64,000 nt of DNA from the NCBI GenBank assembly GCA_965659475.1, contig CBFHWI010000005.1:801-64800 (forward strand). The letters are read 5' to 3'. The DNA comes from Methylophaga sp. (GTDB lineage Bacteria > Pseudomonadota > Gammaproteobacteria > Nitrosococcales > Methylophagaceae). A model generated the notes under the pieces. It was not told the DNA's origin. It ran no database searches and was given only the letters and a program-made list of their open reading frames with translations. Positions 1-64,000 of the stretch are shown here, in pieces. Both the position numbers and the translations under genes were made by a program. How positions within the stretch are numbered: position 1 is the first letter of the stretch; each line of letters starts with the position of its first letter.

Positions 1-1
1 A

Positions 2-883
2 TCCATCGTCGGTATTGGTATTTCAGCCATACTGATTTGGTGGATGATTGGCAATGGTTTAAAACCATTAAAGCAATTATCACAACAATTGATTAACAAA
101 CAGGCTGATGATTTAACGGCTGTAAAACTCGATAAATTACCTGTTGAATTAGATCAGTTAGTGACCATTATCAATCAGCTTTTCTGGCGTTTGGATCAGG
201 CTTTTCAGCGAGAGCAACGCTTTGCTGCTGATGCTGCACATGAATTACGTACACCCATCAGTGCCTTACAAGTGCATCTGCATAACCTGCAACAAACCAC
301 CGACAGCCAACAAGAAGACTGGCAACTGCTGCAGCAGTCAGTGGCAAGAATGGCGCATATGGTTAATCAAATCCTGATGCTATATCGCACTGCGCCTGAA
401 CAAATTGCTGCCAAAGCCGAAACGATAGATTTATTTAAACTTACGCGACAGGTCATAGCCAGTGATTTTCAGCAATTTGAAAGTCGTCAGCAGCAAGTGG
501 AATTATCGGGTGAAACCGCAATGATTCAAGGGCATGTGTTTGCGATAGAAACCCTGTTGCAAAATCTCTTGGCCAATGCTTGCAAATATTCCCCAAACAG
601 CGGCCAAATTTTGGTTGATGTGCATCCCGTTGCCAGCGGCACTCGCTTGATTATTGAAGACAGTGGTCGAGGCATTCCACCTGAACAATATGCCCGGGTG
701 TTTGACCGTTTTTATCGCTATCAGAACTTGCAAGCATTATCTGATATGCCGGGATGTGGGCTGGGTCTTGCCATCGTCAAACACATTGTTGATTTGCATC
801 ATGCCGATATTAAGTTGGGTAAATCTGGAAAAGCATCTGGCCTTAAGGTGACCGTTAACTTTCCAGCGGTCTTATCTAAATGA
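2..883 (+). CDS. Sensor histidine kinase, QseC/PmrB(BasS)-like; 5' end lies outside the window
   Basis: Frame is open from base 2 (TM helix SIVGIGISAILIWW), then HAMP, H-box FAADAAHELRTP, N-box NLLANACKY, G1 IEDSGRGI, F-box FDRFYR and G2 GCGLGLAI. Confidence 0.9.
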   Translation, partial: SIVGIGISAILIWWMIGNGLKPLKQLSQQLINKQADDLTAVKLDKLPVELDQLVTIINQLFWRLDQAFQREQRFAADAAHELRTPISALQVHLHNLQQTTDSQQEDWQLLQQSVARMAHMVNQILMLYRTAPEQIAAKAETIDLFKLTRQVIASDFQQFESRQQQVELSGETAMIQGHVFAIETLLQNLLANACKYSPNSGQILVDVHPVASGTRLIIEDSGRGIPPEQYARVFDRFYRYQNLQALSDMPGCGLGLAIVKHIVDLHHADIKLGKSGKASGLKVTVNFPAVLSK

Positions 884-1203
884 ATAAGTACCTGACGCTA
901 ATAAGCTTATTGTTAGTCAGCAGCACACTGTGTGCTGGTCCACCAATTTTTGAACTGCGTATTAAAGATCATTTGTTTTTTCCGGACGAGGTAGTGATCC
1001 CTGCAGACACCAAGATCAAATTATTGGTGAAAAATGAAGACGCCACGCCGGAAGAATTTGAAAGTTATGAGCTTAATCGTGAGAAAGTCATCCCCGGTCA
1101 TACTGATGCGATCATTGTTATTGGCCCATTACCAGCAGGTGTATATCCATTTTTTGGCGAGTTTTTTCCAAAAACGGCACAAGGACGTATCCGTGTTGAA
1201 TAA
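880..1203 (+). CDS. Periplasmic cupredoxin-domain protein (FtrB/EfeO-cupredoxin type)
   Basis: Signal peptide; TPEEFES-x-ELNREKVI and GPL-x-AG-x-YPFFGEF motifs; ATGA-type overlap with the kinase; sits before an FTR1 gene. Confidence 0.85.
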   Translation: MNKYLTLISLLLVSSTLCAGPPIFELRIKDHLFFPDEVVIPADTKIKLLVKNEDATPEEFESYELNREKVIPGHTDAIIVIGPLPAGVYPFFGEFFPKTAQGRIRVE

Positions 1204-1217
1204 TCTAAAGCGATATT

Positions 1218-2000
1218 ATGCTGCTTAACAGTGTCATCTTAGTGCTACGTGAAATGCTTGAGGCAGCGATGGTTGTCAGCTTGTTTATGGCATTTTCAAC
1301 AGTAACCAATCAAGGGCCGGGCTATGTACTGCGATCCATTGTTATTGGCTTAATGGTGGGTGCTGTTTACGCTTTTCAATTGCCTGTTTTCAGCCAATGG
1401 CTTGGTGGGGCCGGCCAGGAAATTATTAACACCGCTATTCATGCCAGTATTTTTGTTTGTTTGTTGGTGTTTAGTTTTTTAAATGCCTTTAATACGGTTA
1501 AGCACTCTACCTTGCTAAGAGCCTGTATTGGTCTTGCCATCGTACTGGCCATATCCAGAGAAAGCGCAGAAGTCATGCTTTATATATCAGGCTTTTCCGG
1601 TATGCAGTCCTTAATGACCTCGGTTATCACGGGCAGTTTGATTGGATTGGGGCTTGGCTTGAGTGTTGGCGTGTTTTTATATTATCTGATGATTAACTTA
1701 TCAATCCAATCAACCCGACGCTTGATCCATATTCTTGTTGTTATGGTTGCTGGCAGCATGATGGCGCAGGCAACACAATTTCTTGTCCAAGCGGATTGGT
1801 TGCCAAACACATCACCGGCGTGGGATACCAGAGACATCATTAGTGAAAGTTCATTACCCGGTCAATTGTTATCTGCATTGATGGCTTATGAAGCGACACC
1901 GTCATATTTGCAGGTATTTATTTATTTATTAAGTTTATCAGCGATGTTAATGGTGATAATTGGCGGTTGTTATTTTAAAAAGTATGCGGATAAAAAATAA
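1218..2000 (+). CDS. FTR1-family iron permease
   Basis: Two RExxE motifs (REMLE, RESAE), about 7 TM helices, AWDT...LPGQLLSALMAY-x-ATP C-terminal pattern. Confidence 0.85.
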   Translation: MLLNSVILVLREMLEAAMVVSLFMAFSTVTNQGPGYVLRSIVIGLMVGAVYAFQLPVFSQWLGGAGQEIINTAIHASIFVCLLVFSFLNAFNTVKHSTLLRACIGLAIVLAISRESAEVMLYISGFSGMQSLMTSVITGSLIGLGLGLSVGVFLYYLMINLSIQSTRRLIHILVVMVAGSMMAQATQFLVQADWLPNTSPAWDTRDIISESSLPGQLLSALMAYEATPSYLQVFIYLLSLSAMLMVIIGGCYFKKYADKK

Positions 2001-2688
2001 AAAATTCTCTCATTACTATCTGATCCTGCTGCTTTGGTTGCCTAGTTCATTGGTTTTTGCTGATGGCAGTGCGGTAGATAAGATTTATGCGCCTTATGTA
2101 CAGCCATTGGAAAGAGAGCTGGAATGGCGGATGGTTGATCCAGATGGCCGCCAAAAACAGCGGCTGGGTTATGGCCAGTCTGTAACAGATAGGTTGTTTG
2201 TTGAAGCCTATTTGATTGGTGATGAAACTGCTGATAATGAATTACGCCTTCAATCATATGAATTAGAAGCCTTATGGCAATTAACCGAGCAGGGTGAATA
2301 TAGCTTTGATTGGGGCCTGATTACCGAGTATGAATGGCAAAGAGATAATGATGACTGGGAAGCTGCAGCTAGCCTAATCACTTCTCGCGCTTGGGGCAGC
2401 TGGATTGCTACCAGTAATCTTTGGCTGAAATACGAATGGCAGGAACGTGGCAATAAAGAATTTGAAACAGCATTTACATTGCAAGGCCGTTATCGTTTAG
2501 CCAGCTGGTTTGAGCCAGCGGTGGAGTTTTATGCTGGTGAAAACACGCGCGCCATTGGTCCAGTTGCTATGGGAGACTTGCGCTTACAACCCGGTAAAAA
2601 ACTCCATTGGGAAGTGGGCGCGCTGACCGGTCTTAATAGCAAAACGGCCGATATTACCTGGCGGGCACTATTGGCGTTTGAGTTTTAA
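1984..2688 (+). CDS. Putative outer-membrane beta-barrel protein associated with the FTR1 operon
   Basis: Signal peptide from ATG 1984, alternating amphipathic strands rich in aromatic and acidic residues, C-terminal AFEF. Confidence 0.65.
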   Translation: MRIKNKKFSHYYLILLLWLPSSLVFADGSAVDKIYAPYVQPLERELEWRMVDPDGRQKQRLGYGQSVTDRLFVEAYLIGDETADNELRLQSYELEALWQLTEQGEYSFDWGLITEYEWQRDNDDWEAAASLITSRAWGSWIATSNLWLKYEWQERGNKEFETAFTLQGRYRLASWFEPAVEFYAGENTRAIGPVAMGDLRLQPGKKLHWEVGALTGLNSKTADITWRALLAFEF

Positions 2689-4658
2689 TGGATCCTGCCT
2701 GCAGGCATATCATATCGTTGTTGTCGGTAAAGCCATGATGGCAGTAAAACGTGAGCCAACGCTCTATGACTGTCTTTTTCATGTGCTGGGCCAGTCATTT
2801 CTAGCTGGCGTTTTTTAGTATTGTAGTGACCTTCAAGCGCTGGTTGCTGTGGTCGCAAAATGGTCACTTTATCGCCCCGCATTAAAGCAAAGTAATCAGA
2901 AAATTGCATAATCGCCCGCCCTGGTGACTGCTGCTCTTCTGGCAAACTTAAATCTCGGCCAATCATGGGCGTTTCGGCTGAAATGCCCATTAAAGACAAT
3001 AGGGTAGTCGCCATATCAATTTGGCTGGCAACAGTGCGGATTTTTTTGGGCTGAATATCAGCGCCCAGAATCAGTCCCGGAATCTGAAAACGCTCAATCG
3101 GCACCAGGGCATCACCATAAACATTCAGATCATGATCCGCGATCACCAAAAACAAAGTGTCCTGCCAATAGTCACTTTGCATCGCTTTGGCAAAGAATTG
3201 GCCCAAAGCAAAGTCCGCATATTTCACGGCATTGAGATCGGTTTGTTTTACTGGGGTTTCCAGTGCAATCCGGCCATCTGGAAACTGGTAAGGCGAATGA
3301 TTACTGGAGGTAAACACCAGACTGAAATACGGCTGTTTTTTAGTATGCATTTCACTGATTCGCTGATGTGCCTTATTGAAAACGTCCTCATCAGAAACGC
3401 CCCAGCTGCCCTCGAAAACCGGATTTTTGTAATCATTCTGATCAATGATGGTAGTGAACCCATTACCCATAAAAAAGCTGGCCATATTGTCAAAATGTGA
3501 CTCGCCACCATAGATAAACTCAGTCAAATAACCTTGCTGACTCAGCAGATCGGCAATAGTGAAAAAGTTTTGCTGAGACAGCGATAATTTAACCACGCTA
3601 CGTGCCGGCGTCGGTAAAAAACCACTTATCGTAGCTTCTATTCCACGTACTGAACGGGTACCAGTAGCATATAGATGTTCAAACCACCAACCGTAATTCT
3701 TTAGTTTTTCAAGTTCCGGGGTAGCCGGCCGGTCGCCGCCTAATGATTCAACAAAAGTCGCGCCCATGCTTTCTTCAAGAATAATCACCAGGTTAAGCGG
3801 CTTGTCACGTTGTGCAGCAGTGGCTTCACGTTTATTTAAAGTGGGAAAGGGCGCATCAGCTCCACTATTGAGCCAAGGATAATTTTCAACCAACTCAGCC
3901 ATGATCTCTTTATCAGCCATCGCCCCATAAACATCGCCCGCCTCAGACTCATGTTGCATATTGTATATAGCAAAATAGACCGACCAAGCTGAGTTTAAAA
4001 CCAAGCTGTTTACCAAGGCATCCGATGTAATTGCAAAACTGGCAGGATTGGCAGGGCGATGACCAATAGAAGAACGGATCATCATAAATATGATAAAAAC
4101 CAGTAATGGCCATGTTAACCAGACTTTCCAGACTGGCCAGTCAAGTTGGTAGCTGCGCAGCCACTGTTTAAGCAATTTACTGGCATACCAAATTGTGAAG
4201 CCAGTGATTGTAATCCCCAATATTAACGGTGCTCTGAAACCATGCCAAAGCGTTGCAAATACTTCTCCAGGGTATTTCAGGTATTCAACAAACAGCCGAT
4301 TTGGCCGTAAATCATATTGCATAACAAAAGCGGGGGTAGAGGCCTCCATAAAAACAATTAAAGTAATTGATAAAGCTCCCCAGATAACCACCAGCTTTTG
4401 CCAGATAGGCCTGTTAAACAGCAAGGGTATAAGCAATATAAGTGGCGCGATAAGCATACCCATCATGATGAGGTCAGCGCGAATGCCCTGCACAAACAAA
4501 GTGGGTAAGTTCACTGCTGCCGTGACCCTGTCCCATTGCCACACGGCTAATCCCCAGCGTGATAAAGACAAGATTAATAATCCTAATATCAACAGTTTGA
4601 GCAGAATTTGATAAGGGCCAACAAACGTCCCCAATGACACATTTTTATTTGTTATCAC
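2685..4658 (-). CDS. LTA-synthase/MdoB-like membrane phosphoglycerol transferase (sulfatase superfamily); start uncertain (GTG 4658; ORF open to 4721)
   Basis: Five N-terminal TM helices, NLVIILEESMG, ATGTRSVRG, TSSNHSPY and LVIADHD metal-site motifs. Confidence 0.85.
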   Translation of the reverse strand: MITNKNVSLGTFVGPYQILLKLLILGLLILSLSRWGLAVWQWDRVTAAVNLPTLFVQGIRADLIMMGMLIAPLILLIPLLFNRPIWQKLVVIWGALSITLIVFMEASTPAFVMQYDLRPNRLFVEYLKYPGEVFATLWHGFRAPLILGITITGFTIWYASKLLKQWLRSYQLDWPVWKVWLTWPLLVFIIFMMIRSSIGHRPANPASFAITSDALVNSLVLNSAWSVYFAIYNMQHESEAGDVYGAMADKEIMAELVENYPWLNSGADAPFPTLNKREATAAQRDKPLNLVIILEESMGATFVESLGGDRPATPELEKLKNYGWWFEHLYATGTRSVRGIEATISGFLPTPARSVVKLSLSQQNFFTIADLLSQQGYLTEFIYGGESHFDNMASFFMGNGFTTIIDQNDYKNPVFEGSWGVSDEDVFNKAHQRISEMHTKKQPYFSLVFTSSNHSPYQFPDGRIALETPVKQTDLNAVKYADFALGQFFAKAMQSDYWQDTLFLVIADHDLNVYGDALVPIERFQIPGLILGADIQPKKIRTVASQIDMATTLLSLMGISAETPMIGRDLSLPEEQQSPGRAIMQFSDYFALMRGDKVTILRPQQPALEGHYNTKKRQLEMTGPAHEKDSHRALAHVLLPSWLYRQQRYDMPAGRIH

Positions 4659-4660
4659 GT

Positions 4661-5029
4661 TTATAAACCTGATTTTGGCATAAGAATGACCAGCCAGATT
4701 GCAGCTGTAATCAACAAGCATATTAGCACCGCCAGAGAACCATAATCTTTGGCGCGCTTAATAAGCGGATCCCACGAAGTGGTAATACGGTCACAGACGC
4801 ACTCAATGGCTGAATTCAATAATTCAACAATGAGCACCAGACCCAGACATGCCAACATCAAGACTTGTTCAATTGCTGTTATTGGCAATAAAAATGTACT
4901 TACAAATAAAAGTGAAAAAAATAGCAATTCTTGCCGAAAAGCCGTTTCAAATTGGAACGCTGCCTTAAAGCCATTTAAGGAGTGAACGGACGCAATAACA
5001 ATACGTTTTAAACCATTTATTTTTTGCAA
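4661..5029 (-). CDS. dgkA: Diacylglycerol kinase
   Basis: AAFQFETAFRQE, VELLNSAIE, AKDYGSLAV; 122 aa, three TM helices. Confidence 0.93.
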   Translation of the reverse strand: MQKINGLKRIVIASVHSLNGFKAAFQFETAFRQELLFFSLLFVSTFLLPITAIEQVLMLACLGLVLIVELLNSAIECVCDRITTSWDPLIKRAKDYGSLAVLICLLITAAIWLVILMPKSGL

Positions 5030-5073
5030 AACGTTATCCTATAGATTATTACTACAAAGGATACTTGGCAAAA

Positions 5074-5090
5074 CTTAAGTAAAACTTAAA
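5074..5090 (-). promoter_or_regulatory. PmrA/BasR(QseB)-type binding box upstream of dgkA
   Basis: Minus strand TTTAAG-N5-CTTAAG fits YTTAAK-N5-YTTAAK; TATCCT (-10-like, 5058-5063) follows after 10 bp. Confidence 0.6.
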
Positions 5091-5224
5091 GTCAGAAGTA
5101 AAACTTAAAGTCAGAATTTGAAATCTTGCCGGGGTTGGTATCGTAAAAACGCTCAGATTTTAAATTTCGAGCGCATTCTGTAAACAATTAAACAATTAAA
5201 CAATTCAACTCGTTTCAACTCGTT
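5079..5224. repeat. Cluster of short perfect tandem duplications
   Basis: GTAAAACTTAAAGTCAGAA x2 (5079-5116), TAAACAAT x3 (5181-5204), TCAACTCGTT x2 (5205-5224). Confidence 0.9.
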
Positions 5225-5252
5225 ATTTGTCATAACGCATATTATTTGATCA
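5225..5252 (+). other. Degenerate dif-like site
   Basis: ATTTGTCATAA-CGCATA-TTATTTGATCA keeps the ATAA-N6-TTAT core; XerD arm matches 6/11. Confidence 0.35.
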
Positions 5253-5306
5253 CTGATCAAGACTGATTTTTCGGAAGTATCATCGGTCGTATCTTTCCTG
5301 GTTAAA

Positions 5307-5334
5307 TATTCGTATAATATATATTATGTTAAAT
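5307..5334 (+). other. dif: Chromosomal dif site (XerCD dimer resolution)
   Basis: TATTCGTATAA-TATATA-TTATGTTAAAT: perfect XerD arm, typical XerC arm, intergenic; KOPS to the right point toward it. Confidence 0.92.
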
Positions 5335-5417
5335 TATATATCTGATTAGAAGGTCGGGAATGAATGTAAGCATTTACATAAAGAATATTGCTTCTGATCA
5401 GTTAGCCAGAAAATCAG

Positions 5418-6188
5418 CTACTTTTTGTGTGGTACGGGACTTACCTGCCGGTGCCAACATGTCTGTAATCGCTGTTGTAAATTGTCGTACTCTTCAATGT
5501 TAATGCTGCTACCGGAGAGTTTAATGAAAGATTTGTATGCGGTTAAAACATAGTCAGCAGTTTGCAATAACACCTCATCCATTTCCGTTTGGTCACTGGC
5601 CAGTGTATGGATCTCAAGTAACGCTTCATTATGAATATCTTTAATCATGTCGGCTTTGATGTCGTGGGATTCGCTGTGTACCGTTTCACTTAGCAGTTGA
5701 TAATCTGTCCGGTACAGCTGCAGCAAATCAGCAAACTCCGCCTTAATAACGGTTGGAAATGATTTACGGTCCATTTCATCAGGACTATTAACCAATGCTT
5801 GCAACATGATTAATTCATGTTCTGTTAATGTTGCTTTGGTTTCTTGCAATGTCAGGAGACCGTCCAGTACCTGACGGCGGTCACTGTCCTCCCCGTTTAT
5901 TATTGCCGAATGCATATCTGGATGACGTTGCCAGGCAACCATTTCAAAAACAATTTCCAACATACAGCGCATCAATATCTGACATTGGCGCAGCATGCCT
6001 TTATCCGCTAACAATATAAATGCCTGGTAATCCGTGAACAGCCGATGTAAATACAGCCATTTCACGGTTTCGATTTCATCATCCGGATGGACTGTAGCGC
6101 TGTTAAGCACCGTTTTCAGGCTTTCCTCAATAGAATTTGTCAGCTGTCTTGGAGATGTACTGTTGATTTCTTTCATATTCACCTTCAT
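5418..6188 (-). CDS. DUF5677-like (HEPN-related) helical protein
   Basis: ILMRCMLE and YQLLSETVH motifs typical of the family. Confidence 0.65.
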   Translation of the reverse strand: MKVNMKEINSTSPRQLTNSIEESLKTVLNSATVHPDDEIETVKWLYLHRLFTDYQAFILLADKGMLRQCQILMRCMLEIVFEMVAWQRHPDMHSAIINGEDSDRRQVLDGLLTLQETKATLTEHELIMLQALVNSPDEMDRKSFPTVIKAEFADLLQLYRTDYQLLSETVHSESHDIKADMIKDIHNEALLEIHTLASDQTEMDEVLLQTADYVLTAYKSFIKLSGSSINIEEYDNLQQRLQTCWHRQVSPVPHKK

Positions 6189-6576
6189 ATATCTATGCAG
6201 TGATGTTTCAGTATAACGCCGTCATTTAACTAATAAATCCTGAGTGCAGTAACTTGTGATTGTGTTAATACGGATTTAGACTGATTTTTAATGCTCTTTA
6301 AGCTTAACAGTTGGTGGCATGTGTGAAAATACACATATAAAACAACAACTTTAAAGTAAACTACCTATGTCATTTGGACGACAAGAAAAGGTTGCTGATT
6401 ATGTTCATGTTTCAGATGATGAAATAACAACACACCTTGAAGCGTTAAAGGCTAAGGATGCAAACGTTGACTTTGATGAAACAAAAAAATTACCAAACAA
6501 TTTTGTAACCATTCAAAAACACGATAATGCTTTAAACTGCAATTAACAAACGAATCAAAAAGATGAGGTAAAGACT

Positions 6577-6960
6577 ATGAGCTGGAGAGAGACAGAAAAC
6601 GAAAAAACCTATAATGATGAAGAAGTTAAAGCGAGATTGGAGAAGGAGCTCCCCCACTGGTATCTGGAAAATGGCTGGATCCGTCGCAAATATAAAACCA
6701 GTGGTTGGAAAGGTACTTTAATGGTCATCAACACGGTCGGCCATCTTGCTGAAGCAGCATTTCACCATCCGGATCTGACGGCATCCTATGCCTTTGTGAT
6801 TGTTAAGTTAACGAACCATGCAGCAAAAGGTATTACTGATAAGGATTTCGAATTGGCGCGTAAAATCGAAGAAGTTGTTATGTGGCAGCCTGGTACCGAA
6901 GGCGGCGCATTAGTCGGTACACCTGACGATGCCCGTTTTAAATATATCAAATACGATTAA
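6577..6960 (+). CDS. Pterin-4a-carbinolamine dehydratase, long methylotroph-type form
   Basis: AEAAFHHPDL...NHAAKGITDKDFELA; GAGG RBS. Confidence 0.9.
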   Translation: MSWRETENEKTYNDEEVKARLEKELPHWYLENGWIRRKYKTSGWKGTLMVINTVGHLAEAAFHHPDLTASYAFVIVKLTNHAAKGITDKDFELARKIEEVVMWQPGTEGGALVGTPDDARFKYIKYD

Positions 6961-6976
6961 TTCCGGAGTACCGACC

Positions 6977-7183
6977 ATGAATGAAGACACGCTTAATATG
7001 GAGATACGCCAGTTTTTAAAAAAGGTCGGCATCAGTTCACAACGGGAAATTGAACAGGCGATCTACGCCGCACTGGATACCGAGCAGTTAAATGGTAATG
7101 AAACCCTGCCAATCAAGATTACTTTAACCATGCCGGATTTAGACCTCCACCATCATGTTTCTGGTCAGATAAAATTAGAGTAA
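6977..7183 (+). CDS. Small conserved protein, DUF6494-like
   Basis: MNEDTLNMEIRQFLKKVGISSQREIE; GGAG RBS at 6965. Confidence 0.7.
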   Translation: MNEDTLNMEIRQFLKKVGISSQREIEQAIYAALDTEQLNGNETLPIKITLTMPDLDLHHHVSGQIKLE

Positions 7184-7187
7184 TTCC

Positions 7188-7574
7188 ATGGAAACCAATG
7201 AGTTAGAACCCTCTTTAAATGTGCTTGGCGAAAAATTAGAAACCTGTGGCACCGAGCCAATCACGGGCTTCTTTCGGGATGGTTGCTGTAACACCAGCGA
7301 TAATGACTTTGGTTCACATACGGTGTGTGTCTCAGTCAGTGCCGACTTTCTGCAATATTCACGATTTCGTGGCAATGATTTGGTGACGCCTGTCCCTGAG
7401 TTTGGTTTTCCCGGTCTTAAGCCCGGCGATCGGTGGTGTTTGTGTGCGGCGCGCTGGTTAGAAGCACAGCGGTTTGACATGGCACCCAAGGTTTATCTGG
7501 CCAGTACCCATCAGAGGGCAACGGAAATTATCCCACTGGAATTATTAAAAAAATACGCTATTGATTTAAATTAA
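7188..7574 (+). CDS. DUF2237 family protein
   Basis: NVLGEKLETC..PITGFFRDGCC, HTVC, GNDL, LKPGDRWCLCAARW. Confidence 0.9.
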   Translation: METNELEPSLNVLGEKLETCGTEPITGFFRDGCCNTSDNDFGSHTVCVSVSADFLQYSRFRGNDLVTPVPEFGFPGLKPGDRWCLCAARWLEAQRFDMAPKVYLASTHQRATEIIPLELLKKYAIDLN

Positions 7575-7608
7575 TTCAATGATTTACAGATAGTAATTAA
7601 ATTTTAAT

Positions 7609-9531
7609 TTAAGTTATGGTTTCAGTTAAACGCTGATAAAAATCAGTCACAACTTTAATATCCTGAGTGATCGGCATCGCCGGTAAGCTGCGCAAAAATA
7701 CTTTGCCATACGGTTTGGTTAAAAATCGTGGATCGCACAAAACCAAAACGCCAAAATCAGCTTTATCGCGGATTAACCGGCCTATCCCCTGCTTTAGCTG
7801 AATAACTGCCGACGGGATCTGAATACTTCGAAACGGGTTACCGCCCCGGTTTCGTAAGCTATTGATACGTGCTTCCAACACTGGATCGCCGGGCGATGCA
7901 AAAGGAATTTTGTCGATTAACACGCAGCGCAGCGCTTCCCCCCGAACATCAACACCTTCCCAAAAGCTATTGGTACCCAGCAGCACAGCATTGCCATGTT
8001 CACGAAAAGCATCCAGCAACTGCGCTTTGCCACCACTGCCCTGCACCATTAACGGATATTCAGAATCAGCCAGCAATTCAGCGACTTCGTGCAGGGTCTT
8101 ATAGCTGGTAAATAATAAAAATGTCCGGCCCTCACTGAGCTTAATCATTTCGCGGGCAATATCGGCAATATGCTGGCTGTAAGCCCGATCCGACGGTTCA
8201 ACTGGGATCAAAGGCATATACAATAAGCTTTGCTGCTGATAATCAAACGGACTGTCCCAGCGCGCGGTATCGGCATCAAAAATGCCTAGTTGCTGGCAAA
8301 AGTGATTAAATTGCCCGGCAACGGTTAATGTCGCTGAGGTGAAGATCCAGGCGGCGGGTTTTTCTTCTAGCCAACTTTGAAAATGGCCACTGATTTCAAA
8401 TGGCGTGGCATGCAAAATAAACCCTGACGGCCGGTTATCCAGCCATAAGACCAGATTGTCATCACTGTGGCTGTCAAAAAACAAATCCAGTAAATTCAAT
8501 AAGTTTTCGGCGCGTTGCTGGCATTGTTTCAGGCCCTGGCTGCGTTCTGCAGCGAGTTTGAGGGTTTCATTGAGTGTATCCAGCCGATCCATAACCTGAG
8601 CGTATTCGTCGTGAATGCCTTTATCGGCAATAAACTGCTGCCAGGGACTGCGTTGTTCCTGATTGCCGATTAAAATCCGCAAGCGTTGCAAACAACTTAA
8701 TAATTGTTCGGCCTGTTCACTGATAGCCGGCATATCGGCAGCGGCCGACTGCATTTCCTGACTGGCATCACGACAGAGTTCTATGATTTGATGACTGCTG
8801 ACGCGGTGTCCCAAAAACTGGCCGGCAATTGCTGGCAATTGGTGCGCTTCATCAATGATAAACGCATCGGCATTTGGTAATACTTCACCCTGCCCCGCTG
8901 TTTTCAGGGCAAAATCTGACATCAGCAAATGATGGTTAATCACCACCAAATCGGCTTCCTGGGCCCGGCGGCGCGCTTCAACAATAAAACAATCCTGATA
9001 TTCAGGGCATTGCTGCCCGAGGCAGTTTTCTATTGTTGATGTCACCCGCGGCCATAGAGCACCGGCATCATCCAGCATGCTGGTTTCACTTAAATCACCA
9101 TTATCCGTTTGCTTGGACCAGTTACGTAAATCCTGTAACAACGACCGTTGATACAGCAATGCATCATCTTGCTCAGCGAGTCCCAGCCGGTGATGACACA
9201 AATAATTACTACGGCCTTTTAGTACCGATGCCTGAAACGGCACGCCCAGCGCTTTACGCAACATCGGTAAATCTCGGTTAAACAATTGATCCTGCAGATT
9301 TTTGGTGCCGGTAGAAATAAACACTTTCTGGCCAGATAAAATGGCTGGCGCCAGATAAGCAAAGGTTTTGCCGGTACCGGTGCCAGCTTCGGCAACGAGA
9401 ATCGTGCCATTTTGCAATGTCTGGCCAACTTTTTCGGCCATTTGCTGTTGGGCTTCACGGGGCTGAAAGCCATCAATTTGTGTTGCCAGTAAACCGCCTT
9501 CAGCAAATACCGCCTGTAAATCGTCTTGCAT
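7609..9531 (-). CDS. yoaA: ATP-dependent DNA helicase, DinG/YoaA family
   Basis: EAGTGTGKT, KGRSNYLC, Fe-S cysteines, DEAH, FWEGVDV, QGIGRLIR; ATG 9531 overlaps the upstream stop codon. Confidence 0.9.
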   Translation of the reverse strand: MQDDLQAVFAEGGLLATQIDGFQPREAQQQMAEKVGQTLQNGTILVAEAGTGTGKTFAYLAPAILSGQKVFISTGTKNLQDQLFNRDLPMLRKALGVPFQASVLKGRSNYLCHHRLGLAEQDDALLYQRSLLQDLRNWSKQTDNGDLSETSMLDDAGALWPRVTSTIENCLGQQCPEYQDCFIVEARRRAQEADLVVINHHLLMSDFALKTAGQGEVLPNADAFIIDEAHQLPAIAGQFLGHRVSSHQIIELCRDASQEMQSAAADMPAISEQAEQLLSCLQRLRILIGNQEQRSPWQQFIADKGIHDEYAQVMDRLDTLNETLKLAAERSQGLKQCQQRAENLLNLLDLFFDSHSDDNLVLWLDNRPSGFILHATPFEISGHFQSWLEEKPAAWIFTSATLTVAGQFNHFCQQLGIFDADTARWDSPFDYQQQSLLYMPLIPVEPSDRAYSQHIADIAREMIKLSEGRTFLLFTSYKTLHEVAELLADSEYPLMVQGSGGKAQLLDAFREHGNAVLLGTNSFWEGVDVRGEALRCVLIDKIPFASPGDPVLEARINSLRNRGGNPFRSIQIPSAVIQLKQGIGRLIRDKADFGVLVLCDPRFLTKPYGKVFLRSLPAMPITQDIKVVTDFYQRLTETIT

Positions 9532-10427
9532 TACCATCCTTGTCGTAAATTCATCGCCCAAATCCATAGACTGCCACTAATTAAAAAGCCCGCCAGCGCC
9601 AGATAAAACTGCCATTGATAGTGACGGATTAATCGTTGTTCTGGCAATGCCGATAAAATATAAGGCTTGCGGTGTGGACCTTTGCCAAGCACATGAATAG
9701 CGTCGGTTGACTGACTCATTTGTTGCTGGCGCACATGTGCATTTGCATCGGTAACGGCCTGTTGCCATTCCTGTTCACTGATATCGCCATCTTTATCCTG
9801 GTCATAGCGTTGAAGCAAAGCCTGAAAATCCTGTTTCCATTCTCGCAACAGTAAACTGACTTGTTCTCGCATTAATTGTTGGCTGGTCGTTTGCACACTG
9901 TTGAACCAGCCCAGTGCATACAATGGCTGGCCGGCTGATACAAAACATTCCCGATAACGGCGATCCGCATTGAGTTTATCCCGCCAGGCACGTTTTTCGG
10001 CATGCAAAATATCAGCGTCATCTGGGTCTACGACACAAACACCAGTGTCATCACGCAGATAAAACAAACCATCACTGCGATAGCGTTGTACTAACTCCCA
10101 GCGTGTGCGTTGACGTTTGCCATCAAAATAGGTTTTCTTTTGTTCGACAACGTATTCAAACCAAACACAATGTCGTCCGGATATCGGCGAGACAATCGGT
10201 GGCCCCGGCATCAATTCGGCACTGCCGTTGAGTTCAACACAACCTTGTGACGCCGAGCGAATTTTGGCGGTTGCCTGGCCGGCAAATAACCGGTGGCGTT
10301 TCAGAGCAATAAATAAGCGGGCAAAACCATAAGCACTGCAGGCCAGCAGAAATAGCGATAACATCCAGAATTCACCGCTATCCAGCGATTTAATGACATC
10401 AGCAAGCGATTCAATTACTTGCTGCAT
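9531..10427 (-). CDS. GIDE(BAM)-domain membrane protein with an EF-hand loop
   Basis: N- and C-terminal TM helices; KIRSASQGCVELNG, FYLRDDTGVCVVDP, PYILS; loop DQDKDGDISEQE. Confidence 0.7.
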   Translation of the reverse strand: MQQVIESLADVIKSLDSGEFWMLSLFLLACSAYGFARLFIALKRHRLFAGQATAKIRSASQGCVELNGSAELMPGPPIVSPISGRHCVWFEYVVEQKKTYFDGKRQRTRWELVQRYRSDGLFYLRDDTGVCVVDPDDADILHAEKRAWRDKLNADRRYRECFVSAGQPLYALGWFNSVQTTSQQLMREQVSLLLREWKQDFQALLQRYDQDKDGDISEQEWQQAVTDANAHVRQQQMSQSTDAIHVLGKGPHRKPYILSALPEQRLIRHYQWQFYLALAGFLISGSLWIWAMNLRQGW

Positions 10428-11003
10428 TTAGCCCTGAAACAACGTTCTGATATCAACGTCAGTGGTTTTGGTCTCGTTAAACTCCAGCAATTCGAAAGCC
10501 TTAAACCGAAACAGGCCGGCAATGATTAAATCCGGAAACTGTTCAATTTGAATATTATTGATATTGACGCTTTCGTTATAAAACTCGCGCCGATCGGCAA
10601 TGGCATTTTCTAGGCCGCTAATGCGCTGTTGTAAATGCTGGAACGATTCATTGGCTTTCAATTCAGGATAGGCTTCGGCAACAGCGAATAAATTACCCAG
10701 TCCCAAACGCATTTCAGTTTCGGCCATGCCCAAGGCACCAATATCACCTTGCGCCTGCGCTTGTGAAACTGCGGTACGTGCCTGCATAACCTTTTCCAGC
10801 GTTTGCTGTTCGTACTGCATATATTGGCGGCAGGTTTCCACCAGTTTGGGTAATTCTTCATGCCGTTGCTTGAGCAATACATCAATATTGGACCAGGCTT
10901 TTTTGACGTTATGTTTTATGGTCACCAGATGGTTAAAAACCACCACTGCATAAACCAGTACCACGGCGATAATCGCCCAGAACACAAATTCGGCAATACT
11001 CAT
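10428..11003 (-). CDS. lemA: LemA family protein
   Basis: N-terminal TM, AWSNIDVLLKQR, AEAYPELKANESF, RREFYNESV, FPDLIIA. Confidence 0.92.
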   Translation of the reverse strand: MSIAEFVFWAIIAVVLVYAVVVFNHLVTIKHNVKKAWSNIDVLLKQRHEELPKLVETCRQYMQYEQQTLEKVMQARTAVSQAQAQGDIGALGMAETEMRLGLGNLFAVAEAYPELKANESFQHLQQRISGLENAIADRREFYNESVNINNIQIEQFPDLIIAGLFRFKAFELLEFNETKTTDVDIRTLFQG

Positions 11004-11024
11004 TACCTTTCTCCTGCTGCGTGG

Positions 11025-11549
11025 TTAACTGACTTGATTATCCCATATTTCGGTTTCATCGCCATGGTCTGCTGTCCAGACCAATTTGCCAATGATTTTA
11101 AATTGTGCGATTGACATGGCGCCACGTTTTTTGCGTTTGCTGTCACGGCCGGAAAGCGCTTCTTCGATATCGATTTTGCTGGCCTGATAAATTTCCAGCG
11201 GCTGATAACTTTCATCAAATAATACCAGGACCACACTATCCCATTCCTGTTGCGGATTTATCTGGCCAATGCGCGGCGTTGAAGACCGGCTTTCATCAGA
11301 TAAAGCCCGACCTTTGATGATAAAACGCTGCCCTTCGCGACTGCCACGGCCGACTGCATCGTAAGCCAGACTGTTATCTTCCAGCAATTGTAAATCCAGT
11401 GCTTTAGCGGCATCAAAACGAGAAATTTCACCGGTAACGGGCAATGTCGTTCCGGTAGTTTGCCGTTAACGGGCGGCCAGCTGACGGGTTTCATGCATCA
11501 GTTTATCAATCGAGTAAATATCGATTCCAGATTTGGCGGCTTCAGTCAT
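11025..11549 (-). pseudogene. Conserved hypothetical (DUF6998/PD-(D/E)xK-like) gene with an in-frame TAA at 11466-11468
   Basis: ATG 11549 reads MTEAAKSGIDIYSIDKLMHETRQLAAR*RQTTGTTLPVTGEISRFDA in frame with ORF 11025..11444. Confidence 0.65.
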
Positions 11550-11567
11550 AGCGGCATTATACACAGC

Positions 11568-11605
11568 AAAAAAAACGATCTGATCGCATATGGCGACCAG
11601 ACCGT
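11568..11605 (-). terminator. Rho-independent terminator after fae
   Basis: Minus strand ACGGTCTGGTCGC-CATAT-GCGATCAGATCGT stem with G-U pairs, ending in a U8 run. Confidence 0.75.
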
Positions 11606-11677
11606 CCAATTTTTGAGGCTGTGAATTAACCTACTAAGTTAAGACCATTGCCTTGGTTGAAAAAATTCCGGAATTTT

Positions 11678-12226
11678 TTATTTTTTAGCATCCAGTTCTT
11701 TTTGATAATACTTGTGCACCAGTTTGTCCTGGTTTTCCAGCAAGTAATCAATGCTTGGTTCGTTATTCATCGCTTTTTCTATCGCGCGACGGGTCGCTTC
11801 ACGATGAATATTAAATAAGGCAACATGATCCAGGTCTTCAATAGTCGTGATGCCCGGATTCAGCCAGACTGACACGATAATGCCCAGATCATTAGCTTTT
11901 TCTTTCGGAATGGTGCCATTACGCACGGCATCTAATACACCATTGGCAATCGCGCCTTGTACGGTGCCCATCAGGATATTGGTGTAGGCAGTCTTTTTAA
12001 CAGTGACTTTACTGACCATGATGGTCGCTGGACGCACCTGCATATCGGTATTCATCAGCGCTAAAACACGAGAGTGACCTTGCACCTGATCGCCCAATAA
12101 GTTTGCAAATGCAGTACCAAATGGACCGTCTAATTCACCGATCACTACTTCAGGTTCAGCAGCGGTCAATGGTGGTCCACCGGCTACCAGGGCTTCACCA
12201 GTACGCATAATAATTCTGTCACTCAT
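11678..12226 (-). CDS. fae: Formaldehyde-activating enzyme family paralog (Fae2/Fae3 type)
   Basis: MRTGEALV, FANLL, RPATIMVSKVTVK, GTVQGAIANGVLDAV, IEKAMNNEP; AGGAG RBS. Confidence 0.85.
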   Translation of the reverse strand: MSDRIIMRTGEALVAGGPPLTAAEPEVVIGELDGPFGTAFANLLGDQVQGHSRVLALMNTDMQVRPATIMVSKVTVKKTAYTNILMGTVQGAIANGVLDAVRNGTIPKEKANDLGIIVSVWLNPGITTIEDLDHVALFNIHREATRRAIEKAMNNEPSIDYLLENQDKLVHKYYQKELDAKK

Positions 12227-12355
12227 AGGGTTGTGCTCCTTTGATTTCTTGGTAAAACGGATGATTATCCCCATCAGTAGCTTGCGTCGCAAGTTTGCAA
12301 GGCTTTATCAGTTGGGCCGAGACCGCTAAACTGCAACCTTTAACGAGGATCCTGA

Positions 12356-12751
12356 ATGAGCAATATACAAACGCATTATGAGCGGATTGGCGGCGAACTA
12401 GGTGTGCGGCAGCTGGTAAAACTTTTTTATCAAATCATGTTGGAAACGCCGCAAACCGATGTCATTCGCAAGTTGCATCCAGAAGATATTCAAAGCAGCG
12501 AAGATAAACTGTTCTGGTTTTTAAGTGGTTGGCTGGGTGGCCCGCAATTGTACGTCGAAAAGTTTGGACATCCCCGTCTGCGGGCGCGACATCTGCCATT
12601 TTCTATTGGTATCGAAGAACGCGACCAGTGGTTATATTGCATGGCACAAGCATTGAAAAAAATGGATTTAGAACCGCTGTTTGCCGAACAATTAATAGCT
12701 TCTTTTGCTCAAACAGCAGACTTTATGCGTAATCGACCGGAATCAACATGA
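12356..12751 (+). CDS. Group II truncated hemoglobin (trHbO)
   Basis: YERIGG, FY, FLSGWLGGPQLY, HPRLRARHLPF, ERDQWL. Confidence 0.92.
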   Translation: MSNIQTHYERIGGELGVRQLVKLFYQIMLETPQTDVIRKLHPEDIQSSEDKLFWFLSGWLGGPQLYVEKFGHPRLRARHLPFSIGIEERDQWLYCMAQALKKMDLEPLFAEQLIASFAQTADFMRNRPEST

Positions 12752-13494
12752 ATATTGGCGCGTTAATTATTGGTGATGAGATCCTCAGTGGCAAACGGCA
12801 GGACAAACACTTTGCCTTTTTAAAGGAGTTGCTGGCTGAACGCGGATTAGAACTGAGTACGGTGTTGATGGTTGGTGATGATCCAAAGCAGTTGGAACGT
12901 TGCCTGCGCTTTTCGATGGCCAGTGATGATTTGGTGTTTAGCTTTGGTGGCATTGGCGCCACACCGGATGATCGCACCCGGCAAACCGTCGCCAAAATTG
13001 CCGGCGTGCCTATTACGCCGCATCCTGAAGCGGTGGCATTAATCGAAAAACGATTTGCCGAAAGCGCCTATCCCAACCGTATTCTGATGGGCTATTTACC
13101 AGAGGGTGCCAATATTATTCCCAATCCAGTAAACCAAGTGCCAGGGTTTAGCTTTGGTCATCATCATTTTATGCCCGGTTTTCCTGAAATGGCCTGGCCA
13201 ATGTGCCGCTGGATTTTGGATAATCTGTATGCCAACTTAAAAAATCAGCGCCCGGCGTATGAAGAAATCATTTTTGTTCGCGGCGGTCGTGAGTCTGATT
13301 TATTAGGGATCATGCAACAACTGGATCGTGATTACCCTGACCTGAAACTTTCCAGCCTACCGCGATTAGCCGAACCGCCTCATATCGAAATGAGCCTGCG
13401 TGGTGAACAGCAACAGGTTCAAGGTGCCATAGCTTTACTGAAAGTAGCGATCATCGCTGCCGGCTTTAATTGGCAGGATCAACTGACCCAGTAA
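12748..13494 (+). CDS. CinA-like molybdopterin-binding (MoCF) domain protein
   Basis: IIGDEILSGKRQD, FGGIGATPDDRT, MPGFPEM. Confidence 0.88.
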   Translation: MNIGALIIGDEILSGKRQDKHFAFLKELLAERGLELSTVLMVGDDPKQLERCLRFSMASDDLVFSFGGIGATPDDRTRQTVAKIAGVPITPHPEAVALIEKRFAESAYPNRILMGYLPEGANIIPNPVNQVPGFSFGHHHFMPGFPEMAWPMCRWILDNLYANLKNQRPAYEEIIFVRGGRESDLLGIMQQLDRDYPDLKLSSLPRLAEPPHIEMSLRGEQQQVQGAIALLKVAIIAAGFNWQDQLTQ

Positions 13495-14393
13495 AACCAA
13501 ATCGGTAACGTCAGCAGACAAACTAAAGTGGTTAAGGTGACTGCTGCCGCATATAAAGTACTGTCAAGTTCGTATTGTTCACAGATAACAAAGCCGAATA
13601 CCATCGTCGGCATCGCAGCAGCTAAAACCACTGTCTGCGCGATTTGTAACGGTAAATCAATGAACTGCGTCAGCGACCAGACAATAGCAGGCGCCAACAG
13701 CAAACTAATCACCACGATTGGCAACAATAAAGGCAGCAGCCGGATATGCAGACTTTGCCAGCGAATACTCATGCCCAGGGCAATCAACATCAATGGCACT
13801 ACCCCACCCGATAATGTCTGCAACGCGTCATGAATAATGGCTGGCCGGTTAACATCAAAAACATTCAGCAAAACGGCAATGGTGACGGCCCACAATGGTG
13901 GGATCCGCAATAAGGCTTTCAGGGGATGCAAATTGACATCTGATGTACCGAAATGCCGGGCCAGCAAAATACCAAACGTCATCAACACCGGCGTACATGC
14001 AAATAAATCGTATTGTAAAATCAGTGAATTCGACCAGCTGCCTAGTGCCTGATCCAATACTGGTAGACCAAGATAGGTAACATTTGGAAATGTCGCCGCC
14101 AGCAATAATGCCCCTGTTTGTTGCCGGTTTACGCTGATAAATTTTAATACCAACCACATCGCCAGCATTGAACCTGCCAACGCGGTCATTGCCACCACTG
14201 AGATTTGCAGAGAATTGACAGACAATTCGGTTTGCCAGATGACATCAATAATCAATGCCGGCAACAGAATATAAAACACCAGATCGGTCAGCGCCCGGCG
14301 ATGTGCCGGTGCTGGAATATGTCTGGGGGCCAATACTTGCCAGACAGCGCCACAGGCAATTAACAGCGCCATTTGGGCTAAAACAGTCAACAT
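13479..14393 (-). CDS. AEC (auxin efflux carrier) family transporter
   Basis: About 10 TM helices; ILLPAL, FPNVTYLGLP, PLMLIALG, AAMPT. Confidence 0.9.
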   Translation of the reverse strand: MLTVLAQMALLIACGAVWQVLAPRHIPAPAHRRALTDLVFYILLPALIIDVIWQTELSVNSLQISVVAMTALAGSMLAMWLVLKFISVNRQQTGALLLAATFPNVTYLGLPVLDQALGSWSNSLILQYDLFACTPVLMTFGILLARHFGTSDVNLHPLKALLRIPPLWAVTIAVLLNVFDVNRPAIIHDALQTLSGGVVPLMLIALGMSIRWQSLHIRLLPLLLPIVVISLLLAPAIVWSLTQFIDLPLQIAQTVVLAAAMPTMVFGFVICEQYELDSTLYAAAVTLTTLVCLLTLPIWFYWVS

Positions 14394-14584
14394 CGGTATA
14401 ACCTGTGGCGATTAATAAACGGTGATCCTAGCAATCGCCCAGTCAAAACAAAAGATTACCTGGTGTAAAGTGCCTTTATCCCTTGCTCTGCAGCAGGTGG
14501 CAGGGTATTGTTGGGGCTTGTGTTGGTAGGTCCTTTTTTGCCAGTTTTTATTGTCGTTTCAATCACCTATCGCGGGGATGTGCT

Positions 14585-16483
14585 ATGTCACTTTCAAAGC
14601 AGTTACTAATTTTGATTACTTTGATCTTTTTAATTGTGTTTGCGGTGAATTTTTCGCTAAGCATGAACAATATTCGTAGCTATTTGCAGGTGGAATCAGA
14701 AATTCATATGCAAGATACGGCGACTTCGCTCGGTTTGTCGCTCAGCCCTCATATGTTGGATGAACAAGATCCGATTCTGCGCACGATGATGAACGCCATT
14801 TTTGATACCGGTTATTATAAAGAAATGCGTCTGCATAACATTGATGGTGAAGAACTGGTCAAGTTAACCAACCCGTCAGAAGTCGAAGGGGTGCCCAACT
14901 GGCTTGTTGAAATGCTGCCATTGAAAACAGCCACAGCGGTGTCGGAAATCAGCTCTGGCTGGAATATCAGCGGCACTTTATCAGTCACCAGCAACCCCGG
15001 TTACGGTTATATAAAACTTTATGAGCAATTTAAATCGACCCTGACATTCTCATTAATAATTTTATTGGGAGCGATTTTATTACTGATCGCCGTATTAAGG
15101 CTGACACTTAAGCCATTGAAAGATATTCAAAAACAAGCCAATGAGATTTCTGCTGGCAACTTTGTCACCATTGATAAAATGCCTTGGACACTGGAAGTTA
15201 AAAATGTCGCCCGGTCAATGAACAGCATGTCAGGCAAAATAGGCGGCATGATTGCCCGTCTTAACAGCAAACTGGAAAATCTAAGTGATAGCCTGAAACG
15301 TGATGCCTTGACCGGCTTATTTAACCAGCAGACTTTTCATGTTGATGTCAAAACGGCTTTGTCAGCAAGCCAAACGGGCCACGTCATTTATCTCAAATTC
15401 GATGATTTGGCGGGCATTGGTCGAGATGAAGGTAAACAAGTTGTTGATCGACTGTTGGTGGATTTTGCCAATATGATTAAACAGCAGGATCGTAGTCCAA
15501 TACAAACTTATCGTTTATATGGCTCTGAGTTTGCCATTCTTTATCCGGACAGCGATCAGCAGACTATCACCGGTTTTGCCAACAAATTGCAAAAAGCTGT
15601 TGCAACGCTTGGTGAGCAGTATGCTGACCCGGATTTGTTGCATATGGGGATTATCGCGTTTGGCCGCAGCAGCGAGTTTGACCGGCTTATACCGGCAGCG
15701 ATCGAGGCCTATGAGCAATCCAAATTGATTGGCGCCAATGCCTACTTTATCAAGCAGGATTCACTCAGCACTATCAGTGACCGGGCCTGGAAGGCTGCTG
15801 TCAGTCAAGCCATTGATAACAATACGCCGGAAATTACCTTTACCAATCAGGCATATAACTACGCCAATGAAGGCCCGGTTCAAGTCATGATGGAAGCCTT
15901 TACCGTGGTGCGTGATGTCGCCGGACAAGAATTGCCGATTGGGACCTTCTTCTCGATGGCTGAGGAATTTGGGTTGGTTGAACAACTGGATCGCACCATT
16001 GTCAGCAAAATATTAGCAACGATGGAACAGCAAAAAGTCAGCACGCCTGTGACCATTAATCTGTCGATGAAATCGGTGGCTTCTAAAGATTTCCAAGACT
16101 GGTTGCGCGATCGGCTACAGCAGTTTGCCTTACCCGTGGAACTGCTGGCGTTTAGTGTCACCGCTTATGCTGCTGCAAAAAATCAACATACCTTTGGTGG
16201 TTTCAGTCTGTTTATCAGGGGGCTGGGGGCCACCACTCTGCTGAAACGCTATAGTAGTGACGTGATCCCGGTGGAACAAATCAAAGACCTGCATATTAAT
16301 TACATTCGTCTTGCCCGCGATTTAACCACGGATATTCGTCAGCACAATAGCAAACCGGATTTCCTTGATATGATTCAGGAAGTTGCCAACTTGCTAGAAA
16401 TCAAAGTGCTTGCTGAAAGTGTCAGTCAAGAAGAAGACTTTGATTATGTGCGCGGTGTCGGCTTATTTGGCATCAGCCGCTAA
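14585..16483 (+). CDS. lapD: LapD-like c-di-GMP receptor (LapD/MoxY periplasmic, HAMP, degenerate GGDEF and EAL)
   Basis: MSLSKQL, QDTATSLGLSL, AIFDTGYY, VPNWL, SSGW; GGDEF replaced by YGSEF; EAL motif degenerate; next to lapG. Confidence 0.85.
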   Translation: MSLSKQLLILITLIFLIVFAVNFSLSMNNIRSYLQVESEIHMQDTATSLGLSLSPHMLDEQDPILRTMMNAIFDTGYYKEMRLHNIDGEELVKLTNPSEVEGVPNWLVEMLPLKTATAVSEISSGWNISGTLSVTSNPGYGYIKLYEQFKSTLTFSLIILLGAILLLIAVLRLTLKPLKDIQKQANEISAGNFVTIDKMPWTLEVKNVARSMNSMSGKIGGMIARLNSKLENLSDSLKRDALTGLFNQQTFHVDVKTALSASQTGHVIYLKFDDLAGIGRDEGKQVVDRLLVDFANMIKQQDRSPIQTYRLYGSEFAILYPDSDQQTITGFANKLQKAVATLGEQYADPDLLHMGIIAFGRSSEFDRLIPAAIEAYEQSKLIGANAYFIKQDSLSTISDRAWKAAVSQAIDNNTPEITFTNQAYNYANEGPVQVMMEAFTVVRDVAGQELPIGTFFSMAEEFGLVEQLDRTIVSKILATMEQQKVSTPVTINLSMKSVASKDFQDWLRDRLQQFALPVELLAFSVTAYAAAKNQHTFGGFSLFIRGLGATTLLKRYSSDVIPVEQIKDLHINYIRLARDLTTDIRQHNSKPDFLDMIQEVANLLEIKVLAESVSQEEDFDYVRGVGLFGISR

Positions 16484-16488
16484 CAATC

Positions 16489-17154
16489 ATGCCTTTGCAT
16501 CGGACATCTCGCTGGTTAACAGCGGCTTTGATAAGCAGTTTAACGCTGCTATCCTGGCCGCTGTGGGCCGATCTGGATTTTTCCGAAGCATTTTTAGCAC
16601 GAATTGAAGCCAAACATGATCACTTTGCCCGTCAGCGCTTTGAAGACTGGCAAGCACTTATTGAAGACTCCAAACAACTGCCCGAAAAAGAAAAGCTGGA
16701 GGTTGTTAATAGATTTTTTAACAGCAATGTACAGTTTATTGACGACATTTTATTGTGGGGCAAAGAGGATTACTGGGCGACGCCGGCTGAAATGTTAGCG
16801 ATTGGTGCCGGCGATTGTGAAGATTATTCCATTGCCAAATATTTCACGCTCAAAGCACTCGGTGTGGATGAAGACAAGTTACGTATCACCTACGTAAAAG
16901 CGGTTGAACTCGATCAGGCACATATGGTTTTAACCTATTATGAAACCAACCGTTCCGTGCCACTGGTATTGGATAACTTGATTACTGAAATTGAATCTGC
17001 CAACCGGCGCAATGATTTAGTGCCGGTTTATAGTTTTAATGGTGCCGGTTTATGGCTGGCTAAATCGCGTGGTGAAGGCCAGCGGGTTGGCGACGCTTCA
17101 CGTTTATCGTTATGGCAGGATCTGGAACAACGTATGCGATCGGGTCAGTTTTAA
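16489..17154 (+). CDS. lapG: LapG-like periplasmic transglutaminase-like cysteine protease
   Basis: DYWATP, GDCEDYSIAKY, AHMVL, LVLDNL, LVPVYSFN. Confidence 0.9.
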   Translation: MPLHRTSRWLTAALISSLTLLSWPLWADLDFSEAFLARIEAKHDHFARQRFEDWQALIEDSKQLPEKEKLEVVNRFFNSNVQFIDDILLWGKEDYWATPAEMLAIGAGDCEDYSIAKYFTLKALGVDEDKLRITYVKAVELDQAHMVLTYYETNRSVPLVLDNLITEIESANRRNDLVPVYSFNGAGLWLAKSRGEGQRVGDASRLSLWQDLEQRMRSGQF

Positions 17155-18372
17155 CTATAAAATCACGCCTAAAGTTTGATTGATTTGCGCCATTGTCTGA
17201 CCAATGGCGATTTCCAGCATTTGTATGCGGGCCCGATTATCGTTGGCCTCAGCTTCGACGCGAAGCAATGTCATTAAATCAATCTGACCAAATCCAAAAC
17301 TCTTTTGCTGACGCTCTAAATAAGCTTCGCTGACCGCATATTGTTTTCTAAGTATGTTCTGCTGCGCCTGTTGCGCTAGTAATTGATCCATCTGGGAAAT
17401 CAGCTGTGCTTCCAGCTCGGCTTTTAATTGCTGACGCTGAATTTCGACATCAGCCATGGCCTTGGCGGCTCCAGCAATTGCCGGCTCGCTAAAGGGTTTA
17501 TGACCCAGCGCCATAGTCACACCAATACCGAGACTATTGTTGAATGCTTCATTGCCGGCACCGCGCTCACGTTTGACACCTACTGACACGCTTGGATTAA
17601 CGGCACTCGCATATTTTGCATTATGCATTTCACTACGCAAAGTTGTCACTTGCTGACCCAGCTCCGCCAATAGCGGATGCTCGGCTGTGATTTCACGTTG
17701 TGGTGACAAGGCTTCTTCAACATCAACCGGCAAACTGCGCTGGCCGGTTTTATAGTGATATTGATTAATGGCTTTTTGCAGCAGGTTCTGAGCATGCTGC
17801 TGTTGGTTTTGCATCGACAGCAAATGACTTTCAGCTAATAATTGTTCGGTTTCTGGCAAATCACCTGCTGCAACGCGTTTATCGACAGTGTCTTTCAAGG
17901 CTTTGGCGTTGTCCAGCATAGTTTCGGCCTGGCGTACTTCGGCAGCGGCTTGCATCACCTGCCAAACATGCTGTCTGACGACAGCTGATGCCTGTAACCT
18001 TAAACGCTGCTGATAATAAGGCAGTTGATTGGCCAGTTCCTGTGACCAGTTTTGTTGCTGACGTTTTTGTCCCGGCAGCCATAACGGCATCGACACAGCA
18101 CTTTCATATTCACGAAGACCATCGCCACTGCCAATACCGTCATTAAAATGATTAAAGCTAATGGTTGCCGCCTCAGCAAACAAAGTCGAAGCACGCGTGT
18201 TACGGGCATCACTGAGATTTTGCAGGCTGCTTTCACCTTGCCGCGCCGGTTCTTTCTGGTAGACATAATTAGTCAGACTTTTCAGGGTCACGGCATCGTC
18301 AGCTATGACCGGCAAAACAACCAAGTTGGCAACAGCGGCAGCCATCGCCGTTATGAAAATTGCAGCGCGCAT
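17155..18372 (-). CDS. TolC/CzcC-family outer-membrane efflux protein
   Basis: Signal peptide, long helical OEP repeats, VAAGDL; downstream of an RND permease. Confidence 0.8.
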   Translation of the reverse strand: MRAAIFITAMAAAVANLVVLPVIADDAVTLKSLTNYVYQKEPARQGESSLQNLSDARNTRASTLFAEAATISFNHFNDGIGSGDGLREYESAVSMPLWLPGQKRQQQNWSQELANQLPYYQQRLRLQASAVVRQHVWQVMQAAAEVRQAETMLDNAKALKDTVDKRVAAGDLPETEQLLAESHLLSMQNQQQHAQNLLQKAINQYHYKTGQRSLPVDVEEALSPQREITAEHPLLAELGQQVTTLRSEMHNAKYASAVNPSVSVGVKRERGAGNEAFNNSLGIGVTMALGHKPFSEPAIAGAAKAMADVEIQRQQLKAELEAQLISQMDQLLAQQAQQNILRKQYAVSEAYLERQQKSFGFGQIDLMTLLRVEAEANDNRARIQMLEIAIGQTMAQINQTLGVIL

Positions 18373-18409
18373 ATTATTTTCCGTATCGTTTTTTTTATAG
18401 CCTAGCAGC

Positions 18410-21400
18410 TTAATAACTGGCTGGCATCAGTTTCCGGGCGATGCTTTCATGGATGGACAACAGCGCAGGGATCACCAGCAACACCAATATTGTGGCAAAC
18501 ATCAGTCCAAACGAAATTGAAACGGCCATCGGAATTAAAAATTGCGCCTGCCGGGATGTCTCGAATAATAACGGGCCAAGGCCGCCAATAGTGGTTAAAG
18601 ACGTTAACAACACAGCCCGCAAACGCAATACGGCAGCTTCAATAATGGCCATGTCGGTGTCCAGTCCTTGCTGGCGTAAATCTTTGAAAAAAGTTACCAG
18701 AATAATAGCGTTATTGACGACGATGCCAGACAAACCGAATATACCAAATAACGACAATATGGTTAAATCCAGTCCCATCAACCAGTGACCGCTAATGGCA
18801 CCGATAAGCCCAAACGGAATTGCCATCATCACGACCAACGGCCAGCCATAAGAGGCAAACACCCAGGCCAGGACAATATAAATCAATGCAAATGCCAGTA
18901 ACACACCCTGGCGCATATCGCCCAAGGTATCGGCCTGTTCTTCGGCGCGGCCTTCAAAGGCATACTGAATGCCGTATTGTGCCGCTAACTCGGGCAGAAA
19001 GTCTGCGTCTAAATCGGCCAAAATACGATTGTTATTATTAACATCCGCATCCACCGTTGCCGTGACATGCACTGCCAACTGCGCATTGGTATGCCGTAAT
19101 ACATCAAATCCACGCTGCGCTTCCAGCATCACCACCGACCCCAACGGTACGCTGCCACCATTGGGTAGTTGCAATTGTAATTGCTCTAACGTGGCCTGAG
19201 TGTTGCGCGCGGCTTCTGGCAACATCACCCGTACTTCAACTTCGTCATCACCATCCTGAAAAATTTGCACCAGCTGGCCATCAAACGCCGCGCGTAATTG
19301 CCGGCCAACATTGTCAACGGTCAGCCCCAAAACCTCGCCCTGCCCTTTGATCCGGTAAATCAATTGCTCTTGGCCATAAGGCATATCATCTTCAATGGCA
19401 CTGATGCCGGGATAAGTCTGTAATTGGCGGGCGACGTCCAGCGCAGCTTGTTTCAGGACCGGGGCCCTGGCACCGCTTAAACGAACATCAATATCACTAC
19501 CCGGTGGCCCACCACGCCTTTCCGAGAGGGTAAACGTTTCCATACCGGCAGGGATTTCAATCTGCTGTTGCCAGAGATTAATAAAATCCTGATTTCGCAT
19601 TTCACGTTTATCCGGTGAAATCAGCTCCAACTGCATCGAGACAAACCGTTCATCATTTTGACCACTACTACCACCGCCGGCGGTGCCCGCAGTACCGGCT
19701 TTGCTAACAGCCAGTTCGACCACATCTTGATCTAAGCCCTGCCGGGTTTGTTCTAGTGTTTGGTTTAAATGCGCTAAAAAAGCTTCGGCTTCAGATTGTG
19801 GTGTACCAGCCACAAATCGGGCGTTAGCCAAGACCGTGGTGCCTTCCGGCGAGGGGAAAAACGTAAAACTGATACGGCCGCCAGCCAATAACCCAATCAC
19901 CAGAATCAGCATGGCAAGGGCCAAACTCACCGTGATCCAACGGTTGGTCACCGCTTGAGTAACCACAGGCCGGAATAACTGGTCACGCAGGTAGTCAAAG
20001 CCGGTATCCAGCTTAAGTCTCAGTGCCGATGGCTTGACGTTGTGCATTTTTAAAAAGCTTTGACGTAAATGACCAGGCAAAATCAAAAAGCATTCGATTA
20101 ACGATGCAATGATGACGCAAATCACCACAAATGGAATATCAAACAAAATATTGCCAATAATGCCACTTATCAATATCAACGGAATGAATGAGGCGATGGT
20201 GGTCAAGGACGACGATAAAACTGGCGCCAGCATCCGGCGGGCACCGCCCTCAGAAGCACTCAGCGATGCTTCGCCTTTTTGAAAATGACTAAAGCTGTCT
20301 TCACCGACGACGATGGCATCATCGACAATAATCCCCAACGACATAATCAGTCCAAATAAACTGATCATATTGATGCTGCCGCCCAGTAAATACAGCACAA
20401 ACAGCGCGGCCATAAACGACACCGGAATACCCACCGCCACCCAGAAAGCGATACGGCCATGTAAAAACAGAAACAGTGTTGCCAACACTAAAACCAAGCC
20501 ACCAAGGCCGTTTTTCAGCAATAAATTAATGCGCTCTGCAATCAATTGCCAGCCGGCATCATAAACCTGCATATGCACGCCTTGTGGCAATTGCTGCTGA
20601 CGCTCAGCCAGCCAGTCTTCAAGAATTTGTGCAGATTTCAGCGAGTCAGCATTTTCGGTACGCTGTAATTCGATTTCAACAGCGGGCCGGCCTTCATGAA
20701 ACAAGGCAACCTGATTACGCATGGGCCGTCGTTCAATATCGGCGATATCCCCCAGCTTTACCAGGCCACCCTGAAAATCAGATCGCAGCGGTAGGTCAGC
20801 AAAGGCCTGTTCGCTACGGCGTTGATTCAGACTACGCAGTTGCCTGGCTGCTTCATCATTACCAACTTCACCCGCCGGTAAATCCTGACTCAGTGCGGCA
20901 ATGCGTGTCGCCACTTCATCAAAACTCATGCCCAGTGCGGCCAGATCGGCATTTTGCAGCTGAATGGCCATTTCTTCAGCAGGTAAACCACTGAGATTGA
21001 TGCGAGAAATGCCTTTGTCCAATAACTCACGCTCAAATTGCTGCGCCAGTTCACGCAGTTCTTCACGTTTACCATCAGTGCTCAACAAAACCCGTGCGAC
21101 CGTTTCATAACGGGCGATTAACGTGACTTCCGGTATTTCACTGTCAGATGGCAAGTTACGTAATTGTGCGACCTTGTCTTTGACCTGATCCAGCACTGGC
21201 CCCATATCGGTTTTTTCATAAAACTGCAGCGCGATAACGGCTCCGCCATACGATGATGTGGAGGTCATTTTTTTGACATAGTCAACGCTGCGTAATTCTT
21301 GTTCAACCTGACGGGTAATCGCTTCTTCCACATCCTCAGCACTCGCACCGCGCCAATCGATGCGAACATTAACGACATCCAGCGCAAAGGTCGGAAAAAA

Positions 21401-21523
21401 TTGGGTATTGAGCCGGTTCAGCGCCAAGATGCCGAGCAAAATCATTACCACCATCAGCAAATTGCTGGCTACCCGATGTTGGGCAAAAATGCCAATCAAA
21501 TCACGGTGGTGTTCGTTGATCAT
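18410..21523 (-). CDS. RND efflux permease
   Basis: 1037 aa, 12 TM pattern, GIIVDDAIVVGE, RLRAVLLTSLTT. Confidence 0.93.
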   Translation of the reverse strand: MINEHHRDLIGIFAQHRVASNLLMVVMILLGILALNRLNTQFFPTFALDVVNVRIDWRGASAEDVEEAITRQVEQELRSVDYVKKMTSTSSYGGAVIALQFYEKTDMGPVLDQVKDKVAQLRNLPSDSEIPEVTLIARYETVARVLLSTDGKREELRELAQQFERELLDKGISRINLSGLPAEEMAIQLQNADLAALGMSFDEVATRIAALSQDLPAGEVGNDEAARQLRSLNQRRSEQAFADLPLRSDFQGGLVKLGDIADIERRPMRNQVALFHEGRPAVEIELQRTENADSLKSAQILEDWLAERQQQLPQGVHMQVYDAGWQLIAERINLLLKNGLGGLVLVLATLFLFLHGRIAFWVAVGIPVSFMAALFVLYLLGGSINMISLFGLIMSLGIIVDDAIVVGEDSFSHFQKGEASLSASEGGARRMLAPVLSSSLTTIASFIPLILISGIIGNILFDIPFVVICVIIASLIECFLILPGHLRQSFLKMHNVKPSALRLKLDTGFDYLRDQLFRPVVTQAVTNRWITVSLALAMLILVIGLLAGGRISFTFFPSPEGTTVLANARFVAGTPQSEAEAFLAHLNQTLEQTRQGLDQDVVELAVSKAGTAGTAGGGSSGQNDERFVSMQLELISPDKREMRNQDFINLWQQQIEIPAGMETFTLSERRGGPPGSDIDVRLSGARAPVLKQAALDVARQLQTYPGISAIEDDMPYGQEQLIYRIKGQGEVLGLTVDNVGRQLRAAFDGQLVQIFQDGDDEVEVRVMLPEAARNTQATLEQLQLQLPNGGSVPLGSVVMLEAQRGFDVLRHTNAQLAVHVTATVDADVNNNNRILADLDADFLPELAAQYGIQYAFEGRAEEQADTLGDMRQGVLLAFALIYIVLAWVFASYGWPLVVMMAIPFGLIGAISGHWLMGLDLTILSLFGIFGLSGIVVNNAIILVTFFKDLRQQGLDTDMAIIEAAVLRLRAVLLTSLTTIGGLGPLLFETSRQAQFLIPMAVSISFGLMFATILVLLVIPALLSIHESIARKLMPASY

Positions 21524-22746
21524 TGTGGATCAACCAATAAACCGCTGATGGCATTGGGTAATTGTGTAGTGATAAGCCGGTCACCGTTATTTAAAGCCAG
21601 ACTACGGATTAATAATTGCTGTCGACCATCAGCTAATAAGCGTTCGCCGACTTTTTCAATCGTTAACGTTTCTAGGCGATCATCGGTCACCCGGTAAACG
21701 GTGTTCATGCCATACAGTGCCGTGAATGGCAAAGCAATTAAATCAGCCTGTGGCGGCAGCTTGAGTTGCAAACTGATAAAGCTGCCCAGCGCCAGAGACG
21801 CGGTATTTCCCTGTAATTGAAACAAGCCTTCACGACCACCGCTATCAGCCTGTACTGCACCGGCCAGCTGTCTTAACGCGAATCGATACTCCTGACCATT
21901 GACCTGCGCCGTCCCCATTACAGATTGGCCACTGTTAAAAGCCTGTTGCACGGCATTCAGATAGCGTGATGGAATCAAAGCCCGTAATTCCAGTTGCTGC
22001 GGATCGTACAGTTGCAGCAGCGGGTCACCGGCTCTGACCCGCTCGCCAATCGCCACCTGAATATCAGCGATCCGGCCAGCGAAAGGCGCGCGAATTTTAG
22101 TGCGCCTTACATCAACTTCAGCCTGATCCAACAAGGCTTCGGCACGTTGCAGGGACGCTTTCAGTGCGGCAATTCGCAGCGGTTGATCGGTAATGGCAAA
22201 TTGTAATTGTTGCAAAGATAACTGTTGTTGCTGCTGACTGATCGCTGCTTCGTCAATTAAAGCTTGTGACCCCAGTTTACGATCTTGCAGCGTTTGCGCC
22301 CGCTCGACAGCTTTACGGGTCAAATCCAGTAATGTTTGCTGGGTGGCTAACAAAGCCCTGTTATTTTTTAACTGCGCTTGTTCAGTAGCAATCTGTGCAT
22401 TAATTTCCGCCACATCTGCTTCGCGTTGCCGGCGCAAAATATCTGCCTCGGTATCATCCAGACTAAGTAACAGGCTATCACTGTTGATTGTGTCACCTTC
22501 CAACACATGTAAGGTTTTAACATCCGCTTCAACAGCAGCAGTCAACGTACTGGCTACCGGTGATTCCAGCCGGCCATATAACATGACTTCCGGTGACAGA
22601 CTTTGTTTGCTGACAGTGATGGTTTTAACCTTAACAGCGGGTGTCTGGCGGGCTTTTGCAGGTGTTGTTGGCACACTGTTTTTCAGCCAGACAAAGCCAG
22701 CAATTGCTATTGCCACAATAATGACCGCTACCAAACCACGCCGCAT
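21520..22746 (-). CDS. RND periplasmic adaptor (MFP)
   Basis: N-terminal anchor, lipoyl halves (VLEGD, IRAPFAGRI), long coiled coil. Confidence 0.9.
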   Translation of the reverse strand: MRRGLVAVIIVAIAIAGFVWLKNSVPTTPAKARQTPAVKVKTITVSKQSLSPEVMLYGRLESPVASTLTAAVEADVKTLHVLEGDTINSDSLLLSLDDTEADILRRQREADVAEINAQIATEQAQLKNNRALLATQQTLLDLTRKAVERAQTLQDRKLGSQALIDEAAISQQQQQLSLQQLQFAITDQPLRIAALKASLQRAEALLDQAEVDVRRTKIRAPFAGRIADIQVAIGERVRAGDPLLQLYDPQQLELRALIPSRYLNAVQQAFNSGQSVMGTAQVNGQEYRFALRQLAGAVQADSGGREGLFQLQGNTASLALGSFISLQLKLPPQADLIALPFTALYGMNTVYRVTDDRLETLTIEKVGERLLADGRQQLLIRSLALNNGDRLITTQLPNAISGLLVDPQ

Positions 22747-22755
22747 AGGATTTCC

Positions 22756-25620
22756 TTAATTTGTGACACTTTGATCTGCTTCGGTGACAATCACCACGCG
22801 GATCGCATCAAGTCGCCACTGTGCCGTTTTAATGGCTTTAACAGTATCCGTTTTAATTTTTTGCAAATAGGCAATTTCTGCCGACCGGATATTGTTATTA
22901 CGTTTGGCCAGTTGCTGTAAACGGTTCAACTCATTATCAAGTAATTGTTCAGCATTGTGTAAGGCATTGTTCACCCATTGCGCTGTTAAGGTATCCACTC
23001 GCTGAGCAGATTTGGCAATTAAATTTTCGATGCGTGAACGTGCATGGCTGACCAACTGCCGGATTGTAGCTTTGGGAATCCGACCAGCAAGACGTGCCAA
23101 TTGTTCATGTGGGAAAGCTTCACTGAAATCCTGACCTTGTTCATTGACCAGTAAACGTTGAAATTGCTGCGATAAAAAGCGTGGAACTTGCAATGACGCT
23201 GGCGCGCTGACTTCAAAGCTGAATATCGCCTCAAGCAATAAACTACCCGCTGGTATAGTGTCACTGGCCAACGTACAAAAAGCGGTATTCCCCATGTCGC
23301 TGCTGATGACGGCATCCAAAGCACTACTGACCAACGGATGTTCCCAAGTCAAAAAAGCCATATCTTCACGGGCCAGCGCTTTATGACGCTGATAAGTGCC
23401 GGTAATGCCATCTTCGGGCAAACCAGGCAAATCATGCTGCAGCATTTGGTCGCCGGCCTGTAAAATAATACTATCGGTACTGTGCACTTGCTGTTCAATA
23501 CCGAACGCATCACAAAAATCTGACACAAAATCAGCCAATTCCATGGGCCGGCTGGCAGCATCCACTTCGGCCAGAATTTGCTCCGCTTTAAGCGCATCAA
23601 AAGAATGCCATTCCAGTAATTTATCGCGGCCCTGCTGCAAGGCTTTATTAAGCGTGTCACGCCGTTTTGCAGTCGCTTGGATAAGCTGCGCTGCCGCAGC
23701 TTCATCAGCCGGTTCAAGCAGCAGCATGCTCAGTGGCTCAATAAATTCTTCCAACAAGACTTCACCGGTTTTTTGCACTTGCTCAAAACCATTAATGCCC
23801 TGGTGATACCAATCCAATAAACGCTGTTGAGCAGTGTTTTGGTAAAACGGTGCATGAATGATGACAGTTTGTCGTTGGCCAATCCGATCCAGGCGGCCAA
23901 TGCGTTGTTCCAGTAAGTCTGGACTGGCTGGCAAATCAAAACAAATCAACTGATGACAAAACTGGAAGTTACGCCCTTCACTGCCGATTTCCGAGCAGAT
24001 CAAAATTTGCGCGCCATCGTCATCATCTGCAAAATAAGCTGCCGCCCGATCCCGGTTGACCAGCGACATGCCTTCATGAAAAACGGCACTGCGGATGCCA
24101 TGGCGAACCCGCAAAAACTGTTCGAGTTGTTCGGCAGTCGATGCAAGTCCGCAAATCAGCAGCAACTTCTGGCCACGTTGCTGTTTTAATAATTCAAGCA
24201 GCCAGGCCACCCGCGCATCGATTTGCAGCCAATCCTCACCCAGCACTGTTTCCGGATGCAAACTCCGCTGGAAATCACTGGCAACGTCATCCGGCCAGTC
24301 CAAAGCATGGGTAATTAACTGCCGTTCTGGAAAGCCACTAATAGCATCGCGGCTATTACGGAATAACAACCGGCCGGTGCCAAATTGATCCAGTAATTGA
24401 CAACGCGCCTGATTTTTCGCCCCGGTAAACTGTTCACCTTGCTGTAATTGTCCGATTAACTCAGCATCAAGTTTGTCAGCTAAAGCGGTTTGCAGTGACT
24501 TATCTTCAGCAAACGCATCGGCGTCTTGTATCGCCAGCAGGCGTGTTAATAAATCGCTGATCTCTGCGTATTGCTCCTGTTCTTGTTCAAACGCAGCGAG
24601 ATCATGATAACGCTGCGGATCCAGCAAACGTAGCCGGGCAAAATGGCCGGCAAGGCCCAGTTGTTGTGGTGTTGCAGTTAACAGCAACACACTGGCAATT
24701 TGCCCTGCAAGATCGGCAATCAGTTGATATTCCGGGCTTATCGCATCTGGCTGCCAATGTAAATGATGTGCCTCATCAACAATCAACATATCCCATTCAG
24801 CGGCTTTGACCGCTTGTTGCATGGTGCTATCTGCCTGCAAACTCTGCAATGACATCAATATCAGTTGACTGCTGTCGAATGGATTGATGTCCTCATCTTC
24901 CTGCAGTGCGGCAAATCGTTCAGCGTCAATAATGGTAAATGCCAGATTGAAGCGGCGCAGCATTTCCACCAGCCATTGATGCAGTAAAGATTCCGGCACA
25001 ATAATCAGCGCTCGGTGAGCACGTCCGGTGAGCAATTGTTGATGCAAAATCAGGCCAGCTTCAATCGTTTTACCCAGGCCGACTTCATCAGCCAGCAATA
25101 CCCGCGGCGCATGACGCTGGCCGACTTCGGCAGCAATATAAAACTGATGCGGTAATAATTGCGCGCGAGCCCCGATCAGGCCGTAGAGCAGACTTTGCCG
25201 GACCTGATGATGATGCGACAAGGCTTTCAGCCGCAAATTAAAGATATAGTTTTTATCAATCTGCCCGGCAAATAAACGTTGCTGCGGTTCACTGAACTGT
25301 ACGGCGCTGTCTAACTGCATTTCATGAATGGTATGCAGTTCGTCATCGGAATCAGCTGCCAAGTACACCCAGCAGCCATTGATTTGCTGCAATTGCTGCA
25401 CCGTCAGTTTGCGACCGTCGGCATCCTTGAAATGATCCCCAATCTGATAACTGACGCGACTTAATGGCGCATTATCAATAGCATACGTGCGGCTGGTTTC
25501 TGCAGCGGGATATTCCACCTGCAGGCGCCGACCGTCTATGGCGGCAACTATCCCCAAACCCAATTCTGCTTCGCTGTGGCTGACCCAGCGCTGACCTATT
25601 GCATATTCACTATCTGACAA
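22756..25620 (-). CDS. rapA: RNA polymerase-associated SWI2/SNF2 ATPase RapA
   Basis: GQRWVSHSEAELGLG, LLADEVGLGKTIEAG, DEAHHL, SEIGSEGRNFQF, EQRIGRLDRIGQ; likely TTG start at 25620. Confidence 0.95.
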   Translation of the reverse strand: MSDSEYAIGQRWVSHSEAELGLGIVAAIDGRRLQVEYPAAETSRTYAIDNAPLSRVSYQIGDHFKDADGRKLTVQQLQQINGCWVYLAADSDDELHTIHEMQLDSAVQFSEPQQRLFAGQIDKNYIFNLRLKALSHHHQVRQSLLYGLIGARAQLLPHQFYIAAEVGQRHAPRVLLADEVGLGKTIEAGLILHQQLLTGRAHRALIIVPESLLHQWLVEMLRRFNLAFTIIDAERFAALQEDEDINPFDSSQLILMSLQSLQADSTMQQAVKAAEWDMLIVDEAHHLHWQPDAISPEYQLIADLAGQIASVLLLTATPQQLGLAGHFARLRLLDPQRYHDLAAFEQEQEQYAEISDLLTRLLAIQDADAFAEDKSLQTALADKLDAELIGQLQQGEQFTGAKNQARCQLLDQFGTGRLLFRNSRDAISGFPERQLITHALDWPDDVASDFQRSLHPETVLGEDWLQIDARVAWLLELLKQQRGQKLLLICGLASTAEQLEQFLRVRHGIRSAVFHEGMSLVNRDRAAAYFADDDDGAQILICSEIGSEGRNFQFCHQLICFDLPASPDLLEQRIGRLDRIGQRQTVIIHAPFYQNTAQQRLLDWYHQGINGFEQVQKTGEVLLEEFIEPLSMLLLEPADEAAAAQLIQATAKRRDTLNKALQQGRDKLLEWHSFDALKAEQILAEVDAASRPMELADFVSDFCDAFGIEQQVHSTDSIILQAGDQMLQHDLPGLPEDGITGTYQRHKALAREDMAFLTWEHPLVSSALDAVISSDMGNTAFCTLASDTIPAGSLLLEAIFSFEVSAPASLQVPRFLSQQFQRLLVNEQGQDFSEAFPHEQLARLAGRIPKATIRQLVSHARSRIENLIAKSAQRVDTLTAQWVNNALHNAEQLLDNELNRLQQLAKRNNNIRSAEIAYLQKIKTDTVKAIKTAQWRLDAIRVVIVTEADQSVTN

Positions 25621-25788
25621 ACTAACTTCCTGATGAAATAACGCCATTCCCAACAGTGGGTAAGGCAATGGCTTATTTATTTTTCAGCTCATAACAGCGG
25701 CGGAGATGAAAGATAAACAAGCTCAAAATCCAGTATGGTAAATTGTCGGCATGTTTTTTCCTATAGCCAAAGCCGCTGCCACTGATAA

Positions 25789-26364
25789 ATGACCAGCAAT
25801 TTTCAAGTGTTAGCTGATATCACCAGCGTTGACAGTGAAGTCAAAAAATCGCGCTTTATCGCCGTTGCCATGCCTTGTGAATCAGAGCAACAAGCATTGC
25901 AACAATTACGCAAATTGGCGGCGCAACATGCCAATGCCAATCATTTGGCGTTTGCCTGGCGCATCCGCCAGCCTGAGGGGTTTATCACCGAACGCTTTTA
26001 TGATGCCGGTGAACCATCAGGCACTGCGGGCAGACCGATTCTGGCGCCGATGCAAGGCGAAAATTTAATTAATGCGGTCGTTGCCGTCATTCGATATTTT
26101 GGTGGCATTAAACTCGGTACGGGCGGTTTGACCCGCGCCTATGGCAATGCCGCCAAGCAAGCGTTAGCAGCGGCTACATTACAGCCGTTTGTGGCCATGC
26201 GGCAATTAACGCTGACAATTGATTACAGTCAGTTGCAAATGCTCGAATACCAATTAAAACAGTGCAATGGGCACATCATCGATCAGCAATTTACCGACAA
26301 TGTGACGTTGCTTATCAGCCTGCCAACCAGCGCAGCAAAGGCGATTCAACAGCAATTTTCCTAA
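25789..26364 (+). CDS. yigZ: YigZ/IMPACT family protein
   Basis: VKKSRFI, DAGEPSGTAGRPIL, IRYFGGIKLGTGGL. Confidence 0.9.
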   Translation: MTSNFQVLADITSVDSEVKKSRFIAVAMPCESEQQALQQLRKLAAQHANANHLAFAWRIRQPEGFITERFYDAGEPSGTAGRPILAPMQGENLINAVVAVIRYFGGIKLGTGGLTRAYGNAAKQALAAATLQPFVAMRQLTLTIDYSQLQMLEYQLKQCNGHIIDQQFTDNVTLLISLPTSAAKAIQQQFS

Positions 26365-27002
26365 ACGCTGAAAACCACTAACCTGCAGTCCTGGCGACAT
26401 TTGCTAAAACCAAAACGTTGGGCCATCTGCGGCAAATAATCGACATGATAGAAAAACACATGCGTTGGATCGTTTTTGTAATACCAGTTAGCAAAATCTA
26501 CTGTTTGTGAGAACAGATCGGTCATGCAATACAGGCTGCCACCCGGCTTTAATAAAGTACGTAAGCGTGCAAACTCAAGTGCAGGTTGATGAAAATGCTC
26601 GATAACTTCACAGCTGATAATAAAATCATATTTACCGTTTAATGCATTGATATTATTATGAAAAAATGGGTCATAAAGTGTGATTTTATAACCATTCTGA
26701 GTCAACTGATGGCTGATGACCGGCCCCGGACCAGCACCAAAATCAAGACCGGTTTTATCTGGGGTTTGCTCAGCTAAAATCGCTTGCGTCACCGTCGACA
26801 CAAATGCCTGATAGCGCATGTCATCGACATCGTTGTTATGGGTTAAATACAGTGCTTTTTCACGTTCGGCATCGGGCAATTGTTGTGCGGCAACTTGTAT
26901 TGATTGACAGCCACTACATTGTAAAAACGTCCGGCTGCGGCTCTCGATATAAAAATTTGCCGGTGCCTGACACAGCCGGCAAAGTTCTGTACTTGTTGTC
27001 AA
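26361..27002 (-). CDS. Class I SAM-dependent methyltransferase with N-terminal CxxC...CxxC zinc site
   Basis: CRLC/CSGC, LDFGAGPG, EVIEHF, YYKNDPTH; TTG start overlaps the upstream stop codon. Confidence 0.85.
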   Translation of the reverse strand: MTTSTELCRLCQAPANFYIESRSRTFLQCSGCQSIQVAAQQLPDAEREKALYLTHNNDVDDMRYQAFVSTVTQAILAEQTPDKTGLDFGAGPGPVISHQLTQNGYKITLYDPFFHNNINALNGKYDFIISCEVIEHFHQPALEFARLRTLLKPGGSLYCMTDLFSQTVDFANWYYKNDPTHVFFYHVDYLPQMAQRFGFSKCRQDCRLVVFSV

Positions 27003-27718
27003 AATGGGATAAAGCTGGCAACCAGACCCAGTAAACCACCAAACACCCCACCCCAAATCACCAGCCAGCCTAAATGCTGACGGATCATTTGCTGGATGAT
27101 GTCTTTCACCATTTCCGGTGTCAGTTCATCAAGGCGTTGATGGACAATCTGTGATATCTGCTGATGCAGGCTGTCGGCACTGCTGCCCTGCCCCAGTTGC
27201 ACTTTCAGGCGCTGCTGAAAATCGTCGCTATGGGCAATATCATTTAAGGCCTGCTGGATCTTACTGATGAATGGTGTTTTTAACGGTTCCAGCGCTTTAT
27301 CACCACCGAACATCGACAACATACTGCCAAATGATGATGCTTTAATCGTATCAATCAACGACTGCCAGGCCGGTGTTAAATCAGCAGATTCAATAATCGC
27401 TTCGAGGTTGAGGTGCTGCGATTCGCGGCCATGTAAATCGTCGATAAAGCGACTGATCTGCGCCGGATGAAAAAATTCCTGCATCACCAGATCTTCAATC
27501 GCTTGGCGAAACGCCGTAAATTTAGCGGCGATGACCCCCGATCCATAAAGGCCGGGGATCTTCTCAAACAGCATATGAATCGCTAACCAGTTGGTCAAAC
27601 CGCCGGCCAAAGCAAATAAGCCGGTCGTTAATACCGGTTCCCGCCACGGCGCCGGTAACCATAACCCCACACCAACCACTGCTGCTGCAATCAGATTGGT
27701 TAACAGACTTTTGTTCAT
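26999..27718 (-). CDS. DUF445 family membrane protein
   Basis: GLFALAGGLTNWLAIHMLFEKIP, HLGWLVIWGGVFGG. Confidence 0.85.
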   Translation of the reverse strand: MNKSLLTNLIAAAVVGVGLWLPAPWREPVLTTGLFALAGGLTNWLAIHMLFEKIPGLYGSGVIAAKFTAFRQAIEDLVMQEFFHPAQISRFIDDLHGRESQHLNLEAIIESADLTPAWQSLIDTIKASSFGSMLSMFGGDKALEPLKTPFISKIQQALNDIAHSDDFQQRLKVQLGQGSSADSLHQQISQIVHQRLDELTPEMVKDIIQQMIRQHLGWLVIWGGVFGGLLGLVASFIPF

Positions 27719-27728
27719 AGGCGCGGTA

Positions 27729-28013
27729 TCAGTCTTTAATCCAGCCCGTTAAAGCGGTGACAATTTGCTGCGCCTGATCCTTGCTGGAAATATTAAATTT
27801 CGAGCGCTGGCCGTATTCGCCATTGCGTTTTTGATAACGGCGAATCGTGTATTTATCAGGGCCAAATTCACCGGTTTTGCGATCCAGATCCTGATAGCGA
27901 AACATGACTGTCGCCCAGGCGCCTTTGGATAAAACGACCTTATCCAGCTCCTTAACGGTCATTAATTCGCCTTCTTGATAGGTCACGGTTAAGTCATCAA
28001 CTGTTTCTGACAT
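27729..28013 (-). CDS. Conserved small hypothetical protein
   Basis: AAGGA RBS, operon spacing, KELDKVVLSKGAWAT...IRRYQKRNG..SKFNISS. Confidence 0.75.
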   Translation of the reverse strand: MSETVDDLTVTYQEGELMTVKELDKVVLSKGAWATVMFRYQDLDRKTGEFGPDKYTIRRYQKRNGEYGQRSKFNISSKDQAQQIVTALTGWIKD

Positions 28014-28035
28014 AGTTTGGGTATTTCCTTAGTTC

Positions 28036-29325
28036 TTAATTGAAAAAATGCTTTAAAGCGCGATATAAATGCCAGCCATCCTGACTGCCGGCCAACTCCC
28101 GAATCGAGTGCATGGCAAAGGTCGGCACGCCGATATCCAATGTTTTGACGCCAATTTGTGCGGCGGTTAACGGGCCAATGGTACTGCCACATGCCATATC
28201 GGTGCGCACCACAAAATCCTGCAACGGCACATCGGCTTGCTGACAAATTTGCCGGAAACGGGCACTGGTTTCGCTATTAGTGGCATAACGCTGATTGGCA
28301 TTGGTTTTAATCACCGGGCCCTGATTCAGCAGCGGTCCATGACTGGCATCATGCCGGTCAGCATAATTGGGATGAATGCCATGAGCGTTGTCCGCTGAAA
28401 TCATCCAGGAATGCTCCACCAGCCGCTGAAAAGCCTCTGGTGCCGGTGCCAGTCGTTGTAATGCCGCTTGTAAAAAATTACCCTGCGCGCCAGCGGTAGA
28501 CATACTGCCAACTTCTTCATGGTCGGTGCAAATTAGCATGGCCGGTTGTTTGCCATCGCTGGCTAATAATGCCTGTAACCCTGTGTAACAGCTTAGTAAA
28601 TTATCGAGCCGCGCCGCACTGATAAAGTCATCATTTAGACCGGTTAACGCTGACGGCTGCGTATCGTACAAACTGATTTCATAATCCAGCACCTGACCGA
28701 TGGTGCGATCCGGGTATTGGCTGCTCAGTTGTTGCTCCAGCAAGGCTCGAAAATCCGGTGTTTCACCCGGTTCGGTTTGCATAATCATGGGCGGTAAATG
28801 TAGCTGTGGATTGATGATGCGGGATTGATTGACCTCACGATCCAAATGAATTGCCAGACTCGGGATCACCGCCATCGGCTTTTTAAAGTCCACCAAAGCA
28901 TGTTGTAACTGTTCTTGTTTATCAAGATAACTGACCCGTCCCGCCAGCGATAAATCACGGTCAAACCACGGGTTTAATAAGGCGCCACCGTAGACTTCAA
29001 CGCCTAACTGCCAAAGGCCGTTGTTTACCTGACCAGGCCGTGGTTTTACTTTTAAACAGGGACTATCGGTATGGGCGCCGACCATAGCAAAACCCGTATC
29101 AGCCAAATGCTTCGCTGTTTTAATAAAAGCAATGATCGATGAGTTGTTGCGGGTGACAAAAAATTTACCGGCTGGCAATTCACCCCATGTGTCAGATTCT
29201 CTGAGTTCAGCAAAGCCGGCCTGCTCAAGCGCCTCAACCATCGATAACACCGCATGAAATGGCGTTGGCGAACTATCAATAAATTGCAGTAAACCCTGAT
29301 TAAATTCTGCTGCGCTGGCATGCAT
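28036..29325 (-). CDS. apeB: M18 family aspartyl aminopeptidase
   Basis: SPTPFH, GAHTDSP, RLDNL, DHEEVGS, SADNAH, CGSTIGP, MHSIRE. Confidence 0.92.
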   Translation of the reverse strand: MHASAAEFNQGLLQFIDSSPTPFHAVLSMVEALEQAGFAELRESDTWGELPAGKFFVTRNNSSIIAFIKTAKHLADTGFAMVGAHTDSPCLKVKPRPGQVNNGLWQLGVEVYGGALLNPWFDRDLSLAGRVSYLDKQEQLQHALVDFKKPMAVIPSLAIHLDREVNQSRIINPQLHLPPMIMQTEPGETPDFRALLEQQLSSQYPDRTIGQVLDYEISLYDTQPSALTGLNDDFISAARLDNLLSCYTGLQALLASDGKQPAMLICTDHEEVGSMSTAGAQGNFLQAALQRLAPAPEAFQRLVEHSWMISADNAHGIHPNYADRHDASHGPLLNQGPVIKTNANQRYATNSETSARFRQICQQADVPLQDFVVRTDMACGSTIGPLTAAQIGVKTLDIGVPTFAMHSIRELAGSQDGWHLYRALKHFFN

Positions 29326-29408
29326 GCTAAGACTCTACTTTTTGGTAACGAAGGCCATACATAGTAACGATTTTTACGCTAAACCACAGCTCAAGGTCTG
29401 TTTATATT

Positions 29409-29771
29409 TCACACAATCCAGCCGGGCGAAAAAAGTCCCTGCCCTAATCTTCGATACACTTGGCCGCGATAAATGTGTTTGGCTTTGTCTGCTTTAGATT
29501 CACTATTATCGGCCGTTACTTGCGCTTGAGAAGTCACCGATACTGGATGACTGCGATACATACATTGGTCACTGGGAGGTGCAACTGGCTGCATCGCGCC
29601 GCCGTGCACACCTGATTTATCAAACACCTTGCTGGCATTATCCAGCATTTTCGTGCTGCTTAGGGGCATCCAGCAACGCACTTTAAATTGACTGGCCAAC
29701 ACCGGTAAGCGGGGCAAAATATCTTTTACAGCGACACCGTGAATTGCATCATAAGCATAAGCCCTGGGCAT
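29409..29771 (-). CDS. Hypothetical protein
   Basis: ATG directly abuts the upstream stop codon (29772); no recognised domain apart from a C-terminal IYRGQVY. Confidence 0.5.
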   Translation of the reverse strand: MPRAYAYDAIHGVAVKDILPRLPVLASQFKVRCWMPLSSTKMLDNASKVFDKSGVHGGAMQPVAPPSDQCMYRSHPVSVTSQAQVTADNSESKADKAKHIYRGQVYRRLGQGLFSPGWIV

Positions 29772-30203
29772 TTAATCTTCAGAGTCGGCGTCGTTACTGA
29801 CTATCTTACGGTTACGTTTGGCGAGACCGCCATGTAAGCGGCAACGATTGGCTAAAGCGCCAAACGCCCAACCTTCCGGTGCCCGAATAGCGACACTGCG
29901 TTTACAGAGTTTGCCACTGTCCATACGGGCCCCGCAAGGCGGCCGGTAGCGTTTAATTTTTTCCCAGCCTTCCAGCGTTTGGCTGGCTTTGCGAATCACT
30001 TTAACATCGCGCGGTGACAAAGCACTTTGATCGACCGGATGGGTTTTTTGATCGGTATTACGCCACCAATAACGCACCACCGGCACCGGTAAGCCAAAAC
30101 GGCGCGCCAGGTCATCGGGTTTGCGATAAATTTCTAATGCCAACAAGGTGATGGCCGCCTGCTCCATGCGGGCGGTAAATTCCCGGCTTTCTTCAGGTGT
30201 CAT
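29772..30203 (-). CDS. HTH-like plus HGGxSTG-like zinc-finger protein
   Basis: DDLARRFGLPVPVVRYWW; CGAR-x6-C...RCRLHGG. Confidence 0.65.
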   Translation of the reverse strand: MTPEESREFTARMEQAAITLLALEIYRKPDDLARRFGLPVPVVRYWWRNTDQKTHPVDQSALSPRDVKVIRKASQTLEGWEKIKRYRPPCGARMDSGKLCKRSVAIRAPEGWAFGALANRCRLHGGLAKRNRKIVSNDADSED

Positions 30204-30666
30204 GTGGATAATGGGGTTTGTTTAAGGCGATAACTTCATCGGTAATATCACTGACCTTATCGCCGGTAATGGCAATATCGCGTACCGAAACACCGGCCGT
30301 GATAACGGATTGTGGATCGCCGGTAATTAAAGGATGCCAGTTGGGCAATTTTTCACCTTCAGCTAATAAACGATAAGCACAGGTATCAGGCAACCAGTCG
30401 AATAAATGCGCTTGCTCGACACTGAGCTGAATACAATCCGGCATTCGGGTTTGCCGGTTGGGATAATCGCTGCAGCGGCAGTTGCCAATATCTAATAAAT
30501 CACAGGCGACTCGCGTGTAATACATACGGTCATCCTGCTCATCTTCGAGTTTATGCAGACAGCAGCGGCCACAGCCATCACAAAGCGATTCCCACTCATC
30601 ATGGCTCATTTCGCTAAGTCGCTTGAGTTCCCAGAAGGCGGCAGATGTTTTATGCTGCTCAGTCAT
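30193..30666 (-). CDS. ycgN: YcgN (UPF0260) cysteine-cluster protein
   Basis: FWELK, EWESLCDGCGRCCLHKL, CSDYPNR, WLPDTCAYR, WHPL. Confidence 0.88.
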   Translation of the reverse strand: MTEQHKTSAAFWELKRLSEMSHDEWESLCDGCGRCCLHKLEDEQDDRMYYTRVACDLLDIGNCRCSDYPNRQTRMPDCIQLSVEQAHLFDWLPDTCAYRLLAEGEKLPNWHPLITGDPQSVITAGVSVRDIAITGDKVSDITDEVIALNKPHYPHDT

Positions 30667-31144
30667 GGATAATATTAATGCTCTTGGTGAATTATTAGAT
30701 CCGCTATTAGCGGAATTCTCGCCACAAAGTTTATTGTTGGCCGGCGAACTGGTCATTGCCAGTGTGCATCCGGCTCAAGATACCAGATCCAAGCAACTGA
30801 CAACACCATTCCGGCAACAACAGCTCAGCGATTTGGACCGAGTGGACGTCGCCATTATCAGTGATCTCACCGAAACCCTGTCAGTTAGCGACGGACAGCA
30901 ATGGTTGGGTTCGTTACGCAATGTATTTGCGCCTCATGTCATTTTAATCAGCGATCCTGATAAAGCGCAGCAACAAGGGTGGCAATTTGCTGACTTTCTG
31001 GCGTTGGGTCTGCATCAAGTCGCAGTCAGCAAAAATGGTCTGCACATTTACAGTTACGCTATCGAAAATTACCAGCCCAAGCGTGACTGGCTGAACAGCC
31101 GTTTTTGGGCGAATCCTGAAAACTTCGGTAAATTTTGGTGGTAG
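30665..31144 (+). CDS. DUF6231-like protein
   Basis: C-terminal DWLNSRFWANPENFGKFWW. Confidence 0.75.
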   Translation: MDNINALGELLDPLLAEFSPQSLLLAGELVIASVHPAQDTRSKQLTTPFRQQQLSDLDRVDVAIISDLTETLSVSDGQQWLGSLRNVFAPHVILISDPDKAQQQGWQFADFLALGLHQVAVSKNGLHIYSYAIENYQPKRDWLNSRFWANPENFGKFWW

Positions 31145-31206
31145 GCTAATTACTATAAATTCATTACCTGCAACGTTGGATTCAAAAATCAAACAAGCCA
31201 ACATCC

Positions 31207-31224
31207 CTGTCACAAAACTGTCAT
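31207..31224 (+). promoter_or_regulatory. Pho box (PhoB site) upstream of ppk1
   Basis: CTGTCAC-AAAA-CTGTCAT, then 10 bp, then TAGACT (-10-like, 31235-31240). Confidence 0.85.
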
Positions 31225-31247
31225 TAAATGGACCTAGACTCGCCCAC

Positions 31248-33329
31248 ATGCATACACCTATAGATTTAAACAGTCCTGATCTCTTTTTAAACCGTGAGCT
31301 TAGCTTGCTGGAATTCAACTGGCGGGTATTACAACAAGCACTCGATACTGATGTGCCACTGCTGGAACGCTTGAATTACCTGTGTATTTCCAGCACCAAT
31401 CTTGATGAGTTTTTTGAAGTCCGGGTTGCCGGCCTTATCCAGCAAATTGAAATCGGCGATCCTTACTTAGAAGCTGATCAAATCAGCGCGCAGGAAGCGT
31501 TGCGGTTGATCAGTCACCGTGCTCATGAACTGGTTGAAGAACAATACAGTGTGCTTAATGAGGTATTGCTGCCCGAGCTGGAGCAAAATGGTATCCGCGT
31601 TATGCCGCGCGCCATGTGGACCGATGTCCACACCAATTGGCTGAAACAATATTTTCAGGAAGAAATCCTGCCAATCCTGAGTCCGATCGGGCTGGATTCG
31701 GCGCATCCATTTCCACGTTTGCTCAATAAAAGTTTAAATTTTATCGTCTCATTAGTCGGTAAAGATGCGTTTGGCCGGAATCGCGGTTATGCGATTTTAC
31801 AGGCGCCACGCGCGCTGCCTCGGGTTATTCAGTTACCGGCAGAGATGTCTGAGTCTGGCGAATATCACTTTGTGTTTTTGTCATCGATAATTCACGCCTT
31901 TGCTGAAGATTTGTTTTTTGGCATGAAAGTCAAAGGCTGCTACCAGTTCCGGGTGACCCGTAACAGTGATTTGGCGATTGATACCGAAGAAACCAGCGAT
32001 CTGCTGGCAACCATTGCAGACGAATTAACACATCGTAACTATGGCGATGAAGTACGGCTGGAAATTGCCCATAACTGTCCTGAAGACATGGTCAACTTCC
32101 TGCGCGAACAATGTGGCATGCATCAGGATAATGTTTACCTGGTCAATGGGCCGGTCAACCTTAGTCGCTTGCAGGCCCTGCATTCATTGGTTGAACGCTC
32201 AGATCTTAAATTCAAACCATTTACTCAGGGTCGCCCTACAGGTATGACTGGTGATGTTGATTTATTTGCCAGCATTAAAAAGGATGATTTTTTATTGCAT
32301 CATCCCTATGAATCATTCGGGCCGATTATTGATTTAATTAAACAAGCGGCAGCCGATAATAGTGTGCTGGCCATTAAACAAACTTTGTATCGCACTGGCG
32401 CCAGTTCACCGATTGTTGATGCCTTGGTTGCTGCAGCCCATGCCGGTAAAGAAGTAACCGTGGTCGTTGAGTTGCGCGCCCGTTTTGATGAAGAAGCGAA
32501 CGTGGCACTGGCTGCTAAATTACAGGAAGCCGGAGCCCACGTGGTCTATGGCATTGTCGGTTATAAAACGCATGCCAAAATGTTACTGATCCTGCGTCGT
32601 GAAAACCATAAGCTGCGCCGTTATGTCCATCTGGGGACCGGTAATTATCACCGCAGTACCTCTCGGGTTTACACCGACTATGGTTTACTGACCTCGGATA
32701 AACAACTGGGCGAAGACGTTAATAACCTGTTTATTCAACTGACCAGCCTCGGTAAAGTACCGCAAATGCACAAATTGCTGCATGCGCCATTCACGCTACA
32801 TACCGGTCTTTTGGATAAAATCGAACGTGAAATAGAACATGCCAAAAACGGCAATACGGCACGTATCATTATTAAAGCCAATGCCGTGGTGGAACCAGAA
32901 ATGGTGCAAGCGTTTTATCGGGCCTCAATGGCCGGCGTTAAGATTGATTTGATTGTTCGAGGTATTTGTACACTGAAACCGGGCGTTGAGGGCTTTTCTG
33001 ACAACATTCAGGTGCGCAGTATTATCGGCCGCTTTTTAGAACACACTCGGGTGTTTTATTTTGAGAATAACGGCAATCCGGAAGTCTGGTGTGCCAGTGC
33101 CGATTTGATGAAACGCAATTTGCTGCGTCGCGTAGAGACCGCTTTTCCAATTGAATCGAAAAAATTGCGACAGCGTATCCTCGACGATTTAAAGCTTTAT
33201 CTAGATGATAATTCGCAGGCTTGGATTTTGTCTGCCGATGGACGATACAAACGCGTCGAAAGTTCAGAGTCGGATAGTAAAATGGCTGCACAAACACACT
33301 TAATGGAAAAAATGGCCGCTACGTTCTGA
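31248..33329 (+). CDS. ppk1: Polyphosphate kinase 1
   Basis: NRELSLLEFN, NLDEFFEVRVAGL, LLHHPYESF, KTHAK, IGRFLEH, SADLMKRNL. Confidence 0.96.
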   Translation: MHTPIDLNSPDLFLNRELSLLEFNWRVLQQALDTDVPLLERLNYLCISSTNLDEFFEVRVAGLIQQIEIGDPYLEADQISAQEALRLISHRAHELVEEQYSVLNEVLLPELEQNGIRVMPRAMWTDVHTNWLKQYFQEEILPILSPIGLDSAHPFPRLLNKSLNFIVSLVGKDAFGRNRGYAILQAPRALPRVIQLPAEMSESGEYHFVFLSSIIHAFAEDLFFGMKVKGCYQFRVTRNSDLAIDTEETSDLLATIADELTHRNYGDEVRLEIAHNCPEDMVNFLREQCGMHQDNVYLVNGPVNLSRLQALHSLVERSDLKFKPFTQGRPTGMTGDVDLFASIKKDDFLLHHPYESFGPIIDLIKQAAADNSVLAIKQTLYRTGASSPIVDALVAAAHAGKEVTVVVELRARFDEEANVALAAKLQEAGAHVVYGIVGYKTHAKMLLILRRENHKLRRYVHLGTGNYHRSTSRVYTDYGLLTSDKQLGEDVNNLFIQLTSLGKVPQMHKLLHAPFTLHTGLLDKIEREIEHAKNGNTARIIIKANAVVEPEMVQAFYRASMAGVKIDLIVRGICTLKPGVEGFSDNIQVRSIIGRFLEHTRVFYFENNGNPEVWCASADLMKRNLLRRVETAFPIESKKLRQRILDDLKLYLDDNSQAWILSADGRYKRVESSESDSKMAAQTHLMEKMAATF

Positions 33330-34081
33330 TGGAAAAAATCGCTTTTTTTAACCTTAAAGGCGGTGTTGGCAAAACTACCTCGGCCGTTAATATTGCCTGG
33401 CATGCTGCCAATGAAGGTATTCCTACACTGCTTTGGGATTTAGATCCGCAAGGTGCGGCCAGTTGGTTATTGCAGCGTAAAGCCAAAGCCAAAAGCGAAA
33501 CCAAAAAAGTGCTGAGTGGTAAAACGGCTATCGGTGAACTGGTGAAAAGTACCGATTACCCGAATCTGGATATTATTCCGGCTGATTTTTCATTCAGGCA
33601 GCTGGATGTGATGCTGGCTGACATGGATAACAAAAGTAACCCAGTCGAAAAACTGCTGGCGCCGTTCAGCGAGCAATATGCTTTGGTTATTCTGGACTGC
33701 CCACCCAGTTTTTCGACCTTGAGCGAACAAATTTTTGCTACGGCCGATGCACTGTATTTGCCACTGATCCCAACACATTTGTCGCTGCGTACTTTTGAAC
33801 AAACGCGCGACTTTTTTAGAGAACATGATTTAAAACCAAAACGTCTGCATGCATTTTTTAATATGGTGGATCGCCGCCGATCCATGCACCGCATAATGCT
33901 CGCGCATCCACCTAAGATGCTAAAACATGGTTTGCAAACGGCCATTCCCTATGCAGCTGTGGTCGAACGCATGGGTGATTTTCGCGCACCACTGTCAGCA
34001 TTTGCCGCTAATACGCCAGTGGCCAAGGCCTATCAGCAGCTTTGGCAGGACATTAAAGCGACACTGAGCAACATCAATTAA
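33329..34081 (+). CDS. Orphan ParA/Soj-family ATPase
   Basis: Deviant Walker A KGGVGKTT, DLDPQG, ILDCPP; TGATG coupling to ppk1. Confidence 0.9.
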   Translation: MEKIAFFNLKGGVGKTTSAVNIAWHAANEGIPTLLWDLDPQGAASWLLQRKAKAKSETKKVLSGKTAIGELVKSTDYPNLDIIPADFSFRQLDVMLADMDNKSNPVEKLLAPFSEQYALVILDCPPSFSTLSEQIFATADALYLPLIPTHLSLRTFEQTRDFFREHDLKPKRLHAFFNMVDRRRSMHRIMLAHPPKMLKHGLQTAIPYAAVVERMGDFRAPLSAFAANTPVAKAYQQLWQDIKATLSNIN

Positions 34082-36324
34082 TCGTTAATTTTTTCCAGCG
34101 TCCAGCAATAGTGGATTTTTGGGTTGCGGGCAAAATCAGCCGGTAAAGTCGCTTTGCTGATATCGCTAATTGCAAACTGGCTGAGCGCTGCGGTATCCCA
34201 TTTAAAATCTCGCCGATTGGTGGAAAATACGATTTGGCCACCTTCGCTCAATAATTGGCCGACTTTGCTCAGCATGGCGACATGATCCCGCTGTACATCA
34301 AATACCTCAGCCATTTTGCTGGAGTTGGAAAAAGTCGGTGGATCAACAAAAATCAAATCAAATTGCAGCTGCTGTTCTACAGCCTCATCTAACCATACCA
34401 ACACATCAGCACGCTGGAATTGATGCGGGGCACCATCTAACCGATTCAGCTGCAAATTATCCTGCGCCCATTGCAGGTAAGTATTGGACATATCCACGGT
34501 TAAGCTTGATGCTGCGCCACCTGCCGCCGCATAAACGGTGGCGCTGCCGGTATAGGCAAACAAATTCAAAAAGCGTTTGCCGCGGGCATTTTCCAGCAAA
34601 TATTGCCGGGTCAGACGATGATCCAGGAATAATCCGGTATCTAAATAATCGGTCAGATTTACCCAAAATTGCAGCCCATTTTCATTAACGGAAAAACGTT
34701 GTTTCAACGCCGCCTGCGCTTCATACTGATTACTGCCCCGCTGCCGCTGGCGTAATTTAAGCGCCACATGCTGCGGTTTAATGGCCAGGATTTCCGGGAC
34801 AATTTGCATGACATCATCCAGCCGCTGGCTGGCTTTGAGTGGATCAATTTGTGACGGCGGTGCGTATTCCTGCACATGTACTTTGTCACCGTAAATGTCG
34901 ATAGCCACGGCATAATCCGGCAAATCGGCGTCATAAACCCGGTAGCAGTCCAGATCCTGTTTGCGTGCCCATTTGGCTAAATGTTTAAAGTTTTTTTGCA
35001 GCCGATTGGCAAACATCTGCGCATTTTCAGAAAGCGCCACTGCTGGCGCTGCTACTGACGTTTGCTCGTCTTCAGATACATTTTTACCCGCTTGTGGCCA
35101 CGCAGAAGCAGGTCGTTTTTGAACTGTTTGTGGTTTGGCTTTGATGGCACGGTAGTACAACACTTCACATTCAATCGGTCCGTTATCAAATGGCACCTGA
35201 TCAAACAACGTCAGACCGGTAAATTTGCCCAGACTGGCGTTATCGGTAATCACAGCACAGCGCCAGGCTGGCAAGTTTTCCTGCAAAATATTGCCGATGC
35301 TTTCATAAAGGAAATGCAGATCCCGGACATTACCCATCCGCGAACCATAAGGCGGATTACAAACCAGTAAGCCCTGCCCCGGTAATTGCCGGCTGACAGC
35401 GGTCCAGTCCAGTAAACGCCGCTCGCTGACGTCAATCCGATCGGCTAATCCTGCTGCCGCAATGTTGGCCTGAGCCGCGACAACCGCTTTGGGATCTTCA
35501 TCGCCACCAGAAATCACCGGTAAACGCCCCAAACCACTTAACCGCCGGCGTTCGGCATCGGCTTTTAACTGCTGCCAAACCGCCTTATCATGTTGTGGCC
35601 AATACAAAAAGCCGAAATAGCTGCGATTTAAACCCGGGGCAATATCGGCCGCCATCATCGCCGCTTCAATCAAAAATGTACCGCTACCGCACATCGGGTC
35701 CAGTAACCCCCAACCCTGGCGCGCCAGATTAGGCCATTCCGCTGTTAATAATATCGCTGCTGCCAGGTTTTCTTTCAGTGGTGCCTCGGTTTGTTGCACT
35801 CGATAACCACGTTTATGCAGGCTGTCACCGGATAAATCGATGCTGACAATGGCCTGATTATGTTTCAGATAAACATTGACCCGCAGATCCGGTTGAAATA
35901 AATCCACCGATGGCCGTTGACCAAATTTATCGCGCAGTTGATCAACAATGGCGTCTTTAACTTTCTGCGCGCCATACTGAGTATGATGAATTTTCGAACG
36001 GAAACTGTTGAAGTCGATTGCCAACGTGGCGTTTTCAGTAGCGATATGCTGCGACCAATCAATTGTTTGAATACCGGTATAAAGCTGCTCTGGCGTTTCT
36101 GCGCCAAAATGAGCAATCGGCATTAATACCCGCACCGCGACACGCGACCATAAACAGACTTCATAAGCTTGTTTTAATGTGCCGGTAAAACGTACGCTGC
36201 CCGCCTCTGGTTTGATTTGCTGGATGCCCAGCTGTTCCAGTTCAGTGGTCAGCAAAGGCAACATACCTCGTGCAGTGGTGACGGTGAACTTGTGAAGTGC
36301 TTGTTTATCTTTCGTTAAAGCCAT
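34078..36324 (-). CDS. rlmKL: 23S rRNA m2G2445/m7G2069 methyltransferase
   Basis: THUMP domain, APLKENLAAA, DPMCGSGT, NPPYG, YLDTGLFLDHR, DPPTFSNS. Confidence 0.95.
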   Translation of the reverse strand: MALTKDKQALHKFTVTTARGMLPLLTTELEQLGIQQIKPEAGSVRFTGTLKQAYEVCLWSRVAVRVLMPIAHFGAETPEQLYTGIQTIDWSQHIATENATLAIDFNSFRSKIHHTQYGAQKVKDAIVDQLRDKFGQRPSVDLFQPDLRVNVYLKHNQAIVSIDLSGDSLHKRGYRVQQTEAPLKENLAAAILLTAEWPNLARQGWGLLDPMCGSGTFLIEAAMMAADIAPGLNRSYFGFLYWPQHDKAVWQQLKADAERRRLSGLGRLPVISGGDEDPKAVVAAQANIAAAGLADRIDVSERRLLDWTAVSRQLPGQGLLVCNPPYGSRMGNVRDLHFLYESIGNILQENLPAWRCAVITDNASLGKFTGLTLFDQVPFDNGPIECEVLYYRAIKAKPQTVQKRPASAWPQAGKNVSEDEQTSVAAPAVALSENAQMFANRLQKNFKHLAKWARKQDLDCYRVYDADLPDYAVAIDIYGDKVHVQEYAPPSQIDPLKASQRLDDVMQIVPEILAIKPQHVALKLRQRQRGSNQYEAQAALKQRFSVNENGLQFWVNLTDYLDTGLFLDHRLTRQYLLENARGKRFLNLFAYTGSATVYAAAGGAASSLTVDMSNTYLQWAQDNLQLNRLDGAPHQFQRADVLVWLDEAVEQQLQFDLIFVDPPTFSNSSKMAEVFDVQRDHVAMLSKVGQLLSEGGQIVFSTNRRDFKWDTAALSQFAISDISKATLPADFARNPKIHYCWTLEKIND

Positions 36325-36372
36325 ACCGCTATCCTGATATAATCGGCGCATTTTAATACAGGTGACACTTCC

Positions 36373-36663
36373 ATGGCAGTGAATGACAAACAACGACGCT
36401 ATTTAAAAGGTCTCGCCCATCCGTTAAAACCAGTGGTAATGATTGGCAACAGCGGTTTGACGCCTAACGTACTCAATGAAATCGAGCAGGCACTCAGTCA
36501 TCACGAATTGATTAAAGTACGTGTCAGCGGTCAGGAACGCGCAGATCGGAAACAAATGCTCGAGCAGATTGCCGAACAAACAGGCGCTGATTTAGTGATG
36601 GTCATTGGCCATATTGGCGGCTTTTACCGGCCAGCTGAAATACCGAAAATCAGCTTACCGTAA
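36373..36663 (+). CDS. yhbY: CRM-domain ribosome assembly RNA-binding protein
   Basis: LKGLAHPLKPVVMIG, HELIKV, IGH. Confidence 0.93.
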   Translation: MAVNDKQRRYLKGLAHPLKPVVMIGNSGLTPNVLNEIEQALSHHELIKVRVSGQERADRKQMLEQIAEQTGADLVMVIGHIGGFYRPAEIPKISLP

Positions 36664-36685
36664 CCAAGCAAACGAGAGCCCCCCC

Positions 36686-37285
36686 ATGATTCAGAAACCT
36701 GCCGATACTGAAGTACCCATTGAAAACGTAATTGCCGAACGCTGGAGTGGTCGGGTTTACGATGCCAATACCCCGGTCACAGAAGCTGAAATTACTGCGC
36801 TGACCGAAGCCGCGCGCTGGGCGCCCAGTTGTTTTGGTGATGAGCCGTGGCGCTACATTATCTGGGATCGGAATCATGACGCCGATAGCTGGCAACAAGC
36901 TTTTGATTGTTTAGCTGAAGGCAATCAACAATGGGCTAAAAATGCACCTGTGTTGATTTTAGCTGCATCGGTAGACGCGTTCCGCCAAAAGGACGAGCCC
37001 AATCGCTGGACCGGCTATGATACCGGCGCTGCCAGTCTCAGTTTATGTTTGCAAGCCACAGCCATGGGACTGATGTCGCATCAAATGGGTGGTTTTGATG
37101 GTGAAAAAGTACGTAAAACGTTTGGCCTGCCCGACGATTTGCACTTATGGTCAATGATGGCAATTGGCCATGCGGCGCCACTTGATGATTTAACCCCCGA
37201 ACAAATGGAACGGGAACTAAAACCGCGACAGCGTCGTCCTTTGGCAGAACATTTTTTTCATGGCGGCTGGCAAAAAAGTCGTTAA
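36686..37285 (+). CDS. Nitroreductase family protein
   Basis: RWSGR, EAARWAPSC..EPWR, YDTGAA, HQMGGFD. Confidence 0.9.
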   Translation: MIQKPADTEVPIENVIAERWSGRVYDANTPVTEAEITALTEAARWAPSCFGDEPWRYIIWDRNHDADSWQQAFDCLAEGNQQWAKNAPVLILAASVDAFRQKDEPNRWTGYDTGAASLSLCLQATAMGLMSHQMGGFDGEKVRKTFGLPDDLHLWSMMAIGHAAPLDDLTPEQMERELKPRQRRPLAEHFFHGGWQKSR

Positions 37286-37304
37286 ATTTAGTCGGAGAAT
37301 CAGC

Positions 37305-37766
37305 ATGAAATCAGTATTGTTAATGGTGACATTATTGGTCAGTACCAGTGCAATGGCCTATGACGAAATTTATCTGAAGAGATTACTGAAAGAAAACCAG
37401 TGTCATCATTGCACACTCAACGATGCGCCCCTTGCAGATCATGATTTGCAGGGTGCTGATATGAGTGAATCCAACCTGAAAGGCATCAACCTTCAAAACA
37501 GTAAACTCAATGGTGCTTGGTTTACCCATTCCAAAATGCATGGCGCAAATCTTGAAGGTGCACAATTGCAAGGTGCTTTGATGGATTACACGCATTTAGT
37601 TGATGTTAATCTGAAAAATGCCAATTTAGATGGCGCGCAGATGATTTTCAGTGATCTCAGCGGTGCTGATTTGACCGGTGCATCAATGGAAGGCACCAGT
37701 GTTCGCGGTATTGTGCTTTGTAATACCACAATGCCCGATGGCAAAATTGATAATAGCGGCTGTTAA
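37305..37766 (+). CDS. Exported pentapeptide-repeat protein
   Basis: Signal peptide ending AMA, A(D/N)Lxx repeats, CHHC and C-terminal CNTTMPDG..NSGC. Confidence 0.88.
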   Translation: MKSVLLMVTLLVSTSAMAYDEIYLKRLLKENQCHHCTLNDAPLADHDLQGADMSESNLKGINLQNSKLNGAWFTHSKMHGANLEGAQLQGALMDYTHLVDVNLKNANLDGAQMIFSDLSGADLTGASMEGTSVRGIVLCNTTMPDGKIDNSGC

Positions 37767-37783
37767 TGACTGATTAAACAGAC

Positions 37784-37819
37784 AACCCGCCGTGGTTTTT
37801 ACCCGGCGGGTTTTATTTT
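37784..37819 (+). terminator. Rho-independent terminator
   Basis: AACCCGCCG...CGGCGGGTT stem followed by TTATTTT. Confidence 0.75.
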
Positions 37820-37903
37820 GTCTGGCTTATGGCAACGGACACTGCAAATTTCTTTATACTATGGTGGCTAAATCGACCGATTTTTTAGCTGACAGGCCTT
37901 CTT

Positions 37904-40900
37904 TTGACCGCACCCACGCTACAACAACTTGAACAAATGCTGTCTGGCACCATGCTCACGGATCGGCATCGGCTGCGGCGAAATGTACAGGCTTTAAAGC
38001 AACAAACCTCACCGGATACCAAAAGATTAGCGCAACTGGCCCAGCAAATTGCCACTTCTGCAGAGCGCTACCACACCCGGCTGAGCAATATACCCAAACC
38101 GAAACTGGATGCTAATTTACCAGTTATCGCCCGCCGCGCAGAAATTGCCAAAGCGATTACTGATAATCAGGTCATTATTCTCTGCGGTGAAACTGGCTCA
38201 GGTAAAACCACCCAATTACCACAGATTTGTCTGGAGTTGGGCCGTGGTGTCAGCGGTCTGATTGGTCACACCCAACCAAGGCGGATTGCCGCCCGAACTG
38301 TTGCCACTCGTATCGCTGAAGAACTGGATTCCAGTATCGGCGAAACGGTCGGCTACAAAGTACGTTTTCATGACCAGGTTCGTGCTGATCGCAGTTATAT
38401 CAAGCTGATGACGGATGGGATTTTGCTGGCTGAAACCCAGAACGATAAATTTCTCAATCAATACGACACCATCATTATCGATGAGGCCCATGAGCGCAGT
38501 CTGAATATTGATTTTCTGCTCGGCTACTTAAAACAACTGCTGCCGAAACGGCCCGATTTAAAACTGATCATCACCTCGGCAACCATTGATACGGCAAGAT
38601 TCTCTGAGCATTTTGAAGATGCGCCGATAATTGAAGTCAGTGGCCGTACCTATCCGGTAGATGTTCGTTATCGTCCCCTTCTGAGCCAGGATGAAGATAG
38701 CGAAGATTATGATTTTATCGAAGGCATCGTCGTTGCCGTTGATGAACTGTGCAAGGAAGGTCCCGGCGATGTGCTGGTGTTTTTATCAGGCGAGCGTGAT
38801 ATCCGTGATGTCTCCGAAGCATTGCGTAAACATCATCCGCCGAATACCGAAATTTTGCCGTTATTTGCCCGGCAATCCGCTTCTGAACAAAACCGCGTCT
38901 TTAAAACCGGTGGCCCAAGGCGCATCGTGCTGGCCACCAATGTTGCCGAAACATCATTGACGGTGCCTGGTATTCGTTATGTGGTGGATCCAGGACTGGC
39001 GCGGATCAGTCGCTATAGCGTTCGGAATAAAGTTCAACGCTTGCCGATTGAAAAAATATCCCAGTCCAGTGCCAATCAACGTTCTGGTCGTTGTGGCCGG
39101 GTTGCCGCTGGTGTTTGTATCCGGCTTTACGATGAAGATGATTTTAAAGCGCGGTCAGAATTTACTGATCCGGAAATTTTGCGGACCAACCTCGCTTCGG
39201 TAATTTTACAAATGACCGCATTAAAGCTTGGCGATCCCGCTAAGTTTCCGTTTATTAATCCGCCGCCGCCGAAAATGATTAACGACGGTTACCGGCTGTT
39301 AGAAGAACTGGGCGCCGTTAACCGGCAACGGCAAATCACCGAGATTGGCCAGCAACTGGCCAAACTGCCGATTGATCCCCGGATTGCCCGGATGGTGTTG
39401 GCGGCCAATACCCAGAACAGCCTGCATGAAGTGCTGATTATTGCCAGCGCCCTGAGTATTCAGGATCCGCGTGAACGGCCGATGGATAAACAGCAGGCTG
39501 CTGATGAAGCCCATAAAAAATACCAGGACGAACGCAGTGATTTTCTGGCATTTTTAAAGCTGTGGGATCTGTATCACGATAAGAAAAAACATTTATCACA
39601 GAATAAGTTACGCCGGTTTTGTAAAGAAAACTTCCTGTCATTTTTACGGCTACGCGAATGGCTGGATATTTATCAGCAACTGCATGTGCAAGTTACCCAA
39701 ATGGGCTTTAAGCCCAACCAGCAGCCCGCCGATTATATGGGCATTCATCTGGCGCTGCTCAGTGGTTTATTAAGCAATATCGCCGCGAAAACGGAACAGC
39801 ATGTTTATACCGGTGCCCGGAACCTGAAGCTGAGAATATTTCCGGGATCAGCACTGCATAAAAAAGGGCCGAAATGGATCATGGCCGCTGAACTGGTCGA
39901 AACCGGTCAGTTGTATGCGCGCATTGTTGCCAAAATTGAACCGGAATGGATTGAGCCAGTCGCCGGTGATTTGGTTAACCGTCAATACAGCGATCCGCAT
40001 TGGGAGAAAAAACCGGCACAAGTTGCTGCTTTTGAAAGCGTCACTTTGTATGGTCTGCCGATTGTCAGCCGCCGCCGTGTGCATTACGGGCCGATAGATC
40101 GTGCCTTATCCAATGAAATATTTATTCGCCAGGCATTGGTTGCCGGTGACTTTAACTGTAGTGCGCCGTTTTTTAAGCATAATCAGCAGTTGGTTGAAGA
40201 TATTGCCATCCTCGAAAACAAATCCCGGCGCCGGGATGTGCTGGTTGACGATGATGCCTTGTTTGAGTTTTACCGGCAGCAAGTCCCCTCAGATATCGTC
40301 AATGGCGCTGGCTTTGAGCGCTGGCGTAAAAAAGCCCAGCAAAAAGATCCCAATCTGCTGTTTTTGACCCGTGAGGCATTGATGCAGCATGAGGCCGACC
40401 AGGTCACGGTCGATGCCTACCCCGATCAAATGCTGGTCAATCGTGTTGCCCTGCCGCTGGAATATCATTTTGAGCCGGGTAAACAACAAGATGGCATCAC
40501 CCAGACCATTCCCTTGTCATTGTTGAACCAGACGCAGCCTGAGCGTTATGAATGGCTGGTGCCGGGCTTGCTGCGCGATAAAGTTATCTTCCTGCTTAAA
40601 TCTTTGCCAAAATCATTGCGCCGGCATGTGATTCCGGTGCCGCAATATGCCGATCGGGCTTTGGATTTGATGTCACCGGAACAGGGCGCTTTATTGCCAG
40701 CCCTTAGCGAGGTACTGCGTAAATTGACCGGCGTAGATATCAAACCAGATGACTGGCGGATGGCAGAATTACCGCTGTATTTACAGATGAATTTTCGTTT
40801 GGTTGATGAAAACGGCAAATTGCTTGATGAAAGCCGTGATTTAGCCCGGCTTAAAAATGACTGGGCCAAACAAGCCGCAGACAGTTTCAGGCAAATGCCG

Positions 40901-41794
40901 GACAGTGATTATGAAAAAACTGGCCTGATTGACTGGACGTTTGGTGAATTGCCTGAACATATTGTATTGCAACAAAACGGTATCGAAATCACCGCTTATC
41001 CGGCGTTAATTGATAAAGGCGATCATGTTGATTTAACGTTACTGGATACCCGCGCTCAGGCTGACACCCAGACGTTTAAGGGACTACGCCGGCTATTTAT
41101 GCTCGCTGAAAAAGACACGGTCAAATATCTGCAAAAGCATTTGCCTGATATCAAAACCATGTGCTTGCAATATAGCAATGTGCCGCCCTCGCCTTACGAT
41201 GACATTCACAGTGATTTAACACCGTGCGAACAGCTGAAAAACGATTTGATTCAAGTCGCCGTTGACCGTTGCTTTTTATTGAATAAACCGTGGCCACGCA
41301 ATCAGGCAGCTTTTGAACAACGACTGGCTGAGGAGCGCCGGCATTTGATTAATGTTGCGACCGATTTGGCAACCGTCATTGCTGCTGCATTAAAGGAATA
41401 TCACACGATCGCCAAGCGGTTATCTGGCAATTTACCGATGGCGGCGATGCTTGCGGTACAGGATATCCGTGAGCAATTACAGCATTTGCTGTATCAGGGT
41501 TTTGTTCATGATTTACCGGATAGCGCTCTGAAACGCCTGCCTGCCTACTTTCAGGCAATAGGTCTGCGTCTCGATAAATTAAAAACTGATCCGGCCAAGG
41601 ATCGACAACGGCAAAATGAAATCACCCCGCACTGGCGGCGTTATTTGCAACATTTGCACCGGGCGCCGACTGATGCCCGTGACCAATATCGCTGGATGAT
41701 CGAGGAATTGCGGATTTCGGTCTTTGCCCAGGAAGTCGGCACGGCTTATCCGGTATCCGGTAAACGCCTTGATAAACAATGGGCTGAGTGTTGA
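37904..41794 (+). CDS. hrpA: ATP-dependent RNA helicase HrpA
   Basis: GETGSGKTTQ, TQPRRIAA, DEAH, SAT, QRSGRCGR, EELRISVFAQE. Confidence 0.96.
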   Translation: MTAPTLQQLEQMLSGTMLTDRHRLRRNVQALKQQTSPDTKRLAQLAQQIATSAERYHTRLSNIPKPKLDANLPVIARRAEIAKAITDNQVIILCGETGSGKTTQLPQICLELGRGVSGLIGHTQPRRIAARTVATRIAEELDSSIGETVGYKVRFHDQVRADRSYIKLMTDGILLAETQNDKFLNQYDTIIIDEAHERSLNIDFLLGYLKQLLPKRPDLKLIITSATIDTARFSEHFEDAPIIEVSGRTYPVDVRYRPLLSQDEDSEDYDFIEGIVVAVDELCKEGPGDVLVFLSGERDIRDVSEALRKHHPPNTEILPLFARQSASEQNRVFKTGGPRRIVLATNVAETSLTVPGIRYVVDPGLARISRYSVRNKVQRLPIEKISQSSANQRSGRCGRVAAGVCIRLYDEDDFKARSEFTDPEILRTNLASVILQMTALKLGDPAKFPFINPPPPKMINDGYRLLEELGAVNRQRQITEIGQQLAKLPIDPRIARMVLAANTQNSLHEVLIIASALSIQDPRERPMDKQQAADEAHKKYQDERSDFLAFLKLWDLYHDKKKHLSQNKLRRFCKENFLSFLRLREWLDIYQQLHVQVTQMGFKPNQQPADYMGIHLALLSGLLSNIAAKTEQHVYTGARNLKLRIFPGSALHKKGPKWIMAAELVETGQLYARIVAKIEPEWIEPVAGDLVNRQYSDPHWEKKPAQVAAFESVTLYGLPIVSRRRVHYGPIDRALSNEIFIRQALVAGDFNCSAPFFKHNQQLVEDIAILENKSRRRDVLVDDDALFEFYRQQVPSDIVNGAGFERWRKKAQQKDPNLLFLTREALMQHEADQVTVDAYPDQMLVNRVALPLEYHFEPGKQQDGITQTIPLSLLNQTQPERYEWLVPGLLRDKVIFLLKSLPKSLRRHVIPVPQYADRALDLMSPEQGALLPALSEVLRKLTGVDIKPDDWRMAELPLYLQMNFRLVDENGKLLDESRDLARLKNDWAKQAADSFRQMPDSDYEKTGLIDWTFGELPEHIVLQQNGIEITAYPALIDKGDHVDLTLLDTRAQADTQTFKGLRRLFMLAEKDTVKYLQKHLPDIKTMCLQYSNVPPSPYDDIHSDLTPCEQLKNDLIQVAVDRCFLLNKPWPRNQAAFEQRLAEERRHLINVATDLATVIAAALKEYHTIAKRLSGNLPMAAMLAVQDIREQLQHLLYQGFVHDLPDSALKRLPAYFQAIGLRLDKLKTDPAKDRQRQNEITPHWRRYLQHLHRAPTDARDQYRWMIEELRISVFAQEVGTAYPVSGKRLDKQWAEC

Positions 41795-41843
41795 TTTAAA
41801 GCCTTGAAAGAAATTTAACAAACCTAACGCAAATTTACACAGC

Positions 41844-41860
41844 ATTCAGTCATAGTTCAG
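41844..41860 (+). promoter_or_regulatory. PhoP-type direct-repeat box
   Basis: ATTCAG-N5-GTTCAG, followed after 11 bp by TAATCT with an extended TGn. Confidence 0.55.
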
Positions 41861-41921
41861 TTTGAGATTGCTAATCTGCAATCAACAGCTAGGGCTTAAG
41901 CCCTTACAGAGGAGTGCTGTG

Positions 41922-42467
41922 ATGAAAAACACAATAACCACATTAAGCTTGGCAACATTGCTGACTTTGTCTTCATCTGCAGTGTTGGCTGGCGATAAAT
42001 ATCGCCATTACGATCAAGGCGGCCAGGATCGCGCCAAAGTGACCTGGGTTGAACCGGTTTATAACGAACTACGTGTTACCACACCGGTTCGTGAATGTTA
42101 TGAATCCCCTGATTATCGTCGTGGACCACAACAATCTTATACCAGCACTATTGCTGGCGGGATTATTGGTGGCGTCATCGGTAATCAATTTGGTGGTGGT
42201 AACGGCCAGACAGCTATGACCGTTGCTGGTGCCTTATTGGGTGGTTCGGTTGGCCGTGATATGAGTGGTAATCAGTATCGACAATCTGATTATGGTTACC
42301 GTGAGCAATGTGATGTCCGTTACGAAGATCATTACGAACAACGTGTTGAAGGTTATGATGTCGGGTATCGTTATAAGGGACGTGAATATACCACCTTTAT
42401 GGATCATCATCCGGGCAAGTTTATTCCGGTTAAGGTCACTGCCAGACCGTCACGCCGTTATTATTGA
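41922..42467 (+). CDS. Glycine-zipper 2TM protein (YcfJ-like)
   Basis: Signal peptide, GGIIGGVIGNQFGGG..AGALLGGSVG, GYDVGYRYKG..HPG; AGGAG RBS. Confidence 0.88.
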   Translation: MKNTITTLSLATLLTLSSSAVLAGDKYRHYDQGGQDRAKVTWVEPVYNELRVTTPVRECYESPDYRRGPQQSYTSTIAGGIIGGVIGNQFGGGNGQTAMTVAGALLGGSVGRDMSGNQYRQSDYGYREQCDVRYEDHYEQRVEGYDVGYRYKGREYTTFMDHHPGKFIPVKVTARPSRRYY

Positions 42468-42581
42468 ATTTTGTGTGTAAAGCCGCAGAAGTATGGCAAA
42501 TAGCGTATTTAGAGGTTAGATTTTTAGACTATAGTTCATAGCATGCACAGTGCCGTGCAAGTTGCTTTAAGGAGACATCTG

Positions 42582-42989
42582 ATGACATTTAAAACCAAAG
42601 TCTTAATCGCACTGTCGCCCGTTTTAATGCTGACAATACTGATGGCTTTGCCAGTCAAAGCAGAGGTTCAGCCATATACCGTGACAAACGGTAATCAACT
42701 GGACGAGGAAACTTATAAAGGTTTTAAGTTATATCGTAACTGGTGTGCCCGCTGTCATGGTACTTATGGTCAGGGCCTTGTTGGACCTGATCTGGCTGAC
42801 AGCCTCAATAAAATTACATATGAAGAATTTCTGGAAACAGTAGCAAAGGGCAAAATGGGCCAAATCGGCATGATGCCCGGTTGGGAAAGTAATAAGCAGG
42901 TGATGGATGGCCGTAAAGATATTTACCGGTATTTGAAAGCCCGTGCCGATGGTGCAATTGGTGTGGAAAAACCATCAAAAGCACAATAA
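42582..42989 (+). CDS. Periplasmic class I cytochrome c, c553i/XoxG-like
   Basis: Signal peptide, CARCH, MMPGW, YLKARADGAI; AAGGAG RBS. Confidence 0.85.
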   Translation: MTFKTKVLIALSPVLMLTILMALPVKAEVQPYTVTNGNQLDEETYKGFKLYRNWCARCHGTYGQGLVGPDLADSLNKITYEEFLETVAKGKMGQIGMMPGWESNKQVMDGRKDIYRYLKARADGAIGVEKPSKAQ

Positions 42990-42995
42990 ATCATG

Positions 42996-43030
42996 ATATG
43001 CAGCTCGCGACAGTGTCGCGAGCTGCATAT
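42996..43030. repeat. Perfect 17-bp inverted repeat with a 1-nt centre
   Basis: ATATGCAGCTCGCGACA-G-TGTCGCGAGCTGCATAT. Confidence 0.9.
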
Positions 43031-43074
43031 TGAAAATTAACCATTATGATAAAAATAAAACGACAAGGTCCGTC

Positions 43075-43362
43075 ATGCGATTAGTGCACACTCTGCTAAT
43101 AATAGCGATGCTGGCACCGCTGCCATTGATAGCGAAACATTTGCCTGAAGATGCCGAGCCGGGTACCAGTGTTAATGATATTTCGCTGCCACTTACCCAA
43201 AATACAGCGGCGGAATTGGCGCGTGTTGAAACGGGTGGCCGGGTGCTATCCGTTCAGGAAGAAGATTATTACGATCACAACGTTTTTCGTGTCAAAGTGT
43301 TGCATGAAGATGGCAAAGTTAAAACTTACCGTATCGACCGGGATACCGGCCAAAGGATGTGA
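43075..43362 (+). CDS. PepSY-domain exported protein
   Basis: Signal peptide, AAELARVETGGRVLSV, FRVKVL..DG.V..YRIDRDTG. Confidence 0.8.
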   Translation: MRLVHTLLIIAMLAPLPLIAKHLPEDAEPGTSVNDISLPLTQNTAAELARVETGGRVLSVQEEDYYDHNVFRVKVLHEDGKVKTYRIDRDTGQRM

Positions 43363-43371
43363 ACCGCTTTC

Positions 43372-44049
43372 ATGCGAATTTTGTTGATAGAAGACGAAGC
43401 TGCACTGCGCGAACAAACCGCCCAGCAATTACGTGCTCAAAACCTAACCGTTGATGCCGTCGCCGATGGCCGTGAAGGTTTGTTTATGGGATCGGAGTAT
43501 CCCTACGATGTTGCCATTATTGACCTGGGTTTGCCAAAACTTTCCGGGATTGAAGTGATTCAGCAATTACGTGCACTAGGTTTTAAATATCCGATATTAA
43601 TTCTGACGGCCCGGGGCCGCTGGCAAGATAAAGTTGAAGGTCTGGAAGCTGGCGCTGATGATTATTTGGTTAAACCGTTTCATTTTGAAGAATTATCAGC
43701 ACGTTTAAATGCCCTTGCCCGCCGTGCTTCAGGCTGGGTCAATGCCACTTTACGTTGTGGACCGATTGAGCTTAAACCCAGCTCGCAACAGGTTTTTTTA
43801 CAGCACATGCAAGTAGAATTAACCGCTTATGAATATCGTTTACTGCATTTTTTAATGCTGCATGCCGGTGAAGTGATTTCCAAAAGCGAATTAACCGACC
43901 ATATCTATGAAATGGATCAGGACCGTGACAGTAACGTTATTGAGGTATTTGTAAAACGACTGCGTGGCAAACTCGATCCAGACAAAACGCTGAACCCAAT
44001 TGAAACGCTACGTGGCCGCGGATATCGGCTAACTCTGCCGCGTGATTAA
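43372..44049 (+). CDS. phoP: PhoP-like response regulator
   Basis: IEDE, DLGLP, WQDKVEGLEAGADDY, RDSNVIEVF. Confidence 0.8.
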   Translation: MRILLIEDEAALREQTAQQLRAQNLTVDAVADGREGLFMGSEYPYDVAIIDLGLPKLSGIEVIQQLRALGFKYPILILTARGRWQDKVEGLEAGADDYLVKPFHFEELSARLNALARRASGWVNATLRCGPIELKPSSQQVFLQHMQVELTAYEYRLLHFLMLHAGEVISKSELTDHIYEMDQDRDSNVIEVFVKRLRGKLDPDKTLNPIETLRGRGYRLTLPRD

Positions 44050-45394
44050 TCCTCGCTTATCGCTATCAAATCGCCTGCTGATTGCCGTTTCATTTGTGCT
44101 TGGGGCATTTTTAGGCTTATCAGCCTTTAGTCTTAATAACGCCTTTAAAAGCAGTGCAAAAACAGCCCAGGAGCAACGATTACATAATTATGTCATGACG
44201 ATTCTCACCGCTGCAGAACTCACTGATACCGGTGAGTTGCTGATGCCCGAAAAACTGCTTGAGCAAAAGTTTTCGATCCCGAACTCCGGTTTATACGCGC
44301 AAATAACCAGTGGTAATCAAATTGTCTGGCAGTCACCCTCGGCGATTGGTTTATTTCTGGCATTACCGTTTCATCCCGGACCGTCAGTTGAGCAATATTC
44401 GGTGATTGACCTGCATAATGGCATGAAGCTCAGCAATCTGGCGTTTGGTGTCGTTTGGGAAAACGATCAGGAAGAACAGTTCGACTACACCATTAACGTT
44501 TCTGAAGATCAGTTAATGCTGGAAGCACAAACCGCTAATTTCCAGCGGAATCTCTGGTACTGGCTGGGTGGCACCGGCATCATGCTGCTGATCGCTCAGT
44601 GGCTGATCCTGCGCTGGAGCTTACGGCCGTTAACAAGTGCTGCCAAAGATCTTCATGCCATTGAAACTGGCGAACATCCGCGGTTGACTGGTGAATACCC
44701 AATGGAGTTACAGCAACTGACGCAGAACATTAATAATCTGTTGGATCACGAGCAAAGCCGCCGGGTACGCTATAAAAATTCGCTTGCCGATGTAGCGCAT
44801 AGTTTGAAAACACCATTAGCGGTATTGCGCAGTGAACTGGAAAACAGCCAAGACTTAAAGCACTTTAAACATATCGGTCAGGAACAATTACAGCGGATAA
44901 ATCAGCTGGTCGATTATCAATTACAACGCGCCGCCACTGAGGGTAAAAGCAATTTACTGGCGCCGGTATCCTTAGGTGAAATCATCTATAAGATCATTGC
45001 CTCGCTAAACAAGGTTTATCAGTCGAAAGATATCCATTGCCAGTCTGAAATCGAACGAGATATCTTTATCCATGCCGATGAAGGCGATATGTACGAGCTT
45101 CTTGGTAACTTATTAGAGAATGCCTACAAATATGGCCGGAAACGGGTCAATATTGTTGTCCAGTCACAAAATCAGCAAATCACCTTGCGAATCGAAGATG
45201 ATGGCAATGGCATTCCACTAATAGCCGGTGAAGCGATTATTAAACGCGGCCGGCGTTTTGATACGCAGGTCGAAGGCCATGGTCTGGGCCTGGCGATTGT
45301 CAGCGATATTGTCGATGCTTATGAAGGCACCATAAAACTGGAAAAAAGTTTTTTAGGCGGCGCCTGTTTTATTATCGAAATACCCGATCAATAA
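44042..45394 (+). CDS. phoQ: PhoQ-like sensor kinase
   Basis: Two TM helices, SLADVAHSLKTPL H-box, YQLQRA, GNLLENAYKY, GHGLGL. Confidence 0.8.
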   Translation: MINPRLSLSNRLLIAVSFVLGAFLGLSAFSLNNAFKSSAKTAQEQRLHNYVMTILTAAELTDTGELLMPEKLLEQKFSIPNSGLYAQITSGNQIVWQSPSAIGLFLALPFHPGPSVEQYSVIDLHNGMKLSNLAFGVVWENDQEEQFDYTINVSEDQLMLEAQTANFQRNLWYWLGGTGIMLLIAQWLILRWSLRPLTSAAKDLHAIETGEHPRLTGEYPMELQQLTQNINNLLDHEQSRRVRYKNSLADVAHSLKTPLAVLRSELENSQDLKHFKHIGQEQLQRINQLVDYQLQRAATEGKSNLLAPVSLGEIIYKIIASLNKVYQSKDIHCQSEIERDIFIHADEGDMYELLGNLLENAYKYGRKRVNIVVQSQNQQITLRIEDDGNGIPLIAGEAIIKRGRRFDTQVEGHGLGLAIVSDIVDAYEGTIKLEKSFLGGACFIIEIPDQ

Positions 45395-45399
45395 TAATA

Positions 45400-45933
45400 T
45401 TAATCAGTTAGTTGCTGAAGATACTTAAACAATAACCTTGCTGATTTCGGCGGTTGATTTTGCTCTGCTTCGCGTTTGGCACTACGTACTAACTGCCGGA
45501 CATGCTGGCCATCAAATTCTGAAAATTGATTATGCAATTCGGTCATTACCACTGGGTCACCTGCCAGTAAACTATCCCGCCAGGCTTCCAATTGATGAAA
45601 TTTTTGGGTGTCTTCACGTTGCGGTTGTTTGAGGGTTTCAAGATTTTTGCTTATTGCTTCGTGATCTCTATTGGCAATCATCCTGCCAATGAACCCGGTT
45701 TGCCGTTTCAGCGCACCCTTTTGTAAATTCTGCGCTAGCAATACCGCATCAAACAAACTTTCGTCTAAATCCAGTTTGGCCAATTCACCCGGTGATAAGG
45801 CAATCAACTCTCGTCCCAGATCCTTTAGTGCATCAAGATCACGTTTGATTTGTGATTTGCTGGCCGGCTCTTCACCGGCTTCATAATCCAAGCTGTTGTC
45901 ATCAATTTCGTCTTGCCAGTCGTCTTGCATCAT
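45400..45933 (-). CDS. yjgA: Ribosome biogenesis factor YjgA (DarP)
   Basis: SKSQIKR, LKRQ..IGR, FHQLEAWRD, RQLVR, PPKSARLLF. Confidence 0.9.
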   Translation of the reverse strand: MMQDDWQDEIDDNSLDYEAGEEPASKSQIKRDLDALKDLGRELIALSPGELAKLDLDESLFDAVLLAQNLQKGALKRQTGFIGRMIANRDHEAISKNLETLKQPQREDTQKFHQLEAWRDSLLAGDPVVMTELHNQFSEFDGQHVRQLVRSAKREAEQNQPPKSARLLFKYLQQLTD

Positions 45934-46342
45934 TCACCCTGTACTGTAACGATAATCCGCCGCTGATGACGCTGCGTGCGGTGTTCCCATAAATAAATGC
46001 CCTGCCAGATGCCCAGCGCGCATTGTCCATTGCTGACCGGTACCGTTAAATCCGGATTGGTCAGCACCGTGCGAATATGGGCGCTCATATCGTCCGGACC
46101 TTCGTCCTGATGTAAAAACATCGCATCACCATCAGGGACAATATGCTGCATATAAGTTTCCAGATCCCGGCGCACATCCGGATCAGCATTTTCACAAATC
46201 ATTAATGACGCACTGGTATGTTGCACAAACAGATGGCAGGTGCCGGTTTGAATATCTGATTCAGCGACAATGGCATTAATATCCTGGCTAATATTGGTGG
46301 TGCTGCGGCCATTGGTGGTAAAGGTAAAAGTTTGCTGGAAAA

Positions 46343-46346
<4 letters not shown>
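45930..46346 (-). CDS. yjbQ: YjbQ (UPF0047) family protein
   Basis: HTSASL.I.ENADPDV, EGPDDMSAH, LGIWQGIYLWEHR. Confidence 0.9.
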
Positions 46347-50140
<3,794 letters not shown>

Positions 50141-50200
50141 TTAATTAAATCTGCCAACTCAGGGATAATAACGGTTTTGTTTAACTTCTAGAGATTACCG

Positions 50201-50590
50201 ATGTCAACGCAACCAAGCAAACAACTCGAAACCTTCGACAACGCCGCGCCGGAGCGGGATTATACCATCCACATTGAAACACCGGAGTTTACTTGTCTGT
50301 GCCCGAAAACCGGCCAGCCTGATTTTGCCACGATTAAAATTGATTATGTGCCCGATTTGAAATGCGTCGAGTTGAAAGCGCTTAAAATGTACTTTTGGTC
50401 ATATCGCGAAGAAGGCGGTTTTCATGAAAAACTGACCAATCAGATTCTGACCGATCTGGTTGCAGCGACCAACCCGCGTTTTATGCGCGTGACCGGTATT
50501 TTTAATGTCCGCGGCGGTGTTTACACCAATGTGGTCACGGAATACCGCAAAGACGGCTGGGTGCCACCGACACCGGTTGTTCTCCCTTAA
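50201..50590 (+). CDS. queF: preQ0 reductase, short single-domain type
   Basis: [31 protein letters not shown]. Confidence 0.93.
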
Positions 50591-50593
50591 TAA

Positions 50594-51883
50594 ATGCCTG
50601 CCGAGGTTTGGCTGGGCATCGATCTCGGCACCTCCGGGTGCCGGATTTGTGCCATCAACGCCAATGAGAAAATTGTTCATCAAATACAGTCGCATTTTCC
50701 GCCTGACCAGCCATACCCCAATCCACAACAGCAATGGCACGTTGTTGCCGAATTACTCGAACAATGTGTTTCTGACTTAACTGATATTGAAATTGTGGCC
50801 ATTGCCGTAGATGCAACGTCCGGCTCGGTGATGCTTTGCGATGTTGATGGCCAGCCGCTCACCGATATGCTGCTGTATAACGACAGCCGCGCCAGCCTAC
50901 AAAGTCAGCGGATAAAAGATATTGCGCCGGCTAATTCCGGAGCCCATGGCGCCGGTAGTGGTTTGGCAAAACTGTTGTATTTACACCAACATTATGACTT
51001 GCCGGCTGACTATTGTTTAACGCATCAGGCAGATTGGATTACCAGTCAGTTAAGCGGCGAAATCGGCATGACTGACTACAACAACGCGCTGAAATCGGGA
51101 TTTGACCCACAAATAATGCAATGGCCGGATTGGCTGAAAGCATTGATACCCGAAAAGCACTTACCGACAGTGGTTGCCCCGGGCACAGTGATAGGTGAAA
51201 TGCGATTGGCGTTAATGCAGGATTTAAAGCTAAAACAAACAACGGCACCAAAAATAGTCGCCGGGACGACAGACAGTCTGGCAGCTTTTATCGCCACTGG
51301 CGCGCATCAGATGGGTGATGGCGTCACCTCATTAGGCTCAACTCTGGTACTGAAACTGATCAGTGATAAAGCAGTTTTTTCGCCGGAACTTGGCATTTAT
51401 AGCCATAAACTGGGTGACCATTGGCTAGTCGGTGGTGCATCAAATAGTGGCGGCGCCGTTATCAGACAGTTTTTTACCGACTCGCAAACTGCCGCATTAA
51501 CTGCGCAAATTGATTTAAATCAAAGTCCACCCGATTATTATCCGCTGCCTACCGTTGGCGAACGCTTTCCGGTTGCCGATCCCCATATGTCACCCCGATT
51601 AACGCCCCGGCCGGCCAGTGACAGTCTGTTTTTACATGGCTTACTTAATGGCATCGCCAATATCGAACAGCAAGCTTATGGCAAACTTCAACAGCTGTGC
51701 GGTATAGCACTCAAATCAGTGCGCAGTGTCGGTGGCGGCGCAGCCAATCCGGTATGGACACAAATCCGTCAACAAAAATTGGCCGTGCCGTTTTTGCCGG
51801 TTTTAAATACCGAAGCGGCTTTGGGTGCAGCACTGCTGGCTAAAGATGGCTTAAACGCATTTAATGGGGTCAATCATGGGTGA
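50594..51883 (+). CDS. FGGY-family carbohydrate kinase (cyanobacterial/plant D-ribulose kinase-like)
   Basis: LGIDLGTSG, DATSGS, GTTDSLAAF, SLGSTLVLK, GIYSH, GGASNSGG, GERFP. Confidence 0.85.
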   Translation: MPAEVWLGIDLGTSGCRICAINANEKIVHQIQSHFPPDQPYPNPQQQWHVVAELLEQCVSDLTDIEIVAIAVDATSGSVMLCDVDGQPLTDMLLYNDSRASLQSQRIKDIAPANSGAHGAGSGLAKLLYLHQHYDLPADYCLTHQADWITSQLSGEIGMTDYNNALKSGFDPQIMQWPDWLKALIPEKHLPTVVAPGTVIGEMRLALMQDLKLKQTTAPKIVAGTTDSLAAFIATGAHQMGDGVTSLGSTLVLKLISDKAVFSPELGIYSHKLGDHWLVGGASNSGGAVIRQFFTDSQTAALTAQIDLNQSPPDYYPLPTVGERFPVADPHMSPRLTPRPASDSLFLHGLLNGIANIEQQAYGKLQQLCGIALKSVRSVGGGAANPVWTQIRQQKLAVPFLPVLNTEAALGAALLAKDGLNAFNGVNHG

Positions 51884-52628
51884 CTTTATTCGCGGGGCCC
51901 GCTATTTACTGGGCGGTTTTTCGCTGATTAACCAACCAGGCGTAAGGCGCTTTGCTTATATTCCAATCCTGATTAATACGCTGCTTTTCAGCGCCGCAAT
52001 CTGGTTTGGTATTTCGCAGTTTGATTATTGGATGGCCGAACTGACCCCGAGCTGGCTGCCGGCGTGGCTGGCCAGTGCGCTGATGTGGATTTTATGGCCA
52101 CTGTTTGCTTTGTTGCTCCTCATTATCGTGTTTTTCACTTTTACCATTCTGGCCAATATTGTCGCGGCGCCGTTTAACGGTCTGCTGGCCGAAGCTGTAG
52201 AAAAACGCCTGTCAAATCAGCCACCGCCCGAACAAACCACGCTGCAGCTCATTGCCGATACGCCGCGAATGATCTGGAACGAGATCCGTAAACTGGGTTA
52301 TTTACTGAAATGGATGCTGCCATTGCTGTTGCTGTTGTTGGTCCCGGGGCTGAATCTGATTGCGCCGCTGTTGTGGATGGTTTTTTCCAGCTGGACACTG
52401 GCGCTGGATTATCATGATTATCCACTGGGTAATCATTTGCTAGGCTTTCCCGAACAACGCGCCCTGCTTGGCCAAAAACGTTGGCTAGCACTGGGGTTTG
52501 GCATGGCGACATTAGGTGCGACAATGATACCGGTAATCAATTTTCTGGTGATTCCGGCGGCCACAGCTGGCGCTACGCAGCTTTATGTTGAGCGTTTAAA
52601 AGGTTTGCCGGTTAAGACTGTTCGGTAA
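51876..52628 (+). CDS. cysZ: Sulfate transporter CysZ
   Basis: IPILIN, ANIVAAPFNGLLAEAVE, DYP, IPVINFLVIPAA. Confidence 0.9.
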   Translation: MGDFIRGARYLLGGFSLINQPGVRRFAYIPILINTLLFSAAIWFGISQFDYWMAELTPSWLPAWLASALMWILWPLFALLLLIIVFFTFTILANIVAAPFNGLLAEAVEKRLSNQPPPEQTTLQLIADTPRMIWNEIRKLGYLLKWMLPLLLLLLVPGLNLIAPLLWMVFSSWTLALDYHDYPLGNHLLGFPEQRALLGQKRWLALGFGMATLGATMIPVINFLVIPAATAGATQLYVERLKGLPVKTVR

Positions 52629-52815
52629 TTTTTTGCACCGCTTCATCAAGCAGCGTTTCAATATCCCATTCGCAAGAACCGCAACCGGAAATACAACCGG
52701 TTTTGCGGGAAATGGTATCAGCATCAACAATACCCTGCTCTACCAGACTCAACACTTTCCCGCGCGTGGTGCCGCTGCAATCGCAGATGATTTCCTGTGG
52801 ATTATCAATTTCCAT
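52612..52815 (-). CDS. BFD-like [2Fe-2S]-binding protein
   Basis: ICDC...TGCISGCGSC. Confidence 0.8.
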   Translation of the reverse strand: MEIDNPQEIICDCSGTTRGKVLSLVEQGIVDADTISRKTGCISGCGSCEWDIETLLDEAVQKITEQS

Positions 52816-53989
52816 AAAGCTGCTTAATTTTGTCACTTAGTTGCGTCAGTAATTTAATATCTTTGGTATAGGTAAATCGACAATATTGCTGGCTTAGATG
52901 TTCACCAAAATCATTACCCGGTGTGATCGCCACCCCTGCTTTATCGAGCAGATATTGCGATAAGGCCATACTGCCTCGAATCTGTTCATTTAAAAAACGA
53001 CCGCAATCAGCGTAGATATAGAATGCACCCTGCGGTTTAACCGGGATCTGAAATCCTAAATCTGTCAAAGCCGGCAACAGAAAATTACGGCGTTGCTCAA
53101 ATTGCTGTCGTCGCGATTCAAGGATGGCTAATGTATCAGACTGAAAAGCTGCCATGGCCGCATATTGTGAAACCGTCGGTGCTGCCAGATAAAGATTTTG
53201 CGCCAAACGATCCATGACCGGTTCCAGACTCTCTGGCACCACCGCCCAACCAAGTCGCCAGCCAGTCATACCGAAAAATTTAGAGAAACTGTTAATAACA
53301 ATAGCGTCATTATCAACTTCCAGCACGCTAGGCAGTTGAACGTTGTCATAGGTCAGGCCATGATAAATCTCATCGACAATCAACGTGCCGTTTTGGGCTT
53401 TCACGGCATTGGCCAGTGCCTTTAATTCAGGTTTGAGTAACACCGTGCCGGTCGGATTCGATGGCGATGCCACCAAGGCCAGTTGACTGTCTTTATCCCA
53501 GTAATCGGCAATATGCTGCGCGGTTAACTGAAATGCAGAATCAGCACCGACCGGTACTGGTTTGGCACACCCTTCCAGAAACCGGGCAAAATGCCGGTTA
53601 CAGGGGTAACCGGGATCGGTCATCAGCACATTTTTACCTTGTTCCAGCAGCGCCCCCAATACCAGCAATAAAGCGCCGGATGCGCCCGGTGTGACGATAA
53701 TCCGCCGGGGTGAAATCGTCAGCCCATAGCGGCTGTGATACCAGCCGGCAATCGCTTCACGCAACTCGGGTAAACCCAGCGCCGGTGTATAAAAAGTCCG
53801 CTGGTTTTGCAGCGCTTTAATACCGGCATCAATAATCGGCTGTGGCGTCGCAAAATCCGGTTCGCCAATTTCCAGATGCAGAATATCTCTGCCCTGCGCT
53901 TCCAACCCTTTGGCACGGGCCAGAATATCCATCACATGAAACGGCTCAATGTCCGCCGCCCGGCGGCTAATTGGCAAAGGCTTTGCCAT
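52805..53989 (-). CDS. Class I PLP-dependent aminotransferase
   Basis: IGEPDF, SPSNPTG, DEIY, NSFSKFFGMTGWRLGW. Confidence 0.93.
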   Translation of the reverse strand: MAKPLPISRRAADIEPFHVMDILARAKGLEAQGRDILHLEIGEPDFATPQPIIDAGIKALQNQRTFYTPALGLPELREAIAGWYHSRYGLTISPRRIIVTPGASGALLLVLGALLEQGKNVLMTDPGYPCNRHFARFLEGCAKPVPVGADSAFQLTAQHIADYWDKDSQLALVASPSNPTGTVLLKPELKALANAVKAQNGTLIVDEIYHGLTYDNVQLPSVLEVDNDAIVINSFSKFFGMTGWRLGWAVVPESLEPVMDRLAQNLYLAAPTVSQYAAMAAFQSDTLAILESRRQQFEQRRNFLLPALTDLGFQIPVKPQGAFYIYADCGRFLNEQIRGSMALSQYLLDKAGVAITPGNDFGEHLSQQYCRFTYTKDIKLLTQLSDKIKQLYGN

Positions 53990-54725
53990 GTAATTCCTTT
54001 AATGAATTAACAGAAATATAAAAATCGTTTAATGCCTCACCAGCCAGCACCTGGCTGGGTAAATCTGGTTCACCCAATTGATCAATCACGCTGCTTGCGC
54101 CGCTAAAATCATCCTGAGGGGTGTAATCGTTAACCTTAATCAAGGTTGCCAGATTGGCACTTCTCACCGCTTGCAAGCCATTGACGGAATCTTCAATAAC
54201 CAGATAATCCTTTGCGACTAAGCCGAGTTATTGTAAATAAAAATGATACATATCGGCTGCCGTTTTTTGGAGAACCGGCACTGCCACCATCGGCAATACA
54301 ATCAAACCAGTCAATAGCCTGCTCACCAAACGTATTACGTAATAAACCGCTGGTGGTGGCAATGGCCAAACGCAATCCAGCTTCATGACATTCGTTAATT
54401 AACCGTTGCACGCCACCCCGGGGTTGAATAATATTATCCCGCAATAGCTGGACGTAATGCCCCGGGTTTTATCAGCATGCAGTTTGTCGATAGCAGGTGT
54501 TGGATCGCCATTAAAACCACATTGCAGATGGCAGTTTTCAAGACAATAACGAATGTGTTCTTTACCTTCGGTCACCGCCAGTAATTCATCCCACAAAACG
54601 GCGTCCCAGTGCCAGTCGAGACCGTTCTCAATAAATGCGCGATTAAAGGCAATACGGTGTCCATCACGTTCTGTTTCAGCCAAACTACTATCGACATCGA
54701 AAACCAACGCTTTTAATGCACTCAT
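53967..54725 (-). pseudogene. cbbY: CbbY-family HAD phosphatase, decayed
   Basis: FDVDSSLAETERDGHRIAFN (motif I altered), frameshifts near 54460 and 54280, TAA at 54228-54230, EDSVNG and DQLGEPD retained. Confidence 0.85.
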
Positions 54726-54838
54726 AAATCTTTTTTCCATCAGATTTTGCGCTAAAATATGCTGATTATTTTGCACAACCCTGAGCCATCTGCTATAGAT
54801 GCGCCCTTAATTTTTTTGAAAGTATGAGGTTTTTTAAG

Positions 54839-55261
54839 ATGGACGCAAGTCAAAGCGACGTTAACTTCACTCCTTACCAGCCTGCCGAAGGCGAAGAATA
54901 CATGAATGCTGAGATGACTAAGCATTTCCGTGCCATCCTTGGTAAATGGCGTTCACAGTTGAGGGATGAAGTAGATCGTACGGTTCATCACATGCAAGAT
55001 GAAGCAGCGAATTTTCCTGATCCTAATGACCGCGCGACCCAGGAAGAAGAGTTTACCCTGGAACTGCGTACCCGGGACCGCGAGCGCAAACTGATTAAAA
55101 AAATCGAAGAATCGCTGATTGATCTGGACAAAGGTGATTACGGTTTTTGCGAATCATGCGGCACTGAAATCGGTATTCGCAGACTAGAAGCACGGCCAAC
55201 GGCGACCTTGTGCATTGATTGCAAAACGCTGGATGAAATTCGCGAGAAAAACCGCGTTTAA
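54839..55261 (+). CDS. dksA: RNA polymerase-binding protein DksA
   Basis: [32 protein letters not shown]; GAGG RBS (alternative ATG at 54824). Confidence 0.96.
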
Positions 55262-55293
55262 AACTCGAAACCTCATACACTAGGGAACGGCTC

Positions 55294-55319
55294 AAAACCC
55301 CGCTACTGCGGGGTTTTTT
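55294..55319. terminator. Bidirectional terminator between dksA and tamB
   Basis: AAAACCCCGC-TACT-GCGGGGTTTTTT. Confidence 0.85.
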
Positions 55320-55334
55320 GTCTCTGAAATTTAT

Positions 55335-58300
55335 TCATCGTTCGAAGATATACAGTAAATCAACACCACTTTCGGTGCCGGATTCGGCTTGTAGCGTCCA
55401 GATTTTGCTCAATTCATAACGCATTTGCACCGTGCTGATCGGCTCCAGCACCCCAATGCCGTAGCCTATATATAACCGCGGTGATAAATATTTGCCGATT
55501 TCAACGGCCGCAGTGTCCGGGCTGTCGCCGGTAAAAGCTACACTATCCAAACCAAAAGTACTGGCAATCTGATCGCTAAGGGCATTGCCGTTTTGGATCC
55601 CCAAACTGGTTGCCGCTGACGCCAACATAGCGCCGTCACTGGAGTTAGCCTCATTTAACGGCCGGCCAATCAGGATATAAGACAGAATATTGTCTTGACT
55701 CATACTGGGTATTGAAAATAACGCGGCCTGCGAATTATCGACGGGTCCGGTCAAATGAATACCCGCGGTGACATCGGTTAGTTTACGAACGGCTCTGACG
55801 TCCAAATCCGGATTATCAATCGCTCCCCCCGAAAAACGAATTTTGCCATTATCAACCGTTAATTTACGACCATAAGCGACATAGCTGCCGTCTTTGAGGG
55901 TGATTTCACCATCAGCCAGCAATAACTCTCCGGCATCGCCTGATACCGCCAAATCACCCGTTAAATGTCCCTGAAAGCCAGCAGCGCGGATGTCTACCTT
56001 ATCGCCAAGACTGACAAGAATATCGATATCTGTTTCTAATATAGTGGCTTCAGGTTGCGGCTCATTAATGATCACCACATCTTTACTAGGACTGACTGCC
56101 ATATTAAATTGCATGGGCTCCAGATGTGCTTCCGGAATGGTCAGGTTGCCGCGTAATTTTGCGGCCTGTGCCGTCATTTCCAATTGTAAATCCGGCGAGG
56201 CGATGACGTAGGCTTCAGGCAGATTCATCAGCAGCACCTTGTCACCCTTAATCACGGCAACCAGTTGCCAGCCGTCATCAGGCAACAAAAATTCACCATC
56301 AATTTCAATGGGCCCCAGTGCTGAAGTCCCTTGCAACAGGAAATTAATGCCCGTTTTTGGATCGCCACTGAGATCGACATTTAAATCTTTTAAAATAATG
56401 CCCAATTCAGTTAATGCCACTTCAGCATCACGTAGACTGAGCATGGAATTAATTTGCGGTTTTTTAAAGGTACCGTTGATATCAATATCGGCGTTAAAGA
56501 TGCCTTGCAAATCCTCAACCACCGGATGCGCCAAATCCAGTTCGGATAAATCCTCAATGTCGGTTTGCAGTTGTAACGCGATTTGACTGTCCATCGGTGC
56601 CAGTAAAACCTGTTTCAATGGTGGCATTTGCAACCGTGCCTCTAGCGGCGAAACACCGGTAATATCGGGCACTAAAGTCAACGATAATGCACTTTTATCA
56701 GCATCGATCTGATATTGCAGGTTTAAGGTTTTTAGCTCAAAGGATTGCGCTTGCCGGAAACCATCACCAATTAATTGCACCGCACCACTTTGTAAATCAA
56801 TCTGACCACTGCCGGTATAGTTTTGCGCGGGGTCGACAGCCAATGAAAACCCGCCTTGTAAGTCGCCACTGAGTTTGGCGTAATCCCGATAAAAGCTTTC
56901 TAATAAACTAATCGGAAGCGCTTTAAATCTGCCCGCTGTCTGCCAGCCTTGATCACCGGTGTTTTCTACTTGCAAACAAATTTCGCCTTGCCCTGACTGC
57001 CAACAATGTTGGGGAAGCGTTTGGCTTTGCACCGACAAATTCAGCGCGTCCTTTTCGGTCAGCAACCAACGTCCGGCTTCAGGATTTTCAATGGTAAATT
57101 CGCTAAACTGCCCCTGCCATGAATTACGGTTCATGCCACCATCAGCAGCAATCTGCAGATTCAAAATAGCGGATTGCAGTTCGGCATTAAGTTGCTGTTG
57201 ATCGCGCTGGCCTGTGAAATTAATGGTCAGAGAATCAATTGGCTGGCCCGCCAGCTGCATATTTGTGGCTGACAGAGACAATTCACCCACTTTTTCGCCG
57301 CTCAAATCAATATTGGCTTGACCTTGCAGTTGGCCAACCGCCATATCGGTATAGGCAATATTATTGCCGTTAATATCAGCCAATAGTCTTAAGGCTGAGG
57401 GTTTACCAGCCAAATCACCAGAGGCTGTCAACTCACCGCTTAAATACGGCATAAAGTCATTGAGATCTGGTGAGTTAATTTGCCATTTTACTGCGGTTTC
57501 GGGTTGTAACTGACCACTTATCAGGATCTCTGAACTGCCCGCCTGCAAATTAAACCGCGGCACCATCAAGCTGTCATTAACCATATCGGCATCGGCGTTA
57601 AGCTTAAGTTGGCGGTCACGCAATTGGCCGGTTAACGACAAATTGCGCAGTTTTATTTCGCGCAAGTTGTCAGAAGACTGTTTAAAACTTAAGTCCGCCT
57701 GACCACTAATCAGGCCGGGCCATTCATTGGCAAAGGTTTGTGGATTAAACTGGCGCAGCGTCAAACGGCCGTTGGTGGCAAATTTATCTTGCAGAGCGAT
57801 TTCACCAGCAAAACCGGCAGCGCCTTCTGGCAATTTCAAATCAAGCTTAATGTTAGCATTAAGCATTTGTGGGCTGTCAGCGCGCAACCGTATTTGATAT
57901 GGCTGATTATCAACGTCGATGTTGCTATCCAGCTGCACTTTAAATTGGCTGGTATCTCCGCTTAAAGCCAGATTACCACTCGATATATTTATGTTTGTTG
58001 GGCTTAAATCTTTGGGGATCTGAATATCCTGCCAGTTAGCAGTCGCCGAATACTGCAAGGTTTCTGCCCATTGAAAGTCGCCTTCAACTTGCATTTCACC
58101 GGCCGCATGTTGCAACTGCATGCCACTAACCGAAATATTTTGCAGATCCCCAGCAGCACTCATCAACATGGAGAATTTTTCGTCATACACTTGAGACTGA
58201 CTGTTAAGTTGCAGCTGATAGGCCTGGAACGTCCCAATCAGACTGATTTGACCATTAGATTGATCAATAATCTTAGTTGGCTTCAACAATGGCCAGCTTA

Positions 58301-59369
58301 ACGATTTCCAGCGTCCTGTCAGGGCAAACTGCGGATTTTCAGGACTCGCAGTATCTATACTGCCGCTGATATCAACTTCGGTGCTTTTATCAATTTCCAG
58401 ATGGCTATCTACTAACCAATTCTGCAGATCATCACTGTTTAAACGTGTTTTAAGGTAGAGTGGCGGCAATTCTGGATGAAGCCCAGTAATATCGGTTTCC
58501 AGTTGCAACTGTGCTGAGCTGAAATCACCCTGACCGGTAACGTTGAATGACTGTAAATGTCCAGCTTGGTCTTTAAGGAAATGACCAAGCGTCCACGAGT
58601 CCCCGTCAACCAATAAACGCCATTTGGGATCAGTCAGCAGATCCGACATAATGATAATCTGCTCGGAAGCAAGCGGCTCACCAATTTGCTGGTGTAACGT
58701 CATTCGATGCATATCACCACTTAACGTCGCAGTCACATCAACTTTGCCCCACTGCGGGTGATTGATATTCAAACCATAATTAAGGTTGGTTCGGTAAGCA
58801 CCGCTAAATTGCACGTTCCCCACCATGGTTGTCGCAAAATCCGGGCGGAACACATTAAATGACGCTATTGTCAGCCGGTCATGACTGAATCGCAGTGCAG
58901 TATCCAGACGATCAAAGAGGAAAATTGGCTTGCCATTAAACGGTGTTAAAGAGGCATCGCTGATTCGCAGCGAACGAATATGCAGCCCCACCGGTAACGC
59001 CAGTTGAAATAACGCCTGATCTTCCGGCGCTGGTTCATCTTTGTCTTCTGGCAAGCTGATTTGTAATTTGCTGACATGTAACTGGTTAATGATTAAACGG
59101 CCACTTAAAATAGACCATAGTTGCCACCGACCATCAATGTTATCAATTTTAACCTTTGGCCCATCCGCCGGCGCAAAGCGAATATCTTCGAGAATTAGGC
59201 CGTCATACAGGCGGCCGCTGGCTTCGCCAAAGGTTAACCCAGCAAAGACTTTCTGGGCAAATTTGACACTACTTTGTATTCCGGATTGTGTGGCCAACAC
59301 CCAATATCCACCACTGACTAAAGCCAACAGTAATGTCGAAAGGAAGACAGGAATTAACCAGCGTTTCAT
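55335..59369 (-). CDS. tamB: Translocation and assembly module TamB
   Basis: N-terminal anchor, long beta-rich body, DUF490 end (DNPDLDVRA, GKYLSPRLY, GVDLLY). Confidence 0.92.
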   Translation of the reverse strand: MKRWLIPVFLSTLLLALVSGGYWVLATQSGIQSSVKFAQKVFAGLTFGEASGRLYDGLILEDIRFAPADGPKVKIDNIDGRWQLWSILSGRLIINQLHVSKLQISLPEDKDEPAPEDQALFQLALPVGLHIRSLRISDASLTPFNGKPIFLFDRLDTALRFSHDRLTIASFNVFRPDFATTMVGNVQFSGAYRTNLNYGLNINHPQWGKVDVTATLSGDMHRMTLHQQIGEPLASEQIIIMSDLLTDPKWRLLVDGDSWTLGHFLKDQAGHLQSFNVTGQGDFSSAQLQLETDITGLHPELPPLYLKTRLNSDDLQNWLVDSHLEIDKSTEVDISGSIDTASPENPQFALTGRWKSLSWPLLKPTKIIDQSNGQISLIGTFQAYQLQLNSQSQVYDEKFSMLMSAAGDLQNISVSGMQLQHAAGEMQVEGDFQWAETLQYSATANWQDIQIPKDLSPTNINISSGNLALSGDTSQFKVQLDSNIDVDNQPYQIRLRADSPQMLNANIKLDLKLPEGAAGFAGEIALQDKFATNGRLTLRQFNPQTFANEWPGLISGQADLSFKQSSDNLREIKLRNLSLTGQLRDRQLKLNADADMVNDSLMVPRFNLQAGSSEILISGQLQPETAVKWQINSPDLNDFMPYLSGELTASGDLAGKPSALRLLADINGNNIAYTDMAVGQLQGQANIDLSGEKVGELSLSATNMQLAGQPIDSLTINFTGQRDQQQLNAELQSAILNLQIAADGGMNRNSWQGQFSEFTIENPEAGRWLLTEKDALNLSVQSQTLPQHCWQSGQGEICLQVENTGDQGWQTAGRFKALPISLLESFYRDYAKLSGDLQGGFSLAVDPAQNYTGSGQIDLQSGAVQLIGDGFRQAQSFELKTLNLQYQIDADKSALSLTLVPDITGVSPLEARLQMPPLKQVLLAPMDSQIALQLQTDIEDLSELDLAHPVVEDLQGIFNADIDINGTFKKPQINSMLSLRDAEVALTELGIILKDLNVDLSGDPKTGINFLLQGTSALGPIEIDGEFLLPDDGWQLVAVIKGDKVLLMNLPEAYVIASPDLQLEMTAQAAKLRGNLTIPEAHLEPMQFNMAVSPSKDVVIINEPQPEATILETDIDILVSLGDKVDIRAAGFQGHLTGDLAVSGDAGELLLADGEITLKDGSYVAYGRKLTVDNGKIRFSGGAIDNPDLDVRAVRKLTDVTAGIHLTGPVDNSQAALFSIPSMSQDNILSYILIGRPLNEANSSDGAMLASAATSLGIQNGNALSDQIASTFGLDSVAFTGDSPDTAAVEIGKYLSPRLYIGYGIGVLEPISTVQMRYELSKIWTLQAESGTESGVDLLYIFER

Positions 59370-61120
59370 AAATCTGGCCCAATTACGATATGCAAACCTA
59401 TTGGCTTATCTTTATCAGAAATGCCCTGAGCAATATCGAGCCGAATCAAACCGACGGGTGACCGCCAGCGCACACCAAAGCCAACACTGTATTCAAACGG
59501 ATCTGACCAATCGTTAAAGGCATTACCAAAATCGGTAAATACAGCCCCACCCCAGTTACCGTAAAACATATTTTCATATTCAATACTGGCCACCGCCATA
59601 TAACGTCCGCCCACTACTTCATCCTTGTCATTTTCAGGTCCGAGTGACTGGTAATCAAAGCCTCGGATACTGTTGTCACCGCCGGCAAAATACCGCAATG
59701 AGCTAGGCAACTGATTAAAATCACTGACGCTGGTAGCACCAATTTGGCCGCGGGTAATAAAGCGACTGGTTTCAGTCAGACGCTTAATATATTTGCCTCT
59801 TAATATTACCTGAGCAAAAGAGACATCGGATAGTAGCGATTCAGAGGCGCCCCTTAATGTCGCACTAAAGCGACCGCCATGTCGGGTATAAATTGAATCA
59901 TCAGCCCAGGTTCTTGCCAGGGTAATCTCGGGAATTAACAGCAATACAGAATCAGAATCATCGGCAATATCGAAATCTTCCTGCAGTAATTTCATACGCC
60001 CCGTTTCTTGCCAGCCCCAACGCTCACGCTGATAATAAGTACCGAGCGTATAACTGTGGCTATCACTGGTATCAGTGTTTTCTTGCAAAGAATCCGCATT
60101 GAACCCGACCTGCTGGATATTGTCACTCCAGAACGGCATTTGGTAATCAACACCCACCCGGTTAATAATTTCTGATAAGCGCATATCTGCTGATAAGCGA
60201 TGACCGCGATCGTTAACGTATCGATTTTGCCAACCTAAACCAATCCGCACACCTGTATCAGTACCATAACCAAGCCCGGCGCTATACCGGTGTTTTTTAT
60301 TGGCAGTGACGATAATCTCGACAGGTACCCGTCCGTCACTGCGCTGTTGAGTGAGTGTGCGGGCATTGATTTCTTCAAAATAACCACTGTTATTGAGATT
60401 ATTACGCAATTCCAGCACTTTATCGGCACGATAAACATCGCCGGCTCTAAAGGGCGTGAGCCGACTCAGTAAATCTTTGGAAACGACGGTATCAGGATAC
60501 TGGATATCACCGAAACGGTATCTCTCACCAGATTGGTAATTTAAACAAACAGTTGCCGTGTTTTTATCAGTATTAACTTCAACTTTATTGCAGGTGAATT
60601 TGCCGTCAAAAAAACCGCGTTCTGCTGCCAGGCGCAATATGTCTTTTTTGGCGGATTCGTAGCGGGCGTGACGCAGCCGATCATCGATTTTCAGAGGGAA
60701 GTCAGCCAGTAAAACCTGAAATGCGATATCCTGCTCGCCAGCCCCACTGACGGCAATCTGCAAATCAGTGATCCGCACCGGTTCACCCACTTCAATTTGA
60801 TAATTGGCCAGCCATTGGTTTTCTACAGTTTGCTGTAAATCAACCGTAATGGTTGGACGGTAGTAGCCATATACAGTTAAGGTTTGGCGAATTTCGGCCT
60901 GTGCCAATTGATGCAGACGATTAACCAGCCGTTCAGATAAACGCTCACTATGACGTTGTCGCTGAATGCTCAGGCCATCCATAATACTTTTATTAATGAT
61001 GTCATTAACACCAGACACTTCAACACTGATGCCAGTATTTTTGGTGTCAGCCGATACCACCCCCGTCCATACCAAGCAAATCAAAATCAATAATAAATAA
61101 GGTTTCCAGATCAAGCGCAT
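59366..61120 (-). CDS. tamA: Translocation and assembly module TamA (start uncertain, 61120-61153)
   Basis: POTRA domains, GYGTDTG, FAGGDNSIRGF, RWRSPVGLIRLD, IGPDL. Confidence 0.93.
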   Translation of the reverse strand: MRLIWKPYLLLILICLVWTGVVSADTKNTGISVEVSGVNDIINKSIMDGLSIQRQRHSERLSERLVNRLHQLAQAEIRQTLTVYGYYRPTITVDLQQTVENQWLANYQIEVGEPVRITDLQIAVSGAGEQDIAFQVLLADFPLKIDDRLRHARYESAKKDILRLAAERGFFDGKFTCNKVEVNTDKNTATVCLNYQSGERYRFGDIQYPDTVVSKDLLSRLTPFRAGDVYRADKVLELRNNLNNSGYFEEINARTLTQQRSDGRVPVEIIVTANKKHRYSAGLGYGTDTGVRIGLGWQNRYVNDRGHRLSADMRLSEIINRVGVDYQMPFWSDNIQQVGFNADSLQENTDTSDSHSYTLGTYYQRERWGWQETGRMKLLQEDFDIADDSDSVLLLIPEITLARTWADDSIYTRHGGRFSATLRGASESLLSDVSFAQVILRGKYIKRLTETSRFITRGQIGATSVSDFNQLPSSLRYFAGGDNSIRGFDYQSLGPENDKDEVVGGRYMAVASIEYENMFYGNWGGAVFTDFGNAFNDWSDPFEYSVGFGVRWRSPVGLIRLDIAQGISDKDKPIGLHIVIGPDL

Positions 61121-61200
61121 GTAACCCATACCTAAACTTATGGCAGCGAACACCGCTATTATGACAGTCTAGGTCGTTGCTTGTTGGTGGGCTTAGCCAC

Positions 61201-62127
61201 TTAATTGCTGGCTGGTACCTTTTGTTTGCGGTAACTTGTTGGGCAACAACCAAAAAATTGGCTGAAGCGGCGGCTGAAATGACTAAGATCATTAAAACCA
61301 AAATTATAGCAAGCCTCAGTGATACTCTGACCATTACGGATCGCTGCGGCAGCTGACTTCAGGCGAATTTGCTGTTGAAATTCACCGGGTGTGCAGCCCA
61401 GCCTTTTTTTAAATTCAACATATAAACGGCTTCGGCTCATGCAGGCCTTGCGGCAAAGTTGATCGATATCAAGCGGCATGGTGATATTTTCTTCAAGACA
61501 ATGAATGGCAGCTGTAATCCCATTAGCATCAGGCGTTTGCTGGCAATAACTGAGCAACACTTCACGGCCTTGTTCACGTAATAAACGGGTAACCAATTCC
61601 GATACCCCTAAATCCACCATGATCTCTTTATCCGGATCATCACGGACGAACAAGCCAACTAACTTTTCCAGTAATTGCTGGGTATCCTTGGTGTGATGTT
61701 TATGGATGATTCGGGGTTGGTAGGACCAATCGTGATCGGGTACCTCTAAAGATACCAATCCCCGCATCCGATCTGAGATGGATTCAATTCGCTCCCGGGA
61801 TATCTCAATAGTCAGGCAGGTGGTTGGCTGTTGTTCGCTGGCATCCGGGAAGTCAATTTCAACAAATTCACCAGGCGGCAAGACATATGACTCATGTGGC
61901 AGGAACAATTTGCCTTGCGTATGATGAACATCGTGCATAACTTTTGTGCCGCTGACCATACCGCAATACAAAATTTGGCCGGCATCAAGTCCCACACCAG
62001 ACGCCGAACAGTAAGTATCATAAATACTCAGTTCCGTTTCCGGACCGGCAAAAGTCAGTTTATTTTCGATTAGAAGCTGGCGCTTTTCACGGCGTTTATT
62101 AATGAAAGGAACTTTATTGATATGCAT
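61201..62127 (-). CDS. AraC-family transcriptional regulator
   Basis: C-terminal double HTH (ACMSRSRLY..FK, GFNDLSHFSRRF); divergent from aldB. Confidence 0.9.
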   Translation of the reverse strand: MHINKVPFINKRREKRQLLIENKLTFAGPETELSIYDTYCSASGVGLDAGQILYCGMVSGTKVMHDVHHTQGKLFLPHESYVLPPGEFVEIDFPDASEQQPTTCLTIEISRERIESISDRMRGLVSLEVPDHDWSYQPRIIHKHHTKDTQQLLEKLVGLFVRDDPDKEIMVDLGVSELVTRLLREQGREVLLSYCQQTPDANGITAAIHCLEENITMPLDIDQLCRKACMSRSRLYVEFKKRLGCTPGEFQQQIRLKSAAAAIRNGQSITEACYNFGFNDLSHFSRRFSQFFGCCPTSYRKQKVPASN

Positions 62128-62174
62128 ACAGGTATTTGCAAACGGTTGATTTACGTTGATTCTGCGGCGGTTCT

Positions 62175-62210
62175 GGACTATAAGTCAAGTGATTGGGAAT
62201 ATTGGTCAAG
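62175..62210 (+). promoter_or_regulatory. Candidate AraC-family tandem binding site
   Basis: GGACTATAAGTCAAG and GGAATATTGGTCAAG with a 21-bp period; TATGCT -10-like at 62232. Confidence 0.55.
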
Positions 62211-62282
62211 CGCAGTTTTACTACGCAGCTTTATGCTGATAATTTAATGCAATACTTATAACTACTAGAAGAGAGAGTCATT

Positions 62283-63803
62283 ATGATTTACGCAAAACCC
62301 GGTACGGACGGCGCAGTCGTTTCTTTTAAACCACGTTATGAAAACTTTATCGGTGGCGAATGGCTTGCCCCGGTTAAAGGCCAATATTTTGAGAATATTA
62401 CGCCGGTTACCGGTGAAGTGATTTGCGAAATCCCCCGCTCTTCTGCTGAAGACATTGAACTGGCATTGGATGCTGCGCATAAAGCTAAAGATGCTTGGGG
62501 CCGCACCTCAGTTACCGATCGCAGCAATGTCTTACTGAAAATTGCTGATCGAATTGAAGCTAACTTGGAAATGTTGGCGGTTGCTGAAACCTGGGATAAT
62601 GGTAAAGCCGTTCGTGAGACGCTCAATGCCGATATTCCGTTGGCTGCTGACCACTTCCGCTATTTTGCCGGCTGTATCCGTGCCCAAGAAGGCACTATGG
62701 GTGAAATTGACGAAACAACAGTTGCCTATCATTTCCATGAGCCGCTGGGTGTCGTTGGTCAAATTATTCCGTGGAACTTCCCAATTCTGATGGCTGCCTG
62801 GAAACTGGCGCCCGCCCTTGCTGCGGGTAACTGCATCGTGATGAAACCTGCTGAACAAACGCCGGTTTCAATCCTGAAGCTGATTGAAGTCATCGCTGAT
62901 TTACTACCGCCGGGTGTGCTGAATATTGTTAATGGTTTTGGCCGTGAAGCCGGTCAGGCACTGGGCACCAGCACCCGTATTGCTAAAATCGCCTTTACCG
63001 GTTCAACGCCGGTCGGGTCAATGATCATGAAATACGCGGCTGATAACATCATTCCGTCAACGGTAGAACTGGGCGGTAAATCGCCAAACGTTTTCTTCGA
63101 AGACATCATGCAGCAAGAAGAAGACTATATAAATAAGTGCGCCGAAGGCATGACCTTGGCGTTCTTTAATCAGGGTGAAGTTTGCACATGTCCATCGCGC
63201 GCCCTGATCCAAGAAAGTATTTATGATGACTTTATCTCGGTGGTCATGGAACGCGCCAAGATGATCAAACGCGGCAACCCGCTGGATACGGAAACCCAGG
63301 TCGGTGCCCAGGCTTCTCAGGAGCAATTCGATAAAATCCTCAGCTATGTCGAAATCGGTAAAAACGAAGGCGCCCAACTATTGATGGGCGGCGGCATTGA
63401 GCAAGTGGGTGCTGAGTACGATAAAGGTTTCTATATCGAACCTACTCTGATGAAAGGCCATAATAAAATGCGTATCTTCCAGGAAGAAATCTTTGGCCCG
63501 GTGGTTTCGGTCACGACTTTCAAAACGGAAGCGGAAGCGCTGGAAATCGCCAACGATACCGAATTTGGTCTCGGCGCCGGTGTCTGGACCCGTGATATGA
63601 ACCTTGCCTATCGCATGGGTCGCGGTATTCAGGCCGGCCGTGTCTGGACCAACTGCTACCACGCCTACCCTGCTCATGCGGCATTTGGTGGTTACAAAAA
63701 ATCTGGTGTTGGTCGTGAAACCCACAAAATAGCGCTGGAACATTATCAGCAAACTAAAAACCTGCTGGTCAGTTACGGCACCAGTCCACTCGGTTTCTTC
63801 TAG
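62283..63803 (+). CDS. aldB: NAD-dependent acetaldehyde dehydrogenase (AldB/ExaC/AcoD type)
   Basis: [48 protein letters not shown]...LGFF. Confidence 0.92.
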
Positions 63804-63819
63804 ACTACTGCAAGCAATC

Positions 63820-63860
63820 TGAAAACTCTCCCCTAAGCAATGCTTTTGGGAGAGTTTTCA
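63820..63860 (+). terminator. Stem-loop after aldB (terminator or mRNA stabiliser)
   Basis: TGAAAACTCTCCC...GGGAGAGTTTTCA. Confidence 0.65.
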
Positions 63861-63922
63861 TATTAGCGGCGATCACGCCGTAGCGGTACACTCCCCATTA
63901 GAATACAAAAAAGGTAAGACTG

Positions 63923-64000
63923 ATGGCTCAGGAAAATATTGAATCCACCTTATTGGAAAACCGTCGTTTCCCACCCAGCGATGCATTTGTCCGCAGTTGT
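63923..64000 (+). CDS. acs: Probable acetyl-CoA synthetase N-terminus, runs off the window
   Basis: MAQENIESTLLENRRFPPSDAF resembles Acs N-termini; AAGGT RBS; follows aldB. Confidence 0.6.
   Translation, partial: MAQENIESTLLENRRFPPSDAFVRSC

Follow-up and report, generated by a model that had tools for sequence, protein, structure and literature searches.

A ParA-type ATPase subfamily kept beside polyphosphate proteins, and its ppk1-coupled form in Methylophaga

Sequence comparison places an ATPase that is encoded directly behind ppk1 in Methylophaga in a distinct ParA subfamily kept beside polyphosphate (polyP) proteins. We call it the polyP-linked ParA subfamily, a provisional name that is defined in this analysis rather than in the literature. 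Our preferred reading, to which we give a probability of roughly 45%, is that ppk1 and parA form a PhoB-switched operon in which ParA, bound to the nucleoid and driven by ATP, would organise polyP granules or Ppk1. A first-pass annotation of this DNA had proposed that the ATPase spaces or segregates polyP granules. The linkage to polyP genes was borne out by our comparisons, including abutting PPK2 and ppk1 genes and fusions to CHAD and CYTH domains; the positioning role itself is a prediction.

The ppk1-parA locus and its promoter

The locus lies in a 64-kb window (the whole stretch of DNA that was analysed). It runs from a DUF6231 gene across a 103-nt spacer with a Pho box to ppk1, the ParA-like gene and the convergent rlmKL (Table 1). 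The ppk1 product has all four Ppk1 Pfam domains (PP_kinase_N, PP_kinase, PP_kinase_C_1 and PP_kinase_C) and scores 937 bits with TIGR03705, above the curated equivalog cut-off of 466, in agreement with the identity first assigned to it. The coupling by TGATG was also read correctly, the ATG of parA sharing one base with the TGA of ppk1. Read in register, the two genes overlap by 1 nt or are separated by at most ~10 nt in 15 further Methylophaga loci. At their stops, rlmKL and parA overlap by 4 nt, so there is no space for a downstream partner gene. The DUF6231 gene is syntenic in nearly all Methylophaga loci; we rejected it as a ParA partner because no copy turned up next to ParA orthologues in 27 genomes outside the genus.

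Table 1 Features of the ppk1-parA locus, with positions in the window.
Feature	Position	Strand	Remarks
DUF6231 gene	30623..31144	+	5' boundary of the locus; Pfam PF19742
Pho box, CTGTCACAAAACTGTCAT	31207..31224	+	Two CTGTCAY half-sites 11 bp apart, at the -35 position
-10-like hexamer TAGACT	31235..31240	+	10 nt past the Pho box, 7 nt before the ppk1 ATG; read from sequence
ppk1 (polyphosphate kinase 1, 693 aa)	31248..33329	+	Pfam and TIGR03705
TGATG junction, ppk1 stop/parA start	33327..33331	+	1-base overlap; predicted translational coupling
ParA-like ATPase (250 aa)	33329..34081	+	Pfam AAA_31, CbiA, MipZ
Deviant Walker A KGGVGKTT (residues 10-17)	33356..33379	+	Signature lysine K10, catalytic K15
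Walker A'/switch I DLDPQG (residues 37-42; D37, D39)	33437..33454	+	D37, L38, D39 and Q41 invariant in the family
Lys/Arg-rich loop RKAKAKSETKK (R50-K60)	33476..33508	+	Family-specific
Walker B DCPP (residues 123-126; D123)	33695..33706	+	D123 invariant in the family
NMVDRRRSMHR (residues 178-188)	33860..33892	+	R183 aligned to the conserved 'D-x-R' Arg of Soj
rlmKL	34078..36393	-	Convergent 3' boundary; NF008748, 941 bits

The first-pass annotation had seen a near-consensus Pho box and -10 ahead of ppk1. The Pho box is an exact match to CTGTCAYN4CTGTCAY (18 bp, two 7-bp direct repeats with a 4-bp spacer) and the sole match in the window at up to one mismatch, where 0.07 would be expected. It is also one of four matches in the 2-Mb genome with at most one mismatch to 2xCTGTCAT. 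Sites with two mismatches lie upstream of phoB and of a PiT-like transporter gene in the same genome, and an OlsF-like gene there has a Pho-box-related site upstream. For the -10 the wording was generous: a hexamer is present, but TAGACT agrees with TATAAT at only four of six positions.

In this layout the Pho box takes the place of the -35 element, with the -10 hexamer 10 nt downstream, as in PhoB-dependent promoters. A promoter scan found no sigma-70 -35/-10 pair at the ppk1 promoter, which is expected of a PhoB-dependent one. Since TAGACT stands just before the ATG, the mRNA would be leaderless or nearly so, with the transcription start deduced from the hexamer. The same Pho box/-10 layout recurs at ppk1 in three further loci (L003, L005 and L007), and 10 of 26 Methylophaga loci retain a Pho-box site with up to two mismatches ahead of ppk1. 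We interpret this as an expression of ppk1-parA that is probably Pho-controlled via PhoB. Scans for internal promoters and terminators around parA gave counts equal to chance. The sole RNA run that we located, a marine metatranscriptome given as contigs, contained four short low-depth ppk1 fragments and an rlmKL edge, and nothing over parA or its junction with ppk1. As regards the position near the terminus given in the first-pass annotation, GC skew did not switch sign across the 64-kb window, and the assembly consists of 98 contigs.

A ParA subfamily with polyphosphate-linked neighbours

Its motifs mark the ATPase as a single-domain ParA with intact catalytic residues. All the motifs quoted in the first-pass annotation (KGGVGKTT, DLDPQG, DCPP and NMVDRRRSMHR) can be read in the 250-aa protein, and the features of the ParA/MinD superfamily are present: a signature-lysine Walker A, the switch I and Walker B aspartates and an alpha/beta fold of the Soj/MinD type. 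Across 45 family members, K10 to T16 are invariant in a motif that reads NLKGGVGKTT over residues 8-17. H187 is invariant as well, and D181 and R183 occur in 90% or more of the members, with D.R kept at those columns in the paralogues. The counterpart of R183 we take to be the DNA-binding arginine of the Soj work (R189 of Bacillus subtilis Soj). None of the NCBIfam models hit the protein at its cut-off. The AF2 model (pLDDT 93, pTM 0.92) has a plain Soj-like fold, and the closest folds are Soj/ParA and McdA, with Foldseek TM scores of 0.82-0.88 and E values of 1e-17 to 3e-20 for Soj/ParA. The absences noted earlier also hold. The protein is a single domain with neither an N-terminal HTH nor a C-terminal extension, and it ends five residues after the last core-fold helix (H230-245), so there is no MinD membrane tail; TIGR01968 (MinD) scores 24 bits vs a cut-off of 213.

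A class-wide sample of 401 Gammaproteobacteria was used to delimit the subfamily. Its orthologues are full-length, with E values of 1e-46 to 1e-83 and 38-51% identity, against ~1e-21 for the paralogues, and they form one clade apart from the Soj-like paralogues with a support of 99. The Methylophaga subclade within it has a support of 95 in a quick IQ-TREE run and 89 with FastTree. Among 1.84 billion representatives, the subfamily comprises 335 clusters at 50% identity (E <= 1e-30). Its members share a Lys/Arg-rich loop after DLDPQG, FFxMVDRRxxxHR, PYAxxVExMG and a C-terminal AYxxLW. These motifs are conserved in the family and not in the paralogues, and the window protein has all of them. Over aligned residues 44-66, the mean number of Lys and Arg is 5.9 in the subfamily vs 1.7 in the Soj-like paralogues. 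The loop is the lowest-confidence part of the AF2 model (~77) and may bind polyP or DNA.

Fold and motifs are nearest to chromosomal Soj/ParA, which raises the question of whether the protein partitions DNA of a chromosome, plasmid or integrated element. The nearest solved structures by both sequence and fold are 8RAY, 1WCV and 6IUB, and the signature-lysine deviant Walker A and the Arg of the 'D-x-R' stretch are shared. However, identity is only 24-30%, the family forms its separate clade, and the lysine-rich loop is missing from the Soj-like paralogues. As first annotated, there is no parB or minCE neighbour: the flanks are ppk1 and rlmKL, no min genes lie nearby, and neither a mobile-element gene nor room for a partner gene was found beside the ATPase. 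The only ParB_N match in the genome is on another contig (C11), beside a Soj-like paralogue with which it makes up the canonical parA-parB pair. We therefore regard DNA partition as highly improbable.

The first-pass annotation had asked whether this ParA clade co-occurs with polyP genes, and the enrichment is strong. A CHAD gene (Pfam) is directly upstream in 44 of the 66 orthologous loci of the class-wide sample, always on the same strand (44/44), and is present in 57 of 64 genomes with the ParA vs 76 of 336 without it. CHAD neighbours, stand-alone ones (as in L063 and L090) included, were called by a Pfam search over genomes and an iterated profile. Twelve loci have ppk1, ppk2 or ppx within 8 kb, in orders such as CHAD>parA>ppk1, ppk2>ppk1>CHAD>parA and CHAD>parA>ppk2. 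A two-domain PPK2 gene abuts parA upstream in six loci (L141, L142, L145, L147, L180 and L182), the order parA>ppk1 occurs in L093, and one genome has two ParA copies, with CHAD ahead of one and ppk1 following the other. Among the best 120 longer relatives, 15 are CHAD-ParA and 27 ParA-CYTH fusions, with the domain order confirmed for eight of these proteins. CHAD domains bind polyP and localise to its granules (PMC6537752), and the CHAD protein is the obvious adaptor in most lineages. Outside the Gammaproteobacteria, a per-genus sample had a polyP neighbour in only 8 of 40 loci, and a 20-genome ParA subclade adjoins truA/rnfH/uppP instead. A cluster of conserved same-strand upstream ORFs (c5) lacks a Pfam match and may be spurious, the DNA being GC-rich.

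Many family members are orphan genes next to housekeeping genes, which would also suit an ATPase for which polyP is a signal and not a cargo, that is, a MipZ- or PomZ-like regulator of nucleoid or division that responds to polyP and links the cell cycle with the phosphate state of the cell. The lysine-rich loop could then bind polyP or DNA competitively, Pho-controlled expression would fit, and polyP has been linked to cell-cycle exit and nucleoid state (PMC9239181, PMC13556221). We consider such a regulator improbable: division or nucleoid genes are never a conserved neighbour, and this ParA is linked to proteins of polyP synthesis, binding or cleavage.

The Methylophaga form of the pairing

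The Methylophaga locus is a variant of this pairing, in which ParA is coupled to ppk1 and the CHAD gene is unlinked. In the place directly upstream of parA, ppk1 is found and not CHAD. The only CHAD gene of the genome, flanked by rnr and an ABC-F gene on contig C13, encodes a stand-alone protein of 302 aa, and no CHAD gene was detected in the closest complete relative, which has ppk1-parA. We considered the Methylophaga CHAD as a split-off partner, but orthology cannot be claimed: BLAST from it reaches CYTH-CHAD partners at 25-33% identity and did not find the stand-alone CHADs beside the nearest ParA orthologues.

The Methylophaga ParA shares its subclade with the parA>ppk1 locus and with three loci that have a stand-alone CHAD upstream, and most loci of the subclade outside Methylophaga lack a polyP neighbour. 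The link to polyP is looser here yet recurrent, with stand-alone CHAD or ppk1 as the neighbours. The whole neighbourhood is syntenic in Methylophaga, from an M18 peptidase to a pentapeptide-repeat gene, so that we treat the genus as one event. That, together with the absence of polyP neighbours from about half of the ~10 lineages of the subclade and from most loci outside the class, would agree with a gene-order accident fixed in one genus, next to an orphan ParA unrelated to polyP. Nevertheless, four of these lineages abut a polyP gene, for which we roughly estimate well under 1% for a random gene. In addition, the same subfamily stands beside CHAD, ppk1 or ppk2, or is fused to CHAD or CYTH, in independent lineages, and the one-base overlap with ppk1, or the few-base gap instead, is maintained across the genus. 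An accident is therefore quite unlikely. Ppk1 can do without this ParA, as a sister genus that lacks it has ppk1 all the same.

A closer competitor is that the ATPase localises or regulates polyP enzymes (Ppk1 here, PPK2 or a CYTH domain elsewhere) rather than spacing finished granules. BcsQ, which places cellulose synthase at the pole, would be the model for this. It is a ParA/MinD-type ATPase in the operon of a polymer synthase, that of bacterial cellulose, and the likeness is weak and at the family level (TIGR03371 E 2e-11, below the cut-off; Foldseek TM ~0.8). BcsQ belongs to another subfamily and serves a membrane-bound machine and another polymer. ParA directly adjoins a kinase gene (ppk1 or two-domain PPK2), not one for a granule coat, in Methylophaga and several other lineages. 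The ParA-CYTH fusions tie the ATPase to an enzyme-type domain, the closest complete relative combines ppk1-parA with no detectable CHAD gene, and the genome with two ParA copies fits divided roles. On the other hand, CHAD is by far the commonest partner, and it binds polyP with no known catalytic role (PMC6537752). The Methylophaga Ppk1 also has no special N- or C-terminal peptide. The basic C-terminal tail that is seen in the Ppk1 of CHAD-ParA clusters is absent from it, and we rejected this Ppk1 as a marked ParA partner. On balance, an enzyme localiser appears somewhat unlikely.

Candidate role in organising polyphosphate granules

Returning to the granule organiser, we infer the following working, including the PhoB control, the DNA binding, the partner and the positioning role of ParA. 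The single operon of ppk1 and parA would be switched on by PhoB at the Pho box standing in for the -35 element, with parA translated through coupling to ppk1. The ATP-bound ParA dimer would bind the nucleoid non-specifically and reach polyP granules by way of a partner bound to them, which in most lineages would be a CHAD protein. In Methylophaga the partner may be Ppk1, the unlinked CHAD protein, or polyP itself via the lysine-rich loop. By triggering ATP hydrolysis, the partner would create ParA depletion zones that move granules apart, space them along the nucleoid and share them between daughters, comparable to McdA and carboxysomes.

Like McdA of the McdA/McdB system, the Methylophaga protein is a small single-domain ParA-type ATPase encoded with genes of the body that would be positioned. 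The predicted fold resembles that of Cyanothece McdA (Foldseek TM 0.84), the nucleoid is the presumed matrix, and in most subfamily relatives a candidate cargo-bound partner is encoded beside the ATPase. In contrast, the sequence relation is at the superfamily level only (E 6e-07), the cargo would be an inorganic polymer granule and not a protein shell, and the usual partner is CHAD and not McdB. The Methylophaga operon has no partner gene, and the neighbour is the polymerase itself. An mcdB/carboxysome operon is absent from positions 27000-39000.

PolyP granules are regularly placed in Caulobacter and Pseudomonas by machinery that has been called unknown (PMC3806658, PMC9239181, PMC13052382, PMC13556221). 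The component responsible for spacing is given as unknown in a 2025 review, which also asks whether positioning costs energy (PMC13052382), and for a 2026 study a distinct granule-positioning mechanism is still to be found (PMC13556221). The only described factor for even granule spacing is AlgP of P. aeruginosa, a basic, DNA-binding protein that acts on the nucleoid (PMC9239181, PMC13052382). We compared it along with granule-nucleoid tethers of the PhaM/PhaF type; AlgP is histone H1-like and has no ATPase activity, whereas the Methylophaga protein is a predicted ATPase. In Synechococcus, granules are spaced without any ParA besides McdA (PMC13556221), so ParA-free spacing exists. In Acidithiobacillus, a conserved folD-ppk-parA-CHAD cluster, with ppk-parA-(CYTH-)CHAD, has been drawn (PMC6416229, 2019; PMC10892726, 2024). 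By gene order, ppk adjoins parA there as in Methylophaga, but CHAD lies inside the cluster and not outside it, and parA was labelled a chromosome/plasmid partition gene with no polyP role proposed (PMC6416229, PMC10892726). The first-pass annotation knew of no characterised ParA system for polyP granules, and we found none in the literature consulted either.

A more specific and doubtful proposal is that Methylophaga has a two-gene system in which ParA recognises Ppk1 or polyP directly via the lysine-rich loop, without a CHAD-type adaptor. One Pho-controlled transcript would then encode the polymerase together with an ATPase to position the polymer, and the subfamily would be the missing energy-driven positioner of polyP granules.

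The Methylophaga form is useful because culturable species carry the operon (among them M. thiooxydans DMS010, M. sulfidovorans DSM 11578 and M. muralis; loci L025, L017 and L030) and because the ATPase is separated from CHAD, so that the question of the adaptor is a clean one. With its ties to polyP genes across many lineages, the ParA subfamily offers a concrete gene for the question of how granules are placed and inherited, and a testable candidate for the machinery that organises polyP storage granules. If it is true that the ATPase acts on an inorganic polymer or its polymerase, this would widen the cargo range of ParA-type systems.

Layout and putative promoter of the ppk1-parA operon

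The window derives from a Methylophaga genome of 98 contigs (89.7% complete). The gene order and TGATG junction described in the first-pass annotation were confirmed, and reading the protein recovered each quoted ParA motif at its place. As rlmKL is convergent and overlaps the parA stop, no partner gene can follow parA. Further upstream, in the region 30193-31144, the listed ORFs of ycgN (minus strand, 30193-30756) and DUF6231 (plus strand, TTG start at 30623) share 134 nt. Since the Pfam match in DUF6231 begins only at residue 23, one of the two starts was probably called too early.

Features of the ppk1-parA locus and related sites in the same genome (G000; C, contig)
Feature	Position	Strand	Remarks
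DUF6231 gene		+	5' of ppk1; 103-nt spacer between the two
Pho box CTGTCACAAAACTGTCAT	31207-31224	+	within the spacer 5' of ppk1
-10-like hexamer TAGACT	31235-31240	+	10 nt after Pho box
ppk1	31248-33329	+	all four Ppk1 domains; NCBIfam score at equivalog level
ParA-like ORF	33329-34081	+	250 aa; ATG shares one base with ppk1 stop (TGATG)
rlmKL		-	convergent 3' neighbour; 4-nt overlap with ParA-like ORF stop
Stand-alone CHAD gene	G000:C13:33996-34658		
Pho-box-like sites	G000:C57:4191-7951; G000:C18:21323-23111		

The Pho box agrees exactly with CTGTCAYN4CTGTCAY and is unique in the 64-kb window at up to one mismatch (0.07 expected by chance). Genome-wide, four sites have at most one mismatch to two CTGTCAT half-sites. 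Sites with two mismatches precede phoB, a PiT-type phosphate transporter gene and an MFS gene (on a contig that also carries ppx), and a one-mismatch site precedes an OlsF-like acyltransferase gene (phosphorus-free lipid synthesis); these four names were read from translations by eye. Together, the sites provide a sketch of what may be the Pho regulon of this organism. Among 26 Methylophaga loci, 10 have a site with at most two mismatches upstream of ppk1, each followed by a -10-like hexamer; the sites at ppk1 are degenerate in two close relatives, and in other Methylophaga species the box lies ~50-80 nt further upstream. Based on the exact box, the genome-wide sites and the recurrence at Methylophaga ppk1, we reasonably infer that ppk1-parA is under PhoB control. 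Regulation of ppk by Pho has precedent. No Shine-Dalgarno sequence was found before the ppk1 ATG (31235-31250), and with the -10-like hexamer only 7 nt before this codon the mRNA would be leaderless, or nearly so, in this species group.

The ParA-like ATPase

The AlphaFold2 model (pLDDT 93) has a plain single-domain fold, nearest to Soj/ParA (TM 0.82-0.88), then McdA (0.84), plasmid ParAs and MinD. Among proteins of known structure, ParA and Soj give the best sequence matches (E 2e-20 to 1e-14), and no NCBIfam model matched the protein at its cut-off. Across 45 members of the family, our provisional term for this ParA subfamily, the residues of Walker A, A' and B do not vary. Alignment places R183 at the conserved Arg of the Soj 'D-x-R' stretch, which binds DNA in Soj and may do so here. 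A Lys/Arg-rich loop after DLDPQG is more basic in the family (K/R 5.9) than in Soj-like paralogues outside it (1.7) and, speculatively, could bind polyphosphate (polyP) or DNA. Given these likenesses, service in DNA partition was considered, and we regard it as very improbable: the canonical parA-parB pair of this genome sits on a different contig, and phylogenetic trees separate the family from the Soj-like paralogues (support 99).

Polyphosphate genes around parA

The ppk1-parA adjacency is kept in every Methylophaga locus, the two genes overlapping by 1 nt or lying a few bases apart. All of these loci are syntenic from an M18 peptidase gene through a pentapeptide-repeat gene, and we therefore treat the genus as a single event. 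A sister genus has ppk1 without this ParA and without CHAD, a polyP-binding domain. The window genome holds one CHAD gene, located on another contig and flanked by rnr and an ABC-F gene; its product is a stand-alone form of 302 aa. In the nearest complete Methylophaga genome (100% complete; ParA 98% identical), neither Pfam nor a search with this CHAD protein as query gave a CHAD match.

The ParA-like protein served as query against 401 genomes sampled evenly across the class. Matches split into full-length orthologues (E 1e-46 to 1e-83, 38-51% identity) and paralogues near 1e-21. Among the first 27 non-Methylophaga orthologues, none had ppk1 within 1.5 kb of parA, and in 21 a large ORF, identified by Pfam as a CHAD-domain protein, ended exactly at the parA start. 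For a systematic count, a Pfam CHAD search of the same genomes was crossed with the ParA places. A CHAD gene was adjacent in 44/66 places, always upstream and on the same strand (44/44). CHAD genes were held by 57/64 ParA-bearing genomes vs 76/336 without ParA (Fisher p 3e-24, overstated because related genomes are not independent). These tallies take in four unpublished genomes, two with a ParA that is not next to CHAD (G141, G308) and two with CHAD alone (G039, G296). Leaving them out gives 44/64 adjacent places, and no claim depends on them alone.

Within 8-kb flanks, ppk1, ppk2 or ppx occurred in 12 of the loci, in orders that include CHAD>parA>ppk1 (L092), ppk2>ppk1>CHAD>parA (L105), CHAD>parA>ppk2 (L073, L078, L087) and parA>ppk1 (L093). 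Chance adjacency of ppk1 and parA would suffice for the single Methylophaga event; beside these recurrent arrangements we consider it improbable.

On the short contig L093 (468-3460), parA lies behind a gene for a dynamin-family GTPase (485 aa) and 72 nt ahead of ppk1; in the same genome, CHAD and parA also occur as CHAD>parA on a different contig. Ppk1 from CHAD-ParA clusters (L074, L092, L105, L106) has Lys/Arg-rich C-terminal tails of ~20-40 residues, which are absent from Ppk1 of Methylophaga, L066 and L184. In Caulobacter, a C-terminal sequence directs Ppk1 to the places where granules are produced (PMC3806658).

In one family of a phylum-wide sample, a two-domain PPK2 gene (~490 aa) abuts parA upstream in six loci (L141, L142, L145, L147, L180, L182). 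Both genes lie on one strand with 8-12 nt between them, an operon that parallels Ppk1>ParA of Methylophaga. The polyP link in this sample is weaker than class-wide, with a polyP neighbour in only 8/40 loci of a one-per-genus set. A well-supported ParA subclade of ~20 genomes (L169-L175, L189-L203) adjoins truA, rnfH and uppP without a polyP neighbour, and may represent a second, unlinked way of life of the family. In most of its loci a common, divergent uppP-truA-rnfH block lies upstream, and in several the shared downstream gene encodes a PLP-dependent enzyme.

The best 120 longer relatives (39-48% identity) include 15 CHAD-ParA and 27 ParA-CYTH fusions by a precomputed Pfam column, although some CHAD-ParA calls could be assembly frame errors. 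Domain order was confirmed for eight proteins, and ParA-CYTH forms come from several sources, one on a 5.3-Mb contig. Their layout is an N-terminal ParA, a ~70-aa linker and a C-terminal CYTH domain (27 clusters, among them P0012, P0013 and P0024). In many other longer relatives the C-terminus is extended by 200-270 residues that match no Pfam family.

Possible function and place of the Methylophaga variant

In Caulobacter (PMC3806658) and P. aeruginosa, polyP granules occupy regular positions, with a role for the H1-like protein AlgP in the latter (PMC9239181). CHAD domains bind polyP and locate on granules (PMC6537752). A 2025 review gives the spacing factor and energy need of granules as unknown (PMC13052382); according to a 2026 mBio paper, the mechanism has yet to be discovered, and granule placement in Synechococcus does not involve the sole ParA of that organism (PMC13556221). 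Our literature search for ParA tied to polyP granules returned only drawings of an Acidithiobacillus folD-ppk-parA-CHAD cluster, with parA labelled a partition gene (PMC6416229, PMC10892726).

The first-pass annotation proposed that the ATPase positions polyP granules with Ppk1 or polyP as adaptor. The expected enrichment of polyP genes nearby was borne out by the CHAD-adjacent places, kinase neighbours and fusions; positioning itself, and either adaptor, would be a further step. We put nucleoid-based positioning of granules by the ATPase at roughly 45%. The kinase neighbours would also suit an ATPase that localises or regulates a polyP enzyme, which we hold to be possible but less probable, CHAD being the commoner class-wide neighbour. 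The Lys/Arg-rich loop could suit a polyP-sensing regulator, a reading that seems unlikely.

Most CHAD-linked ParA sequences form one large clade. Methylophaga ParA falls in a smaller subclade (support 95 in an IQ-TREE quick search, 89 in FastTree), together with three loci whose upstream gene encodes a short stand-alone CHAD protein (L063, L077, L090), the parA>ppk1 locus L093 and about eight loci without a polyP neighbour. One genome has a ParA copy in each clade, as CHAD>parA and parA>ppk1. From this mix, the window is a kinase-coupled variant within a subclade of looser but still recurrent polyP linkage. For the subfamily as a whole, many independent gene orders and fusions make the link to polyphosphate strong.
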